This document shows, one piece after another, positions 1 to 64,000 of a stretch of 64,000 nt of DNA. Where the stretch lies: positions 608,001 to 672,000 of the forward strand of contig CAWGRW010000009.1 in NCBI GenBank assembly GCA_963825135.1. The letters are read 5' to 3'. Both the position numbers and the translations under genes were made by a program. This DNA is from an uncultured bacterium. GTDB taxonomy: Bacteria; Desulfobacterota_D; UBA1144; Nemesobacterales; UBA2774. Numbering within the stretch: the first letter of the stretch is position 1; the number at the start of each line of letters is the position of its first letter. A model generated the notes under the pieces. It worked only from the letters and a program-made list of their open reading frames with translations. It was not told where the DNA came from and ran no database searches.

Positions 1-39
1 CACAAGGATAACTGCGGAATCGAGGGGTCGGAGAGGATA

Positions 40-2604
40 TTGTCTATTAGAGCTCTAATTATAGGATCGGACAGGGATTACTGCTACATCCTTAAGGAGT
101 TCCTGGCTCTGAGAGATCTCTACGTAACCGTAGTACTCAATTACAAAGAAGGGATGGACAGGCTCTTTTATGAAAAGCCCGATCTGGCTATTATCGAGGC
201 AACGGGGGGAGAGCCGATCGAGAGCCACCTGGAGACTTTAAAGAGCTCGGACGAATACGAGATCGCCGATTTCAATGACGGCGGGAGAATAAAACCCGGT
301 ACCAAAAACGTATTGGTTTTCGACGACAAAACACAAATCAACTCCCTCCTTGACTTCCTCAGGCGGGGTTACACGGACCGGCCCTCAGAACAGGCGGCCG
401 ACTCCGAAAACGAGGGGAGTCTCGGCTCAAAGTTCTATCCGAGCCTGCTTGTAGACATCTACAACAAGAAAAAAAGCGGAATCCTTTCTATTTTCTCGAA
501 CACCCGCTTTCTAATTTATTTTATTAACGGCAACCCCGTATTCGCGGAGGGCGGTGACATCGATACCGCCATAGGGAGGATACTCCTCGACAGCGGAAAG
601 ATTAATGAGGAGACCTATGAAAAAGCCGTAGACCTCGCGACGAAAAACAAGCAAAAATTCGGGCAGATACTCTTTGAAATGGGCATAACCTCGCCTCACG
701 AACTGAACAGCTTTCTGGAATTCCAGATACAGGAGAAAATAACAAAAGGGTTTCATTGCATTAACGGCAGATATGCATTTAAAAGCGGCGACGAATTTGT
801 GGACAGAATAGTTTCGTATCACATCGATTTATCAAAGGTCATCTACGAGGGCGTAAAAAGATATATAGATGCGGACAGGCTGGAAGAAATTAATCCTGTT
901 ATCGTAGTCGGCCCTAAACTAAGGAGTGATATTAACGGTCTCGGGCTCAAGCCCAAAGAACTCAGGTTCGTACAGCTCCTCAAGGAAAAATCGACAGTGA
1001 AAGAAGTGCTCGCAGGATCGAGGCTCGACAAGACCGAGGCGCTAAAGCTGCTATTTTTCTTATCGTTATACAAACTTCTGGACATTACCGGAATTTCTCC
1101 CGACATGTTCGGGAGGGATTCGATAGAGAAGCTCATAAGAGAAAGCGAGACAGCCGTCATAGGGAATGTAAGCCCGGACATTACAGCAGATTTCGAAAAC
1201 TTGTTCGGAGAATTGAAAGACCCGGAGTCAGGCCCCGAAACCGGAGACAGACCCGGCAACGGAGATAATGACCCAGATTTTAATATTCATTCCGGCGAGG
1301 AAGAAATCCCGCACGAGCCCGAACCCGAGATAGAAATAATGGCGGAGGGACGCAGTCAATCCGGGCCTTCGTCAGGCATGGACGAGGAAGATATGATGAC
1401 GGAGACCTCAACGGATGCCCTCCTTCCTGACGCACGGGGGGATGAGAGGAGCGAACCGGCTTTTTATGCAGCAGGCCCGGAAGAGGAAACCGCCCTTCAC
1501 CCGCCGGCAGCGGGAGAGTCACCGGAAGACGAAATCGGGCTCGAACTGAATCCCGTATCCGCAGAGCCCGATCATTCGAAAGGGACCGACCCGTTCGCAT
1601 GGTCCCGAGAGGAAAGCGCACTGTACAATAACGGCAGCCCCGAACCGGAATCAGGGCTGAGCGCCGATACGCCGGGCATTGCACGCGAGAATACAATAAC
1701 GGACCAGATAAACAGCCTTTTTCAACCCTATGTGGACGAAGGAGAAGACCAGGGAGACGATCCCGACAACTATCCCGCCGGGAACGAAGTCGAGTTTATG
1801 CCGCCCGGCGAGCCCTCAAATGCCGCATTCGAATGGGACGAGGCAACCCCCTCGGCCGGGAAATCGCACGCGGACGAATTTAGCGCGAGGGTAACGGAGT
1901 TCCTTGAGACGATAGAGCAAAAAGATCATTACGAGATTCTCGGCGTGTCCCGGGACGCCTCGACCGAGGAGATAAGAGACGCTTATTATAAGCTGGTTAA
2001 ATGTTATCACCCGGATGTCAACCCGAACGCGGACCATGACATGAGGGTGAAAGCGGAGGAAATTTTCAACAAAATCACGACCGCATACGAGGCCCTGTCT
2101 GAAACGGATAAGAGACAGCAGTATGACTCACACGAAGAGCTTTCGGTGCTCAAATCGCAGGCAAAATATATTTACGAAGCGGAAATGACCTTCAAGAAAG
2201 GTATTACCATGCTCGTACAGCGCGACTACGCGGAAGCGGAAAAGAAGTTCAGAGAGGCCGTGGGCATGAATCCCGACGAAGCCGCCTATTCAGGGGCGCT
2301 CGCCTGGGCCCGGTTTCTGGCGGCCGAAGATAAATCGGCGGTCCTGGAAGAGGTCAGGAATTCCCTGGAGATCGCCCTGAAGATGAACGACAAGATACCC
2401 GAGAATTATTATTACCTCGGATCCCTGTACAAGTTCAATAACGATCTGAGGAAGGCGGAGAGGTATTTTGAAAAGGCGATCGAGCTTGCGCCGGATTATA
2501 TTGAGGCGAAGAGAGAGATACGCCTTATAAAGAACCGGAAAACAACCGCCAAGAATGACAAAAAGATCGAAAAAAACTTCTGGTCCAGCTTGTTTAAAAA
2601 GTGA
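40..2604 (+). CDS. Multidomain J-domain protein: degenerate receiver, DUF4388-like domain, acidic linker, DnaJ domain, TPRs
   Basis: J-domain DHYEILGV...YHPD; C-terminal TPR-like helices; receiver-like N-terminus (KPDLAIIE); DUF4388-like segment (KKSGILSI...IYFINGNPVFA...IGRILL). Confidence 0.75.
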   Translation: MSIRALIIGSDRDYCYILKEFLALRDLYVTVVLNYKEGMDRLFYEKPDLAIIEATGGEPIESHLETLKSSDEYEIADFNDGGRIKPGTKNVLVFDDKTQINSLLDFLRRGYTDRPSEQAADSENEGSLGSKFYPSLLVDIYNKKKSGILSIFSNTRFLIYFINGNPVFAEGGDIDTAIGRILLDSGKINEETYEKAVDLATKNKQKFGQILFEMGITSPHELNSFLEFQIQEKITKGFHCINGRYAFKSGDEFVDRIVSYHIDLSKVIYEGVKRYIDADRLEEINPVIVVGPKLRSDINGLGLKPKELRFVQLLKEKSTVKEVLAGSRLDKTEALKLLFFLSLYKLLDITGISPDMFGRDSIEKLIRESETAVIGNVSPDITADFENLFGELKDPESGPETGDRPGNGDNDPDFNIHSGEEEIPHEPEPEIEIMAEGRSQSGPSSGMDEEDMMTETSTDALLPDARGDERSEPAFYAAGPEEETALHPPAAGESPEDEIGLELNPVSAEPDHSKGTDPFAWSREESALYNNGSPEPESGLSADTPGIARENTITDQINSLFQPYVDEGEDQGDDPDNYPAGNEVEFMPPGEPSNAAFEWDEATPSAGKSHADEFSARVTEFLETIEQKDHYEILGVSRDASTEEIRDAYYKLVKCYHPDVNPNADHDMRVKAEEIFNKITTAYEALSETDKRQQYDSHEELSVLKSQAKYIYEAEMTFKKGITMLVQRDYAEAEKKFREAVGMNPDEAAYSGALAWARFLAAEDKSAVLEEVRNSLEIALKMNDKIPENYYYLGSLYKFNNDLRKAERYFEKAIELAPDYIEAKREIRLIKNRKTTAKNDKKIEKNFWSSLFKK

Positions 2605-2701
2605 TTATTTACACTTCCCCGGATTTGCCGTAAACCGTTTTATTGCTTCGGATATTTACTTTTTTTAAACTTTTGATTATCTTGACTCAATAGATTAGGC
2701 G

Positions 2702-5700
2702 ATGAAAATCAAATCCCTGGAAATTACCGGCTTCAAATCATTCTACGATAAGACCCGTATTAATTTTGACTTGCGCCTGAGCGCGATTGTCGGCCCCAAC
2801 GGCTGCGGCAAATCAAACGTGCTCGACGCCATCAGGTGGATACTCGGCGAGCAGAACCCCAGACAGCTGAGAGCGAACGTCATGGAAGAGGTGATTTCAA
2901 ACGGGAGCGAGTTTCTGAAGCCGCTCGGAATGGCCGAAGTCTCTCTCCTCATGGAGAACGTCCCAAGCTACAATTTCGAGCAGGTCGAGATAAAACGCCG
3001 TATATTCCGCTCGGGGGAGACCGAGTACTTTCTGAACGGCGTACCTTGCAGGCTCAAGGACATCACCGATATATTCATCGACACGGGCTCGGGGGCCAGG
3101 GCTTATTCGGTTATCGGCCAGGGCAGAGTGGACCAGTTGATAACGGCCAAGCCCGAGGAAAAAAGGACCCTCATAGAAGAGGTAGCCGGCATCAGGAGAT
3201 ACAAGATCAGGCGAAGGGAAACCGAGACGCGCATAAAAACGACGAGGGAGAACCTGAGTCGCGTAAAGGACATGACAAATGAAGTAAAACGCCAGATGGA
3301 CACGCTGAGCCTTCAGGCAAAGCACGCCGGGGAATTCAGGGAGTTATCGGAGGAGTCGAGGAGGCTCGAAGCCGGGATACTGAGGGCGCGGCTGGAGAGA
3401 CTGGAAAAAAAGAAGAACATCGTAATCGAGGAAAAAGCAGCGGTCGAACAGTCGATAGCCGGCTCCGAGGAGGAGACCATACGGGTCGTCAACCTCATAA
3501 AGAAATTAAATAATCAGTCCATTGTCACCGACGAGAAAATCAGAGAGCTGGAAAGCGACATCTACAGGACGAGAACCGACCTCCAGTCAAAAATATCCTC
3601 ACAGGAGCTTATCAAGTCCGAAATCTCCAGCATCGAGCGGTTCATCGAGAAGATAGAGAGTGAATCGGTATTGCTCGGAGGCGAACGTCAGAACCTGGCG
3701 GCGCAGACCGACATTAAAAAAGGCGCCCTCGACGAGGTCAGACTCGAATTACACAAAGAGAAGGCGGAGATAGAAGACAACGAGAGAAAACTCTCGGCCA
3801 TCAAGGCGGGCTTCGCCGCCATCCGCACGGAGCATCAGGAAGTGAGGGCAGCCCTCTTCAGGACCCTCGACGAGTACAGCTCCCTGAAAGGCGCGGCGCT
3901 CGGCTATGAAAAGGAATTAAGGGATCTCTATGCGAAAAAAGAGGTAATCGAGAAAGAGCTCGCGGAAATAGAGCTGGAGAGAAGAGCCGCCAGCAGAGGA
4001 AATCTCGAGACTGGAGCTGACCCTCGCGGAAAACGAGGCTAAAAAGCAGCGCATTTTCGAATCCAGGGACAGACTGACGGCGACTCTTTCGTCCCTGAGC
4101 GAGCTCCAGACGGCAAAACGGGACGAGCACGACGGGCTTCTGGAACGGCTCAACGAGAACGCCTCGAGACTTACGGTGCTTAACCAGATACAGGCTAACT
4201 ATGAATGGCTTCCCGAAGGAATAAGGAACTTCATTCTGGAGCACAAGGGAAACGGGGTGCTCGGGACCGTTTCCGATTTTATTTCCGTCCCGGAGGGCTA
4301 CGAGAGGGCCGTCGAAGCGGTGCTCGGTGATAAGATCAAATGGATTCTCGTCGAAGAGAACACTCAGGCCCTAAGCGCCGTAGATTCCCTGAGACAGCAC
4401 TCACTCGGGAGGGGGACGTTCGTCTCGGCCGAAGGGGATGCATACTTCGCAGGCTCAAACGGCCGCCCTGCCAACTCAAAGCCGCTCTCGGAGGTAGTGA
4501 GCCTCGACGCCAAGCTGGGCACCATAGAGAACCAGCTAAAGAACGTGTATATGGTTTCGACGCTGGGCGAAGGACTGAGACTGCGGTCCGAAACAGGCGG
4601 AGGGGCCTCGTTTGTCACCGCCGAAGGCGATTACCTGCACCCTGACGGGGCGATCTCGGGCGGCACGGCTCAGCCCGGAGTACTCGAAAGGAAAAGGGAA
4701 ATCGAGAACCTTAAAATCGTAATCGGAGCCCTCCAGAACGACATCGACAAACTGTCCCTCGAGATTGAGGCGAACGATCTGGAGATAAAGGGCTTAAACT
4801 CCGGAATCAAGGGACATGAGAGCGAGCTGGTCGAGACCGGCATTGTGGATGCCGAGACCAGGAAAGACATACTTAATTTCAGGAACAACCTCGAGAAGCT
4901 TGAGAGACGGATCGAGATAATCAACCAGAATCTCACGAAAACAGGTGTGGAAACCGACGAGAAGCTGCGGCTCATGGACGAAACCAGGGCGGTAATAACG
5001 CGGCTCGATTCGGAGAAATCGGTCCTCGAGCAAAAGTTCGGCGAAGTCGAGGGGAAGATTCAAAAGGCGGAGGAGGAAGAGCGGGGAGTCGAAAGGGAGA
5101 TCGCCGAGAAAAGGGTCAAGTGCGCCTCTCTGCTCGAGAGGGAAGTAAGCCTCATCGAGGATCTGAGCGAGCTCGAAAGAAGAATAAACGATATCGATAA
5201 CCGCCTCGATCTCGAATCCCGGAATATCGAGGAGAAAAAACAGGAGAAGCTCGGCTTCATCGAGAAAGACAGGTATACGGTTGAGGAGATAAGCGGTATA
5301 AACAGGGTCGTCGCCGAAAACGAAGAGAGGCTCCTGGGGATGAAAGGCGAAAGGAGCGGCATCGTCGAGGAGTCCAGGGCAGCGAACGAGAACAGGGAAA
5401 GCCTGAATGCGCTCCTCTCGGACCTGAGATTAAAAAACAATTCCCTGGAGCTCGACCTCAACAGCCTCCAGATCGAGGCGGAGAACATCAGCGATATAAT
5501 GGAAAGGAGCAACCTCTCCGATGTTATCTCGGCCCTGGCCGCGGCCGGAGAGTCCACGGATATAAATCTCCGCGAAGAAGAAGTCAGGTTGAGGAAACTG
5601 CAGGCGCAGATCGAGAAATTCGGGCCTGTGAACCTGCTGGCTCCCGAAGAGTACAATAAGCTCGAAGAAAGGTATAAGTTCCTGGACGAGCAGATGGAGG

Positions 5701-6212
5701 ACCTGAATCAGGCCCTTAATTCGCTCGGCAAGGCCATAAGCAAGATCGACAAAGAGTCCGAAAAGAGGTTCAGAGAAACCTTTGATCTGATGGACCAAAA
5801 ATTCCAGGAGATATTCAGCCGCCTCTTCAGGGGCGGGGAAGGCAAATTGGTGCTGACCGAGCCCGAAGACATGCTGGAATCCGGGGTGGAGGTAATGGTC
5901 AGGCCGAGGGGTAAAAAATTTCAATCCATAACACTCCTTTCGGGGGGTGAAAAGGCCTTGTCGGCAATCGCGCTGATAATAGCCGCCTGTCTTATTAAGC
6001 CCGCCCCGTTCCTTCTATTCGACGAAATAGACGCACCGCTAGACGACAGGAACACGTCCTATTTTATCGACCTTGTTAAAGAAATAGATAATAATTCGCA
6101 GGTGATACTGATAACTCATAACAAGAAAAGCATGCAGGAAGTAAACTCCCTCATCGGCATAACGTCCAATAAGACAGGGACTTCGACGGTCGTTTCCGTC
6201 GAGCTTAACTAA
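2702..6212 (+). CDS. smc: Chromosome segregation protein SMC, split by a 1-nt frameshift near 3990 (ORFs 2702-4042 and 4176-6212)
   Basis: GFKSF, Walker A GPNGCGKSN, hinge-like region, LSGGEK signature, LFDEIDAPLD; coiled-coil sequence AEEISRLEL... continues in the shifted frame from ~3993. Confidence 0.93.
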
Positions 6213-6356
6213 ACCCGCTGCAAAAGACCGATATATCAATAATGAGTTTGAATCCGATAAATGGTCGGACCGGCGTATAAATAAGCAAAATTTGTGATGA
6301 CCGGGTTTTACACTTATACTTTTATCGGTTCTTAAGTTTTGGAGGGTTGTTAGAAT

Positions 6357-9215
6357 ATGATTTCTTATATAATGAAGAAGATTATAGGTTCCCAGAACGA
6401 CAGGGAGATCAAAAGACTCGGTGCGATCGTCGACGAGGTCAATGAATTTGAGAATGAATTCAAATCACTCCACAATAACGCCTTTGCACTGAAAACCGAG
6501 GAGTTCAAGGAAAAAATAAAGAACAGTCTCAACGGAAACGGCGATCCGGCGGACGAAGAGCATTACGGCAAACTCGAAGAAACGGTGCTCGACATACTCC
6601 CCGAAGCCTTCGCTCTCGTAAGGGAGGCGTCGCGCAGGACCCTGGGGATGCGCCCCTTCGACGTCCAGCTCGTAGGCGGCCTCGTGCTCCACATGGGCAG
6701 AATTGCCGAAATGAAAACAGGGGAAGGAAAAACTCTTGTCGCGGCTTTACCCCTGTATGTCAACGGAATTACCGGCCTCGGCGCGCACCTCGTAACCGTG
6801 AACGACTACCTGGCCAGACGCGACGCGATGTGGATGGGGCCCATATATAAGCTGCTCGGATTGAATATAGGCGTTATCAACCACGAGATTTCCTATCTGG
6901 TAGAGTGGGAAGACCCGGCCAGGGCTCAGCACGCGATAGACAGCAACATGAGCGTATGGCCCCATGAATATTCGGATATGGAGATCCCCCCCGAGAAGAA
7001 CCTCGACGTGCTCGCCTACTTCAAGACCAAACTCGTCGAGTGCTCGAGAAAGGAAGCCTACAGGGCCCATGCGACCTACGGGACGAATAACGAATTCGGG
7101 TTCGACTACCTGAGGGACAACATGAAGTTCTCTCTGAACGATTACGTCCAGCGGGAACACCACTATGGCATCGTCGACGAAGTGGACAGCATATTGATCG
7201 ACGAAGCCAGGACCCCGCTTATCATATCGGGCCCGTCCGAGGAATCGACACAGCTCTACTACGATATCAACAACGTGGTCATAAAACTCAAGAACGAGGT
7301 CGATTTCACGCTTGACGAAAAGACGCGGCAGGTCACTCCCAACGAGGAAGGGTCCAACAAGGTCGAAAAGGCGCTCGGCATAAGCAACGTCTATGACCCC
7401 GCCAACCTTGAGATCCTCCATCATGTCATACAGGGCCTGCGCGCGCATCACCTCTTCCATAGAGACGTCGACTACATGGTCAAGGACGGAAAGGTCATCA
7501 TCGTCGACGAATTCACGGGCAGGCTGATGCCCGGCAGAAGGTGGAGCGACGGCCTCCATCAGGCGATCGAGGCCAAAGAGGACGTCGAGATAGAGAACGA
7601 GAACCAGACCCTCGCGACGATAACCATTCAGAACTATTTCAGGATGTACAGGAAGCTCGCCGGGATGACGGGAACCGCGGACACGGAGGCCTTCGAGTTC
7701 AAGAATATCTACGACCTCGACGTGAACGTCGTACCGACGAATAAACCCATGATCAGGGCCGACAGGAACGACTCCGTTTACAAATCGGAAAGAGAGAAAT
7801 TTGGCGCCGTGGCCGAGGAGATAAAAGAATTCTACGGAAAGGGGCGGCCCGTACTGGTCGGCACGACGTCCATCGAGAAATCGGAAAGGCTCTCGGGCAT
7901 ATTACAGAAGCTCCGTATCCCCCACCAGGTACTAAACGCCAAACAGCATGAGAACGAAGCGGAGATCGTGGCCCAGGCCGGAAGGATAGGAGGCGTAACG
8001 ATAGCGACGAATATGGCCGGCAGGGGCACGGACATCATTCTCGGCGGCAATCACGAATACCTCGCGAGGGACCTGCTCAAAAAGAAATTCAGGATCGATC
8101 CTCACGAAGCGCTCCCCGAGCAGTTCGAGGAGGCCATGCTGGAGGCCCGTTCCGTCTGCGAGGACGAGAAAAAAAGGGTGCTCGAGCTGGGAGGTCTCCA
8201 CATCATCGGCACAGAGAGGCACGAATCGAGAAGGATCGACAACCAGCTGAGAGGAAGGTCCGGCAGGCAGGGCGACCCCGGCTCCTCACGGTTCTTCGTG
8301 TCCCTCGAAGACGACCTCATGAGGATATTCGCGTCAGAGACGATAACGAAGATCATGGACAAGCTCGGATGGGAAGAGGGCGAGCCGATTGAGCATAAGA
8401 TGATCTCGCGCTCCATCGAGAACGCCCAGAAAAAGGTCGAGGGCAGGAACTTCGATATAAGAAAGCACCTGCTGGACTATGACGACGTGCTCAACAAGCA
8501 AAGAGAGGTCATATACAGAAAAAGAAGGGAGTTCCTCGGCGGCGGGGAGAGCCTGAGGGACAACCTCTACGAAATGGCGGACGAAGTCATTGCCGATGTG
8601 GTTGAAGAGGCGGTCCCGGAAAAAGGGAGATCGGATGAGGAGGATTTAAGCGATCTGAAGGAGGCCGTCTACGCTTCGTTCAACATACATATCGAGCCCG
8701 AAGAACTGGCTCCGGCCGGGGCGAAGAGAGAAGCTGTCGCAGAATTCATACAAAAGAAAGTACATGAGTATTACGAGACGAAAGAAGGCGAAATTACGTC
8801 TGAAACCATGAGGCAGATCGAAAGATACGTCATGCTCCAGACGCTCGATTTCCTCTGGAAAGACCACCTGCTGAACATGGACCACCTGCGGGAAGGCATA
8901 GGGCTCAGAGGTTACGCCCAGAGGGACCCGCTCCACGAATACAAGCGCGAAGGGTTCGAGATGTTCTCTTCCCTGATAGACCGCCTTTCCTATGACGTTT
9001 GCGAAAAGCTTTTCAGGGTACAGCCCGTAAGCGAAACCGACATGGAGAGGCTCGAGAGGAAGAGGAGAAACGAACAGCAGCGCATGACTTTGAGCAGGGG
9101 CGAGGAAGAAGCGAGCAAGAAACCCGTCAAGAGGCACGATAAGAAGGTAGGGAGAAACGACCCCTGCCCTTGCGGCAGCGGCAAGAAGTATAAAAGATGC
9201 TGCGGTGTCGCGTAG
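6357..9215 (+). CDS. secA: Preprotein translocase subunit SecA
   Basis: [40 protein letters not shown]-terminal [18 protein letters not shown]. Confidence 0.99.
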
Positions 9216-9226
9216 GGGGTCCCCGG

Positions 9227-10168
9227 TTGGAACAGTCCGACTTCACCGGCAAGATCAGGCGCCTCGAAGCAAATATCGGCGGCGTAATCAAGGGGAAGCC
9301 CGAAATAATAAAAACAGCGATAGTGGCGCTGCTTTCCAGGTCGCATATGCTGATAGAAGACGTCCCCGGCGTGGGGAAGACGACCCTGGCACATGCCCTG
9401 GCAAGGTCTACGGACCTCTCGTTCAAGAGGATCCAGTTCACGAGCGACCTGCTGCCTTCCGATATTCTCGGGGTCTCGGTGCTCGAGCAGTCCACAGGGA
9501 ATTTCATATTCAAACCGGGCCCTATATTCGCGAACATAGTCCTAGCAGACGAGATAAACAGGGCCACTCCGAAAACCCAGAGCGCCCTCCTCGAGGCAAT
9601 GAACGAGGCGAAGGTAACCATGGACGGGACCGTCCGGGACCTGCCGAAACCCTTTATGGTGATAGCGACTCAAAACCCATTCGAATACAAGGGCACGTTC
9701 CCGCTCCCCGAAAACCAGCTCGACAGGTTCGCAATGAGGATCGGCATAGGGTATCCCGACAGGGAGAGCGAGAGGCGGATACTCTCGACGTCGAGCGCAG
9801 CGAACTCCTGGGAGAGCATAAACCCCGTAATATCGAAGGAAGAGGTCGTATCGCTTCAGGAATTATCGGAGAAAGTCAGGACGGACGATTCGATACTGGA
9901 CTACATTCTCGCGATAGTAACGGAGACCCGGAACCCGGGGATGTTCGAGCTCGGGGTCAGTCCGAGGGGCGCATTAGCTCTCAAGAGCGCCTCTCAGTCG
10001 CACGCGCTCACCGAGGGGAGGACATACTGTACCCCGGAGGACGTAAAGACAATGGCAGTCCCGGTCTTGGCGCACAGAGTGATAATCCGGAACGAACGCA
10101 GTATGGGGACGGGGGGAGAGGAGGAAGCGATAGAAGAGGCCCTCCGGAAAGTGAAAGTGCCGATTTAG
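9227..10168 (+). CDS. MoxR-family AAA+ ATPase
   Basis: EDVPGVGKT, RIQFTSDLLPSD, LADEINRATPKTQSALLEAM; likely TTG start at 9227 after AGGGGG. Confidence 0.93.
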   Translation: MEQSDFTGKIRRLEANIGGVIKGKPEIIKTAIVALLSRSHMLIEDVPGVGKTTLAHALARSTDLSFKRIQFTSDLLPSDILGVSVLEQSTGNFIFKPGPIFANIVLADEINRATPKTQSALLEAMNEAKVTMDGTVRDLPKPFMVIATQNPFEYKGTFPLPENQLDRFAMRIGIGYPDRESERRILSTSSAANSWESINPVISKEEVVSLQELSEKVRTDDSILDYILAIVTETRNPGMFELGVSPRGALALKSASQSHALTEGRTYCTPEDVKTMAVPVLAHRVIIRNERSMGTGGEEEAIEEALRKVKVPI

Positions 10169-10244
10169 ACCCCTGTTTGCCCTAAGAGCATGGTAGACTA
10201 TATAAAGAACATTTAATCTTTAAGCCCGCGCTGCGGAGGTAAAA

Positions 10245-10520
10245 ATGAACCCCAGACCGAAAATTTACTTTTATCAGGGCAAGCCGCCGGCATATTTGAT
10301 ACCGCTCATCCTTTTATTGGGTATCGTGGTGCTCGCAATACTCCTGTTATTCGGGTTCTTTCTTGGAATCGCTGTCGGAGTCGCGCTCATTATATTCGGC
10401 GTCATGAGACTTTTCTCCTCAAACAGCAAGAAGAAATTCAGGACCGTCGACCAAAACGGCAGAACGACTATTATCCTCGACAAGGAAGACTACGAGGTCA
10501 TAGAAAAAGGTAAGAAATAA
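10245..10520 (+). CDS. Small hypothetical membrane protein
   Basis: GGAGG RBS, long hydrophobic stretch, basic C-terminus. Confidence 0.7.
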   Translation: MNPRPKIYFYQGKPPAYLIPLILLLGIVVLAILLLFGFFLGIAVGVALIIFGVMRLFSSNSKKKFRTVDQNGRTTIILDKEDYEVIEKGKK

Positions 10521-10525
10521 TAATT

Positions 10526-10804
10526 TTACGAAAGAGCGTCGATTTCCCCGGCGAGCTTAAAATCCTTTTCGGTCAATCCGCCTTTGCTGTGCGTCGATAG
10601 AGTCAAAGTCACGTTCTTATACTGGATAAGGATATCCGGATGGTGGTCGGCCTTCTCCGCGAGTATGGCCACCTTATTCACGAAGCCGACCGATTCGACG
10701 AAGTTTTTGTTCCTGTAAACCCTGACGATCTCATTCCCCTTTCTCTCCCAGCCGTGCAGTCCTCTGAGACCCTCTTCTATTTCAGCATCGGATAACAGCG
10801 CCAT
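10526..10804 (-). CDS. phhB: Pterin-4-alpha-carbinolamine dehydratase
   Basis: AEKADHHPDI and LSTHSKGGLTEKD motifs. Confidence 0.92.
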   Translation of the reverse strand: MALLSDAEIEEGLRGLHGWERKGNEIVRVYRNKNFVESVGFVNKVAILAEKADHHPDILIQYKNVTLTLSTHSKGGLTEKDFKLAGEIDALS

Positions 10805-10879
10805 GTCGTCTTACCCCCCTTCACATTAGTTTATGGAGGGCGGATGGATAGTCAAAAAAATGTCAATTAAACTTAACCC

Positions 10880-11383
10880 ATGCCAAGGGTAATTATCGGT
10901 GTCGGGTCCAACATGGGAGACAGGCTCCGGAATTGTATAACAGCGCTTAGAGAGATCTCGGCCTTTGCCGAGATTTTAAAAGTGTCCTCGGCATACGAAA
11001 CGGAGCCCGTCGGGAACGAGGACCAGCCCGATTTCATAAACTGCGCGGCGGAGATAGAAACCGCGCTCCCGCCGCAGGACCTTCTCAAGCGCGTGCGGGA
11101 AGTGGAAGAAAAACTGGGCCGGGTCAGGGACGCGAGATGGGGACCGAGGACGATAGACGTCGATTTAATTTTCTACGACGAGCTCACGCTCGATACCGCG
11201 GATTTAAAATTGCCCCATCCCCGGGCTCACTTGAGAAGGTTCGTGCTCGTGCCCGTCTCCGAAATAACGCCCGGCAAGGTTCACCCCGGCTGCGGGGTAA
11301 CGGTCAGAGAGCTGTGCGAGAGACTCGGGGACGGGAAATCGGTTAAAAAAGTCTATCCGCCGTCCACACTATTTCCACAGTAA
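10880..11383 (+). CDS. folK: 2-amino-4-hydroxy-6-hydroxymethyldihydropteridine diphosphokinase
   Basis: GVGSNMGD, YETEP, RWGPRTIDVD, LPHPR, RRFVLVP. Confidence 0.97.
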   Translation: MPRVIIGVGSNMGDRLRNCITALREISAFAEILKVSSAYETEPVGNEDQPDFINCAAEIETALPPQDLLKRVREVEEKLGRVRDARWGPRTIDVDLIFYDELTLDTADLKLPHPRAHLRRFVLVPVSEITPGKVHPGCGVTVRELCERLGDGKSVKKVYPPSTLFPQ

Positions 11384-11556
11384 TCCACACCCTGTCAACA
11401 GCCGCGGAACAGGATAACAAGAATTTTCTCAACAGGGATTTTAATAATTTTGGGAATAAATATTGTTGTGGCAAGAGGCAATTAGGCGGGTTTCACGCCG
11501 GCATTGCGCACATCTTGTGGATAAACGGCATCAGTTCCATGCACTGATTGTCCACA
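11360..11556. promoter_or_regulatory. DnaA-box cluster with AT-rich core (oriC candidate)
   Basis: Perfect TGTGGATAA at 11516-11524; near-consensus boxes at 11371, 11381, 11451 and 11548; weaker boxes at 11360, 11392, 11426, 11467 and 11504; AT-rich 11438-11464. Confidence 0.6.
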
Positions 11557-11571
11557 GACATTGCCTGAACT

Positions 11572-12426
11572 TTACAAGCCCGGGAAGGCCCTGGCCGACT
11601 CGAGCGTATTCCAGAGCAGCATCGCTATCGTCATGGGCCCCACTCCCCCCGGAACAGGAGTGATATAGGAGGCTTTTTTGCTCACCCCTTCAAAATCCAC
11701 GTCCCCCGTGAGCTTCCCGTCCTGACTGCGGTTTATACCCACGTCTATAACGACTGCACCTTCCTTGACCATATCGGCCGTAATAAAATTCGCGCGCCCG
11801 ATCGCGGCCACCAGAATGTCGGCCCTCCTCGTAACCTCGTCGAGCGGCTTCGTGCGGGAGTGGCAGATGGTCACGGTCGCATGCCGGTGGAGGAGGAGTA
11901 AGGAAACGGGCTTCCCCACTATGTTGCTCCTTCCGACCACGACCGCCTCCTTACCTTCTATGCCTATCTTATAAAAATCGAGCAGCTTCATTATCCCGTG
12001 CGGAGTACACGAGATGAACCTCGGCTTTCCCTCCACGAGGAGCCCCACGTTAAAAGGATGGAACCCGTCCACGTCTTTGAGCGGGGAAACAGCCCTCAGT
12101 ATCTTCGTTTCGTTTATCTGAGCGGGAAGCGGCAGCTGGACCAGGATGCCGTGTATGTTTTTATCCTCGTTTAGCCTGCCGACGAGTGAAAGCAGCTCTT
12201 CCTCGGTAGTTTCCCCGCCGAGCTTATGCTCTTCCGAATACATACCCGCCTCGGCGCAGGCTTTCCTTTTGTTCCTGACATATATTTCAGACGCGGGGTT
12301 GTCCCCAACGAGCACCGCCGCGAGACCCGCGGTTACCCCGGTCTCCCTCTTGAGCCTGTCGACTCCCGCCGCGACCTCATTCCTTATGTGCTGTGAAACG
12401 AGCTTCCCATCCATTAATTCGGCCAT
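11572..12426 (-). CDS. folD: Bifunctional methylenetetrahydrofolate dehydrogenase/cyclohydrolase
   Basis: YVRNK, GILVQLPLP, KDVDGFH, GRSNIVGKP, TPVPGGVGPMT. Confidence 0.98.
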   Translation of the reverse strand: MAELMDGKLVSQHIRNEVAAGVDRLKRETGVTAGLAAVLVGDNPASEIYVRNKRKACAEAGMYSEEHKLGGETTEEELLSLVGRLNEDKNIHGILVQLPLPAQINETKILRAVSPLKDVDGFHPFNVGLLVEGKPRFISCTPHGIMKLLDFYKIGIEGKEAVVVGRSNIVGKPVSLLLLHRHATVTICHSRTKPLDEVTRRADILVAAIGRANFITADMVKEGAVVIDVGINRSQDGKLTGDVDFEGVSKKASYITPVPGGVGPMTIAMLLWNTLESARAFPGL

Positions 12427-12442
12427 ATGCCGCTCCTTTTGA

Positions 12443-13243
12443 TCATTCGAATTTCCAGAAATGGTTTAACGGGCCGTGCCCACTGCCGAGATGAAAAGAG
12501 TGCATGATCGCGCGGGTGACGTAATCCTTCGCCTCCTTCACCGCGCCTTCGGGGGAGGACCCCCCGGCGAGCGCCGCGCAGACGGCCGCCGAATAGGTGC
12601 ACCCCGTGCCGTGCGTATTCACGGTTTCTATTCTCGGGGCTTTGAGCTCGTAATGGTCCCTGCCGTCATAAAAGATATCAATAGATTCAGGCGAATTCCC
12701 GAGATGCCCGCCTTTGACGACCACGTACTCGGGACCCATCGACTTTATGGCTTCAGCCGCCTGCTTCATTTGGGAAAGGGACGAGATTTTGAGCCGCGTA
12801 ATCTCTTCCGCTTCGGGAATATTGGGGGTCACGATATAGGCCAGGGGGAATAGTTCTTTCACCATCTGATCCCGGGCCGGGGCGTCCAGCAGCGGCTCGC
12901 CTCCCTTGGATATCATTACAGGGTCCACGACGAGCTTCCGGACACTATATTCCTTAATCTTCTTAGAAACCGCGGAAACGATTTCCTTATTCGACAGCAT
13001 CCCGGTCTTCACAGCGTCGGCCCCTATATCCCCCAGGACGGCATCGATCTGGAGCTCGACGAAGTCCCCCGGCAGGTCCTGTATGCCAAGAACCGACTCC
13101 GTATTCTGAGCGGTTACCGATGTGATAACCGACATCCCGAAGACCCTGAACGCCGTAAAGGTTTTGAGATCGGCCTGTATCCCCGCTCCTCCCCCCGAAT
13201 CCGAACCCGCAATTGTCAGTGCTCTAGGTACATTTCGACCCAC
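12443..13243 (-). CDS. thiD: Hydroxymethylpyrimidine/phosphomethylpyrimidine kinase
   Basis: [31 protein letters not shown]. Confidence 0.97.
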
Positions 13244-13364
13244 GCCGGTTTATTCTACAAAGGTTTTGGAACCTTTACAAACAGGCTCTTTTCGCGCCCT
13301 AGACTAAATAAAATTTAAATGTAATATATTCTCAGCTAAAATTACCAAAGGAGATATCGGAGTT

Positions 13365-13781
13365 ATGGCAGAGATATCAGAGAAGGACGAAATTCTGTTC
13401 CCGGAGCTGTTCACGGTGGATAAAGAAGGCAGGGTCAGGCTTGTAGCCGGGTACTCGAAGGAATCGAATAACTGGACATTTCCAAAATACCTTGCCGATC
13501 CGGTGAGCTTCTCGGACGAAGTCGAAGAGAAACTCTTAAGCCCGACAGGAGAGCTGCATTCCTTTACGATTGTAAGGAGAAGCATGCCCGAGTTCCCCGT
13601 CCCGTATGCGCTCGCGCTCGTGGATTTCCCCGAGGGAGTCAGGGTAATGGCGCAGGTCGAAACGAGCGACCCGGAGGGACTGAAGATCGGCCAGAGGATG
13701 GGAGTAACCGTCGGGACGGTAAAAAAATCCAAGGACGGCAAGGACGTAAAATCTTATAAATTCGTCCCGCTCAAGAATTGA
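13365..13781 (+). CDS. DUF35-type OB-fold protein lacking the Zn-ribbon cysteines
   Basis: GELHSFTIV...PYALALVDFPEGVRVMAQV...IGQRMGV pattern. Confidence 0.75.
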   Translation: MAEISEKDEILFPELFTVDKEGRVRLVAGYSKESNNWTFPKYLADPVSFSDEVEEKLLSPTGELHSFTIVRRSMPEFPVPYALALVDFPEGVRVMAQVETSDPEGLKIGQRMGVTVGTVKKSKDGKDVKSYKFVPLKN

Positions 13782-13975
13782 TCCGGCCTTCCACGGGCGC
13801 AGCTGAACTCCATATCCCTGCGGCATCGTCGTATACCGAACACGGATGCGCGGCTGAATGCGTAATATAGTATTGCCGTGCGGCTCTTCGGACTCGCAGG
13901 GATAGTAAAATCCTTATTTACTTTTGCCGCTTTATCATTTATTCTGAAAGCAGTTTCACAAGAGCATCTGGCTAG

Positions 13976-14863
13976 ATGAAGAAACCTCTTCTGATACTCC
14001 CCTATATCGCATTACTAACCTTCATAATTCCTGTAACCGTTTTCTCAGCCAACTCGACTGAATCCAATCCGCAGGAAGAGCCGGCAGCCAAATTATCCGA
14101 CGAGAGAGACGACCTCCTGTCGGTCGAGGTGACGAGCACGAAGCTCCATCTCGTCCTGCTCGGGACGCTTACGAGCGGAGGAGTCCCCAAGGCCATGATA
14201 AAGAACCCCGTCACCGGGGACCTCGGTACTTATAGTCCGGGCGACACGCTGGACCTGGTCAATTCCGAAACAGTAAAGGTAGTAGAGATCTCCAACTGCG
14301 CCGTGCTCATAGAGAGGTCGGGAAACTTCGAGACCATGGAATGCGAGAATAAAATGCCTACCGTCGTCTTTAACAGGCCTTCCGCCCTCGCAAGATACAC
14401 GATCATCCTCCCGGAAGACGGCAGTACTAAATTTATCTTCTCGGACGAGTTCACCACGGATTACGACAAGGACATACTCTCCGTCAGCGAGAAACACGGG
14501 GTAGACCCTTATCTCGTGAAGGCCGTGATAAAGACCGAATCGAACTTCGACCCGAACGCCGTATCGCCCAAGAACGCACAGGGGATCATGCAGCTCATAC
14601 CCGGAACCGCTGACGATTACGGAGTGAGCGATCCCTTCGACGCCAAAGACAACATGGAGGGAGGCGTGCATTACTTAAAAGACCTTCTCGAATATTTCGA
14701 CGGAGACATGAGTCTGTCTCTCGCTGCGTATAATGCGGGAAAAGGGGCGGTCATTAAGAACGGCTTTTCCATACCCCCATATCCCGAGACGACGGACTAT
14801 ATCGCAAAAGTCCTCGGTTACTACAAATTGCTTAAAGCGAAAAGCTACGCCTTAAAAAGATAG
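13976..14863 (+). CDS. Lytic transglycosylase (SLT) with N-terminal GspC/PilP-like domain
   Basis: AVIKTESNFDPNAVS, GIMQLIP, LAAYNAG; signal peptide; LVLLGTL...AMIKN...YSPGD segment. Confidence 0.85.
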   Translation: MKKPLLILPYIALLTFIIPVTVFSANSTESNPQEEPAAKLSDERDDLLSVEVTSTKLHLVLLGTLTSGGVPKAMIKNPVTGDLGTYSPGDTLDLVNSETVKVVEISNCAVLIERSGNFETMECENKMPTVVFNRPSALARYTIILPEDGSTKFIFSDEFTTDYDKDILSVSEKHGVDPYLVKAVIKTESNFDPNAVSPKNAQGIMQLIPGTADDYGVSDPFDAKDNMEGGVHYLKDLLEYFDGDMSLSLAAYNAGKGAVIKNGFSIPPYPETTDYIAKVLGYYKLLKAKSYALKR

Positions 14864-14942
14864 AATACCGCGGCGCCGTTGAGGGATTCCATCCGCCCCT
14901 GCGATCTGGCTTCCGCTTTTCCAATGAGAGATGCGAACCTGT

Positions 14943-14971
14943 TTGACAAAGCCCCGTTCTTTATCTAAACT
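14943..14971 (+). promoter_or_regulatory. Sigma70 promoter for the tRNA gene
   Basis: TTGACA-17 nt-TAAACT just upstream of the tRNA. Confidence 0.65.
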
Positions 14972-14996
14972 TCTAAATTCACTAAACAAATTCGGA

Positions 14997-15070
14997 GGGC
15001 CCATAGCTCAGTTGGTTAGAGCGGCGGACTCATAATCCGTTGGTCCCTGGTTCGAGTCCGGGTGGGCCCA
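14997..15070 (+). tRNA. tRNA with CAT anticodon, probably tRNA-Ile2 (lysidine); CCA not encoded
   Basis: GGGCCCA/TGGGCCC acceptor stem, D-arm TAGCTCAGTTGGTTAGAGC, CTCATAA loop, GGTTCGAGTCC T-arm. Confidence 0.93.
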
Positions 15071-15230
15071 CACTTAGAAGAGGTTATCGTTCTTTAATGG
15101 GCGGAGAAGTCATAATAAGAATAACGATCAGACCCGAGACACCTGCTCCGATACCGGCTTCCCGATTTTCATCCAGATTTACCAAGACCCTTCTTTTCGA
15201 AAACAACGCGATAAAAATAAGGAGAAGAAT

Positions 15231-15959
15231 ATGAGAGACCAGATATCGGTTCTCGACACGCTCCAGCGTATAGATCTGGAGCTCAGTCAGCTGGAAGAGA
15301 ACCTTAGAGAATATCCCAAAATAATCTCGGAATTCGAGAAAGAAATCGACACCTCAAAGGGGAAGCTGAAACTTTCCACCGACAGCAAGGACGAGGTACT
15401 GAAGAATAAAGTCAGGATCGAGCAGGAAATATCCCAACATGAGGAACTGATCAAGAAATCGGAGCAAAAACTGTTCGAAATCAAGACTCATAAGGAATAC
15501 GAAGCCCTGCAAAAGGAAATCTCGGAGTCAAAGAGGAAGAACTCGGAGCTTGAAGAAAAGCTTTTGGAAAGCATGGAGAAACTGGAGAACATCGAAGCCC
15601 GGATATCCAGGGACCAGGAGGACCTCGCGAATAAAGAAAACGAATACAATGACAAGATCGCCGGTTTTAAGGAGAAGATAGAGGAGCTGACGTCCCTGTA
15701 TCAGCCTAAGAAAGAAGAGAAAGAAAAGATCGCTTCCAGCTTGAGCCCTGACATACTCCCCATATACGAGCGCGTTAAAAAGAGAAACGGGTTCGTGCTG
15801 GCCGTCGCGAGAAACGAGGTATGCATGGGATGCTATATGCACATTCCGGCGCAGCTCTTCAACGAAGTGCTCACCCTCTCAAGACTCATACAATGCCCCA
15901 GCTGTCAAAAATTTCTCTACTGCGAAGAAGAACTCAAGAGTGAAGCTAAAACAGGATAG
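15231..15959 (+). CDS. Coiled-coil C4-type zinc-ribbon protein (DUF164/CT398 family)
   Basis: Long coiled coil, KEYEALQKEI, CMGC...CPSC. Confidence 0.9.
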   Translation: MRDQISVLDTLQRIDLELSQLEENLREYPKIISEFEKEIDTSKGKLKLSTDSKDEVLKNKVRIEQEISQHEELIKKSEQKLFEIKTHKEYEALQKEISESKRKNSELEEKLLESMEKLENIEARISRDQEDLANKENEYNDKIAGFKEKIEELTSLYQPKKEEKEKIASSLSPDILPIYERVKKRNGFVLAVARNEVCMGCYMHIPAQLFNEVLTLSRLIQCPSCQKFLYCEEELKSEAKTG

Positions 15960-16383
15960 CCTTCCATTTAATAAAGCCGGCAATAAGCGCCTCGATATAT
16001 ATATAGACGGCGCGGCCAGAGGCAACCCGGGAGAATCAGGGATAGGGGTCCTGATAAGAGAGGAGAGCGGCGGTACCCGGGAGGTCAAAAAATACCTGGG
16101 CACCCGGACGAACAACCAGGCCGAATACACAGCCCTGATTACCGCACTCGAATCGGTCCACAACCATAAAAGCCAAGAGATACGAATATTTACAGACTCC
16201 CTGCTCCTCGCCAACCAGATGAACGGAATCTGGAAAGTTAAACATCCCGAGATCAAGGAGCTCTACACAAGGGCCAAAGGTTTACTCCAAGGATTCAGAC
16301 AGGTTACAATCAGCCATATCCCCAGGGAAGAGAACGGTGAGGCCGACAGGCTTGCGAATCTCGCCATTGATGAATATCTTTAA
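15940..16383 (+). CDS. rnhA: Ribonuclease HI family protein
   Basis: YIDGAARGNPG, TNNQAEY, TDS, HIPREEN.EADRLAN. Confidence 0.93.
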   Translation: MKLKQDSLPFNKAGNKRLDIYIDGAARGNPGESGIGVLIREESGGTREVKKYLGTRTNNQAEYTALITALESVHNHKSQEIRIFTDSLLLANQMNGIWKVKHPEIKELYTRAKGLLQGFRQVTISHIPREENGEADRLANLAIDEYL

Positions 16384-16390
16384 GGCAGAG

Positions 16391-16772
16391 GCAAGTGAGC
16401 CGGGCAGTCGCTGGTCAAAGCAGAAATGCGGAGACTGGAGGAAAGTCCGAACTCCGCAGGGCAGAGCGCTGGGTAACGCCCAGGTGTCGTGAGGCAACGG
16501 AAAGTGCCACAGAAAACAAACCGCCAATGCTTTTCGATCATGGAAAGCCGGTAAGGGTGAAAAGGCAGTGTAAGAGACTACCGCGCCCGCTGGCGACAGC
16601 GGGCGGCAAGGTAAACCCCGCTCGGAGCAAGACAAAATAGGGAAGCGATTTTCTTCGTGAAAGAGAGGACGGCCCGTCCGATGCTTCCGGGTATGTTGCA
16701 AGAGGCATTCAGTAATGAGTGCCCCAGATGAATGATTGTCCAAGACAGAATTCGGCTTACAGGCTCGCTTGC
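16391..16772 (+). ncRNA. rnpB: RNase P RNA (type A)
   Basis: GAGGAAAGTCC, GGAAAGTGCCACAGAAA, ACAGAATTCGGCTTA; complementary ends GCAAGTGAGCC / GGCTCGCTTGC. Confidence 0.96.
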
Positions 16773-16774
16773 TT

Positions 16775-17977
16775 CTAACTTATTTTCACAACCACGAATT
16801 CCTTCTTCCCTATCCTCACGCGGTGTGTGCCTTTATCGGGCATCGGCGAGTTTATATCGGCGACTCTTTCCCCGTCTACGCTCACCCCGCCCTGTGCGAT
16901 CAGCCTCTTCGCCTCGTTCCTGCTCTTGAGCTTCTCCGAGGACTCGACGACCAGATCGATGAGCGTCCAGGCGGCGTCATGCTTTATTGCGACCTCCCTC
17001 GCGTCGGGAGGGAAGTCCCTCTGTGAGAACTTCGTCGCAAAATCCTCCGCGGCCGCATTTGCCTTATCCGCGCCGTGGAGCCACGAAGTAAGCTCAAGCG
17101 CGAGCGCCATCTTCGCATCCATCGGATGTCCGTTCTTCAGACCCGATATTTCCTTATCCGTCCTGCGGGTCAATAACCCGTAGTATCTCCACATAAGGTC
17201 GTCAGGTATCGACATTATCTTCCCGTACATATCTACCGGCGTGTCCTCGACGGCGATGTAATTGTCGAGGGACTTCGACATCTTCCTCACTCCGTCGAGC
17301 CCTTCGAGGATAGGCAGCAGGATAGCCACCTGGGGCTCCTGGTCGAAATGCTTCTGCACCCCTCGTCCGAGGAGTATGTTGAATTTCTGGTCCGTCCCCC
17401 CGAACTCGACGTCCGATTTCATGTTGACGGAATCATAGGCCTGAATGAGGGGATACATGAACTCGTTAATCGAGATAGAAACGCCCGACTTGTAACGCTT
17501 GCTGAAGTCGTCCCTCTCCAGCATCCGGGCCACGGTTTCAAGCGAGGAAAGCCTGATAAACTCCTCGCCGCTCATTTTGCCGAGCCACGATGAATTGAAC
17601 ATGACCTCGGTCCTATCCCTGTCGAGTATCCTGAATACCTGTCTCTGGTAGGTAAGGGCGTTCTCCTCCACCTGCGCCTTCGTAAGGGGCGGCCTGGTCT
17701 CCGACCTGCCCGAGGGGTCCCCTATCATGGCCGTGAAGTCCCCGATGAGGAACATCACGGTGTGCCCCAGGTCCTGGAATTCCCGGAGCTTCTTCAACAA
17801 CACGCAATGACCGAGATGAAGGTCAGGGGCGGTGGGATCGAACCCGGCCTTAATTCTGAGCGGTACGCCCTTCACGCCCGACATCTTGAGCTTCGATAAT
17901 AGCTCGTCCTCGGAGATTATCTCCTCCGTCCCCCTCCTGATAATCTCCAGCTGTTCTTCCGGATCCTTGAACCTCAA
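16775..17977 (-). CDS. tyrS: Tyrosine--tRNA ligase
   Basis: [27 protein letters not shown]-terminal S4 domain. Confidence 0.98.
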
Positions 17978-18132
17978 ATCTTTTTCCCTTTACTAAATAG
18001 TTTTAAACCGAGAAAGTCGTTCAAAAATATAGAATATCACGATTGATAGTCAATGGTGAGGTTTTTGTCCCGCGCATCACGGCGCTCGTTTCCGACTGTC
18101 TATAATTCGAACATTGGATACAATAATGACGC

Positions 18133-18663
18133 ATGATAACAGAAATTCACGGCCGGAAGCTGAGGCTCCTCATACCGGCCCCGGACATAGAAGAAAAGGT
18201 AAAGGAGCTGGGGAAGCGGATCACGGAGGATTACAGGGATAAAAACCCTATCCTGATAGGCATACTCAAGGGAGGGTTTATATTCTTGGCGGACCTCGTG
18301 AGACAGATCGATTTTAACGTCGAGATCGATTTCATAAGGGCATCGAGTTATAAAGAGGGCATGGAGCCCGGAGAGATAGAGCTTGTGACGGATACGGCCG
18401 CCCCGCTTAAAGGCAGGCACGTGGTGCTGGTGGAAGATATGCTCGATACGGGCATAACGCTCAATTTTTTAAAATCGGTGATTCTTTCCAGGGAACCCGC
18501 GTCCCTGAAAATATGCGCGCTCATGGACAAGAAAGAGAGGAGGCAGATAGAAATAGACGCCGACTATACGGGATTCAATATAAAAGAGGGATTCATAGTC
18601 GGGTACGGGACGGACTGCGGCGAGATGGGCCGGAACCTGCCGGGAGTATACGTCCTGGAATAG
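18133..18663 (+). CDS. hpt: Hypoxanthine phosphoribosyltransferase
   Basis: GILKGGFIFLADL, VEDMLDTGITL, FIVGYG. Confidence 0.93.
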   Translation: MITEIHGRKLRLLIPAPDIEEKVKELGKRITEDYRDKNPILIGILKGGFIFLADLVRQIDFNVEIDFIRASSYKEGMEPGEIELVTDTAAPLKGRHVVLVEDMLDTGITLNFLKSVILSREPASLKICALMDKKERRQIEIDADYTGFNIKEGFIVGYGTDCGEMGRNLPGVYVLE

Positions 18664-18765
18664 ACTCCGCCCTATCGCGTACGGCCGCACGGCGGGCAAA
18701 GCCCCGAAGTAAAATAACCTCTTCAGACCGGTTACAATAATCCTAAAACTTTACCGGAGAACGAC

Positions 18766-19227
18766 ATGAGCCTTAGGGAAAAGATACCCCAGGATTTAAA
18801 AGACGCTCTCAGAGGCAAAAGAGCCCTGGATCTCACCGTATTGAGGATGCTGCAGTCCGCCATTCGAAATAAGGAGATCGAAAAGGGTAAGAAAGAGCTG
18901 ACGGACGAGGAAGTCATCGAGGTCGTAGCGGCGGAGGTAAAAAAGAGAAAGGAAGCCGCCGCGGAATTTGAGAAAGTGAGCAGGCCGGAGGCAGCTCAGC
19001 AGGAGAAGGCTGAAGCCGAAATACTGATGAAGTATATGCCTGCTCAGATGAGTGAGGACGAGATCAGGACGGAAGTAAAGAAGGCCGTCACGGACTCGGG
19101 CGCAGCCGGGATGAAGGACCTGGGTAAAGTGATGAAAATAATCATTCCCGCCGTAAAGGGAAAAGCGGACGGGGCGCTAGTGAATAAAATCGTCAGGGAA
19201 GAGCTTGAGAAGCTCGAACAAAAGTAA
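18766..19227 (+). CDS. GatB/YqeY domain protein
   Basis: LRMLQSAIRNKEI, YMPAQMSEDEI, KDLGKVMK, GKADG. Confidence 0.93.
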   Translation: MSLREKIPQDLKDALRGKRALDLTVLRMLQSAIRNKEIEKGKKELTDEEVIEVVAAEVKKRKEAAAEFEKVSRPEAAQQEKAEAEILMKYMPAQMSEDEIRTEVKKAVTDSGAAGMKDLGKVMKIIIPAVKGKADGALVNKIVREELEKLEQK

Positions 19228-19335
19228 TACAAATTAAATGTAATTGCCGGCCGGAATAATGCATAATCCGTAAACTACCGCACCCGAGGACGGAAGACCT
19301 TATCAGGACCGGTCGTAAACCAAGAGGAGATCCAA

Positions 19336-21159
19336 ATGGCAGATTCGGCGAAGACGCTCAGATCCGGTTCGGAAGGCATCGTATGGGACCTTTCGGACCT
19401 CTACTCCGGGCTCGGCGATACCAGGATTGAGAGAGATGTAAAAGGCGTAATGACAAAATCGGCGGCGTTCGAGAAAAGCTACAGGGGCAAAATAAATAAA
19501 AAGACCATAAACGCCCCCACCCTTCTTAAAGCGGTACGGGAGCTCGAATCGATAAGCGAACAGATAGGCAAACTCCTTTCGTACGCATATCTGATTTTCG
19601 CCGCGGATACCGGAAAGCCGGAGCACGGGGCGTTTTTACAAAAAATTCAGGAGAAGGCGACCGAGGCGAGAAAGCATCTCATGTTCTTCGAGCTCGAATG
19701 GATCGCTTTGAATAATTCCAAGGCCGTAAAGCTTATAAACGACAAGAGACTCTCTCATTACCGCCATTTTTTAGAGCAGGAAAGGAGCTATAAACCGCAC
19801 AGGCTGAGCGAGCCTGAAGAGAAGATACTGGACGAAAAAGCCAATACCGGCTCGAGGGCCTTCAAGCGCCTCTTCGACGAGGTGCTCAACAATATACGGT
19901 TCGAAGTCAAACTCGAAGGCAGTCTCCGGTCCCTCAGCGAAACCGAGACCCTCGCGCTCCTCTACGACCCGGACCGAAAGAAACGGAAAGCGGCTGCCGG
20001 GGGTCTTACCGAAGGCCTTGTCCGGAATTCCCACGTGCTGACCTTCATATTCAACACGCTCGTTCAGGACCACTCCGTCAACGACCGCCTCCGCGCTTTT
20101 TCATATCCCATGGAGTCCCGCCACCTCGACAACGAAATAGATAAAGACACGGTCGAGGCGCTGATCTCCTCATGTGAAAAGAACTACGGTCTGGTCGAAA
20201 CATATTACAGGCTGAAAAAGAAACTCCTCAGACTCAAGAATTTCTATGACTATGACCGTTATTCCCCCTTGCTCCCGGAGTCAAAGACCATAAAATACGG
20301 AGACGGGAAGGATATCATCCTCTCATCGTTCGAAAAGTTCTCTCCCAGGATGTCCGGGACGGCGGAAAAGTTCTTCGACAGGAGCTGGATCGACGCCGAG
20401 ACGAGGGACGGCAAACGGGGAGGAGCGTTCAGCCACGGCACCGTCCCGAGCGCGCACCCTTATGTCTTTATCAACTATACCGGAAGGCTCCGTGACGTAA
20501 TGACGCTCGCGCACGAGCTCGGGCACGGGGTGCATCAGTACCTTTCCAGAAAACAGGGGTACTTTCAGTCGAATACCCCGCTTACGACGGCCGAGACGGC
20601 GAGCGTATTCGCCGAGATGCTCGTCTTCCACAAGTTGACCGAGACGGAAAAGGACCCGAAGACGAGGCTTTCACTCATCTGCAGCAAGCTTGAGGACATT
20701 TTCGCGACTGTTTTCCGCCAGGTGGTGCTGACCAGGTTCGAGGAAAGTCTCCATCTTAACAGAAAACAAAGGGGAGAGCTTCCCCGGGAGGAAATAAACA
20801 AGCTATGGATCGAGGCCAATAAGCCGATGTTCGGGGGCTCGGTCGAGCTCACGGAAGATTACAGCAACTGGTGGATGTACATACCGCACTTCATCCATTC
20901 GCCTTTTTACTGCTACGCGTATTCATTCGGCGAGCTCCTCGTGCTCGCTCTTTACCATAAATATTTGAACGAAGGCGATAAATTCGTCCCCCGGTACATA
21001 GAGCTCCTATCCGCTGGCGGAAGCGACGCCCCTGACGAGCTGCTAAAACGCGTGGGTGTCAATATAAAGGACCCCGGTTTCTGGCAGGGAGGTCTCGACC
21101 TGTTGAAGAATATGGTTGGGGAAGCGGTAAAGCTCGCGGACAAGCAGGATAAAGCCTGA
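19336..21159 (+). CDS. pepF: M3 family oligoendopeptidase F
   Basis: WDLSDLY, GKRGGAF, TLAHELGHGVH, PFYCYAY. Confidence 0.92.
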   Translation: MADSAKTLRSGSEGIVWDLSDLYSGLGDTRIERDVKGVMTKSAAFEKSYRGKINKKTINAPTLLKAVRELESISEQIGKLLSYAYLIFAADTGKPEHGAFLQKIQEKATEARKHLMFFELEWIALNNSKAVKLINDKRLSHYRHFLEQERSYKPHRLSEPEEKILDEKANTGSRAFKRLFDEVLNNIRFEVKLEGSLRSLSETETLALLYDPDRKKRKAAAGGLTEGLVRNSHVLTFIFNTLVQDHSVNDRLRAFSYPMESRHLDNEIDKDTVEALISSCEKNYGLVETYYRLKKKLLRLKNFYDYDRYSPLLPESKTIKYGDGKDIILSSFEKFSPRMSGTAEKFFDRSWIDAETRDGKRGGAFSHGTVPSAHPYVFINYTGRLRDVMTLAHELGHGVHQYLSRKQGYFQSNTPLTTAETASVFAEMLVFHKLTETEKDPKTRLSLICSKLEDIFATVFRQVVLTRFEESLHLNRKQRGELPREEINKLWIEANKPMFGGSVELTEDYSNWWMYIPHFIHSPFYCYAYSFGELLVLALYHKYLNEGDKFVPRYIELLSAGGSDAPDELLKRVGVNIKDPGFWQGGLDLLKNMVGEAVKLADKQDKA

Positions 21160-21198
21160 GCGCGGGATATTGCGGCGGCATCCCGCGGGGAAGAGCAA

Positions 21199-23145
21199 TC
21201 AGTTGCTCTCGCCCAGGACACCGTAGAGGACGTCGCTTAATTTCCCCATCTCGTAGGGCTTCGGCAACACCCCTTTGAAACCGTACTTCTTGTATTTTTC
21301 CAGGATAGGGTCGCTCGAATAACCGCTCGAGACTATGGCCTTGATGCCCGGATCGAAAACGAGGAGCTTCTCGATAGCCTCTTTCCCCCCCATGCCGCCC
21401 GGAACCGTCAGGTCCATGATCACGGTATCGAAGGAATTGCCTTCCATCTTGGCCCTCTTGTAAATCTTTAAAGCCTCGCCCCCGTCCTTGGCGAATTCAA
21501 CGTCATAACCTATGTGTGTCAGCATTTCGCCTGCCGCTTCCCTCACCTCGACCTTATCGTCCATAATCAGTATCCTGCCCTTCCCTCTTCTTATCTCGTG
21601 ATCGGCGGTCGTTTCCGGCTTCTCGGAATAACCCTTTGCCGGCAGGTAAATGATGAATTTCGTTCCCACATGGAGCTCGGACTCTACCGTAATGTACCCC
21701 CCGTGGTTTTTAATGATCGAATACGAGGTAGCGAGTCCGAGGCCGCTCCCGGTTTGTTTGGTTGTAAAATAGGGATCGAATATCCTCGACAGATATTCCC
21801 TGGGTATTCCTATGCCTTCATCCGCGATAGTGGCCTTTACATACTTACCGTCGTCGAGCGGAATACCTTTTTCCTTCTTTGCTTCGACGTTCTCAATCCT
21901 GATTGTCAGCTTCCCCTCGTTCGTCATCGCCTGAACCGCATTGATCAGGATGTTGTTAATTACCTGGCTCATCTGTCCCTCGTCTATCTCTACCGTCCAG
22001 GGCTTGTCATCGACTATAAGATGAAAATCTATGTCGGATCCGCTCATGGTGAAATTGGCGGTTTCCCTTATCACCTTTTCGAGCGGCATCAGGACCCTGT
22101 TTTCAAGCGTTCCGCCTTTTGAGAATGTGAGGAGCTGTGTAGATAGGTCTTTGGCTTTATGACACGCTTTCAAAGCCTGAAACAGCCTCTGTTTTACTTT
22201 TTCATCCGAGATATCGGGAAGCGAGCTGAGTGATATATTGCCCATTATCGATGTGAGAAGGTTGTTGAAATCGTGAGCGACTCCGCCAGCGAGCACCCCT
22301 ATCGATTCCAGCTTTTGCACCTTCAAGAGCTCTTCTTCCAGTTTTTTCAATTCGGTGATATCGCGGAATACCAGCACGACTCCGATAATGATACCGTTTC
22401 TGTCGCGTATCGGGGAGCTGCTGGCTGAAACATACCGACACCCCTCTCTCCCTTTGGTTATAAGCACGGTGCCGTTTTCGAGTCCTACGACGCTGTTGGC
22501 GTTTATCGCCTTAAACACGGGATTCTCTTTCTGTTCCCCGGTTTCGACGTTGACTATGAAGAATACCTCTTCTATGAGCCTTCCCCGGGCCTCCGACTGG
22601 GACCAGCCTGTTAATCGTTCGCCGATACGGTTTATGAGCACCACCTTTCCCTCCGTATCGGTCGCGATCACGCCGTCCCCTATGGAGCTTAGCGTAACCG
22701 CCAGACGCTCCTTTTCTTCAGACAGCGCCTGTTCAAAGCTTTTTCTCTTGTTCGCCTCCTTCTGTCTTTCGAGCGCGTACCTGATCGAGCGCGCGAGCTG
22801 GTTTACATCGACTTCCCCTTTGATCAGATAGTCCTGCGCTCCAAGCTGCACCGCTTTTACTGCAAACTCCTCATCGCTCATGCCGGTGAGAACTATTACG
22901 GGTATATCCGGATAACGTCCGTGAATCTCTTCAAACGATTTCAAGCCCTCGCTATCCGGAAGCTGGAGGTCTAACAATATCAGATCGAATCCGCTGTTTT
23001 CGAGTGCTTGTATCCCTTTCGCGAGTGTGTCCGCGCGCTCGATCACAACTTCGATTCTCTCCGTTCCCCCGAGGATTTTTGCAACGAGCCTGGAGTAACT
23101 TTCGTTATCTTCAATCAGCAGTGTTTTTATTGGATGAGTAGGCAT
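21199..23145 (-). CDS. Hybrid sensor histidine kinase (REC-PAS-HisKA-HATPase-REC)
   Basis: LLDLQLPD, GVAHDFNNLL, FDPYFTTK.TGSGLGL, C-terminal IMDLTVP. Confidence 0.95.
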   Translation of the reverse strand: MPTHPIKTLLIEDNESYSRLVAKILGGTERIEVVIERADTLAKGIQALENSGFDLILLDLQLPDSEGLKSFEEIHGRYPDIPVIVLTGMSDEEFAVKAVQLGAQDYLIKGEVDVNQLARSIRYALERQKEANKRKSFEQALSEEKERLAVTLSSIGDGVIATDTEGKVVLINRIGERLTGWSQSEARGRLIEEVFFIVNVETGEQKENPVFKAINANSVVGLENGTVLITKGREGCRYVSASSSPIRDRNGIIIGVVLVFRDITELKKLEEELLKVQKLESIGVLAGGVAHDFNNLLTSIMGNISLSSLPDISDEKVKQRLFQALKACHKAKDLSTQLLTFSKGGTLENRVLMPLEKVIRETANFTMSGSDIDFHLIVDDKPWTVEIDEGQMSQVINNILINAVQAMTNEGKLTIRIENVEAKKEKGIPLDDGKYVKATIADEGIGIPREYLSRIFDPYFTTKQTGSGLGLATSYSIIKNHGGYITVESELHVGTKFIIYLPAKGYSEKPETTADHEIRRGKGRILIMDDKVEVREAAGEMLTHIGYDVEFAKDGGEALKIYKRAKMEGNSFDTVIMDLTVPGGMGGKEAIEKLLVFDPGIKAIVSSGYSSDPILEKYKKYGFKGVLPKPYEMGKLSDVLYGVLGESN

Positions 23146-23218
23146 TGATACACCCCTTATGCGTGTAACATATCCGAACGATTTGATACATATATCGTGT
23201 TATTGATATATAGATGAT

Positions 23219-23263
23219 TGCAAAAAACATACCAGTATCAACGATTATCATAATTGATTGATA
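23219..23263 (-). promoter_or_regulatory. Sigma54 promoter with IHF site upstream of the hybrid kinase
   Basis: Minus strand TGGTATGTTTTTTGCA (GG-N10-GC) at 23234-23219; TATCAATCAATTA (WATCAANNNNTTR) at 23263-23251. Confidence 0.6.
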
Positions 23264-23490
23264 TCAAATATTATTTCAACGACTGCGCAAAAATTGTCCG
23301 CGACAACAATGACAAAATACGTAATATTCACTCGCAAAAATAACATTCCTCCGTAATTTACATGAAAACGGATTCGGAGAACCGGCGCAGATCGAGTCGG
23401 GCAAATGGAGATTGCAAGTTTAAAAAGATATTGCTCGATTACCTTTTTACGAGGCATCTCGCGGGGGGCTGAAACGCGTCAGATCCAGGC

Positions 23491-24792
23491 TTATTTATTC
23501 ATGCTGTTAAGATTGAGCACGATGCCTTTCGAGTCGCTTTCTTTATTGTTTTTATTTGCATACATCAATTCGTCGGCCCTGACCAACAGCCTGTCTATCG
23601 ACGACGGGATACGAGGGTCGAAGGTCGCGATTCCGAAGCTCAAAGACAACTGATAGGGCCTCGTAGAGCTCGAGTTGTGATGATCCAGGCTGTCCCGTAT
23701 GCGCCGCTGTATAGACTCTTCTCCATTCCCGTCGGAATTAGTGCTCAGCACTACAAATTCATCCCCGCTTACCCTTGCCGTCACGTCCGAGTTCCTGAAA
23801 GTCCGTTTGATTACGGAGGCGGCGTCCACGAGCGCCTGATCCCCGGTATTGTGTCCGTAGGCGTCGTTAATCTGCTTGAGCCCGTCCAGATCGAGGAGTA
23901 TCAGCAACACCTGCTCTTTTCTCCTCTCCGCAGCCTTGATATGGTGCTCGGCAAAGGTAAGGAATCCGCGCCTGTTGTATAGACCCGTCAGATCGTCCGT
24001 TATCGAAAGGCTCCGCAGGCGCTCTTCCATCTTCTTCCGTTCGGTAATATCCCTGGAGTTTACGACCACCCCGATGCCGTTCAAATCGGAACGGCATAAC
24101 TTTCCTATGGATTCGAGCGTGATCCAATACCCTTCCTTGTGCCTGACTCGAAATTCCACCGAATATTGGCGGCCCTGCTTCTGGAGACCTTCCGTGAAAA
24201 TATCCAGGACCCGGGCCAAATCCTCCGGATGGATGAACTCAAACACCTTCCTGCCCGTCAAATCGCCTTCCTCATAACCCAGAATGTTTTTGTGCGATGG
24301 ACTGACAAATGTGATCTTCCCGTCGACATCGAGCATCGCTATCAGGTCCAGGGCATTTTCGATAAGAATCTTGAACCTTTCCTCGCTGCGTTTTACGGCG
24401 TCGTCGGCTTTTTTGCGCTCAATCGCATATCTGATAGAGCGTATGAGGAGCTTCGCGTCCACCTGGCCTTTCATCAGATAGTCCTGAGCGCCCATCTGGA
24501 CCGCTTTTATGGCAAAGGACTCGTCGTCGGTCCCGGTGAGCACAATGATTGGGACATCCGTGACTTCACTGATGCTCAGAAGCGTATCTATATTGCCGCT
24601 ATCCGGCAGGTCGAGGTCTAGCAGAATGAGATCCAGACCTCCTCTGGAAGCTCTTTCGTACCCTCCGGAGAATGTTTGATGGTGCTCCACTTCCATCGCG
24701 GAGGATGTCTTCTTCGAGAGAATCCTCTTGATCAGTTGCGCATATTCCAGGTTATCTTCAATCAATAATATTTTTGTGTTCTTGTCGATCAT
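23491..24792 (-). CDS. REC-PAS diguanylate cyclase (SGDEF variant)
   Basis: DDLTGLYNRRGF, DLDGLKQINDAYGH, RxxD I-site RNSD, ARVSGDEF. Confidence 0.93.
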   Translation of the reverse strand: MIDKNTKILLIEDNLEYAQLIKRILSKKTSSAMEVEHHQTFSGGYERASRGGLDLILLDLDLPDSGNIDTLLSISEVTDVPIIVLTGTDDESFAIKAVQMGAQDYLMKGQVDAKLLIRSIRYAIERKKADDAVKRSEERFKILIENALDLIAMLDVDGKITFVSPSHKNILGYEEGDLTGRKVFEFIHPEDLARVLDIFTEGLQKQGRQYSVEFRVRHKEGYWITLESIGKLCRSDLNGIGVVVNSRDITERKKMEERLRSLSITDDLTGLYNRRGFLTFAEHHIKAAERRKEQVLLILLDLDGLKQINDAYGHNTGDQALVDAASVIKRTFRNSDVTARVSGDEFVVLSTNSDGNGEESIQRRIRDSLDHHNSSSTRPYQLSLSFGIATFDPRIPSSIDRLLVRADELMYANKNNKESDSKGIVLNLNSMNK

Positions 24793-25007
24793 AGCGGGTT
24801 GAGCTCCATAACGGCGGCTGGCATTTATATTAGTGCGCGTATCAGAACGGCAGAAGCCGCTTGTTAATCTTGTGCATCCGGCGCTTCTCCCATCCGAGGA
24901 AGCTGTAAAACCGGCTTAAGCACGCCGTGTTTGTTAAGCTCCGGATGAGAATAGACCGGTTCCGGGTCAATCCTCCTTCGCCATACCTACTTGTTACCAA
25001 TCAATAT

Positions 25008-25023
25008 AACAAAAACCATGCCA
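25008..25023 (-). promoter_or_regulatory. Possible sigma54 promoter for the diguanylate cyclase
   Basis: TGGCATGGTTTTTGTT: GG-N10-GT, one mismatch at -12. Confidence 0.4.
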
Positions 25024-25281
25024 TTAAACGCGCTTTGTTTGATTGTCGTAACAGTCTCTTACAATTGAATAATTTATAAGTTTTAATAACCCTGCCCTTT
25101 GCGCTTCTCAAATCGCTAACAATATTCGTCCGGCCATGCGACATTTCTCAGTCCAAAATTACTTTTTCGCCGCCAATGCGCTGAGATGCATAAAGAATTG
25201 TTGAATATTCGCAGACGGGCTATTACACTCGGTGGAGGCCTCTAATGCCGGATGATATGATCTCATCACAGGAGACACGAG

Positions 25282-25911
25282 ATGAAGCTGCTGGTTATCG
25301 GCGCGACAAGGGGAATCGGCGCCCGGCTTGCGGAGCGTGCGTGCGGAGAGGGGCACGCGGTCACCGTCCTTGCGCGTAATCCGGAGGCATGCAGACCGGG
25401 AGCCAAAAACATCAAAGTCGTCAAAGGCGACATCAGAGACGAGCGCTCGGTCGGAAATGCCGTAGCGGGTCAGGACGCAGTATGCATCACGATAGGAATC
25501 GGTCCCGCCCTGAGACCCGTGACGGTATTTTCCGAAGGGACGGGAATCGTCATTGACGCTATGGAAAGGTACTCGGTTCCCAGGCTGATATGCGTCACCG
25601 GCATAGGGGCCGGGGACTCTAAAGGCCACGGGGGATTCCTCTATGATAAGATCGTGTTCCCGGTATTTCTTAAGACGATATACGAGGACAAGAATCTTCA
25701 GGAGTCGATAGTCAGAGATTCACGGCTGCAGTGGGAGATAGTAAGGCCCGGCTTTTTAACTAACGGGCCGGAAACGGGCCGGTACAGGGTCATCACGGAC
25801 TTGTCGGGAGTAACATGCGGCAGTATCTCGCGCGCAGACGCCGCGCATTTTATCCTCGGGGAGCTTAGCGCGATGAAGTACGCCCGGCAGACACCGCTCC
25901 TCACATACTGA
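25282..25911 (+). CDS. NAD(P)H-binding SDR / flavin reductase-like oxidoreductase
   Basis: GATRGIG Rossmann motif, YEDK..QE, WEIVRPGFL, ISRAD. Confidence 0.88.
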   Translation: MKLLVIGATRGIGARLAERACGEGHAVTVLARNPEACRPGAKNIKVVKGDIRDERSVGNAVAGQDAVCITIGIGPALRPVTVFSEGTGIVIDAMERYSVPRLICVTGIGAGDSKGHGGFLYDKIVFPVFLKTIYEDKNLQESIVRDSRLQWEIVRPGFLTNGPETGRYRVITDLSGVTCGSISRADAAHFILGELSAMKYARQTPLLTY

Positions 25912-26047
25912 CCGGGAGAAGCGTGTTACAAGCTTCCTCCGGCAACCACAAGGCCGTCTCGAATTTTCAGCACATGATGGATTATTCGGGGGACTCTGTA
26001 TTATAATAGTTAGCAAATTCCGGGCGAGAGCCTGAGAGCGGACTAAT

Positions 26048-27016
26048 ATGCCCACAATAAAAGAGACGAGAAATCAGATGGTTCAGTTCGTATTTCCCGA
26101 GCACGCGAACACGCACGGCTCCCTGCACGGGGGGAGGCTCATGGATTGGATAATGCTCGCGGGGAGCATTAACTCGTCCCGAATCTCCAGGGGGATAACC
26201 GTCCTCGGCGCAACGGACAGCATAGATTTCTTAAACCCCGTAAAGGTCGGGGAAATAGTAATACTCGACTGCCGGGTCGAGCACATCGGATCGAGCTCCA
26301 TGGAGTTAGGCGTTACGGTACATTCCGAGAACCTGGAGACCAGGGAGAAGAAGCTTACAACGGTGTCGCATATGGCTTTTATCGCGGTGGATAAGGACGG
26401 GAACACAAGACATATCGCGGATAAGATCGAGCCCGACGATAATGAAAAACGCCTTAACGACGAGGCCCGGATGAGGAGAGAGCAGAGAATCCCGAAGCTC
26501 GGGATAAGGGACGAACAGGCAAGGAACATCATCGATGAAACCGAAATTACGAGGATGCGTCTTGAGACGACGAAGGTGGTTTTACCGGAAGACAGCTTCT
26601 ACGGAAACTTCATGTCCGTCGGCAAGCTAATGCTCGGCATAGACGAGACCGCAGCAATACTCGCCATGAGATTCGTCAAGGGCGTCCTGGTGACGGGCTC
26701 TCTCGACGAGCTTTTTTTCTACTCGCCCATAAGGGTCGGGGACATAATAATATTCAAGGCCGGCATTACTTACGTTGGGAACACGTCTCTGGAAGTGGGC
26801 ATCAAGGTGCTTTCCGAAAACATCCTCAGCGGAGAACAAAAACATACCTGTACCGCGTTTCTGACCTACGTCCACGTCGGGGAGGACGGGGGACCGAAAC
26901 GGGTGCCGGAGTTCAGACCCGAGACGCCCGAAGAAAAGAGGCTCTGGAAAAAGGCCCTGGAAAGGAAGGACAGAAGGACCGAGCGGGTAAAGCGTATAAA
27001 CGAGTCCGAGAACTGA
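26048..27016 (+). CDS. Acyl-CoA thioesterase, tandem hotdog domains
   Basis: PEHANTHGSLHGG and a second hotdog repeat (VGNTSLEVG). Confidence 0.9.
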   Translation: MPTIKETRNQMVQFVFPEHANTHGSLHGGRLMDWIMLAGSINSSRISRGITVLGATDSIDFLNPVKVGEIVILDCRVEHIGSSSMELGVTVHSENLETREKKLTTVSHMAFIAVDKDGNTRHIADKIEPDDNEKRLNDEARMRREQRIPKLGIRDEQARNIIDETEITRMRLETTKVVLPEDSFYGNFMSVGKLMLGIDETAAILAMRFVKGVLVTGSLDELFFYSPIRVGDIIIFKAGITYVGNTSLEVGIKVLSENILSGEQKHTCTAFLTYVHVGEDGGPKRVPEFRPETPEEKRLWKKALERKDRRTERVKRINESEN

Positions 27017-27133
27017 GTCCGGCAATTTCCTCCGCGCCCGCTTTTATGTTACGATCTTTGCCGACCGTTATCTCATAATTCTTATGCCGGTGAGCATAAC
27101 GGGTCGGGATTCCCGGGACCCTCACGAAACTAT

Positions 27134-27574
27134 ATGAAAACGACATCGAGAGTGCTGCTGATTTCCCTGGGCTTATTCCTAATGGACATGATCAGCGTGC
27201 CCGTCGGCTACTATTCGTCCGTACCGGAGGTACGGGGACAAACCGAGCCCGTGAAAGGCGCGGGGAAAACGGATTACATTACCGATGACGGCATAGTCCA
27301 CTTCCAAAGCCACACCGATTTAATCGACCTGGTAACCGCAATGAGCGAGATAAAAGGCGAGGCTTATGTAATCGACGGCTCAGTGCCCCCCAAGGATATA
27401 AGCATAATAACCCCCGAAGGGGGGATGAAGAAAGAAGACGCAATTGTTTTTTTCGACACGGTCCTCCGCATGAACGGTCTTGCCGTGGTAAAAGCGGACG
27501 GGGTCAATAAGGTCGTTAATTCGAGCGGCGTCAAGGGAGAAAGCACTCCCGTCGAAACCGATAAGCAGAATTAG
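27134..27574 (+). CDS. Exported protein resembling a stand-alone secretin (GspD) N0 domain
   Basis: N-terminal hydrophobic segment; DLIDLVTAMSEIKGEAYVID...ISIITP...FFDTVLRMNGLAVV matches the N0 pattern. Confidence 0.6.
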   Translation: MKTTSRVLLISLGLFLMDMISVPVGYYSSVPEVRGQTEPVKGAGKTDYITDDGIVHFQSHTDLIDLVTAMSEIKGEAYVIDGSVPPKDISIITPEGGMKKEDAIVFFDTVLRMNGLAVVKADGVNKVVNSSGVKGESTPVETDKQN

Positions 27575-27588
27575 GGGACGGCGGCGGC

Positions 27589-28497
27589 TCAGAAGACGGG
27601 CGCTTCGAGTCTCTCGCTCCTGATAACGAGATAATTGGAAACCAGGATAAAAACGCCTCCTAACAGCACGTATCCGTCTATTTTCTGCGAGAAGAATATC
27701 CAGGCCAGTATCGTCGCGCTTACGGGTTCAAGCAAAAGGATTATCCCCGCTACGGAAGCGGACAGCCTTCTGAGCGACCTGTAGAAGAGCAGATGGGGCA
27801 CGGCCCCGCCCACCATGGCAAAAACGACGAGATAACCCCAGTCCGCGGGGCTCAGGCCCGGCGTGAGCTTCACGAAGCCCTTATCGGGAATCAGGAGATT
27901 TGCGGCGGGCAGGAGGAGGAGCAGCCATAGAGAGGCAAAGCCCGACCAGCCGAAGGTCGTCGTGATGTAGTGCTGGTCGAGAGCGCTGCTCCGCTTGCCG
28001 AGAATAACCCAGAGAGACAACAGCACGCCCGCGGCGAGGGCCGCCGCCACGCCCGGTAGCGGCAGGCCCGAAGCGGTCTCCCAGCTCTCGAACAGAACGA
28101 CCATCCCCGCAATACCCAGGAGCACGGAAACCAGCTTTACGGATGTTATCTTCTCTCCGAGAAAAAGCCTCCCGAAGAATATCGTCCACACAGGCTGGGT
28201 GTATAGAAGCAGGACCGTAAGGGCGACGGGCAGTCCGAGGGCTATGCCGGAGAATAACGACAGCTCGAGGAGCCCGCCGATCAGTCCGTAGAGGGCGTAA
28301 AAAGGGATCTTGTCCCTCCTCAGCATGTAACGCGGCTTGATAAGTACTACCGGGAGGAGCATTACGAACACCAGGAGGGACCTGTAAAACGACACCTCAT
28401 ATTGGGAGAGCCCCCGGTCGATCAGGAACTGCCCGCCGGGCGCTATGCTCCCGTATAAAATCCCCGCCAGAATTACGTACCAGTATTCCCTTTGCAT
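27589..28497 (-). CDS. EamA/DMT family transporter
   Basis: About ten TM segments, LLYTQPVW, LLEPVSA. Confidence 0.92.
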   Translation of the reverse strand: MQREYWYVILAGILYGSIAPGGQFLIDRGLSQYEVSFYRSLLVFVMLLPVVLIKPRYMLRRDKIPFYALYGLIGGLLELSLFSGIALGLPVALTVLLLYTQPVWTIFFGRLFLGEKITSVKLVSVLLGIAGMVVLFESWETASGLPLPGVAAALAAGVLLSLWVILGKRSSALDQHYITTTFGWSGFASLWLLLLLPAANLLIPDKGFVKLTPGLSPADWGYLVVFAMVGGAVPHLLFYRSLRRLSASVAGIILLLEPVSATILAWIFFSQKIDGYVLLGGVFILVSNYLVIRSERLEAPVF

Positions 28498-28616
28498 ATA
28501 TTTGGTATTTAGAAATTCGAATAGTCCGGGCGTGTCCGCGGCGCTCGGGAAGCCCCGCCGCCGAGTCCGCCGTCCGGGGTATCGGAATTCCGCCCGCTAA
28601 ATACGGGGTTTGTGCG

Positions 28617-29702
28617 CTACCTTAAATCCTTTAGCCTCGGCATTACCTCTTCGACAAGCAGCTTCATGGACTTCACCCATTTGTCCCTCGGCTTCCACTC
28701 GTGCCCCATGACAAGGAGCACGCCGAACCCTCCCACGTGATCGTAGAGCTCCCTGATTTTTTCGACCGCGTCATCGGGGCTCCCGACTATCCAGAGGTTG
28801 TCCATCATGTAATCGATCGTAACCTCGCCGTCGGTCATACTCTTGTCCGTTTTAAATATGTCGAGATTCCCTCTTATCCTGGGGACCATCTTAAAAAAAT
28901 AATCCGTAAAGTCCCTGGCGAGGGTCCCCTCCTTCACGTCCCTCCGCGCCTCCTCCGCGCTCTCGGCGATATAGATGTCCCGCGCGACGCGCCAGAGCGA
29001 CTTGTCGGGCTTCCTGCCGGCGCTCAGCGCGCCTTCCTCCACGGACGCCCAGTGTGTCCTCAGGACGTCCCTGGTTATGAAATTAATGCTCATGGGTATC
29101 CAGCCGTTGGCGCCCGCTATTCTGAGCGTCCCCGAGCTCGCGGTAATGCCGGCGACGGCTATGGGCGGGTGAGGTTTCTGATAGGGTTTCGTATGCACCC
29201 CGAGCCCGACGTCGGCCTGCGGCGCGGGAACGGTGAATCTCCACCGCCTGTTCTCGTACTTCCCGGGCCTGGGGTCTTTCCAGAGGTTCAAGATGAACTC
29301 AAGCGACTCGTTCGTCAAGTCCCTCTGCTCCCCCGATTTGGCGTCGATGCCGAAGGCCTCGAAATCCCCGATGAAGCTCCCCGCCCCCACGCCCCAGTAA
29401 AACCTTCCCTTGGCCAGATGGTCGAGCACGGCTATCCTGTGCGCGAGGACAAACGGGTCGTGGTCCGGGAGACAGGAGACGCCCGTCCCCAGTATGATAT
29501 TTTTCGTAAGCGGGATGGCCTTCGCCAGGAGGAGGTCGGGGGCGGCTATGTTCTCCCATCCCGCCGTAAAATGCTCCCCTACCCAGGCCTCCCTGAACCC
29601 TAGCCGGTCGAGTGTGACGAGCTGTTCGAGGTCTTCATCGAGGGTCTCCGTCAGGTTCGAGCCCGCGGGATGAAGGGGCATTGTAAAGTAGCCTATTTCC
29701 AA
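28617..29702 (-). CDS. LLM-class flavin-dependent oxidoreductase
   Basis: EAWVGEH, LGTGV, LDHLAKGR, PYQKPHPPIAVA. Confidence 0.92.
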   Translation of the reverse strand: MEIGYFTMPLHPAGSNLTETLDEDLEQLVTLDRLGFREAWVGEHFTAGWENIAAPDLLLAKAIPLTKNIILGTGVSCLPDHDPFVLAHRIAVLDHLAKGRFYWGVGAGSFIGDFEAFGIDAKSGEQRDLTNESLEFILNLWKDPRPGKYENRRWRFTVPAPQADVGLGVHTKPYQKPHPPIAVAGITASSGTLRIAGANGWIPMSINFITRDVLRTHWASVEEGALSAGRKPDKSLWRVARDIYIAESAEEARRDVKEGTLARDFTDYFFKMVPRIRGNLDIFKTDKSMTDGEVTIDYMMDNLWIVGSPDDAVEKIRELYDHVGGFGVLLVMGHEWKPRDKWVKSMKLLVEEVMPRLKDLR

Positions 29703-29879
29703 TAGGAACTCCGGAGAATTTACGTATCGGTATGAGTTTCAGGATATTAACACATCCTGAGTTTTTCCACAAAAACTATGCGCGGGAAAGAGGGATTTCG
29801 CGGCGACTGCCCTGATTTTTTTTGTAATTAAAAATCCCCTTACGTATAATCTTAATGCTCCGGCAAGGATCAATCCACC

Positions 29880-31085
29880 ATGGCAGTCATCCCTGGACGC
29901 GCCGTAAACGCTATCCGTGAATTTCTCAAGCTCGAATCAGCCAGCGGGATTATTCTGGTGGGAGCGGCGGTCCTCGCCATGATACTGAGCAACTCGCCTC
30001 TATCGGGCCTCTACGATCTTCTTCTGGACACCCCCGTGGAGATAAGAGTAGGGGCGCTTCAGCTGGCCAAGCCCCTCCTCCTGTGGATTAACGACGGCCT
30101 CATGGCGGTGTTCTTCCTCCTCATCGGTCTCGAAATAAAGCGCGAGGTGCTGGACGGACAGCTGTCCAGTCTTTCTCAAATCGCCCTCCCGGGTATAGCG
30201 GCTCTGGGGGGCATGGCCGTGCCCGCCCTGATATACGTATTTTTCAATTTCAGTTACCCCGGGGGATTACACGGGTGGGCTATTCCGGCGGCGACGGACA
30301 TCGCGTTCGCTCTCGGCGTCATGACGCTGCTCGGTTCCCGTGTGCCGCTCTCCCTGAAGCTCTTCCTCCTGACCCTCGCGATAATAGACGACCTCGGGGC
30401 TATAGTGATAATCGCTGTCTTCTATTCGGGGAAGCTGTCCCTCGTATCCCTCGTCCTGGCGGGAATCTCGGTGGCGGCGCTTGCGGCGATGAACCTGATG
30501 GGCGTGAAGAGGATAACGGCGTATGTGATAGTCGGCGTGATATTGTGGATATGCGTGCTGAAATCGGGGGTGCACGCGACGCTCGCGGGGGTCGTGCTCG
30601 CCCTGGCGATCCCCATGAGGACGAAGGAAGAGGAGCCCTGTCCGCTCCGGGAGCTCGAACACACGCTCCATCCCTGGGTGGCGTTCTGCATCATGCCCGT
30701 ATTCGCTTTCGCAAACGCGGGCGTGTCGCTCGAGGGAATGAGCGTGTTCACGATATTCGAGCCCGTTCCCGTGGGGGTCGCGCTCGGCCTTTTTCTCGGC
30801 AAGCAGCTCGGGGTGTTCGGGTTCGCGAAGCTATGCATAAAGCTGGGACTGGCAAAAATGCCCGAAGGAGCGAACTGGCTCTCGCTTTACGGGACGTCGG
30901 TCCTGTGCGGTATAGGCTTTACCATGAGCTTATTTATCAGCACGCTGGCCTTCGACCCGGGCATGGCGGAGGACGGCATATCGGCGAGGCTGGGCATCCT
31001 GACGGGGTCGTTCGTCTCGGCCGTATGCGGGTATCTGATATTAAAATACGCTCTGACGAAGAAAACTGACCAGGGCGAGCAATGA
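29880..31085 (+). CDS. nhaA: Na+/H+ antiporter NhaA
   Basis: [36 protein letters not shown]. Confidence 0.98.
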
Positions 31086-31119
31086 ATATAAACTATTCGA
31101 CCGGGGCCCCGGACGGAGC

Positions 31120-31729
31120 ATGGCCATGCAGGACCGCATAAAAGGAATCGCTACTTTTCGTATCGCTTTTCTACATCACCTTCTATCTCCCGATGACTCT
31201 GACTTTTTACGCCCCCCAGTGGATGAAGCTCAACTGCGAATGGCACGAAAGGTGCCAAGCCATAGGCTTCGATAAGGCATACAACGGGATAGACGAGCTC
31301 GCCTCATTTTTCAGACACAGCGGAGGACTCGAAAGTTTCTGGACTCAGAAAGAAAAACTGCATTTAACGGAAGTGCGCGGCATGTTCGATAAGATGCTCG
31401 CTGGCGGGGCGGCGGCGCTCATATTGCTATTGCTGACCTACGACCGCAAGCGGGCCTCCCGCTACGCGCTCGTAAACGCGGCGATTATTCTATGCCTTCT
31501 CCTGGTGCTCCCCTTTTTCACGACGTTCTGGAGGGACGTGTTCCACCCGCTCCTGTTTAAAAACAACCTCTGGATGAACAACAGGTTCGACCTTTCCTTC
31601 TATATCATGCCGAGACAGTTCTTTAAATATACGGTTGCGCTGCTGGTACTGCTCTCGGTGTCGATAAACGTAATTCTCTGGCTAGTGCTGCGCGAAGGGA
31701 AGAAGAAAAAGGGAAAGATAAAACCCTAG
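31120..31729 (+). CDS. DUF1461-like membrane protein; apparent 1-nt frameshift near 31150 (ORF track starts at 31193)
   Basis: EKLHLTEVRGMF, FHPLLFKNNLW; upstream ATG with GGAG RBS gives M(AM)QDRIKGI, which joins LLFVSLFY only after a frame change. Confidence 0.6.
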
Positions 31730-32301
31730 TCGAATATATCGTTGAAATCGCAGACGTCCGAATCGATGCAGTGGTTGAAGTCCGGCTTGTTGCTGTGATC
31801 GGGCGCCATGCCGTACCTGTGGGCGAGCTCGTGCTTCCATACTATGAACTCCCCGCAGCCCGCGAAGCCGCCCTCGGAAAGCGCGATCGCGTCGAGAGCG
31901 GGGAAATATTCGCCCCCGCACTCGCTTGTGCCCTCGGCCTCGCACTCGAAGCGGTTCGGCACCACGTATACTCGGAGCTCGGACAGGGGCGGGACGACTG
32001 CGCCTGAGTCGAGCATAAAATCCTCGAAGCCCGCCTGGTCGCCCTCCGCGAACTGGCAGTTGAGGAATTGCTTGGCCCTGGTGTCGAGTATCTGGAGAAC
32101 TCTATCCGTCCCCGTATCCACACGGGGATCTATCGCCACCTGTATGCCGTAAAAAGGCGTCGTCAGGTTGTAATCCTGCGAGTCCATCACTCCCTCGTCT
32201 ATGAGCGGGTCCACCGGCCCGGCGACAATATCCGTTACCTGATCACACGAAACGAGTGAAACGGAAATCATTGCGGCGAAGATAAGAACGAAGCGTATCA
32301 T
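31726..32301 (-). CDS. Lipoprotein with HExxH zinc-peptidase-like motif
   Basis: Lipobox SLVSC, KHELAHRYG, several cysteines; ATG at 32301 with AGGAAGG RBS. Confidence 0.65.
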   Translation of the reverse strand: MIRFVLIFAAMISVSLVSCDQVTDIVAGPVDPLIDEGVMDSQDYNLTTPFYGIQVAIDPRVDTGTDRVLQILDTRAKQFLNCQFAEGDQAGFEDFMLDSGAVVPPLSELRVYVVPNRFECEAEGTSECGGEYFPALDAIALSEGGFAGCGEFIVWKHELAHRYGMAPDHSNKPDFNHCIDSDVCDFNDIFD

Positions 32302-32449
32302 GCCGATCCTTCCTTTATTTAAGATTTGATACAATACTACATAATGATAACCGACGGATTTTGCGTATGCTATCGGAGATATATTTATGTCATAGCACAA
32401 ATTATTGAGTAAAGTTTAAACAGAAAATCGAAAAACGGGGGATTTCGAT

Positions 32450-32944
32450 ATGAGACCGAAAGCGGCGGCAATCGCGGGCGTGTTCTTTATACTGATTTCA
32501 TTTCCATACAGCAGGGCGGACGAGCTCAATAATTCTTTCCCCGAAAAATGCGCCGGGACGGGGTTCGAATACAGGGGCGGCGGCATAGTTCTAAATTCCG
32601 ATTCTCAAAATTCCCAGAGCCTATACCTCCTGAACAACATATCCGAAAACGAATACTGGATTACGCACCCGGTTAAGAACCCCGGGGCGAGCGCCGGGTG
32701 GACGTCCGACATCAACCCCGGCAGCTGGTCCGCGTTTGCCGTGAACACTCCGGGCTTTGAATTGACATGCGTGAAAGAGGGCCGGAGCTCGAATGAAGCC
32801 CTTTCCTGCGAGAAGGTCCTCAGGGTTTGCAGGATATCGAATCCCGTATTCAAGCCGGGCACGGGCGGGAGTTACTGGGTTTCAGAAGACAAGGCTCTCG
32901 AAGCGGTGCTCGCTGAGATCAAAAGCCGGGGGATAAGCTTCTGA
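32450..32944 (+). CDS. Secreted protein resembling Legionella/Coxiella EnhB
   Basis: Signal peptide; FP..C...GF.Y, PGASAGW.S.I.PG.WSA and YWVSE pattern recalled for EnhB-like proteins. Confidence 0.55.
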   Translation: MRPKAAAIAGVFFILISFPYSRADELNNSFPEKCAGTGFEYRGGGIVLNSDSQNSQSLYLLNNISENEYWITHPVKNPGASAGWTSDINPGSWSAFAVNTPGFELTCVKEGRSSNEALSCEKVLRVCRISNPVFKPGTGGSYWVSEDKALEAVLAEIKSRGISF

Positions 32945-32957
32945 CAATCGAAACAGG

Positions 32958-34265
32958 TTATTTCGCGATACCCCTGTAAGACAGGTCGAGGAGCTCGACC
33001 GGATGGGCGGTTTTGATGTCGAGCCCGTGCTGCTTTATCCCCTTTCCTATCTGGAGCAGGCATCCGGGGTTTCCCGCCACGAGGTAATCGGCGCCTGTCT
33101 CTTTCAGATGACTCAGCTTCCGCTCCAAAAGTTTGAGCGACATCCCGGGCTCGACCATGTTGTATATGCCGGCGCTCCCGCAGCAGAGCTCCGCCTCGGG
33201 AAGCTCCGTGAAACGAATGCCGGGTATCTGCCTGAGGACTTCCCTCGGCTGGTCTTTTATCCTTTGCGCGTGCCCGAGATGGCAGGCGTCCTGATATGTA
33301 ATTTTTAAATCGAGCTCTTTTAACTCCCCGGCGAGCCCTATGTCCCCGAGGAATTCCATGACGTCCCTGGTCTTGCCGCTCACATTTCGCGCGCGGTCCG
33401 CAAAAACCGGGTCGTCCGCCAAAAGCTCCCCGTATTCCTTCATAGTCGAGCCGCACCCCGCCGAATTTACGATTATTGCGTCGACATCCAGGCCCTCGAA
33501 GCTCCTGATAAGAACCCTCGCGAAGTCCCTCCCCTCGGAGAGCCTCCCCGAGTGCACCGAAAGCGCGCCGCAGCATCCCTGATTCCGGGGAACTAACACC
33601 TCGCACCCGTTCTCCGCCAATACCCTGACGGTCGCCTCGTTAGTCCTCGAAAAGAAAACACTCTGCACGCAGCCCGTGAGGAGAGCGACGCGGTAGCGTC
33701 TCTTGCCCCTGGCGGGGACCGCATCGGGAAGCGCTCCGGGGACGGTCGGGGAATCCACCTCGGGGAGCATCTCCTCCATCTGCGCGAGGCCCGGGGATAT
33801 CGCCCTCAGCACCCCCGAGGACCCGACCAGCTTTCTGATGCCGAGTTTCCGGTATAAATAGAAGAGCGGAAGGAGGAGCCTGAGCCTCCTCGGATACGGG
33901 AACAGGGAGAAGATAATAGAGCGGTGAAGCCTCTCGAAGAACGGTCTCTCGAACCGCCTTTCGATCTGGGACCTCCCCGCCTCGATGAGCCTCCCGTACT
34001 GCACCCCCGACGGACACGCGGGCTCGCACGCTAGGCACCCGAGACACATATCGAGATGCTTTACGAGTGAGCCCCCCATCGGAATCTTCCCCTCCGAAGC
34101 GGACTTCATGAGATAGATCCTCCCCCTCGGGGAGTCGAGCTCGTTTCCGGTCACCCGGTAGGTCGGGCACGCGGAGAGACAGAAGCCGCAGTGAACGCAG
34201 TCCTCTATAAGCCCGGCGTCTGGCCTGTCCACGGAATCGAAAGCGTCGTAGGCCCTTTCCTTCAT
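32958..34265 (-). CDS. glcF: Glycolate oxidase iron-sulfur subunit
   Basis: CVHCGFCLSACPTY, CLGCLACEPACPSGV, two CCG domains. Confidence 0.92.
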   Translation of the reverse strand: MKERAYDAFDSVDRPDAGLIEDCVHCGFCLSACPTYRVTGNELDSPRGRIYLMKSASEGKIPMGGSLVKHLDMCLGCLACEPACPSGVQYGRLIEAGRSQIERRFERPFFERLHRSIIFSLFPYPRRLRLLLPLFYLYRKLGIRKLVGSSGVLRAISPGLAQMEEMLPEVDSPTVPGALPDAVPARGKRRYRVALLTGCVQSVFFSRTNEATVRVLAENGCEVLVPRNQGCCGALSVHSGRLSEGRDFARVLIRSFEGLDVDAIIVNSAGCGSTMKEYGELLADDPVFADRARNVSGKTRDVMEFLGDIGLAGELKELDLKITYQDACHLGHAQRIKDQPREVLRQIPGIRFTELPEAELCCGSAGIYNMVEPGMSLKLLERKLSHLKETGADYLVAGNPGCLLQIGKGIKQHGLDIKTAHPVELLDLSYRGIAK

Positions 34266-34274
34266 ACTAAATGT

Positions 34275-35045
34275 TTAGCCTTTTATTATTGTGAAATCAA
34301 GGGTCGTATACGGGGAGAGCTCGAGGCTCCGTCTCAAGTCTTCGTCGTCCGAATAGGATTTCCTCCCGAGCTTCCGCGCCTCGACCTTTAATTCCAATCG
34401 AGGGCCGGAAAAAGGATAAGGAGAAATAGCGTATTTAAATCCGTCTTCGGATTCGAGAGAAAGCCTTAACGTATTGCCCTCATAGTCGAGCGGGACGTCG
34501 GCGATCTCCATGGACTCCCAGCCGTGACAGAGGGCGAGGGATATTATGTCTCCGACCTGAAGCAGCCTGAGATTTATTCGTACGTCCCGGGGAACGCGGC
34601 CGAGCTTCGAGTCCCCGGCGCTTATGCCGAGCCTGTCCGAGATAAAACGAAAGATATCCGGATCGAGCGATTTCGCGTGCGCGTCCGAAGGGTCTCTGGT
34701 CAATAGCTTCCTGTTGAACCTCGCAAAATGAAGCGCGATGAGGGCCGAGGCATACGGATGCTCTTCCCGGTATGATTCAAAAGACCTCCTCCATATACCG
34801 GTCTGGTCAGAGGACTCCATCTCCATAAAATTCGAGGGATAGCCGTTTTCAGGATTTATTTTAGGAGCCCCATCCCAGTCTTTCCACCCGCAGTCGTGTT
34901 CCCTGACCGCGAAAAGCACCTCGTGAAGCGGCGAGGGGCCGGCGAACATTTCGTTGCCCCAATGCTCCATTATCCTCCCCGCAAGGACCGCGTGGTCATA
35001 CTGTGTGATGAGCGTGAACCCGTCGTTGTCGTCTCTTCGAATCAT
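34275..35045 (-). CDS. DUF3891 family protein
   Basis: LITQYDHAVLAG, HDCGW, YASALIALH, DIISLALC. Confidence 0.75.
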   Translation of the reverse strand: MIRRDDNDGFTLITQYDHAVLAGRIMEHWGNEMFAGPSPLHEVLFAVREHDCGWKDWDGAPKINPENGYPSNFMEMESSDQTGIWRRSFESYREEHPYASALIALHFARFNRKLLTRDPSDAHAKSLDPDIFRFISDRLGISAGDSKLGRVPRDVRINLRLLQVGDIISLALCHGWESMEIADVPLDYEGNTLRLSLESEDGFKYAISPYPFSGPRLELKVEARKLGRKSYSDDEDLRRSLELSPYTTLDFTIIKG

Positions 35046-35139
35046 CGACTTCCCAAGGCTTCAGGGAATAAGGTAAAAAAACGGGATTAGCCTAACCAAG
35101 CGGAGGGCGGAGCGCAAGGTATCGCGGCCGGATTTTATT

Positions 35140-36471
35140 TTAGAAGAGCCTGCCCGGATTGAGTATGTTCAAGGGATCGAACCCCGATTTTATCCTTTTC
35201 ATCAGGCCGAGCGAGGAGCCGATGCCGCCCCAGGCGTCCACTTGGGCTTTAACCTCGGGGGACGCCTCCGATACCGCGAGGCTCCCGCCAGCCGATTCGG
35301 AGAATTCCCTCAGCTTTTTCACTGCGTCAACGACGTGCTCCTTATCACCGCTTATCGAAATTATCACGACCCCGTTTGCCGCCCTCGCCGACGCACGAGC
35401 GGCGAGGGCCCCCGCGCGCGATAAATCCTCGAGCGTCAGGAATAAACGCGGGACGTCGGAGATGAGCACGCCCGCCTTTAGGACCGCGCCCGGGGATGCC
35501 GCCCGCCTCCATGGAAATTCCCTTACTTCGTCCCAGAAGGCATCCTCTTTCCCGCCTTCCAGCACCGCGCCCTGCCCTCCGCTCCCGGAAAAAATATCCG
35601 CAACCGTCTTTATCTGGTCCTCCACGGCCCGCGCCACGTTCATTATCCTCACGGCGAGCGTGTAGCCCCTTTGGCTCATGGCGACGCCCGCCCGCCCGGA
35701 TATATCGTCCGCAAGACCCGGGGTCAGGTGCTCGAGAGCCGTAATCACCAGATTGGAGTCGATGAGGGATTTAACCGTATCGTGGGCCTTATCGAGGGAT
35801 TCGAAACCTGCTAAATATGTCCTGGACAGCTCGGGGACGGGGTAGAGCCTGAAAGTCGCTTCCGCGATAATTCCGAGCGTGCCGAGGGACCCGACGAAGA
35901 GCTTGGGCATGTCGTACCCGGCGACGTTTTTTACGACCTTCGAGCCGCCCTTAAATACGCTCCCGTCCGCCCGCACCACCTTCATGCCGATAAGGAGCTC
36001 CCTCGAGGTCCCGTACCTGAGCCTCATGGGGCCGCTGTCGTTTGTGGCGATGATGCCTCCTATCGTGGCTCCGTCGCGCGCATGGGGCGGATCGACCGGC
36101 AGGAACTGATTCTCAAACGCGAGCTGCGTCTGGAATTCGGCGAGTGTAATTCCGCACTCCGCCGTTACCACGAGATCGGCCGAATCGTGCTTGATAACAC
36201 GGTTGAGCCTCTTGGTCGAAACGACGATATCCGCGCGGCCGGGCCTGTTCCCCAGGCCGCTCTTCGTTCCCGAGCCCCGGGGTATTACCGCGAGGCGATC
36301 GCGCGCCGCCGCCTTCATGATTTCAGATATCTGCTCTATGTTTTCAGGGAAGAGTACGATAGCCGGTTTGACGCCGTCCACGGAGGACGGTTCGAGGAGG
36401 CGTGAGTCCTCGATCGCGTTTTCCTTACCGACAATGCTTACCAGATGATTCAATGCGGCGGACTGAGACAT
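35140..36471 (-). CDS. glcE: Glycolate oxidase FAD-binding subunit
   Basis: GGSKVVKNVAGYDMPKLFVGSLGTLG, FDPLNILNPG. Confidence 0.9.
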   Translation of the reverse strand: MSQSAALNHLVSIVGKENAIEDSRLLEPSSVDGVKPAIVLFPENIEQISEIMKAAARDRLAVIPRGSGTKSGLGNRPGRADIVVSTKRLNRVIKHDSADLVVTAECGITLAEFQTQLAFENQFLPVDPPHARDGATIGGIIATNDSGPMRLRYGTSRELLIGMKVVRADGSVFKGGSKVVKNVAGYDMPKLFVGSLGTLGIIAEATFRLYPVPELSRTYLAGFESLDKAHDTVKSLIDSNLVITALEHLTPGLADDISGRAGVAMSQRGYTLAVRIMNVARAVEDQIKTVADIFSGSGGQGAVLEGGKEDAFWDEVREFPWRRAASPGAVLKAGVLISDVPRLFLTLEDLSRAGALAARASARAANGVVIISISGDKEHVVDAVKKLREFSESAGGSLAVSEASPEVKAQVDAWGGIGSSLGLMKRIKSGFDPLNILNPGRLF

Positions 36472-36530
36472 GTTTCGTTAGTTACCGTCGGAAAATTTTT
36501 CACTGACACGTTTAACGAATACGGCGGGGC

Positions 36531-38027
36531 CTAATACATCTCGCCCAGACCCGCCTTCTCCAGCGGGTGCTCTTCGTACCGCTTCATCCCCTGCTCGACG
36601 CATGTCCTGGGCGTGGGGAATACCTTGCCGGGGTTGCAGAGCCCTTTGTGATCGAACGCGCACCTGACGAGGTTCATGGTCTCGAGATCGTTTTCATCGA
36701 ACATGAGCGAGAGGAACCTCTTTTTATCCCGTCCCACGCCGTGCTCTCCCGTGATGCTCCCGCCGGAATCCACGCAGACCCCCAGTATCTCGCCCGCAAG
36801 CTCGAGCGCCTTCTCCGACTCGCCCTCTATTTGCGAATTATAGAGCACGAGCGGGTGCAGGTTCCCGTCGCCGGCGTGAAAAACGTTCCCGACCCTGAGT
36901 CCGTACTCCCTGCCGAGCTCCCCTATCCTTCCCAGCACCTCCGCGAGCTTGCTCCTCGGTATGACCCCGTCCTGGACGTAGTAATCCGGGCTCACTCTGC
37001 CCATCGCCGGAAACGCGTTCTTTCTCCCCTTCCAGAAGAGGTCCCTTTCCTTCGTGTCCCTGGCTATCCTTATCTCGAGCGCGTGATTCGATCTCAGCAC
37101 CTCCTCGACGATAGGCATCTGGGCCCCGACCTCGGCCGCGGGCCCGTCGAGCTCGACCAGCAGTATCGAACCCGCGTCCACGGGGTATCCCGCGTGAACG
37201 GCCTCCTCCACCGAGCGGATGCAGAGGTTATCCATTATCTCCATTCCGGCCGGTATCACTCCCCTCGCCGTTATACCCGAAACAGAGGCCCCTGCGTCCT
37301 CTATCCTGTCGAAGGAGGCGAGAAGCGCCTTTACCGTCTCCGGTTTTTTTATTATCCTGAGAGTCACTCTCGTTACGATTCCCAAAAGTCCTTCCGAGCC
37401 GACCATGAGCCCCGTGAGGTCGTAGCCCGGATGGTCGAGGGCTTTCCCCCCTATTTGTATCACCTCTCCGTCCGGAAGAACGACTTCGAGCCCGAGGACG
37501 TGGTTCGTGGTTACTCCGTATTTAAGGCAGTGCACCCCGCCAGAGTTCTCGGCGACGTTCCCGCCTATGGTGCAGGCTATCTGGCTCGAAGGGTCGGGGG
37601 CGTAGTAGTATCCGAAAGCGCTGACCGCGTTCGTAACGGACAGGTTGGTCACGCCGGGCTCGACCACGACCCGCTCGTTCGGTATATCGACCTCGATTAT
37701 CCTGTTCATTCGGGCAAGCGATATTACTATGCCTTCTTCAGTGGGCAGCGCGCCTCCCGAAAGCCCGGTCCCCGCCCCCCGCGGAACAAACGGGACGCCC
37801 TCTTCGTAACACATCCTGATAACACGGGATACTTCCTCCGAAGTCTCCGGCAAGACCACAAAAACAGGAATGATCCTGTATCCGGTCAGGGCGTCCGAGT
37901 CATAGGCTATGAGCTCATCGGCGGCGTAAATGACTCCGCCTCGCCCGAGTATTCCCGAAAGCCTGTCCCCGAAGTCCCTTTTCCATTCGGGCGATCCGTG
38001 TCCCGATCCCTTTATCGATGATTGCAT
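36531..38027 (-). CDS. glcD: Glycolate oxidase FAD-linked subunit
   Basis: PRGAGTGLSGG, APDPSSQIAC, HAGDGNLHP, GEHGVG. Confidence 0.93.
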   Translation of the reverse strand: MQSSIKGSGHGSPEWKRDFGDRLSGILGRGGVIYAADELIAYDSDALTGYRIIPVFVVLPETSEEVSRVIRMCYEEGVPFVPRGAGTGLSGGALPTEEGIVISLARMNRIIEVDIPNERVVVEPGVTNLSVTNAVSAFGYYYAPDPSSQIACTIGGNVAENSGGVHCLKYGVTTNHVLGLEVVLPDGEVIQIGGKALDHPGYDLTGLMVGSEGLLGIVTRVTLRIIKKPETVKALLASFDRIEDAGASVSGITARGVIPAGMEIMDNLCIRSVEEAVHAGYPVDAGSILLVELDGPAAEVGAQMPIVEEVLRSNHALEIRIARDTKERDLFWKGRKNAFPAMGRVSPDYYVQDGVIPRSKLAEVLGRIGELGREYGLRVGNVFHAGDGNLHPLVLYNSQIEGESEKALELAGEILGVCVDSGGSITGEHGVGRDKKRFLSLMFDENDLETMNLVRCAFDHKGLCNPGKVFPTPRTCVEQGMKRYEEHPLEKAGLGEMY

Positions 38028-38174
38028 ATTGTTATTTGTTCGGGAATCATTATATCATTGTTAGCCGCCTAGACCAATTTCAGACTATTGCCCGGAGAGC
38101 GGGGCGTTTGCTTGACATTCCCTCTATAGACGGTAAATTGATTTGCTTAACTCTAATAGTTAGAGGCAGATAAA

Positions 38175-38603
38175 ATGAAGACTTTTATGGCGAGAAGCGA
38201 AGACTTCGAGAAGAAGTGGTTTTTAATCGACGGGGAAGGAAAAACTTTGGGGAGAGTGTCTACAAAAATAGCCAGGATACTGAGAGGCAAGGAAAAGGCT
38301 CAATTCACCCCGCACGCCGACATAGGGGATTTTGTAATAGTCATCAACGCCGAGAAGTTGAAATTCACGGGCAAGAAGCTCGAAAACAAGAGATATTACT
38401 GGCATACGGGGCACCCGGGCGGGATCAAGTCTATAGCCGCCGAGGACCTTTCCAAAAGAAAGCCTAGAGAAATATTGAAAAAAGCTGTCTGGGGCATGCT
38501 CCCTAAGAACAGGTGGCAGAAAACACTCATAACGAGATTGAAGATCTACACCGGAAACGAGCATCCGCATTCGCCGCAGAAGCCCGAATCCCTGGAGGTA
38601 TAG
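38175..38603 (+). CDS. rplM: 50S ribosomal protein L13
   Basis: GDFVIVINAEK, HTGHPGG, AVWGMLPKN. Confidence 0.98.
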   Translation: MKTFMARSEDFEKKWFLIDGEGKTLGRVSTKIARILRGKEKAQFTPHADIGDFVIVINAEKLKFTGKKLENKRYYWHTGHPGGIKSIAAEDLSKRKPREILKKAVWGMLPKNRWQKTLITRLKIYTGNEHPHSPQKPESLEV

Positions 38604-38612
38604 TAGATAAAT

Positions 38613-39005
38613 ATGGCTGAAGTTAACTATTACGGAACCGGAAGAAGAAAAACATCGGTCGCCCGGGTTTGGCTCAGGACAGGCGACGGAAAGATAACGA
38701 TAAACGGCCGCGAAGCGGAAGAGTACTTCCCGCGCGAGTACTGGAAGGTACACGCGCTGGGACCGCTGGTCACGACGCAATCCACCGGAAAGTTCAACGT
38801 CATCGTCGACGTCAAGGGCGGAGGCCTTACAGGCCAGGCGGGCGCTGTAAGGCACGGCATCGCGAGGGCCCTTCTCCAGGTGGACGACGCCAACAGAAAG
38901 CCGCTCAAGACGGCGGGCCATCTCAGCAGAGACTCGAGAATGGTCGAAAGGAAGAAGTACGGACTCAAGAAAGCGAGACGCGGACAGCAGTTCTCGAAGA
39001 GGTAA
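38613..39005 (+). CDS. rpsI: 30S ribosomal protein S9
   Basis: [28 protein letters not shown]...QFSKR. Confidence 0.99.
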
Positions 39006-39013
39006 TACTCACC

Positions 39014-40366
39014 TTGCCTGATACCGGGAAAAAGAAGTCGGCTTCAAAAAAACATAGGAAGATAGCTCCGCCCGAAGGCAGGCTGGGGGTTTTGATCCCC
39101 GGCATAGGCGGCGCCGTGAGCACCACGTTCATAGCCGGCGTCGAGGCCATAAAGAGGGGGCTCGGCAAACCTATAGGCTCTCTCACCCAGCTGGGAAGGA
39201 TAAGGCTCGGCAAGAGGACGGAGAAGAAGTCCCCGCTCATCAAAGAATTCATACCGCTCGCGGAGCTCAAGGACATAGTATTCGCGGGATGGGACATATT
39301 CCCGGACAATTGTTACGAGGCCGCCATAAAAGCAGGCGTGCTCGAAAAAAACCTTGTCGACGAATTAAAAGCCCCGCTCCAGAAATTAAAACCGATGCCC
39401 GCGGTATTCAGCAGGAAATACGTCAAGAACCTAAACGGCAAGCACCTGAAAACGGGCAAGACCAAGATGGACCTTGCCGAGAAGCTCATCGAGGACATCA
39501 AGAGGTTCAAAAAGGAAAGCGGGGTATCGCGGCTGGTAATGGTGTGGTGCGGAAGCACGGAGGTCTTTATCAGGCCGACCGCGGTGCACGCCACCATGGC
39601 CTCGCTCGAAAAGGGCATGAGGGAAAACCACCCGGACATCGCGCCCAGCATGCTCTACGCTTACGCGGCGCTCAAGTGCGGAGTGCCCTACGCCAACGGC
39701 GCTCCCAACCTGTCGGTCGATATACCGGCGCTCAACGACCTTGCCAAGAAAAAGAACGTCCCTATAGCGGGAAAGGATTTCAAGACCGGGCAGACCCTGA
39801 TGAAGACTATTCTCGCTCCCGGGCTCAAGAGCAGGATGATCGGTCTCAGCGGCTGGTTCTCGACCAACATACTCGGGAACAGGGACGGCGAAGTGCTCGA
39901 CGACCCGTACTCCTTTAAAACCAAGGAGGAAAGCAAGCTCGGCGTCCTCGAATACATGTTCCAGCCCGAGCTCCACCCGGACCTTTATTCGAACTACTAC
40001 CATAAGGTCAGGATAAATTATTATCCGCCGAGAGGAGACGCCAAGGAAGCCTGGGACAATATCGATATCTTCGGCTGGCTCGGCTACCCGATGCAGATCA
40101 AGGTCAACTTCCTCTGCCGGGACAGCATACTGGCCGCACCCATAGTGCTCGACCTCGTGCTGTTCCTCGACCTCGCGAAGAGGGCCGGTTTCGACGGAAT
40201 TCAGGAATGGCTGTCCTTTTACTTCAAGAGCCCGATGTACGGAAAGGGGCTATACCCCGAGCACGACCTCTTTATCCAGCTCATGAAGTTGAAGAACACG
40301 CTCCGCTACATGAAGGGCGAGGAGCTTATAACGCACCTCGGCCTCGATTATTACAACCTGATGTAA
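39014..40366 (+). CDS. ino1: Myo-inositol-1-phosphate synthase
   Basis: GWDIF, WCGSTE, GKDFKTGQT, NILGNRDG, DSILAAPIVLDL; TTG start at 39014. Confidence 0.92.
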   Translation: MPDTGKKKSASKKHRKIAPPEGRLGVLIPGIGGAVSTTFIAGVEAIKRGLGKPIGSLTQLGRIRLGKRTEKKSPLIKEFIPLAELKDIVFAGWDIFPDNCYEAAIKAGVLEKNLVDELKAPLQKLKPMPAVFSRKYVKNLNGKHLKTGKTKMDLAEKLIEDIKRFKKESGVSRLVMVWCGSTEVFIRPTAVHATMASLEKGMRENHPDIAPSMLYAYAALKCGVPYANGAPNLSVDIPALNDLAKKKNVPIAGKDFKTGQTLMKTILAPGLKSRMIGLSGWFSTNILGNRDGEVLDDPYSFKTKEESKLGVLEYMFQPELHPDLYSNYYHKVRINYYPPRGDAKEAWDNIDIFGWLGYPMQIKVNFLCRDSILAAPIVLDLVLFLDLAKRAGFDGIQEWLSFYFKSPMYGKGLYPEHDLFIQLMKLKNTLRYMKGEELITHLGLDYYNLM

Positions 40367-40428
40367 TATCCGTATCCGCTTAAGCAATCACGATTTATCA
40401 GATGGAATATAGACGGTATAGGTTTATG

Positions 40429-41310
40429 TTATGCCTGCGTGCTTATGGCAAGCCATTTGCGCGTTATGTAGAGGTTCCCTTTCTGGTCCCTGTTTCCGTG
40501 CTGCTCGAGCGCCGGCTGGACGGCCTCTTTCATCGCCTCGACGGCCGCGTCGACCGGGTATCCGCGCAAGGCCCCCGCCGCATATTGCTGGAAGGAGCTT
40601 ATGTACTCCCAGGCTTCTCTCCGCATGTCGACCGCGTATTCCTTGACCTCGACGAGCTTGAAGCCCGCTTCCTTCACCAGCTGCTCGTAATACGACCTGG
40701 GGAGGAATTTCGAAGCCTCGGTCCTGGTATCGTCTCTTAGTCTGCTTATGCCGCGGTCCCTGAGATACTGAACCGCGTTCTTGACCTGCGTGCGGTAAAA
40801 ACCCAGCGTTTCCGCGGGCCGCGCCTCTTCGTAGAAAGCCGTGTTGAAGAAGAACAGGCCTCCCGGCTTAAGCGCTTGTTTTATTCTCTTGATGCTGTCG
40901 AGCTGTTCCTGCTCCGAGAGGTAGTGGATACCGTTCCCCCAGACGGCGACATCGATGCTCGCGTCGGGAATCTTCATATCCTCCACGGAGGAATGCACCA
41001 GCTTTAATCTTTCTACGGTTTTCTCGAGTTTCGATTGAGCTAATTTGAGGGCCTCTCCCGACTGGTCGAGGCACATGACCGCGGCTTTCTTCCAGCTTCC
41101 GGGAAGCTGGTCGAATACGAGCTGCACCATCGTACCCGCGCCCGTCGCTACGTCGAGAATCGCCTCTATGCCGCTTAGACCCTTACGGCGCATGATCTCG
41201 ATCCATCCGTGAATACAGGCCTCGTTTACCTCTCTGTACTCCTCCGTATCGGCAAACGGCTCATAGTCGTATTTTTCCTTGATCTCTTCCATTATCAGCC
41301 TCTGTATCAA
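40429..41310 (-). CDS. Class I SAM-dependent methyltransferase
   Basis: LDVATGAG motif I, LKPGG. Confidence 0.88.
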   Translation of the reverse strand: MIQRLIMEEIKEKYDYEPFADTEEYREVNEACIHGWIEIMRRKGLSGIEAILDVATGAGTMVQLVFDQLPGSWKKAAVMCLDQSGEALKLAQSKLEKTVERLKLVHSSVEDMKIPDASIDVAVWGNGIHYLSEQEQLDSIKRIKQALKPGGLFFFNTAFYEEARPAETLGFYRTQVKNAVQYLRDRGISRLRDDTRTEASKFLPRSYYEQLVKEAGFKLVEVKEYAVDMRREAWEYISSFQQYAAGALRGYPVDAAVEAMKEAVQPALEQHGNRDQKGNLYITRKWLAISTQA

Positions 41311-41406
41311 CTATCACCCCATATTAATTTAGTGTATAAGTCAAAAGCGGAGTATAACATGATTACAGGCAAAAACAAAACGCCCCGGGAGCGGCAAACA
41401 CCTTAA

Positions 41407-42048
41407 TTATACACCCCTCCTGTCGCCCCATATAATCTTGTGGAGCTGGGGAAGCACCCTCACCTGCTTGAGATTTTCATCCAGCACCCTCTCCGTTATC
41501 CAGCCGAGCCCCAGGCCGCCTGCAGGCTGGAAAATTATGTTCGCCGCAATCGAATACTTCGACAGGATTTTCTTTGCGTACTCGTAATCCGCCTCGTCCG
41601 CGATCACGAACTTCAGCTGGTCCCGGGGGCGGAGCTTCTCGAAAAGCCCGAAATCCATCCTCCCCTGCATGCCCGAGCCCGGGCACTTGCAGTCCATGCT
41701 TATTACGCAGTTATCAGTCCAGAATACGGGCGGCGGCATTTTGTGGCCGCTCGTCTCGAGCACTATTCCATATCCGTCCTTAATGAGCTCTCCCGCCAGC
41801 TCCCCGGCTTCGTCCTTCTGGATCAGCGGCTCGCCTCCCGTAATGCATACCCTTTTGCAGCCGAACTCCTCAATCCCGGCGCGGACCTCGCCGACCGTCA
41901 TCTTTTTGAAGTCCCTGCCCTCGACCGCGTACATCGTATCGCACCAGGAGCACCTGAGGTCGCAGGCGAAGAGCCTTACGAACACGGTGGGAAGCCCGAT
42001 TTCCACCCCCTCCCCCTGAATGGAATAGAAGATCTCGCTTATGTTCAT
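41407..42048 (-). CDS. queE: 7-carboxy-7-deazaguanine synthase
   Basis: EIFYSIQGEG, CDLRCSWCDT, TGGEP, PQLHK. Confidence 0.95.
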   Translation of the reverse strand: MNISEIFYSIQGEGVEIGLPTVFVRLFACDLRCSWCDTMYAVEGRDFKKMTVGEVRAGIEEFGCKRVCITGGEPLIQKDEAGELAGELIKDGYGIVLETSGHKMPPPVFWTDNCVISMDCKCPGSGMQGRMDFGLFEKLRPRDQLKFVIADEADYEYAKKILSKYSIAANIIFQPAGGLGLGWITERVLDENLKQVRVLPQLHKIIWGDRRGV

Positions 42049-42719
42049 CTCTCATACACCGTAGGGTCGGGAACTCCGGCGTCGATAAAGGCCCTCTTTC
42101 TCTCCCTGCAGGAGCTGCACGCCCCGCAGTGCGCGTCCCCTCCCTTGTAACAGCTCCAGGTCTCGCCGAACGGCACTCCCAGCTCCGCGCCCAGCATGAC
42201 GATGTCCGCCTTATCCATGAAGACGAACGGAGCAAGGATGTTGAGATCGGGGTTGGCCGTGGCGAGCCTCTCGGATGTCTGAAATGATTCCACGAACTCC
42301 TCCCTGCAGTCGGGATAGACGCCCCTGTCGGAACTGTGAGCGCCGAAAAACACGTAGTCCGAGCCCGTGCTCACGGCGCGTCCGACGGCGATAGAGAGGA
42401 AAATCGCGTTCCTGTTGGGGACTATGGTGGTCTTGAGCGTATCGTAGTGCTCGGCTGTCTCGGGCACTTCCGGTATGTCGATATTCGCGTCGGTCAGGGC
42501 CGAGCCCGTGAGTATCCCGCCTAACGGGGAGAGGTCGATAACCCTGTGCGGGGCGCCCGCCCCGGCCGCTACCCTGCGCGCGGAATCCACTTCCCTTCCG
42601 TGCTTCTGCCCGTACATAAAGGTAAGGCACTCCGCTTCATATCCTTTTCTCAGGCAATCATAGAGGAGTGTCGAGCTGTCTATACCCCCCGATAATATGA
42701 TAACGGCGTTCTTATTCAT
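42045..42719 (-). CDS. queC: 7-cyano-7-deazaguanine synthase
   Basis: SGGIDS, VPNRN, YPDCR, TWSCY...CGACSSC. Confidence 0.97.
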   Translation of the reverse strand: MNKNAVIILSGGIDSSTLLYDCLRKGYEAECLTFMYGQKHGREVDSARRVAAGAGAPHRVIDLSPLGGILTGSALTDANIDIPEVPETAEHYDTLKTTIVPNRNAIFLSIAVGRAVSTGSDYVFFGAHSSDRGVYPDCREEFVESFQTSERLATANPDLNILAPFVFMDKADIVMLGAELGVPFGETWSCYKGGDAHCGACSSCRERKRAFIDAGVPDPTVYER

Positions 42720-42890
42720 TCTATCAATACTATATATAAATATAACGGGAACAAGAAAGTCCCCGAAATCGGGCTGCGGAGCGCCGCCTGTGCGTCCAGT
42801 TGCATGGAACCGAGTTTAATTTATTATTATTGGGTTAATTCGAGAGCTGCCGAAAAACAAGGTCCCGGATAAAGGCCCCGAATCCGCCAT

Positions 42891-44942
42891 ATGAAAGATA
42901 GAATAAAGCTCACTGAAAATTTATTTGAAGAGTTCCCTGAGATCACGCCGGCCGAGTGGACGGCCGAGATCGTAAAGGACCTGAACGGCGGGGACATAGG
43001 CAAGCTCGGCTGGAGAACTTACGAGGGGTTCACGGTCAGCCCCTTCTATACGGAAGGCGACCTGGATGCGGCCCGGTACATAACGGAGCAAATTCCGGGC
43101 GAATTCCCGTATGCCCGCGGCAACGAGAAAAATAGCAACGACTGGAAGATAAACGAATACATAGCGTCGGGCAGCGTAAAAGAGGCGAACGGCATGGCGC
43201 TCAGGAGCCTGCGGTCAGGGGCGGAGGCCCTCACGTTCGTTTGCGAGGCCGGGCACGGGCGCATATCGGGCATTCCGGTCGAGAGCGTCCGCGATATGTC
43301 CGCCCTCTTAAAAGACATCCCGCTCGACGAGGTCCCCGTGCATTTCAAATGCGGGCTCGCGGCCGGGGCGATACTGTCGATGTTCGTAATCGCAGCCGGA
43401 AAGCGAGGGTTTGAAAAAAACAAACTCGGGGGCTCGGTCGACGCCGACCCTCTGAAAGCGCTCGCGCTTACGGGCTCGCTGCCCGCGGCAGGCGGCGAGC
43501 CTTTTCGGGAAATCGCGGCGATGATTTCATATTTAAGCCGCAACATGCCCTCGTTCGGGGCCCTCTCCGTCTCGGGACACCATTTCCACGATTCGGGCGC
43601 TTGTGCGACCGAGGAGCTCGCCTTCACGCTGGCAGCGGGCGTGGAATACCTGGACCGGCTGACCTCTGCGGGCCTGAGCATCGACCGGATATCGCCGCAC
43701 ATGAGGTTCTCGTTCTCGATTGGCTCCAATTATTTCATGGAGATCTCGAAGCTCCGCGCGGCGAGGCTCCTCTGGGCGCACATCGCCGGGCAGTACGGGG
43801 CACGCGGCGAATCATCGAAAAAAATGAAGATAGACGCGAGGACGTCCTCCTGGAACAAGACCGTCTTCGACCCGTACGTGAACATGCTGAGGGGCACGGC
43901 CGAGGCCATGGCGGCGGCGATAGGAGGGGCCGAGACCCTGTACGTGCAGCCGCTCGACTCGACCTTTAAAAAGCCCGACGAGTTCTCGCGCAGGATGGCG
44001 AGGAATACTCAGCTGATTATAAAGAACGAATCCTACCTCGACCGCGTCATAGACCCGTCGGGGGGCTCCTATTACATAGAGCGGCTCACGGATTCGCTCG
44101 CTGGAGCGGCATGGGAGATGTTTAAGAACGTGGAGGGCATGGGCGGTCTCGTTGAGGCCCTGAAAGCGGGATTCGTCCAGGGCGAGATAGAAAAGACCGG
44201 GAACGAAAAGGATATGGATATCGCGTGCGGGAGCGCGGCGCTCCTGGGCATAAACCGGTACCCGAACCCGGACGAAAAGGGTCCGAAGAAGATAGACAGC
44301 GGGCTCCCCGAAAAGGCGCTCCGCAGATCGGGGAAGAATATAAAAGCCGGGAGCGAGGATTCCCTCGAAGAAATGATCGCCTTCTTTTCGGAGAAAAATT
44401 CCCTCCTGGGAGACGTCCTTCCGGACGAGCCTGAAAAGCCCGAATCCGGGATAAGACGGTTGAGGCCCTACAGGGGGGCGGAACCGTTCGAGGAACTGAG
44501 GCTCGCGGCCTTGAGACACAAAAAGGAGACGGGCTCGGCGCCCGCGGTCTTTTTGCTGCCGGTCGGAAACCCGTCCGCGCGCAACGCGAGGGCCGCGTTC
44601 TCTACCAACTTTTTCGGGTGCGCGGGCTTTAAGATAATAGACGGCCCCGGCTTCGATACGGCTGAGGACGGGGTAAGGGCGGCCCTCAAAAGCGGGGCGG
44701 ACATAGCGGTCATTTGCGCCTCCGACGGCGAATACCCGGAACTGGCTCCCGGAATATGCAAAGCGCTCAGGGAGAAGAACCCGGACGTCCGTATCCTGAT
44801 CGCCGGCAATCCCAAGGGGCACATCGACGCCCTTAAGGCCGCGGGCGTAGACGACTTCATACACTCAGGCTCAAACGCAATACAAATCCTGAGCAAGTAT
44901 CAGGAGATATCCGGCATAAAGAAATACGGAGAGGAAAACTGA
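42891..44942 (+). CDS. mutA: Methylmalonyl-CoA mutase small subunit
   Basis: MCM fold (EISKLRAARLLW, RRMARNTQLII); lacks the DxHxxG cobalamin motif. Confidence 0.88.
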   Translation: MKDRIKLTENLFEEFPEITPAEWTAEIVKDLNGGDIGKLGWRTYEGFTVSPFYTEGDLDAARYITEQIPGEFPYARGNEKNSNDWKINEYIASGSVKEANGMALRSLRSGAEALTFVCEAGHGRISGIPVESVRDMSALLKDIPLDEVPVHFKCGLAAGAILSMFVIAAGKRGFEKNKLGGSVDADPLKALALTGSLPAAGGEPFREIAAMISYLSRNMPSFGALSVSGHHFHDSGACATEELAFTLAAGVEYLDRLTSAGLSIDRISPHMRFSFSIGSNYFMEISKLRAARLLWAHIAGQYGARGESSKKMKIDARTSSWNKTVFDPYVNMLRGTAEAMAAAIGGAETLYVQPLDSTFKKPDEFSRRMARNTQLIIKNESYLDRVIDPSGGSYYIERLTDSLAGAAWEMFKNVEGMGGLVEALKAGFVQGEIEKTGNEKDMDIACGSAALLGINRYPNPDEKGPKKIDSGLPEKALRRSGKNIKAGSEDSLEEMIAFFSEKNSLLGDVLPDEPEKPESGIRRLRPYRGAEPFEELRLAALRHKKETGSAPAVFLLPVGNPSARNARAAFSTNFFGCAGFKIIDGPGFDTAEDGVRAALKSGADIAVICASDGEYPELAPGICKALREKNPDVRILIAGNPKGHIDALKAAGVDDFIHSGSNAIQILSKYQEISGIKKYGEEN

Positions 44943-44943
44943 C

Positions 44944-47101
44944 TTGAGACCCGATTTTTCGAAGACCGATTACAGGGGCGGGAGGCGCGGGAGATCAGGA
45001 GACGGGCTCAGTACCCGGGAGCTCGGAATGGATGACCCCCGAGGATATCCCTGTCATGCCCGTCTACACGAAAGAGGACCTGGGCGGCATCGGGCACCTC
45101 CGTTACGCTGCGGGCCTGCCGCCATACCTCCGGGGCCCGTATCCGTCTATGTACCTGACCCGGCCCTGGACCATACGCCAGTACGCGGGGTTCTCGACCG
45201 CCGAGGAATCAAACGCGTTTTACAGGAGGAACCTGGCGGCCGGGCAGAAGGGGCTCTCGGTGGCTTTCGATCTCCCCACGCACAGGGGCTACGACTCCGA
45301 CCACGAAAGGGTGACGGGCGACGTGGGCAAGGCGGGCGTGGCGATAGATTCGGTGCTCGACATGAAGCTCCTCTTCAACGAAATACCGCTCGACGAGATT
45401 TCCGTTTCAATGACCATGAACGGCGCCGTGCTTCCCGTAATGGCGTTCTACATAGTAACGGCCGAGGAGCAGGGCGTGAGCCCGGACAAGCTCAACGGGA
45501 CGATACAGAACGATATCCTCAAGGAATTCATGGTCAGGAACACCTACATCTACCCGCCCGTGCCCTCGATGAGGATAATCGCGGACATATTTAAATACAC
45601 GGCGGAGCGGATGCCGAAATTCAATTCGATAAGCGTGAGCGGCTACCACATGGAAGAGGCGGGAGCGTCGTCCGATATAGAGCTCGCGTATACGCTCGCG
45701 GACGGCCTCGAATACGTCAGGGCGGGGCTCGGCGCGGGCATGAAGATAGACGACTTCGCCCCCAGGATATCGTTCTTCTGGGGCATAGGGATGAACCATT
45801 TCATGGAGATAGCCAAGATGAGGGCGGCGAGGATGATCTGGGCCAAATTAATAAAGGGGTTCGACCCGGGGAACCCGAAATCGATGGCCCTCAGGACCCA
45901 CTGCCAGACCTCCGGATGGAGTTTGACCGAGCAGGACCCGTTTAATAACGCCGTGAGGACGTGCGTCGAGGCCCTGGCCGCGGTGCTGGGCGGCACGCAG
46001 TCGCTCCATACGAACGCGCTCGACGAGGCCATAGCGCTCCCTACGGACTTCTCGGCGCGGATTGCGCGGAATACCCAGATATACCTCGAGCAGGAGACGA
46101 ATATATGCAGGTCTATTGACCCCTGGGCCGGTTCTTATTATGTTGAATACCTGACGGACAGGATAGCCCGCCGCTCGTGGGCGCTCATCGAGGAAGTGGA
46201 GAAGCTGGGAGGGATGGCGAAGGCCATAGAGACCGGCCTGCCGAAGATGAGGATCGAAGAGGCCGCGGCCAGAAAACAGGCGCGGATCGATTCGGGACAG
46301 GACACGATAGTCGGAGTCAATAAATACAGGGCGGACGAGGAGCAGGAATTCGAGATACTCGAAGTGGACAACACCGCAGTCAGGTCGGCTCAGCTGGAGC
46401 GCCTGAAAAAGCTGAAAAAAGCCCGGAACAACGACGCGGTCCGCGAGGCTCTGGACGCTATAACGAAATGCGCCGGGACGGGCGAGGGGAACCTGCTGGG
46501 GCTTGCAGTGGAGGCGGCGCGCAAGCGCGCGACGCTCGGTGAGATATCCATGGCGTGCGAGCGGGTATTCGGACGCTACAAGGCGGTGATACGCACTATT
46601 TCAGGAGTTTATTCGGGAGAGATGTCGGAGGACGGCGAGTTCAGAAAAGCGAGGGCGCTCGCGGACGAGTTCGCGGGGCTCGAAGGAAGGAGACCGAGGA
46701 TAATGGTCGCCAAGATGGGGCAGGACGGCCACGACAGGGGCGCGAAGGTCATAGCGACGAGCTTCGCTGACATGGGGTTCGACGTCGACATCGGCTCCCT
46801 GTTCCTGACCCCCAGGGAGGCCGCGCGCCAGGCCGTCGAGAACGACGTTCACGTGATAGGCATATCGAGCCTGGCGGCGGGACACAAGACCCTCGTCCCG
46901 GAGCTGATAAAAGAGTTAAGGGATATGGGACGGGGAGACGTGATGGTGGTCGTGGGCGGAGTCATCCCCAGACAGGACTACGGGTTCCTCTACGACGCGG
47001 GGGTCACGGCCGTATTCGGCCCGGGTACGGTGATTTCAAAAGCGGCTCAGGAAATACTGAATGTTCTTATCGGAAAAAGCAGGGATAACGCCCGACCCTG
47101 A
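44944..47101 (+). CDS. mutB: Methylmalonyl-CoA mutase large subunit; 1-nt frameshift between ~44975 and ~45025
   Basis: [22 protein letters not shown]-terminal MRPDFSK is in a different frame from ORF 45032-47101. Confidence 0.95.
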
Positions 47102-47234
47102 CGGAAGGACCTGAAAAAGGACGGACGAGCCCTCCCCTGCCGGCCGGGGGCCGCCCGGATCACATACCCCGGGAAACGGGCCTGAATTCAAGAACGGTGT
47201 GGACATATTATTACAAACCTGAAAAAATAATGAT

Positions 47235-47696
47235 ATGGAAAACGCGCCTAAATTCGAGATGGACAGGATAGCCCCTGAGGACCTCGACGGCATAGTATCC
47301 ATAGAGAACGTGAGCTTCCCGACCCCCTGGCCGAGGCGGGTATTCGAGCGGGAGCTAAAATCCCAGAAGTCGTACAACAGGGTAATCAGGTTCGGCGGCA
47401 TGGTGGTCGGCTACATCGTCACTTGGACGATATACGACGAGGTCCACATACTCAATATCGCGGTGCATCCCGAGTTCAGGAAGATGGGACTGGGGGAGAG
47501 ACTCCTCAGGGACTGCCTCGGGCGCTCGTCGGAGAGCGGCTTGAAATACGCTATCCTGGAAGTGAGGGTATCGAATACGAGGGCCAGGAGCCTCTACGAA
47601 AAGATGGGGTTTAAAACGATCCATACGAGAAGGAAGTACTACTCCGACACCGGGGAAGACGCATACGTCATGATGTTCGAGATCAAGCCCTCCTGA
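47235..47696 (+). CDS. rimI: Ribosomal-protein-alanine N-acetyltransferase
   Basis: SFPTPW, HILNIAVHP, LEVRVSN, RRKYYSDTGEDA. Confidence 0.93.
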   Translation: MENAPKFEMDRIAPEDLDGIVSIENVSFPTPWPRRVFERELKSQKSYNRVIRFGGMVVGYIVTWTIYDEVHILNIAVHPEFRKMGLGERLLRDCLGRSSESGLKYAILEVRVSNTRARSLYEKMGFKTIHTRRKYYSDTGEDAYVMMFEIKPS

Positions 47697-47714
47697 CCGG
47701 CCCTTAAATACGTC

Positions 47715-48698
47715 TCAGTGTTTCCTCTCCGCCACGTAATCGGCGAGCAGGAGCAGGGATTCCTTGTAAGAGTTATCAGGAACGGACTCAATCGCGCTCC
47801 TCGCTTTGTAAATAAAATTCCTGGCCGCGTCTTTCGTCTTCTCCACCCCGGAGTGCTTTTCGACAAGCCCCCTTATAAACCCGAGCTCGTCGTCGTTAAA
47901 TCCGTCGCCCTTGAGGAGGATGTCCCTCACCCTGGATTTCTCCTGACCCGAGGCCCCGTCGAGCGAATACAGGAGGGGGAGAGTCATCTTGCCCTCAATC
48001 AGGTCTTGGCCCACGCCCTTGCCGAATTCCTTTTCGGAGGAGGAGTAATCGAGCGCGTCGTCCACGAGCTGAAACGCGATGCCGATATTGTAACCGTACT
48101 GGCCGAACGACCGCTTGACCGCTTCGTCAGCACCCGCGAGTATCGCTCCCACCCTGCCGCAGCTCTCGATGAGCGACGCCGTCTTGTTCTCGATTATGCC
48201 GAAACACACTTCCTCCGACACCTCGAGCATATTCTTCGCGCTCATCACCTCCAGCACCTGTCCCTCCGCGAGCTTCGCCGCCGCGTCCGTGACCGCCTTG
48301 ATAAGCTCCAGGCTCCCGCAGGACTGAATGAGCCCGAGCGCCTTCGCCAGCATAAAATCGCCCACCAGCACCGTCGCCTTATTGCCCCAGACCACGTTCG
48401 AGGCCGTTTTCCCGCGCCTGAGCTTCGCCTCGTCGACCACGTCGTCGTGGAGCAGCGTGGCGGTGTGTATCAGCTCGAGGGCCGCGGCGGAGTATATCCT
48501 TTCTTTCCCGTCCCTGAGCCCGCAAGCCCCGCTCGAAAGCAGGAGCACGGAAGGGCGGAGCCTCTTGCCGCCGCTTCCGAGCAGGTACCTGGAAATCTCG
48601 GAGACGAGCGGAACAGGGGATTTTATACAGTCCTCGAGCTCCCTCTCGACTTCTTCAAGGCCCGGATTTATCTCGGAAAGGATATCGGAAAATTCCAT
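47715..48698 (-). CDS. ispB: Polyprenyl diphosphate synthase
   Basis: GGKRLRP, LLHDDVVD, FQLVDDALD. Confidence 0.88.
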   Translation of the reverse strand: MEFSDILSEINPGLEEVERELEDCIKSPVPLVSEISRYLLGSGGKRLRPSVLLLSSGACGLRDGKERIYSAAALELIHTATLLHDDVVDEAKLRRGKTASNVVWGNKATVLVGDFMLAKALGLIQSCGSLELIKAVTDAAAKLAEGQVLEVMSAKNMLEVSEEVCFGIIENKTASLIESCGRVGAILAGADEAVKRSFGQYGYNIGIAFQLVDDALDYSSSEKEFGKGVGQDLIEGKMTLPLLYSLDGASGQEKSRVRDILLKGDGFNDDELGFIRGLVEKHSGVEKTKDAARNFIYKARSAIESVPDNSYKESLLLLADYVAERKH

Positions 48699-48809
48699 CG
48701 CAGTTTAAGTTATCTGAACACCATATAGAAGTCAAAGAGCCTAAAAGATGTGATATTTTGAGTAAATGTTATATTAACTAATATCTTATTCGAGGCACGG
48801 TATTAGCCG

Positions 48810-51800
48810 ATGGTCCCGCTTACGCTGACTGTAAAAAATTTCCTGAGCTACGGGGAGAACATTCCCACCCTTGATTTCAGGGGCTTTACCATCGCCTGTC
48901 TTTCAGGAAAAAACGGGCACGGCAAATCGGCCCTCATAGACGCCGTCACCTGGGCGTTATGGGGAAGGTGCAGGGTCAAGAACAAGGAAGAGGTAATCAA
49001 ACGGGGGGCTTCGGACGCCCGCGTCGAATTCGAATTCGAATCGGATGGAAACGCGTACAGGGTGCTGAGGTCAATTTCCAGAAAAAAAGGGGGCTCCCAG
49101 GGCTCGATAGACCTCCAGGTATTCGACGGAGACTCGGACTCGTACAGGCCGCTCGACCAGGGCGCCAGGGCGCAGAGCACGATCGAGAAGATACTGAAGA
49201 TGGACTACAACTCCTTTATCTGTTCTTCGTTCATACTCCAGGGGATGGCCGACGAATTCACGAAGAGGACGCCCGCGGAGAGGAAGGAGGTATTGTCAAA
49301 GATACTGGAGCTCGACGAATACGAGACGCTGACCAAGAGAGCGCGCGAGCACGCCCAGGCCTCGGGGCTTTCGGCAGGCTCGCTCGAGAGCGAAGCGTCC
49401 CGGATGGAGAACGAGATCTCCGCTAAAGATACGTACGAGAGCAAACTCCTGGAGCTAAGGGGCGAGGAGGAAAAGGTCTCAGGGAGCATCGCCGAATTCG
49501 AATCCATCCGGAGCGCGCTGATCGGAGAATACGAGTCTGTAAAGTCGAGGCTAGAGACGGTGTCGAGACTGAGCGGTGAGAGAGAGAACGCCCTATCCCT
49601 ATACGCCAGGCTCGAGCGCGAGCTCTGCGGATGTCATGGAAAACATCGGGCGGGACCGGGAAATCGTTTCGAGGGAAGACGAGATACGGAAGGCGTTCGC
49701 GGAATACGAAACCGTCCGCGAGCGAGAAAGGGTAATGAGCGGGAAGGAGCTCGCGCAATCGAACCTGGGAAAGGAGATCGAGAGCGTAAGCGGGCTTATA
49801 CAGAACGAACGGGCAAAATTAGAGCAGAAGACGGGTGCGCTCAGAGCCGGCATAGAGGGGTATCGAAAGATTATCCTGGGAACGGAAGAGACCCTCGCGA
49901 GGCGGCGGGAGATAGAAGAAGGGAATACGAAGCTCGGGGACGCCCGCGCCTCGGACGCGGTCATGAACGGGAAGAGGGCCGAGGCGCTGGTGCTGGACGC
50001 CGGGAGCGCCGAGCTCGGCCGCAGGATCGAGCAAAAGAGAACGGAGCTCGAGACGAGGGCAAGGGAGCTCTGAGGCCAAAATAAGAGAGCTCACGGCGAG
50101 GGCCTCTTCGTCGCAGAGGCTCGCAGGTGAGATCGCCGGGCTCAAGACCCGGATCGAGGAATGCGCCGGGATATCGCAAAAGGCCGGGGAGCAGAGGGAT
50201 GAGCTCAGGAGGATCGGCGGGGAGAAAAAAGCCGCCGGAGCCAGGAAGTCCGAGCTCGAGAAAAGAAAAACCGAGGAGGAGCAAAAGCTCCGCGTGCTTA
50301 CCGGCGGGGACAAAGGCGCACACTGCCCGCTCTGCGAGTCGCCGCTCGAAGAGGAGGCGAAAGCCGCGCTCATGGAAAAACTCGGGACGGTTATATCGGA
50401 GTTGGGCGAAGCCGTGCGTGCAAGCGCGGAGGAAATCGCCGCGGTCGAGCGGAGAGAGAAGGCCATCAGGGACGAGCTCGTCCCGGCCGACGCTACGACC
50501 GCGCTCCTGCCCGGACTTTACGAGGGGCTCGGGACGAAGGAACAGAACCTCAGGGAATCGGAAGCGGCCTCGCTCGAGCTCGGGGAGGCTGAAAAAAGTT
50601 ATAATAGCGTCTCCGAAACGATAGCCGGCGGAGAATTCAGGAGAGAGTACGATAAAGAGTTAAATGAGATCGAGCAAAAAAGATCGGCGCTCGGCTACGA
50701 CGCGGCCCTCCATGCCGAGCTCGGAAAGAAGATAGAATCGCTCAGAAAATACGAAACGCAGTACGAGCTCCTTCAGAAGGAAATAACGCGGAAGCGGGAG
50801 GCGGAGCGCGAGATCGCGAAGGCGGAAGGGGAGCTCGAGCCGCTTTCGAGGGACCTCGAAGAAGGGCGTTACGCAGAAAAATTTAAGGAACGCATGACGG
50901 GGCTCCGGGAGGAGCTCGGCAAGCTCGGCTACGATGAAGCGGAGCACGGAGCTATGAGAGAAGCGCTCGAGGCCCTCGAGCGGAGGGCGGGCGAGAAAGA
51001 GACGCTCGAAAGGGCGATGCTCAGCCTCAATATGCGGGAGAACGAGGAGAAAAAATTGAGGGAGCGGATAGGCGAGGAAGAGGTCAGGCTCAAGCGGATC
51101 GAGGAGGAAATCTCCGCGCACAAGGACATCGAGCACCTCGCGAGGGACATAAAGGAAAGGATGTCGGCCGCCGAAAGCAGGGTATCGGCGCTTAACAAAC
51201 AAAAGGACGAGCTCGTCATGGATGTGAGCAGATGCGCGAGCGCTCTTGAGAGAATAGAACAGCTCACGGTCAGAAAAAACGAGATAAACGAAAAAATAGC
51301 GAAGACGAAACACGAGATCACGATATTCCAGGAGCTCGCGAAGGCGTTCGGCAAGAACGGACTCCAGGCGCTCATCATCGAGCACGCGGTCCCGGAGATA
51401 GAGACGGAGGCGAATAAGATACTCAACAAGCTCACGGAAGGCAGCATGGCCCTCAGTCTCGAGATGGTGAAGCCCACGCAGAAGGGAGGGGAGAAGGAAA
51501 CCCTCGAAATCTACATAGGCGACTCATCGGGCACGCGGAGCTACGAGACCTTCTCGGGCGGGGAGGCGTTCCGGATAGATTTCGCGCTCAGGGTCGGCAT
51601 ATCGAAATTCATAGCGAACCGCTCGGGCGCGCAGCTCCGGACCCTCGTAATCGACGAAGGGTTCGGCACGCAGGACAGGGACGGGCTCAACAACTTCGTG
51701 CAGGTAATAAATTCTATAAAGGACGACTTCGACAAGATACTGGCGATAACGCACGTCGATGAGCTCAAGGAGAGGTTCCCGGTCAGGATCGAGGTGACGA

Positions 51801-51844
51801 AGGAGCCGGGTTCGGGTTCGAGCTTCGAGGTGGTATATACCTGA
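48810..51844 (+). CDS. sbcC: SbcC/Rad50-like ATPase, split by two 1-nt insertions (~49626, ~50071)
   Basis: GKNGHGKS, zinc hook CPLC, FSGGE, IDEGFG; three ORFs join into one frame if each extra T is removed. Confidence 0.9.
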
Positions 51845-51906
51845 CGGGCGTCCCGCCCCGCGGCCGGAAGGGACGGCCCGCGCACGACAGGCGAACGGAT
51901 AAAATT

Positions 51907-52512
51907 ATGAACTGGCTCGATATTACAATAGTCGCGGTAATCGCGCTCTTTACGCTCGCAGGGTTCTCGAGTGGTCTCGTGAGCCAGATATTCTCTATCG
52001 CGGCCCTCGCGGGTGGGCTCGTAATCGGCTTCATATTCTACGACCTGCTGGGCGGGGTGTTTTTAAAGGAAAGGCTCGTGGAAAACAGGTCCATAGCGGA
52101 CGTCGGCGGCTTTATTGTCCTGACGTTCGCGTCCTACGTGATCATCCAGCTTGCCGGCTGGATGACGACGAAGCTGATCGGCACTCTGCACCTGAGCTGG
52201 CTCAACAGGATATGCGGGGCCGCCCTGGGGGCGGTGACCGGAGCCGTAACCGCGTTCCTGCTCTCGTCGTGCCTGAGCCTCTTTTACCACGGGAACGACC
52301 CCGTGTTCAGAAACTCCGCGCTCCTTCCGTATCTCGACCGGGCGGCGCTCGTCGTGAGGGGGGCCCTCCCCGGGGACTTCGAGAAGAGCTTCAACGACGC
52401 GAGGAATCTCGTGAGGGAAGAGGGCCTGAAAGCCGCGATGAAGATCAAGGACTCGGAAGCCGTGAAGGGAATCCTTAAAGAGAACGATGGCGCGCAGGGA
52501 AAAAAGGACTGA
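51907..52512 (+). CDS. cvpA: CvpA family membrane protein
   Basis: MNWLDI, LSWLNRICGAALG, TM pattern. Confidence 0.85.
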   Translation: MNWLDITIVAVIALFTLAGFSSGLVSQIFSIAALAGGLVIGFIFYDLLGGVFLKERLVENRSIADVGGFIVLTFASYVIIQLAGWMTTKLIGTLHLSWLNRICGAALGAVTGAVTAFLLSSCLSLFYHGNDPVFRNSALLPYLDRAALVVRGALPGDFEKSFNDARNLVREEGLKAAMKIKDSEAVKGILKENDGAQGKKD

Positions 52513-52610
52513 CAGGCCGCACGCGCGCGGGCGTGTCCCGCAAGCCACTTATACTCCAAAACGAAACACCGACTTTCTTAATGCCGTTATTTTGGTAATA
52601 TTATCTGACA

Positions 52611-53624
52611 ATGATAGGCATAGAGACGCTCGACGAATTCATTATAAGAAAGCAATCCGAATTACCCTACGCTCACGGAGACCTGTCGAGGCTGCTGAGG
52701 GACATCGGCCTCGCGGCGAAGATCGTCAACAGAGAGGTGAACAAGGCGGGTCTCGTCGACATACTCGGGAGCACGGGAAAGAAGAACGTCCAGGGGGAGG
52801 AGGTAAAGAAGCTCGACGTGTTCGCGAACCGGAGGTTCATCGCGGCTCTCGAGCTGGGCGGACAGTGCTGCGGCATCGCGTCCGAAGAGAACAAGGACTT
52901 CATAACGTTTCACGACGAGATATCCAAGGACGCGAACTACGTCGTGGCGCTCGACCCGCTCGACGGCTCGTCCAACATCGACGTCAACGTATCGGTCGGG
53001 ACCATATTTTCGATATATAGACGGGTCTCCCCTCTGGACGGCGCTGTAACGAAGGAAGACTTTCTTCAGACAGGAAGGAAGCAGGCCGCGGCGGGCTATA
53101 TAATATACGGCTCGTCCACCATGCTCGTTTATACGACGGGATTCGGCGTAAACGGCTTCACGCTCGACCCCTCTATCGGCGAATTCTGCCTTTCCCATCC
53201 GAATATGATCATCCCGAAGACGGCCAAGACGTATTCGGTGAACCAGGGGAACTTCCTGAGCTTTCCCGAAGGCGTAAAACAGTACATCAGGTATTGCAAA
53301 GAACTGGACAAGGCGACGAACCGCCCGTATTCCCTCAGGTACATAGGCTCGATGGTGGCGGATATACACCGGAACCTCATCACCGGAGGGGTATTCCTCT
53401 ATCCCGCCACATCGGACGCGCCCAACGGCAAGCTGAGGCTCCTCTACGAATGCAACCCGATGTCGTTTATCGTCGAGCAGGCTGGAGGCAGGGCGACCGA
53501 CGGATCGAGACACATACTCGACATCAAGCCCGGGGAGCTCCACCAAAGAACGCCTGTATTCATAGGGTCGGAGCAGATGGTTTTAAAGCTGGAGGAATTC
53601 ATAAAAGAGCATCCTGCGGATTGA
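52611..53624 (+). CDS. fbp: Class 1 fructose-1,6-bisphosphatase
   Basis: [32 protein letters not shown]. Confidence 0.98.
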
Positions 53625-53770
53625 GCGGAAGGGGAAGTCTCGCCGGGCTCAGCACGACGACGCGCGCTCCCGGAAATAAAAAAACACATATCCCGTAACC
53701 GTTCACAATCCCTTAACATTCTGGTGTTATTTCGCCGAGAATTTGCTTCGTTTTCGGGCGCCGGATTTAC

Positions 53771-53798
53771 TTGACTTTTCAAAGTCAGGGTGTATCGT
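53771..53798 (+). promoter_or_regulatory. Sigma70-like promoter with an overlapping 7-bp inverted repeat
   Basis: TTGACT-16 nt-TATCGT; TGACTTT-TC-AAAGTCA at 53772-53787. Confidence 0.45.
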
Positions 53799-53830
53799 TT
53801 CAGATAAATCACCGCTACGGGAGAATTAAC

Positions 53831-54013
53831 ATGGAAATCGAACTTGAACTGCATTTAAAGGACGATGACTGGGAAGATGATGAGGACGAATGGGACGAAG
53901 ACGAGGAAGAATTATGGGACGAGGACGAAGATGAGGAGCTTGACGAAGACGAGGATTGGGACGAAGAAGACGAAGAGGAATGGGAGCAGGAAGAAGAGCA
54001 GTCAATCAACTGA
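53831..54013 (+). CDS. 60-aa hyperacidic protein (41 D/E, 5 W)
   Basis: GGGAG RBS, ATG at 53831, varied GAN codons indicating a coding sequence. Confidence 0.7.
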   Translation: MEIELELHLKDDDWEDDEDEWDEDEEELWDEDEDEELDEDEDWDEEDEEEWEQEEEQSIN

Positions 54014-54141
54014 GGGTCAGCTTACACAATAACGAACATCCCAATAAGTTTCCGGGAAAATCAAACAAGCCTTGAACTGAAGAATCCGACACAAGCCGAG
54101 CCGTTTTAATCTCCGGATTGAGACAACGACGGCGCTGTGAC

Positions 54142-54198
54142 AAAAAAAGAAAACCGAATACGGATGATGCCCGGGGCCGGATTCGAACCGGCACGGGC
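54142..54198 (-). repeat. Duplicate of the tRNA-Leu 3' end plus flank (distal att site)
   Basis: GGATGATGCCCGGGGCCGGATTCGAACCGGCACGGGC versus GGATGGTGCCCGGGGCCGGACTCGAACCGGCACGGGC at 59805-59841; similarity extends into the A-rich flank. Confidence 0.9.
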
Positions 54199-54290
54199 AG
54201 TTTCCGCCCCGACTGCAGATCCGTCCCGTATCCGTAGAATTAGTTATTGCGGGGAAAGGTCCGTTTATTCGCTTTCCCGCCGTCGGGATT

Positions 54291-54336
54291 AAAAAAAGCC
54301 CCGGCCAAGGTTCAGGAGGAGCTTAGTCCGGGGCTT
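54291..54336 (-). terminator. Intrinsic terminator, possibly the 3' end of a small RNA
   Basis: AAGCCCCGG...CCGGGGCTTTTTTT on the minus strand. Confidence 0.7.
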
Positions 54337-54421
54337 GCATTTGAACCTCTGTGGAAAGGTCGGTTAATTATATCCCCATTCCGGAAAAGGCGGGCGTCCG
54401 AAATATAAATAAGAGCCCGGC

Positions 54422-54688
54422 TATGAATTCACGGCAGCCTTTCTTATTGGTTTCAGTTACTACTGAGCAGCATGCAACTCACTTCTCTGCCGTCGGCCAA
54501 TCGGGTCCGGTTTATTTTGGGTTCAATGGATCATCCCACGAACACAAGCTTTCGAGTAGTCAGCCCAGGACGTCCGAATTCTCTTATTCATCGAATTCGT
54601 TGCTCGCTTGTAACCGTTTGCGCACGGCGAAGAACACTCCGACGAGCATAAGTCCCGCAGCGGCCGCGATCATGCCCCATTCGGAAAG
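54422..54688. repeat. Array repeat copy 1 (3' flank plus sorting-signal DNA, long 'NEFDE' type)
   Basis: Near-identical to 57099-57365. Confidence 0.92.
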
Positions 54689-55087
54689 CGCGGGGATGTC
54701 ACGGGCGATGGTCGAGTTAAGGTTGCATCCCTGGATCAATCGTTCCCTGCAATTATCGTATTCTTCGTCAGTAAGGCCAATGTTGGCAGAACCTATAGTA
54801 TCTTCAAATATACGACAAGCTTTGCCCTCGCCAATAAATACATCATAACCCAGCTCAAGTTTTTCACCGCCAGGCCTAACAATTTCAACTTGCTCCTCAG
54901 TTACGATTGATTCGTTGCCCGCTGCAAGATTACCGCCGGGACATAGAATATCGACGATTTCGTCGCCGCTATTCCCATTCGACAATTCAGCAGTATCACA
55001 CGGACAAGAAGGTATTTGCGCAAATGCATAAGGAGAAATAAACAGAACTGTCAATAATATAAATAGGTTAAAGCGCCTCATTCTCAA
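54584..55087 (-). CDS. IPTL-CTERM protein A (Cys-rich domain)
   Basis: Signal peptide; IPALSEWGMIAAAAGLMLVGVFFAVRKR; alternative start 55081. Confidence 0.9.
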   Translation of the reverse strand: MRMRRFNLFILLTVLFISPYAFAQIPSCPCDTAELSNGNSGDEIVDILCPGGNLAAGNESIVTEEQVEIVRPGGEKLELGYDVFIGEGKACRIFEDTIGSANIGLTDEEYDNCRERLIQGCNLNSTIARDIPALSEWGMIAAAAGLMLVGVFFAVRKRLQASNEFDE

Positions 55088-55162
55088 CCCCCCTCTATAA
55101 ACAGTTTTATATGCAAATAATAAGCTAAAGCGATTATAGCACTTTGAGGTTCGCGGTGCAAT

Positions 55163-55267
55163 ATGTGTATTGCCGACGTTGGAGAGACCAGCGACAAAGC
55201 AGGCGAGGCGGTAGGCGTATCGGGAAAGACTTACGAAAGATTGAGACCGTATAAAGGGAAGCCCTGA
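55163..55267 (+). pseudogene. Remnant of a phage ParB-associated HTH
   Basis: Translates as GETSDKAGEAVGVSGKTYER and is cut off at the repeat boundary. Confidence 0.4.
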
Positions 55268-55540
55268 ACTGCTGGAGGATGAGTACAGCAGAACAGGGCT
55301 TCATTTAAGGAGAACCGTACAAGGTTCCCGATCTGTTTATAGCAGAAATTATGAATTCACGGAAGCCTATCTTATTGGTTTCAATGACTTATGAGCAGCA
55401 TGCAACTCACTTCTCTGCCGTCGGCCAATCGGGTCCGTTACGCGCTCGCTTGTAACCGTTTCCTCACGGCGAAGAAGACTCCGACGAGCATAAGTCCCGC
55501 AGCGGCAGCGATCATGCCCCATTCGGAGAGGGTAGGGATG
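55250..55540. repeat. Array repeat copy 2 (hairpin unit, core and sorting-signal DNA)
   Basis: Near-identical to 56129-56418. Confidence 0.92.
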
Positions 55541-55944
55541 GGATTGATTGGCTGATTAATAAACGCGACAGCTCCATTTGAAAACCCGGGACCGATACAC
55601 CTAAATTTAATCCCATTTTCGACCCTCTCAACTAGCACGCCGCTGATCGTGAAGTACAATATATCCTCAAACCTCCACCCTTCGGGTACGACCTCTGTGA
55701 TCGTAACAATATCTCCCTTTTTTGCATTAATATTTTCCTGCTCACCAAACGATTGAATAAAAAATGTTGATTCCGCCCCATTCAGATTTAGTGCAAACTC
55801 AAACACCTCACCCACAGGTGCGATTTTTGATATTTGTATGAGGCATTGATCCTCATCCTGCGAAAAACCCGGTACTGCTGATAAGTATATAAAACCGGAT
55901 ACAATAAGAAAGAACAGAAAAGGTTGGAATCCAAGTTTAGTCAT
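55438..55944 (-). CDS. IPTL-CTERM protein B (Ig/prealbumin-like domain)
   Basis: GGAGG RBS, signal peptide, IPTLSEWGM tail. Confidence 0.9.
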   Translation of the reverse strand: MTKLGFQPFLFFLIVSGFIYLSAVPGFSQDEDQCLIQISKIAPVGEVFEFALNLNGAESTFFIQSFGEQENINAKKGDIVTITEVVPEGWRFEDILYFTISGVLVERVENGIKFRCIGPGFSNGAVAFINQPINPIPTLSEWGMIAAAAGLMLVGVFFAVRKRLQASA

Positions 55945-56071
55945 ATTAATCCTCCGCAAAGAGTTGACTTACGCCCATTATCACACGTTTAATAATTATT
56001 TGCAAATGTACAACAATAATTCTCCGGCAAACCTCTTATTCGCCCCTCAAAATTCAAACTGACCCAATACC

Positions 56072-56418
56072 CTTAATTCGCATAATTCACCTTGTTCGCA
56101 TTCATGGATGGACAGAGAAACAGAGCTATATAAAGGGAAGCCCTGAACTGCTGGAGGATGAGTACAGTAGAACAGGGCTTCATTTAAGGAGAACCGTACA
56201 ATGGTTCCAACTTGTTTATAGCAGAAATTATGAATTCACGACAGCCTTTCTTATTGGTTTCAATGACTTATGAGCAGCATGCAATTTACTTCTCTGCCGT
56301 CGGCCAATCGGGTCCGTTACGCGCTCGCTTGTAACCGTTTCCTCACGGCGAAGAAGACTCCGACGAGCATAAGTCCCGCTGCGGCCGCGATCATTCCCCA
56401 TTGGGAAAGCGTGGGGAT
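56072..56418. repeat. Array repeat copy 3
   Basis: 56072-56316 near-identical to 56942-57186. Confidence 0.92.
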
Positions 56419-56844
56419 GTTCGCCACTCCCTGCACATTCGTTATCACGCAAAAAGTATCCAATTGCGGGGTCACGCATTCCTCGATCCACCCACCCTCA
56501 ATCTCGGTAATATCGAGCCCGCCGCCGGGTTCGCATACGATTCCTCCGAACGCCCATCCGGATTGCGGTTTTTCTGTTATAATATGAGATGTCCCCGCCT
56601 CAACAAAACCACTCGAACCCATGGGGTCACCGGCGGTAATGAAAAACGTAAAAGTCTCCCCGGTTTCCACCACTTCGCCGTTGAATTGGAATTCCCTGCC
56701 CTCCGCCCCGGGAGCTACTTTGGTAGTTTCGATAAAGCATTCGGTAGGCTGGGCTGCGCTATTCCCCGCGGTCATGAATAAAACGACTGGGATTATGAAA
56801 ACGAATAATATAAGGCAGTTAAATGATCGAAAGATCCTCGGCAT
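56317..56844 (-). CDS. IPTL-CTERM protein C (Ig/prealbumin-like domain)
   Basis: Signal peptide, IPTLSQWGM tail. Confidence 0.9.
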   Translation of the reverse strand: MPRIFRSFNCLILFVFIIPVVLFMTAGNSAAQPTECFIETTKVAPGAEGREFQFNGEVVETGETFTFFITAGDPMGSSGFVEAGTSHIITEKPQSGWAFGGIVCEPGGGLDITEIEGGWIEECVTPQLDTFCVITNVQGVANIPTLSQWGMIAAAAGLMLVGVFFAVRKRLQASA

Positions 56845-56941
56845 ATAAACCTCCCCAATTCTTTTTATTCACGATATTACAACATTTGTGAGTATAAATC
56901 CAGCGTAGCAGCAGTACCATCCCCTTCTCGGTGTATCCGGG

Positions 56942-57375
56942 CTTAATTCGCATAATTCACCTTGTTCGCATTCATGGATGGACAGAGAAACAGAGCTATA
57001 TAAAGGGAAGCCCTGAACTGCTGGAGGATGAGTACAGTAGAACAGGGCTTCATTTAAGGAGAACCGTACAATGGTTCCAATTTGTTTATAGCAGAAATTA
57101 TGAATTCACGACAGCCTTTCTTTTTGGTTTCAGTTACTACTGAGCAGCATGCAACTCACTTCTCTGCCGTCGGCCAATCGGGTCCGGTTTATTTTGGGTT
57201 CAATGGATCATCCCACGAACACAAGCTTTCGAGTAGTCAGCCCAGGACGTCCGAATTCTCTTATTCATCGAATTCGTTGCTCGCTTGTAACCGTTTCCTC
57301 ACGGCGAAGAACACTCCGACGAGCATAAGTCCCGCAGCGGCCGCTATCATCCCCCATTCGGATAGGGTCGGAATT
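56942..57375. repeat. Array repeat copy 4 (longest; mosaic of copy 1 and copy 3 types)
   Basis: Left part matches copy 3, right part matches copy 1. Confidence 0.92.
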
Positions 57376-58166
57376 GGGTTTATTATTGGACCACATGAGC
57401 CCTTCCATGCAAGGCCATCGATTACAGCATCTACACCGTTCGAGCCGACCAGCGTTGCTTCCCCGGTGGTTACATCCACAATAAATAACTGCCCCAACGT
57501 CCCGTCGTTGGCATATAAAATCTGATTGCATTCATCGTATGCTAGCCCAACGTCGAGGCTTGTAGCAGGGATGCCGGTAGCACCTATAAGGGTCGCGGTG
57601 CCTGTTTCGGTCGAGACTGTATAGAGCGACCTTTCATCGGATATAGCATACAGTATGCCGTTCGCGTTATCATAGGCCATACCGGGGCCATGGAAACCTA
57701 CTCCAGAACCTATAGTCGCCACGGAGCCGTCCGGGAACTGTGCAGTAAGTATATCGGAATTATTGAAATCAATAGTGTATAAAACGCCCCCAGCCTCATC
57801 AGACGCCAGACCATGCCAGTTAGCCGAACCGTTTTGATTACTCAGAAACGTTATAATTCCGCCCGTCGAGATCGACCCGATGTCATTACCTCCTGAACCT
57901 CCAGGAAAATCGTACAGGTCCACACCGTAGAGAGTTCCCTGAAGGAATGAGAGGCCCGTTATGCTCGCATTGCCGTCGAGTGTCACAATCGGTGTAGCCG
58001 TGCCGTCGGATGAATCGATAAAATATAATACGGCGGGCGTGTTACTCGACAGACCAATCAACCCGTCAGGAAAAGTTTGCGCGTGGACTAGACCGGCAGT
58101 TAAGAAAAGTGTTAAAGCAATAGCCAAATTTATTCTATGTAAGAAGAATACGATAATTTTCCTCAT
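57261..58166 (-). CDS. IPTL-CTERM protein D (beta-propeller-like repeats)
   Basis: Repeated GLAY/GMAYD...LY...TG.ATL(I/V)G blades; IPTLSEWGM tail; ATG at 58166 with GGAGG. Confidence 0.9.
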   Translation of the reverse strand: MRKIIVFFLHRINLAIALTLFLTAGLVHAQTFPDGLIGLSSNTPAVLYFIDSSDGTATPIVTLDGNASITGLSFLQGTLYGVDLYDFPGGSGGNDIGSISTGGIITFLSNQNGSANWHGLASDEAGGVLYTIDFNNSDILTAQFPDGSVATIGSGVGFHGPGMAYDNANGILYAISDERSLYTVSTETGTATLIGATGIPATSLDVGLAYDECNQILYANDGTLGQLFIVDVTTGEATLVGSNGVDAVIDGLAWKGSCGPIINPIPTLSEWGMIAAAAGLMLVGVFFAVRKRLQASNEFDE

Positions 58167-58382
58167 ATTATCCTCCCTAATAATATTAGTCAAATTATAT
58201 TACTATTAATTAAAACTGAATACAATACAACTTATTTTTGTTTCCTGACAGCGGCTTATCCAGTATTCATTTTCATTTCCTTTTCCCACTTTACTTGGCC
58301 ATGATAAGGTCTATGGCTTCTGTGACCCCGTGATGGAATGTTAGTGTGAGCATCCCGAGGTGGAGATGGTTGTGCATTGAGC

Positions 58383-58877
58383 TTAAGCTCTAGCTCTCTT
58401 CAGTCTCAGCACAAAGAACAAACTGACTATACCCAATCCCCCTGCGGCCGCGATCATACCCCATTCGGATAGGGTCGGAATATTCGAAACAGCACCCACG
58501 TTCGTGAACGTGCAGGTGACGTCGCCGCCGCCGTCGCATGTGGCCGTGAAACCGTTATCCGTAATTTCGAACCCTGTCGCGCCCGTACTCTCGCACTCAA
58601 CATCTGAGAGCTCCCATCCCGCTAACGGCAGCTCGGTCACAGTGACTCTCGAATTAAAAGTGCCTCCATCCGAGCCTCCGCCCTCTATATTAACAAAAAA
58701 GGGCTCTTTACCGTCCGATGTGACCTCGAATGGAAATAGGACACCGCTGCCTTCAGGCGCCTCTTTTATGACAACTGCATTACACGCACCCTGCCCAAAG
58801 GCGGCTTCTCCGAAACCCACGAGCATCATAAGACCTGTCAGTACGAAAACTATAGAGAAAACACGGTGATCGAACAT
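58383..58877 (-). CDS. IPTL-CTERM protein E (Ig/prealbumin-like domain)
   Basis: VTVTELPLAGWELSDVEC...CTFTN; IPTLSEWGM tail; lacks the 3' repeat. Confidence 0.9.
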   Translation of the reverse strand: MFDHRVFSIVFVLTGLMMLVGFGEAAFGQGACNAVVIKEAPEGSGVLFPFEVTSDGKEPFFVNIEGGGSDGGTFNSRVTVTELPLAGWELSDVECESTGATGFEITDNGFTATCDGGGDVTCTFTNVGAVSNIPTLSEWGMIAAAGGLGIVSLFFVLRLKRARA

Positions 58878-58971
58878 TTTATAATCCTCCCTCAATTATG
58901 ACTTTAAGCCATCATAATGATATTTCTATTTCTAAGTCAATCGCTTCACTTCCCCTTCCCGCCGTACCCTA

Positions 58972-59155
58972 CACGGCAGCCGTTCTTTTTGGTTTCAGTT
59001 ACTACTGAGCAGCATGCAATTTACTTCTCTGCCGTCGGCCAATCGGGTCCGGTTACGCCCTTGTCCGTAACCGTTTCCTCACAGCGAAGAACACTCCGAT
59101 CAGCCCGAGTCCCGCAGCGGCCGCTATCATCCCCCACTCGGAAAGCGTTGGAATC
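58972..59155. repeat. Array repeat copy 5 (core only)
   Basis: CACGGCAGCC...TTGGTTTCAGTTACTACTGAGCAGCATGCAATTTACTTCTCTGCCGTCGGCCAATCGGGTCCG. Confidence 0.9.
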
Positions 59156-59565
59156 GCGGAAATAAGCGGGAGGTTGCGAATGATACAGGTTGCATCTCCA
59201 TCACTTGCGTCCTCGCACAGAATTGAGAATCCGCCATCGAAATTGGTAATGACAATGCCGGGTCCCGCGTCACATTCTAAACCGGCGAGCCGATATCCGT
59301 TCTGTGGTTCTTCATAAATTGTTACGGACGAACCTTCGGGAATGGTTCCCCCAGTGGGCTCGCCATCCACGAGTGTAAATTCGAACGGTCCGCCCGGGCT
59401 CACCCCTTCAAAAACAAATTCGAGACTGCCCGCTCCCGGCGCAGACTTTGTAGCTTGTACTGCACATTCTCTCTCCTGGGCGTTCGCACCGGATACAAAA
59501 AAACCGCCTACTGAGGCGGCTGCGAATAAAGCAATGCATATGATGTAGCTAAAGACCATTCTCAC
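59053..59565 (-). CDS. IPTL-CTERM protein F (Ig/prealbumin-like domain)
   Basis: GTG start with GGAGG RBS, signal peptide, IPTLSEWGM tail. Confidence 0.9.
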   Translation of the reverse strand: MRMVFSYIICIALFAAASVGGFFVSGANAQERECAVQATKSAPGAGSLEFVFEGVSPGGPFEFTLVDGEPTGGTIPEGSSVTIYEEPQNGYRLAGLECDAGPGIVITNFDGGFSILCEDASDGDATCIIRNLPLISAIPTLSEWGMIAAAAGLGLIGVFFAVRKRLRTRA

Positions 59566-59807
59566 GAAATATCCTCCTCCTCTAAATAATACGCATATCT
59601 TATTATATTTAATACATTATTGTCAACGTCATCCTTTCTTAGCTCGTAATTCATTCGAGATATCGGCGGAATGGATAATCACTCACTTCCCCCTCACCCT
59701 GCCCTCGGGCACAAAAAACGCGCTGCGCAAAAGATTAAAGGAGCGGAGTCATGGACACCACTTTGGCCACAAGCGTGATCGAGCTGAAAAAGGAAATCGA
59801 ACAAGGA

Positions 59808-59894
59808 TGGTGCCCGGGGCCGGACTCGAACCGGCACGGGCGTGAACCCGAGGGATTTTAAGTCCCTTGCGTCTACCTGTTCCGCCACCCGGGC
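59808..59894 (-). tRNA. tRNA-Leu(TAA)
   Basis: 87-nt cloverleaf with long variable arm, AGGGA-CTTAAAA-TCCCT anticodon arm, encoded CCA. Confidence 0.97.
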
Positions 59895-60015
59895 TTTCTG
59901 ACAATTCCGCCTTCTGAGACTGCCTAGGAATAATAACAGAAAGGAATGTATTTTACAGCCTTTGCCATCTCATTCAATAGCGGGTTTTGGAATGAAGCCG
60001 ACCCCATATGACCGA

Positions 60016-61332
60016 CTATTTCTTTGTTTGCAGAGGTAAACCATAGCTGGCTTCTCTTAAGTCCGTCTCAAATGCCTCATTTGTTTTATTTAAATCAATA
60101 TGTGTTATCACAGCATCATATAAACTCTCAGCTAGACGTTGTGCTTTATAGGATTCAGTATAGGATACTTGCCTACGACCACCGTGTACTAGAGAGGAAC
60201 GATATTCATACGACTCTATGATATCTTTTGCAATATCCCTTCTCCTTTCGGGTCTATCATCGAGAATAGTAGCGGCATTACGAGCAATTGTTTGGATCAC
60301 CGGTGCAGATTTATCTCCACTAGAAACTAATGCTTCTATCGCAGTATAAAAGAAAAGTAAGCGTTCAGATCTGTCTTCGGCATGGCGACCCCTAGTCAAC
60401 CAGCCCATGCCATGGGCGACACGTTCAGCCACAGTATTCTTCTTGTAATTGAAAATGGTATTTGAAAACTTGTCAAAATCGATTTTTTTGAAGTGTTCTA
60501 AAGTATTGTTATCTACGGTATAAAGAACTGGCATCGATCCACCACCTGCATTTACATTCCTATCTTGAGTCCGAATGATAATTCTTGGATTATAAATCAC
60601 CGGAGCAAGGGTAGGATGTGCCTCCTTTTTACCCCACATTGGATAGAACGGATTTTTATGATTTCCTGGGTAAGATAGCCTTATGCAACTAATTGCGATA
60701 TTTATTAGCCAAAAAGCCTCTTCTTCGACATTACTAGGCGAAGTATTTAATCTGACTTCCCAACAAAATGGAGGATAGAAAATATTTAGACCGTTGGAAT
60801 CTAAGCTCGTCGTCGGACTTGAACTTAGTATGAATGACCAATTAATTCGATCTCCTTGCTTAACATAGTCGTTTGGTAATGTTTGGGACATCCGAATTTT
60901 AACAGGTCCAACTTGTAACTCTTTAATATTATCTAGAAGTTCAATCACAAAATTAGGGGCTATAAATATAAATTCGGTTTCACTTTGTTGATCAACTTTG
61001 GCAGTGAAGTCCTTTACTGCTTGATCTATATTATTAGGATCCATTTTCGAAGCTATATCCCATGCCACCCTTTCAATATCAATTTCATGACCAGATTTAG
61101 AACCTAATTTTTTAGTACAGCTTTGGACTAGATTTGTGAGAGATCTGATAACTTCTGGACTCGTAATAAAAAATTTACCGCCATGCATAGCAAAGTTGAA
61201 AGATTGAATTGCTTCGAGGTTTTCTGCTTGGGACTTTGATGATGCATTTGACACATGATTAAAAAATACGGATGCATGTTGTCTTATTGTTGAGTCGCTA
61301 TACAGTTTATTGGTATTACCCTGTTTCCTCAC
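60016..61332 (-). CDS. HEPN-domain (ApeA-like) protein, candidate defence RNase
   Basis: C-terminal FYTAIEAL...YEYRSSLVHGG (RX4H); markedly AT-rich relative to the host genes. Confidence 0.7.
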   Translation of the reverse strand: MRKQGNTNKLYSDSTIRQHASVFFNHVSNASSKSQAENLEAIQSFNFAMHGGKFFITSPEVIRSLTNLVQSCTKKLGSKSGHEIDIERVAWDIASKMDPNNIDQAVKDFTAKVDQQSETEFIFIAPNFVIELLDNIKELQVGPVKIRMSQTLPNDYVKQGDRINWSFILSSSPTTSLDSNGLNIFYPPFCWEVRLNTSPSNVEEEAFWLINIAISCIRLSYPGNHKNPFYPMWGKKEAHPTLAPVIYNPRIIIRTQDRNVNAGGGSMPVLYTVDNNTLEHFKKIDFDKFSNTIFNYKKNTVAERVAHGMGWLTRGRHAEDRSERLLFFYTAIEALVSSGDKSAPVIQTIARNAATILDDRPERRRDIAKDIIESYEYRSSLVHGGRRQVSYTESYKAQRLAESLYDAVITHIDLNKTNEAFETDLREASYGLPLQTKK

Positions 61333-61414
61333 ATACTTAATTTACAATAGAAGGATTTTTAAATCTACATGTTAAATCTATAGAAATCTCTTACCACTGT
61401 ACAATTTTGTAAAC

Positions 61415-61481
61415 CTCACCCTCCCCCGTCCCTGAGGTGCCTTAGGTAGCGCACGCGAAGGAGCCGCTTCTGACGGAGGCT
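61415..61481 (-). repeat. Diverged duplicate of the 3' end of the rep-like gene (62039-62105)
   Basis: Encodes QKRLLRVRYLRHLRDGGG* versus QRRLLRVRYLRQLRDGGG*. Confidence 0.85.
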
Positions 61482-61484
61482 CCG

Positions 61485-61924
61485 TCACCGTCCGGGAAGC
61501 CGCGTCTGGATCTCCTGGAGCAGCCAGCCGTTCCCGTCCGGATCCTCGAACGAGGCAAACGAGAAGTAGGAACGGCCTTCCGGGTCGCGCCCGCCGACGC
61601 GTGGGTTCTCCACGGCGTTGTTGAAGGGGCCGCCGGCGTAGTGGAAGACCTCGCTCACGTCGACGCCGCGGGCGATCAAGTCGTCGCGGGCGGCGTCGAC
61701 GTCGTCCACGGCGAGGACCAGGTGGTCAGCCGAGCCGGGCCTGGCGACGTGATCCCCTTGCCGAAGATGATCGAGGCCTCGAGTTGGGCGGCGTCACCTG
61801 CACGCCGCGGAAGTCGCCGACGGCGACGTCGATGTCGAGCCGCCACCCGAGCTTCTCGTAGAACGCTTTCGCGCGATCGACGTCGGAAACGCCGAGCACC
61901 ACGACTTCGAGCTTCATCGTCCAT
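61485..61924 (-). pseudogene. VOC/glyoxalase family gene with several frameshifts
   Basis: MKLEVVVLGVSDVDRAKAFY..LGW and SFASFEDPDGNGWLLQEI lie in different frames; very GC-rich. Confidence 0.8.
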
Positions 61925-62039
61925 GATCTCAACTCCTCTCCATATGTCTTGCAGGTAGCCTGCCGACCCGGGTTACCACTATCTCAAATAAAATGCCTCG
62001 AGTCAAGATCGATTTTCCGCATCTTGCATCCTCCCTCAC

Positions 62040-62790
62040 TCACCCTCCCCCGTCCCTGAGCTGCCGGAGGTAGCGCACTCTGAGGAGCCGCCTCTGCCAG
62101 AGGCTTTCCTGCGGGTCGGGCTCGCCGGGCTTCTGCAGCTTAAACGCCTCCCTGTCGAACTCCCTCCGCTCCCGGGGCGTGAGCGCATGCATGTGATCGG
62201 CGGCTTCGAGCAGTGTAACTCTGTCATCGTAATCATCGACTGGAGGAGGCAGAGACGAAGAAGCGTGAGCTTCTTCAGGCGCGCGTATTTTCTTTTTGCG
62301 CGCTTCTTTATTTACTGTGTATTCATTCTCCGTGCTTCCTTTAACTGTGTATTCCTTAGGGTTCATATTTTGAACACCCGGGGGTTCATTATCTGAACAG
62401 GGGTGTTCATATTCTGAACGGGTGGGTGACGAATCCTTCACCCTCCCGCGCGTATCTGACTTTCGCTTCTTCGATAATCCGACAGAGATCCCTTGAGACG
62501 AAGTAGTTATGAGAGCGCCCCGGAACGGGCTCCCTGCGGATGAGGCCGGATTCCACAAGGCTGTTTATTGCCCTGAGTGCGGTGTTTTTCGACCCGAAGC
62601 CGCAGTCCCTGCATATCCTTTCGACCGAAGGGAAAGACCTCCCCGCCCTGTCGGCGCGCCTCATGAAGTAAATGAGGACGAGCTTCTCGTTCGCCGTGAG
62701 CGGCAGATCGAAAACCAGGTCGGGGACCTGAAAATATCCCCCGCTAAACTCAACCGGACCCTCTCCGGGCCCTCTACCGTACTTATTCAA
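62040..62790 (-). CDS. Phage/plasmid-type HTH replication initiator-like protein, frameshifted near 62445
   Basis: LTANEKLVLIY...SFPSVERICRDCG..SKNTALRAINSLVESGLI (HTH_36-like); continues as ...VQNMNPKEYT...NKE in the other frame. Confidence 0.7.
62361..62419. repeat. Three palindromic iteron-like repeats GTTCA-N5-TGAAC
   Basis: 62361-62375, 62384-62398, 62405-62419. Confidence 0.75.
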
Positions 62791-63081
62791 AACAGAAACA
62801 AACCCCGGACGCTCCTCCCGCGCTCCGGGATTAAAACCCCCATCACTCCATATTCTCTCCGCTCCTTAACCCCGGAGGGCAAAAAAAAGACGGAGATATA
62901 CGTGCTGCTGCCCGTCAAAGTTCCGGGCCGAGTACGTATATTCCCGTCTTAAAGACTCCGCTCCCGCGAAGGGAGGAGTAAGTGAATAATTTCAGCGCAT
63001 ACCGCAGAAAAAACCCCGCCTGAGTACCTATATATACTAGAGATTAACCCAACGGCCGGATTTGCACAAGATACGAATTTA

Positions 63082-63156
63082 TGGAGGCGGCGCCCGGATT
63101 CGAACCGGGGCGTTGCGGTTTTGCAGACCGCTGCCTTACCACTTGGCTACGCCGCC
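63082..63156 (-). tRNA. tRNA-Cys(GCA)
   Basis: GGCGGCGTAGCCAAGTGGTAAGGCAGCGGTCTGCAAAACCGC...GGTTCGAATCC...TCCA. Confidence 0.97.
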
Positions 63157-63274
63157 TTTTATGCATCCACGACGGCCTGATTCCTACGAATAGACCGTCA
63201 TTTTCAGCAAGAAGCCCTAAATTATGAACGACATTTTAAGATTATCAAGCGAAAGGGCGTCCGGGCTCCGTGGA

Positions 63275-64000
63275 TCAGACACACATCTCCCCCTTGAATA
63301 CCGTCACCGCCTTGCCGACGAGCTTTACCCTGTCTCCCATCACGCGGACGCCTATAACTCCCCCGCGCAGGGACGCCTGGTACGCGAGGAATTCGGATTT
63401 GCCGAGCTTCTTCTCCCAATAGGGGCCGAGGCAGCAGTATGCGGAGCCCGTCGCGGGGTCTTCATCGATGCCAGACGCCGGGCCGAAGAAGCGGCATATG
63501 AAATCGTATTCTGGCAGGTCGGAAGCGGCCGTGACCATGACCCCCCTCACCGGGATAGTGCCGAGGAGCGCGAAGTCGGGCCTGAGCGCCCTCACCTCTT
63601 CTGCCGTCCCGGCCTCGACGAGATAATCGAACCTGTTTTTACCTATATATAAGGGCTTCACGCCGAGAGACTCGACCAGTGCCGGAGGAGCGTCCGCCTC
63701 CCGCTCCGGCTCGGACGGGAAGTCGAGCTCGATCATGTCTCCCCGCATTGCGGCGGTGAGCACGCCGCTCAGGGTCTGGAACTCGATCGCTTCGCCGCGT
63801 GAGACGCGCCCTGTTTCCCACAGTATATGCGCGCTCGCGAGCGTCGCGTGGCCGCAAAGCTCCACCTCGACCGTAGGGCGTGAACCAGCGAAGTTGTAAC
63901 CCCTTCTCATCCCTGTACAGAAAAGCTGTCTCGGAGACGTTCATATCCCGCGCAACGTTCTGCATCCACGCGGGCTCGGCCGGGCCGGGCATAATGCAAA
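63275..64000 (-). CDS. PhzF family isomerase (5' end outside the window; frameshift at ~63875-63900)
   Basis: MNVSETAF, LRWFTP, EVELCGHATLASAH, EDPATGSA. Confidence 0.9.

Follow-up and report, generated by a model that had tools for sequence, protein, structure and literature searches.

Exchange of surface-protein heads probably runs through sorting-signal DNA in a six-gene IPTL-CTERM array beside tRNA-Leu

Unrelated proteins, in sets that change, carry sortase-like C-terminal signals, and accounts of how a protein comes by such a tail, or exchanges it for another, usually go no further than "duplication and loss." A cluster of six IPTL-CTERM genes from an uncultured bacterium raises this question in a concrete form: what brought unrelated heads onto nearly the same tail DNA? 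The cluster lies in a 64,000-nt stretch, referred to here as the window, for which a preliminary description had proposed a diversification system like that of integrons or MafB loci.

As described there, six co-oriented genes were found, all of them complete minus-strand ORFs with start codons (54584-59565 in the ORF list). They occupy a 5.6-kb slot that extends from tRNA-Leu(TAA) to a 55-nt copy of its 3' end (Table 1). Five of the six proteins passed the TIGR04174 cutoff, and protein A fell short of it by 0.1 bit (20.4 versus 20.5 bits). By eye, all six have a hydrophobic N terminus ending in A-x-A/G-Q. No other same-strand ORF of at least 80 amino acids lies between the genes. Sigma-70-like sites were present upstream of genes F, E, D, and B (13 counted versus 8.2 ± 2.8 in shuffled sequences), and genes A and E have kept about 70 nt of upstream DNA in common with their paralogues. 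An Rfam search returned two tRNAs and nothing else.

Table 1. Features of the array and its slot, with positions in the window
Feature	Position	Strand	Remarks
Gene A	54584..55087	-	Six-Cys head, no catalogued family, plus IPAL tail; I codon 54697
Gene B	55438..55959	-	Ig/prealbumin-like head (similarity to C, E, F) plus IPTL tail; I codon 55539
Gene C	56317..56844	-	SpaA_4-like head (below cutoff) plus IPTL tail; I codon 56418
Gene D	57261..58193	-	DUF4394/DUF6923, propeller-like head plus IPTL tail; I codon 57374; start likely ~58166
Gene E	58383..58895	-	SpaA_4 head plus own unhomogenized tail without element; I codon 58481
Gene F	59053..59565	-	Ig/prealbumin-like head plus IPTL tail; I codon 59154
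tRNA-Leu(TAA)	59808..59894	-	Near boundary of slot
tRNA-Leu(TAA) 3'-end copy, 55 nt, att-like scar	54144..54198	-	89% identity to 59787-59841; far boundary of slot
Displaced former tail end of gene A, RKAAVNS-stop	54422..54444	-	Ending also seen in element-free tails at other genomic sites
Gene A mini-element, ~173 nt	54445..54618	-	Hairpin-headed, second copy nested in loop; gives A new last residues and stop
Shortened copy of further shared 3' block, behind gene B	55250..55349	-	Contains hairpin
Gene B tail mini-element, 88 nt	55373..55460	-	Followed by decayed displaced tail end
Further shared 3' block behind gene C	56072..56228	-	Same end point as behind D
Gene C tail mini-element, 88 nt	56252..56339	-	Followed by displaced RKAVVNS-stop
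Further shared 3' block behind gene D	56942..57098	-	Same end point as behind C
Gene D tail nested double mini-element	57122..57295	-	With tail, 260/267 identical to that of A
Gene F tail mini-element, 88-89 nt	58987..59075	-	Followed by displaced RTAAV-stop

We take the IPTL-CTERM signal to pair with the exosortase H family, of which a single member (XrtH) was found over the cutoff, on the chromosome outside the array (C9:944910), as well as in 9/9 same-genus relatives. The six proteins are presumably exported and anchored or processed by this one enzyme via their signal. IPTL-CTERM (TIGR04174/PF18203) with exosortase H (TIGR04177) and PEP-CTERM with EpsH resemble the array in motif, membrane helix, and basic end. 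The S-layer protein of Methylomirabilis lanthanidiphila is reported to be an IPTL-CTERM protein (PMC8671808).

The head-tail boundary was examined by pairwise identity in 30-nt bins anchored on the I codon, for all 15 pairs of the six genes. In the five bins upstream of the I codon, 1 to 17 of 30 nt matched, and in the first bin downstream, 23 to 28 of 30 nt matched, in every pair; at the IP codon, DNA identity rises from chance level to 77 to 100%, and the abrupt switch reported earlier was confirmed. The next two bins matched at 24 to 30 of 30 nt among A, B, C, D, and F and at 13 to 20 in pairs with E. Over the 75-nt tail, the likeness was 66 to 70 nt (88 to 93%) for A to D, 60 to 65 for F, and 53 to 57 for E, so the near identity claimed from the IP codons onward holds for A to D, less well for F, and not for E. 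Synonymous codons of the tail had a mean likeness of 0.67 within the array versus 0.45 against other tails. Downstream of the stop codon, shared DNA runs from about 80 nt (F) up to about 320 nt (D, in common with A and then C), in agreement with the 80 to 320 bp first noted, and behind C and D, where a further 3' block is shared, 245 nt are 97% alike.

The heads are far less alike than the tails, and the three types first distinguished hold: A, D, and B/C/E/F. SpaA_4 was matched by heads C and E, over the cutoff only by E; heads B and F resemble them at 31 to 46% (amino acids), and the four make up one fold family. Head D matches DUF4394/DUF6923, with a weak β-propeller match (E value of 0.01). 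For head A, which has no Pfam head family, the structure predicted from an alignment with 8 homologues was confident (pLDDT of 89.6); no solved structure reached a Z score of at least 5 (Foldseek, VIA-align; best Z of 4.9) and no Atlas match was usable, which establishes neither a new fold nor absence. A metagenome scan with head C recovered one relative (49%) and no second copy of the array.

The flank described earlier as constant proved to be mostly an approximately 88-nt, hairpin-headed mini-element lying in the basic tail codons and followed by the displaced old tail end. In genes A and D, a second mini-element is nested in the first. One contig joint (54445 to 54619) omits exactly the 173 nt of the nested element of gene A, and an empty site was found in a 96%-identical contig of gene F from run X3 (joint 58987 to 59076). 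Among 109 copies with an empty-site match, 70 replace 0 to 7 nt, with a net 84 to 91 nt in 62. The element is dispersed, occurring also in hairpin repeats and at tRNA ends, and a hairpin like that of the shortened block behind gene B lies 3' of an IPTL gene in genome G007 (L038). The proposal that the constant block serves as a recombination anchor is supported for the tail DNA; the flank is largely this dispersed element.

Short, gene-less hairpin repeats such as REP/CGTC repeats, MITEs, and NTS/SRM are known, some fused to ORF ends and some without a known mobilizer, and neisserial mosaic repeats have been linked to surface-gene recombination (PMC3733652, PMC3184786, and PMC11893778). Compared with those repeats, the mini-element differs in having a hairpin at one end, a variable body of about 56 nt, and no terminal inverted repeats, in nesting in its own loop, and in an enrichment confined to three genera of a single family; target duplication is usually absent, and 25- to 30-nt duplications are limited to tRNA ends and a handful of further sites. 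It was accordingly rejected as a MITE. It was also rejected as a REP/RAYT element, with no Y1 transposase in the present genome (G000) or in the element-rich genomes G004, G012, and G017. Reverse transcriptases (DGR, retron, group II intron) and IS110 likewise had no match in G000 (94% complete). No recurrent enzyme gene was found beside mini-elements (394 nearby ORFs, BLAST clustering), and viral contigs gave 0 matches to one mini-element pattern. The weak direct match between the element body and its own flanks (59 representatives; P = 0.002 to 0.01) we attribute to tRNA-end copies, which duplicate their flank. A relaxed half-motif count (21 versus 13 in the control) was uninformative.

Evidence for exchange came from the whole genome, which encodes RecA and about 74 IPTL genes. 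Heads and tails were compared at the nucleotide level in 17 pairs. Head A is 75% identical to C9:2733277, whose tail matches at only 45/75 nt, and the tail of A matches that of C at 70/75; head D is 74% identical to C9:286950 with a tail match of only 38/75, and its tail matches that of B at 68/75. A tail of the other class was carried by 6/6 homologues of A (at least 50% amino acid identity) and 4/5 of D. The E-type head has two more chromosomal copies, each with a different tail, and the nearest relatives of the array heads in general sit at other loci with other tails. C9:286258-286947 and C9:2188719-2189408 are 95% identical over 690 nt from the IP codon, behind a D-type head in one case and an E-type head in the other. 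Variant contigs C13 and C10 differ by the presence or absence of a gene unit of about 737 nt at IP codons and of a unit of about 1.3 kb at FFAVR codons; with its many frameshifts and 92 to 94% likeness to C10, C13 may be another species or partly misassembled. Patch conversion was seen between C9:11634 and C10:223190, where 8/14 nt differ mid-tail, while the heads are 98% identical and 4/400 nt differ downstream. The earlier suggestion that heads are captured or swapped is thus supported by differing head and tail histories and by whole genes gained or lost at tail codons.

Tails are also homogenized locally. In G000, neighboring tails with unrelated heads matched at 60.4 of 75 nt versus 52.6 for distant ones (0/5,000 permutations), in a test that includes the present array and uses a crude tail-class rule. 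The effect was significant in three of four genomes (G003, P = 0.0002; G009, P = 0.0012) and not in G007 (P = 0.11). Between genomes, 19/23 head pairs with at least 60% amino acid identity have a tail that lies closer to an unrelated gene from one or the other genome.

For these mosaic histories, breakpoints in tail codons, local homogenization, and element insertions, the explanation that we consider probable is that RecA-type homologous recombination acts in the short repeats of the tails, is supplied in part by tRNA islands, and diversifies the substrates of exosortase H; the enzyme, the order of events, and any benefit to the cell are what we infer. The 75 to 100 nt encoding the sorting signal, in about 74 genomic copies, would serve as short homology. 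Recombination between tails would convert one tail into another, insert or remove whole promoter-head-tail units in arrays, and fuse heads with foreign tails and 3' flanks. Islands targeted to tRNAs may ferry some IPTL genes between loci; D- and E-type heads are also present in islands at tRNA-Met and tRNA-Arg that bear integrases. The six genes would have gathered in an old tRNA-Leu slot that has no integrase. The mini-element may then have entered one tail and spread with it, lengthening the homology to 180 to 290 nt, and A to D would have converged. When a class II head is joined to a class I tail, the remaining homology is only about 30 nt, which is short for RecA; a second step is also required, as the units have no homology at their upstream junctions.

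The homogenized tails are the five that bear the mini-element, and the element-free tail of E escaped. This counts against the recombination reading and in favor of an enzyme that acts at the element. In its broadest form, which we regard as doubtful, such a system would shuffle surface proteins throughout dadabacterial genomes: sorting-signal DNA would be the exchange site, a lineage-specific, self-nesting, approximately 88-nt hairpin element moved by a hairpin-recognizing enzyme would mark tails for cutting, and heads from any locus or island would be captured onto an active tail. If so, the system would be an enzyme-assisted counterpart, with the polarity reversed, of the arrays known from polymorphic toxins and integrons. 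Rather unlikely, too, is the narrower proposal that a hairpin-specific single-stranded DNA nuclease (an Ssn-like GIY-YIG protein, DUF559, or the mobilizer of the mini-element) cuts beside tails, so that shuffling is promoted rather than passive. In Neisseria, SsnA is reported to cut single-stranded DNA close to NTS hairpins and to modulate the integration of DNA (PMC11893778). The present genome has one small GIY-YIG gene and one DUF559 gene, the element occurs in class I tails only (12/87 versus 0/42 class II tails in the examined regions of four genomes), and a CCCTCC/GGAGGG-type palindrome precedes each of the 10 headless tail copies that do not lie at contig ends. However, G003 is homogenized although 0/30 of its tails bear the element, and the 690-nt head-swap pair sits at an element-free class II tail. 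Y1 transposases do not track the element, and GIY-YIG matches occur in 29/31 genomes whether it is present or not. The element body has no guide-like match to its flanks (no reverse-complement match; 59 representatives, P = 0.34 to 0.80). Targeting of tails for their own hairpins was not supported, as tail-end hairpin strength does not differ between the two classes (-2.99 kcal/mol for class I versus -2.76 for class II).

Plain, old tandem duplication, with diverging heads and tails kept by selection, is very unlikely. It fits the single fold family of B, C, E, and F, and Haft 2006 reports fast gain and loss in PEP-CTERM sets and puts the turnover down to frequent duplication and loss (PMC1569441). 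As in that account, a genome has many unrelated heads and one enzyme encoded elsewhere; the present case differs in that nucleotide-level breakpoints locate the exchange inside the sorting-signal DNA and an inserted element has rewritten five tails. Selection cannot conserve an inserted element, nor does duplication agree with the likeness of synonymous tail codons or with the placement of the closest head relatives at other loci. Moreover, A and D have heads unrelated to the rest, yet their tails and flanks agree at 260/267 nt. Because of the other-class tails on homologues of A and D and the 690-nt pair, this explanation is largely refuted; all that is left to it is to account for how the B/C/E/F family arose.

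Very improbable, too, is a dedicated site-specific cassette system at tRNA-Leu that recombines at the tail together with the 3' flank. The units are regular, C and D are followed by further shared 3' blocks with an identical end point, an att-like tRNA repeat bounds the array, and whole units come and go between C13 and C10. However, the block ends 57 nt earlier behind B, and breakpoints scatter within about 90 nt of the tail, differing between events. Integrons are defined by IntI, attI, and attC. The array shares with them tandem single-gene units parted by repeated 3' sequence with hairpins, but the repeat takes in coding sequence and no IntI was found (best integrase match, 88 bits versus the TIGR02249 cutoff of 265, in a genome 94% complete), nor did a simple pattern search of 54100-59900 detect any attC-like pair (RYYYAAC...GTTRRRY, 30 to 130 nt apart, either strand). 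All 8 tyrosine-recombinase matches lie outside the window, which has no PF00589 match. As in tRNA-targeted islands, a direct repeat of the tRNA 3' end bounds strain-variable cargo; unlike them, the slot lacks an integrase and its scar is older than the present cargo. Of 8 informative same-genus genomes, 6 have the scar in the corresponding position; in all 8, the array is absent from this site and the cargo is unrelated and IPTL-free. Nor is the process specific to the tRNA site, as IPTL clusters far from tRNAs behave likewise. In MafB/CdiA/Rhs loci, variable domains are reported to recombine at a short conserved junction motif in islands with several alternative modules (PMC4287609). Against that description, the array exchanges variable domains at a conserved junction in reversed polarity but consists of six complete genes with their own upstream regions and donors spread genome-wide, and no silent or truncated cassettes, immunity genes, or toxin domains were detected in it. 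On the best reading, the array works like a reversed MafB locus, yet it is not a MafB system, nor is it an integron.

That the mosaic is an assembly artifact of a mixed-strain long-read genome is scarcely credible: strain-variant contigs and frameshifts exist in the assembly, and among the short-read pieces listed no contig spans the array or bridges the D junction, but contigs from 4 runs in 3 studies (some perhaps kin to the source sample) bridge the junctions of A, B, C, E, and F with 0 to 3 differences, the copies carry specific substitutions, and similar mosaics occur in other genomes. Stretches of the array that no contig covers are evidence for neither side. None of the outcomes named as refuting in the preliminary description was seen, given that the site lacks the array in the 8 informative genomes, that heads differ far more than tails, and that five of six head-tail junctions are bridged.

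On present evidence, the probable recombination between tails is not the work of a new dedicated machine. Rearrangement of the array itself was seen in no read set, and such tail-DNA exchange was not found in the open-access literature. A small, mobile-looking element rewrites protein C termini and leaves the motif intact. Any PEP-CTERM-like system for which strain-level genomes exist would allow the question of tail exchange to be tested. In the present case, the coding DNA of the signal is shown by exact breakpoints to be the exchange point, and a genome with about 74 such tails would therefore have an inherent means of reshuffling its surface proteins.

The six genes A to F all encode members of the IPTL-CTERM family; five of the proteins passed the TIGR04174 cut-off, and A fell short of it by 0.1 bit. 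As the preliminary description held, the genes are co-oriented and have at least three types of head, the variable front part: all six are minus-strand open reading frames, with three unrelated head types. C and E have SpaA_4-like heads, to which B and F were assigned through 31 to 46% similarity. The head of D is a propeller-like DUF4394/DUF6923 domain, and that of A is a six-cysteine domain whose predicted fold (pLDDT 89.6) gave no clear match among solved structures. A sharp switch to near identity had also been described at the IP codons, where the tail (the sorting-signal DNA) begins. With bins anchored on the I codon, 1 to 17 of 30 nt matched before it and 23 to 28 of 30 nt in the first bin past it, in all 15 gene pairs. 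The switch thus stands, while the identity beyond it is graded: over 75 nt, tail likeness is 66 to 70 among A to D, 60 to 65 for F, and 53 to 57 for E. Synonymous codons in the tails agreed at 0.67 within the array, compared with 0.45 against other tails of the same class (class I).

Features of the array and of the tRNA-Leu slot (window coordinates)
Feature	Position	Strand	Remark
Gene A ORF	54584-55087	minus	IPTL-CTERM end
Gene B ORF	55438-55959	minus	IPTL-CTERM end
Gene C ORF	56317-56844	minus	IPTL-CTERM end
Gene D ORF	57261-58193	minus	IPTL-CTERM end
Gene E ORF	58383-58895	minus	IPTL-CTERM end
Gene F ORF	59053-59565	minus	IPTL-CTERM end
tRNA-Leu(TAA)	59808-59894		Slot boundary
55-nt copy of tRNA-Leu(TAA) 3′ end	54144-54198		89% identical; other slot boundary

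The exchange of heads between tails appears well evidenced by four lines of comparison, which bear out the earlier proposal that tail DNA serves as a recombination anchor for swapping heads. First, heads and tails are incongruent. Among 17 gene pairs compared at the DNA level, the head of A was 75% like that at C9:2733277, on the same contig, with tails matching at 45/75, and the A tail matched that of C at 70/75. Likewise, the head of D was 74% like that at C9:286950 (tails, 38/75), and its tail matched that of B at 68/75. Homologues of at least 50% at the amino acid level have the other tail class (class II, MAG-type) in 6/6 cases for A and 4/5 for D; for E, 5/6 share its class, yet with a different tail sequence. 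Second, C9:286258-286947 and C9:2188719-2189408 have 690 nt in common at 95%, starting at the IP codon and taking in the next gene, and upstream of it one locus has a D-type head and the other an E-type head. Both lie within tRNA islands, with the integrase intact or broken. In the tRNA-Arg(TCT) island at C9:2187941-2203248, the end repeat is perfect over 73 nt, the integrase is split, and an E-type gene is frameshifted.

Third, variant contig C13 of the source assembly has an approximately 737-nt gene unit, bounded at IP codons, that is absent from contig C10, and lacks an approximately 1.3-kb unit of C10, bounded at FFAVR codons (contig C1 is like C10); this line is weaker because C13 is rich in frameshifts. 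In addition, C9:11634 and C10:223190 are different in a 14-nt mid-tail patch and scarcely at other positions. Fourth, class I tails at most 6 kb apart with heads less than 50% alike were closer than distant tails in the source genome (60.4 versus 52.6 of 75; array counted in; 0 of 5,000 permutations as high). The effect was also obtained in G003 (P = 0.0002) and G009 (P = 0.0012) and was not significant in G007 (P = 0.11), and in 19/23 cross-genome head pairs a closer match to the tail was present at an unrelated gene in one genome of the pair; these tests used parts of these three other genomes, picked for IPTL density, with a crude class rule and nonindependent pairs. Tails also duplicate by themselves, as indicated by ten headless copies, each behind a palindrome, from three genomes.

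The shared 3′ noncoding DNA noted previously does contain a common block, which turned out to be an inserted element followed by the displaced old tail end. In a BLAST search of the genome, the 83-nt block had five copies, all in the array; in relatives, related DNA occurs at unrelated sites as well as within IPTL tails. The "constant 3′ flank" is, on these comparisons, an insertion. The element starts with a 7- to 8-bp hairpin inside the basic tail codons and measures 88 to 89 nt in B, C, and F and about 173 nt in A and D, in which the loop of the first copy contains a second; past it, the old tail end is legible (RKAAVNS-stop, RKAVVNS-stop, or RTAAV-stop). Protein ends that derive from the element read RLQASA and RLQASNEFDE. 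A contig of public run X3, with 21 differences in 548 nt from F, lacks exactly F's 88 nt, and another contig joint, not tied to A's head, omits A's 173 nt, although joints at this likeness can stem from other organisms. In G009, an IPTL tail in the L033:5802 region has three successively nested elements and lies near a D-type gene, in the order of E and D here.

The element family is dispersed: strict hairpin heads numbered 78 in the source genome, compared with 1 and 4 when C9 was shuffled twice. An empty-site match was available for 70 of 109 element copies, and the net insertion was 84 to 91 nt in 62 of these. The element targets palindromes of several families, the 3′ ends of tRNAs, IPTL tails, and its own loop. 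Element rows also stand behind tRNA-Arg and tRNA-Glu (C9:86262-86700, 331006-331330, and 368257-369300), each unit repeating 20 to 30 nt of the tRNA 3′ end. Among 61 genomes searched, a loose pattern was enriched in genera g1, g4, and g5 (27 to 172 matches; control, 8 to 16), with counts close to background in the remaining ones; records with the exact motif are mostly from Ca. Dadabacteria or Thermodesulfobacteriota. Searches of the source genome, element-adjacent ORFs, and relatives found no mover, and no guide-like complementarity of the element was found. B, C, and D have a further 100 to 160 nt in common, including a hairpin that also occurs 3′ of an IPTL gene in G007.

Recombination among tail repeats probably gave rise to the array. 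Breakpoints are scattered (at the IP codons, after EWGMIA, mid-helix, and at FFAVR), as expected of homologous exchange and not of a site-specific recombinase. RecA is present, no integron integrase match exceeded the cut-off in the genome, and no attC-like pair is present in the array region. The units also retain their own upstream DNA, with about 70 nt in A and E common to paralogues. Together, these observations point to tail-repeat recombination. Islands or other loci would deliver promoter-head units, crossovers within the tail would join these units to it, and the inserted element would extend the homology so that the A to D tails converge. Less easily accommodated are the switches from class II to class I tails, for which homology is only about 30 nt, and the upstream junctions of units, which are nonhomologous.

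Assistance by a hairpin nuclease acting at the tails, an idea drawing on SsnA in Neisseria (available part of PMC11893778), is unlikely: the element does occur in class I tails only (12 of 87 versus 0 of 42 class II tails), but tails are homogenized in G003 without it, and the clearest head swap lacks it. Plain duplication fits worse and is quite improbable; for PEP-CTERM sets, fast turnover by duplication and loss has been described (PMC1569441, in part). A dedicated cassette system also fits worse and is very improbable, and the integron-like diversification system proposed at the outset is not supported, with no integron integrase match above the cut-off, no attC-like pair in the array region, and breakpoints that are not fixed. 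An assembly artifact is barely credible; contigs from four public runs in three studies, one run possibly related to the source sample, continue from head into tail in A, B, C, E, and F with 0 to 3 differences, and among the pieces listed none does so in D or spans the whole array.

The array takes up the slot that tRNA-Leu(TAA) and the copy of its 3′ end delimit. The same scar was found in 6/8 informative same-genus genomes (G001 was left out, as its sequence ends too early), and none of the eight has an IPTL gene in the slot. Their cargo measures 0.7 to 3.2 kb, or over 15 kb in G006, and includes DUF4256, AlbA_2, polyketide-cyclase-like, HD/HAMP, and PqqD proteins. This recurrence of the scar with other cargo marks the slot, judged by sequence, as an old hot spot for integration, with the array as its current cargo. 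No tyrosine recombinase match was obtained within the 64-kb window. The slot may also gather surface-protein arrays with a different tail: in G011 (L012:6518-16222), it holds three tandem pairs of exported-looking proteins of approximately 350 and 650 amino acids, with no NCBIfam or Pfam match. The C terminus of the longer ones resembles a Cys-type sorting signal, with a Pro/Thr linker followed by GSCAIA, a hydrophobic stretch, and basic residues.

Within the B-A spacer, a unique piece (window 55160-55258, plus strand) translates to a short helix-turn-helix-like peptide that we take to resemble phage ParB-type proteins, which suggests that mobile DNA arrived together with gene A. The interval between tRNA-Leu and tRNA-Cys (60016-62790), with a 438-amino-acid ORF (38% GC, no family match) and a phage replication-initiator HTH fragment, varies among relatives too, with lengths between about 40 nt and 5.6 kb. 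At 53771-54013 (plus strand), an 80-amino-acid protein of mostly Asp/Glu/Trp repeats, without family match, lies beside fbp and is conserved at that place in relatives.

Genes of this kind are not confined to the array: its genome has 74 IPTL ORFs by motif scan (variant contigs counted) and 77 by HMM; same-genus genomes have 6 to 72 (HMM). The partner enzyme of IPTL-CTERM is exosortase H (XrtH), of which the source genome has a single copy (C9:944910); it is also present in 9/9 same-genus relatives, and this co-occurrence is consistent with the pairing. A noncoding repeat of approximately 250 to 350 nt (14-mers up to 113 times), absent from the window, is concentrated at C10:69000-224000, C9:1-82000, and C9:2.45-2.71 Mb, regions that also hold most IPTL clusters. 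On C9, 15/36 IPTL genes have a tRNA gene or copy no more than 6 kb away, as against 15% of the contig; this is not a test because the genes fall in few clusters.

As far as the available parts of the sources go, one IPTL-CTERM protein is an S-layer protein (PMC8671808), and a preprint on related sorting signals (10.1101/2023.06.07.544157) mentions neither IPTL nor XrtH. In listings and abstract openings from the open-access literature, no description was found of recombination at sorting-signal DNA or of the 88-nt hairpin element. The element resembles ORF-fusing repeats of the CGTC/REP and MITE types (PMC3733652 and PMC3184786, in part) and falls outside their definitions. The comparison with MafB loci survives in the manner of working, which is alike with polarity reversed (PMC4287609, in part), but the array was not a MafB locus by membership tests, nor an integron by those for integrons. 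Here, a dedicated machine is not evidenced, and shuffling of surface-protein genes is the well-evidenced property of this locus.
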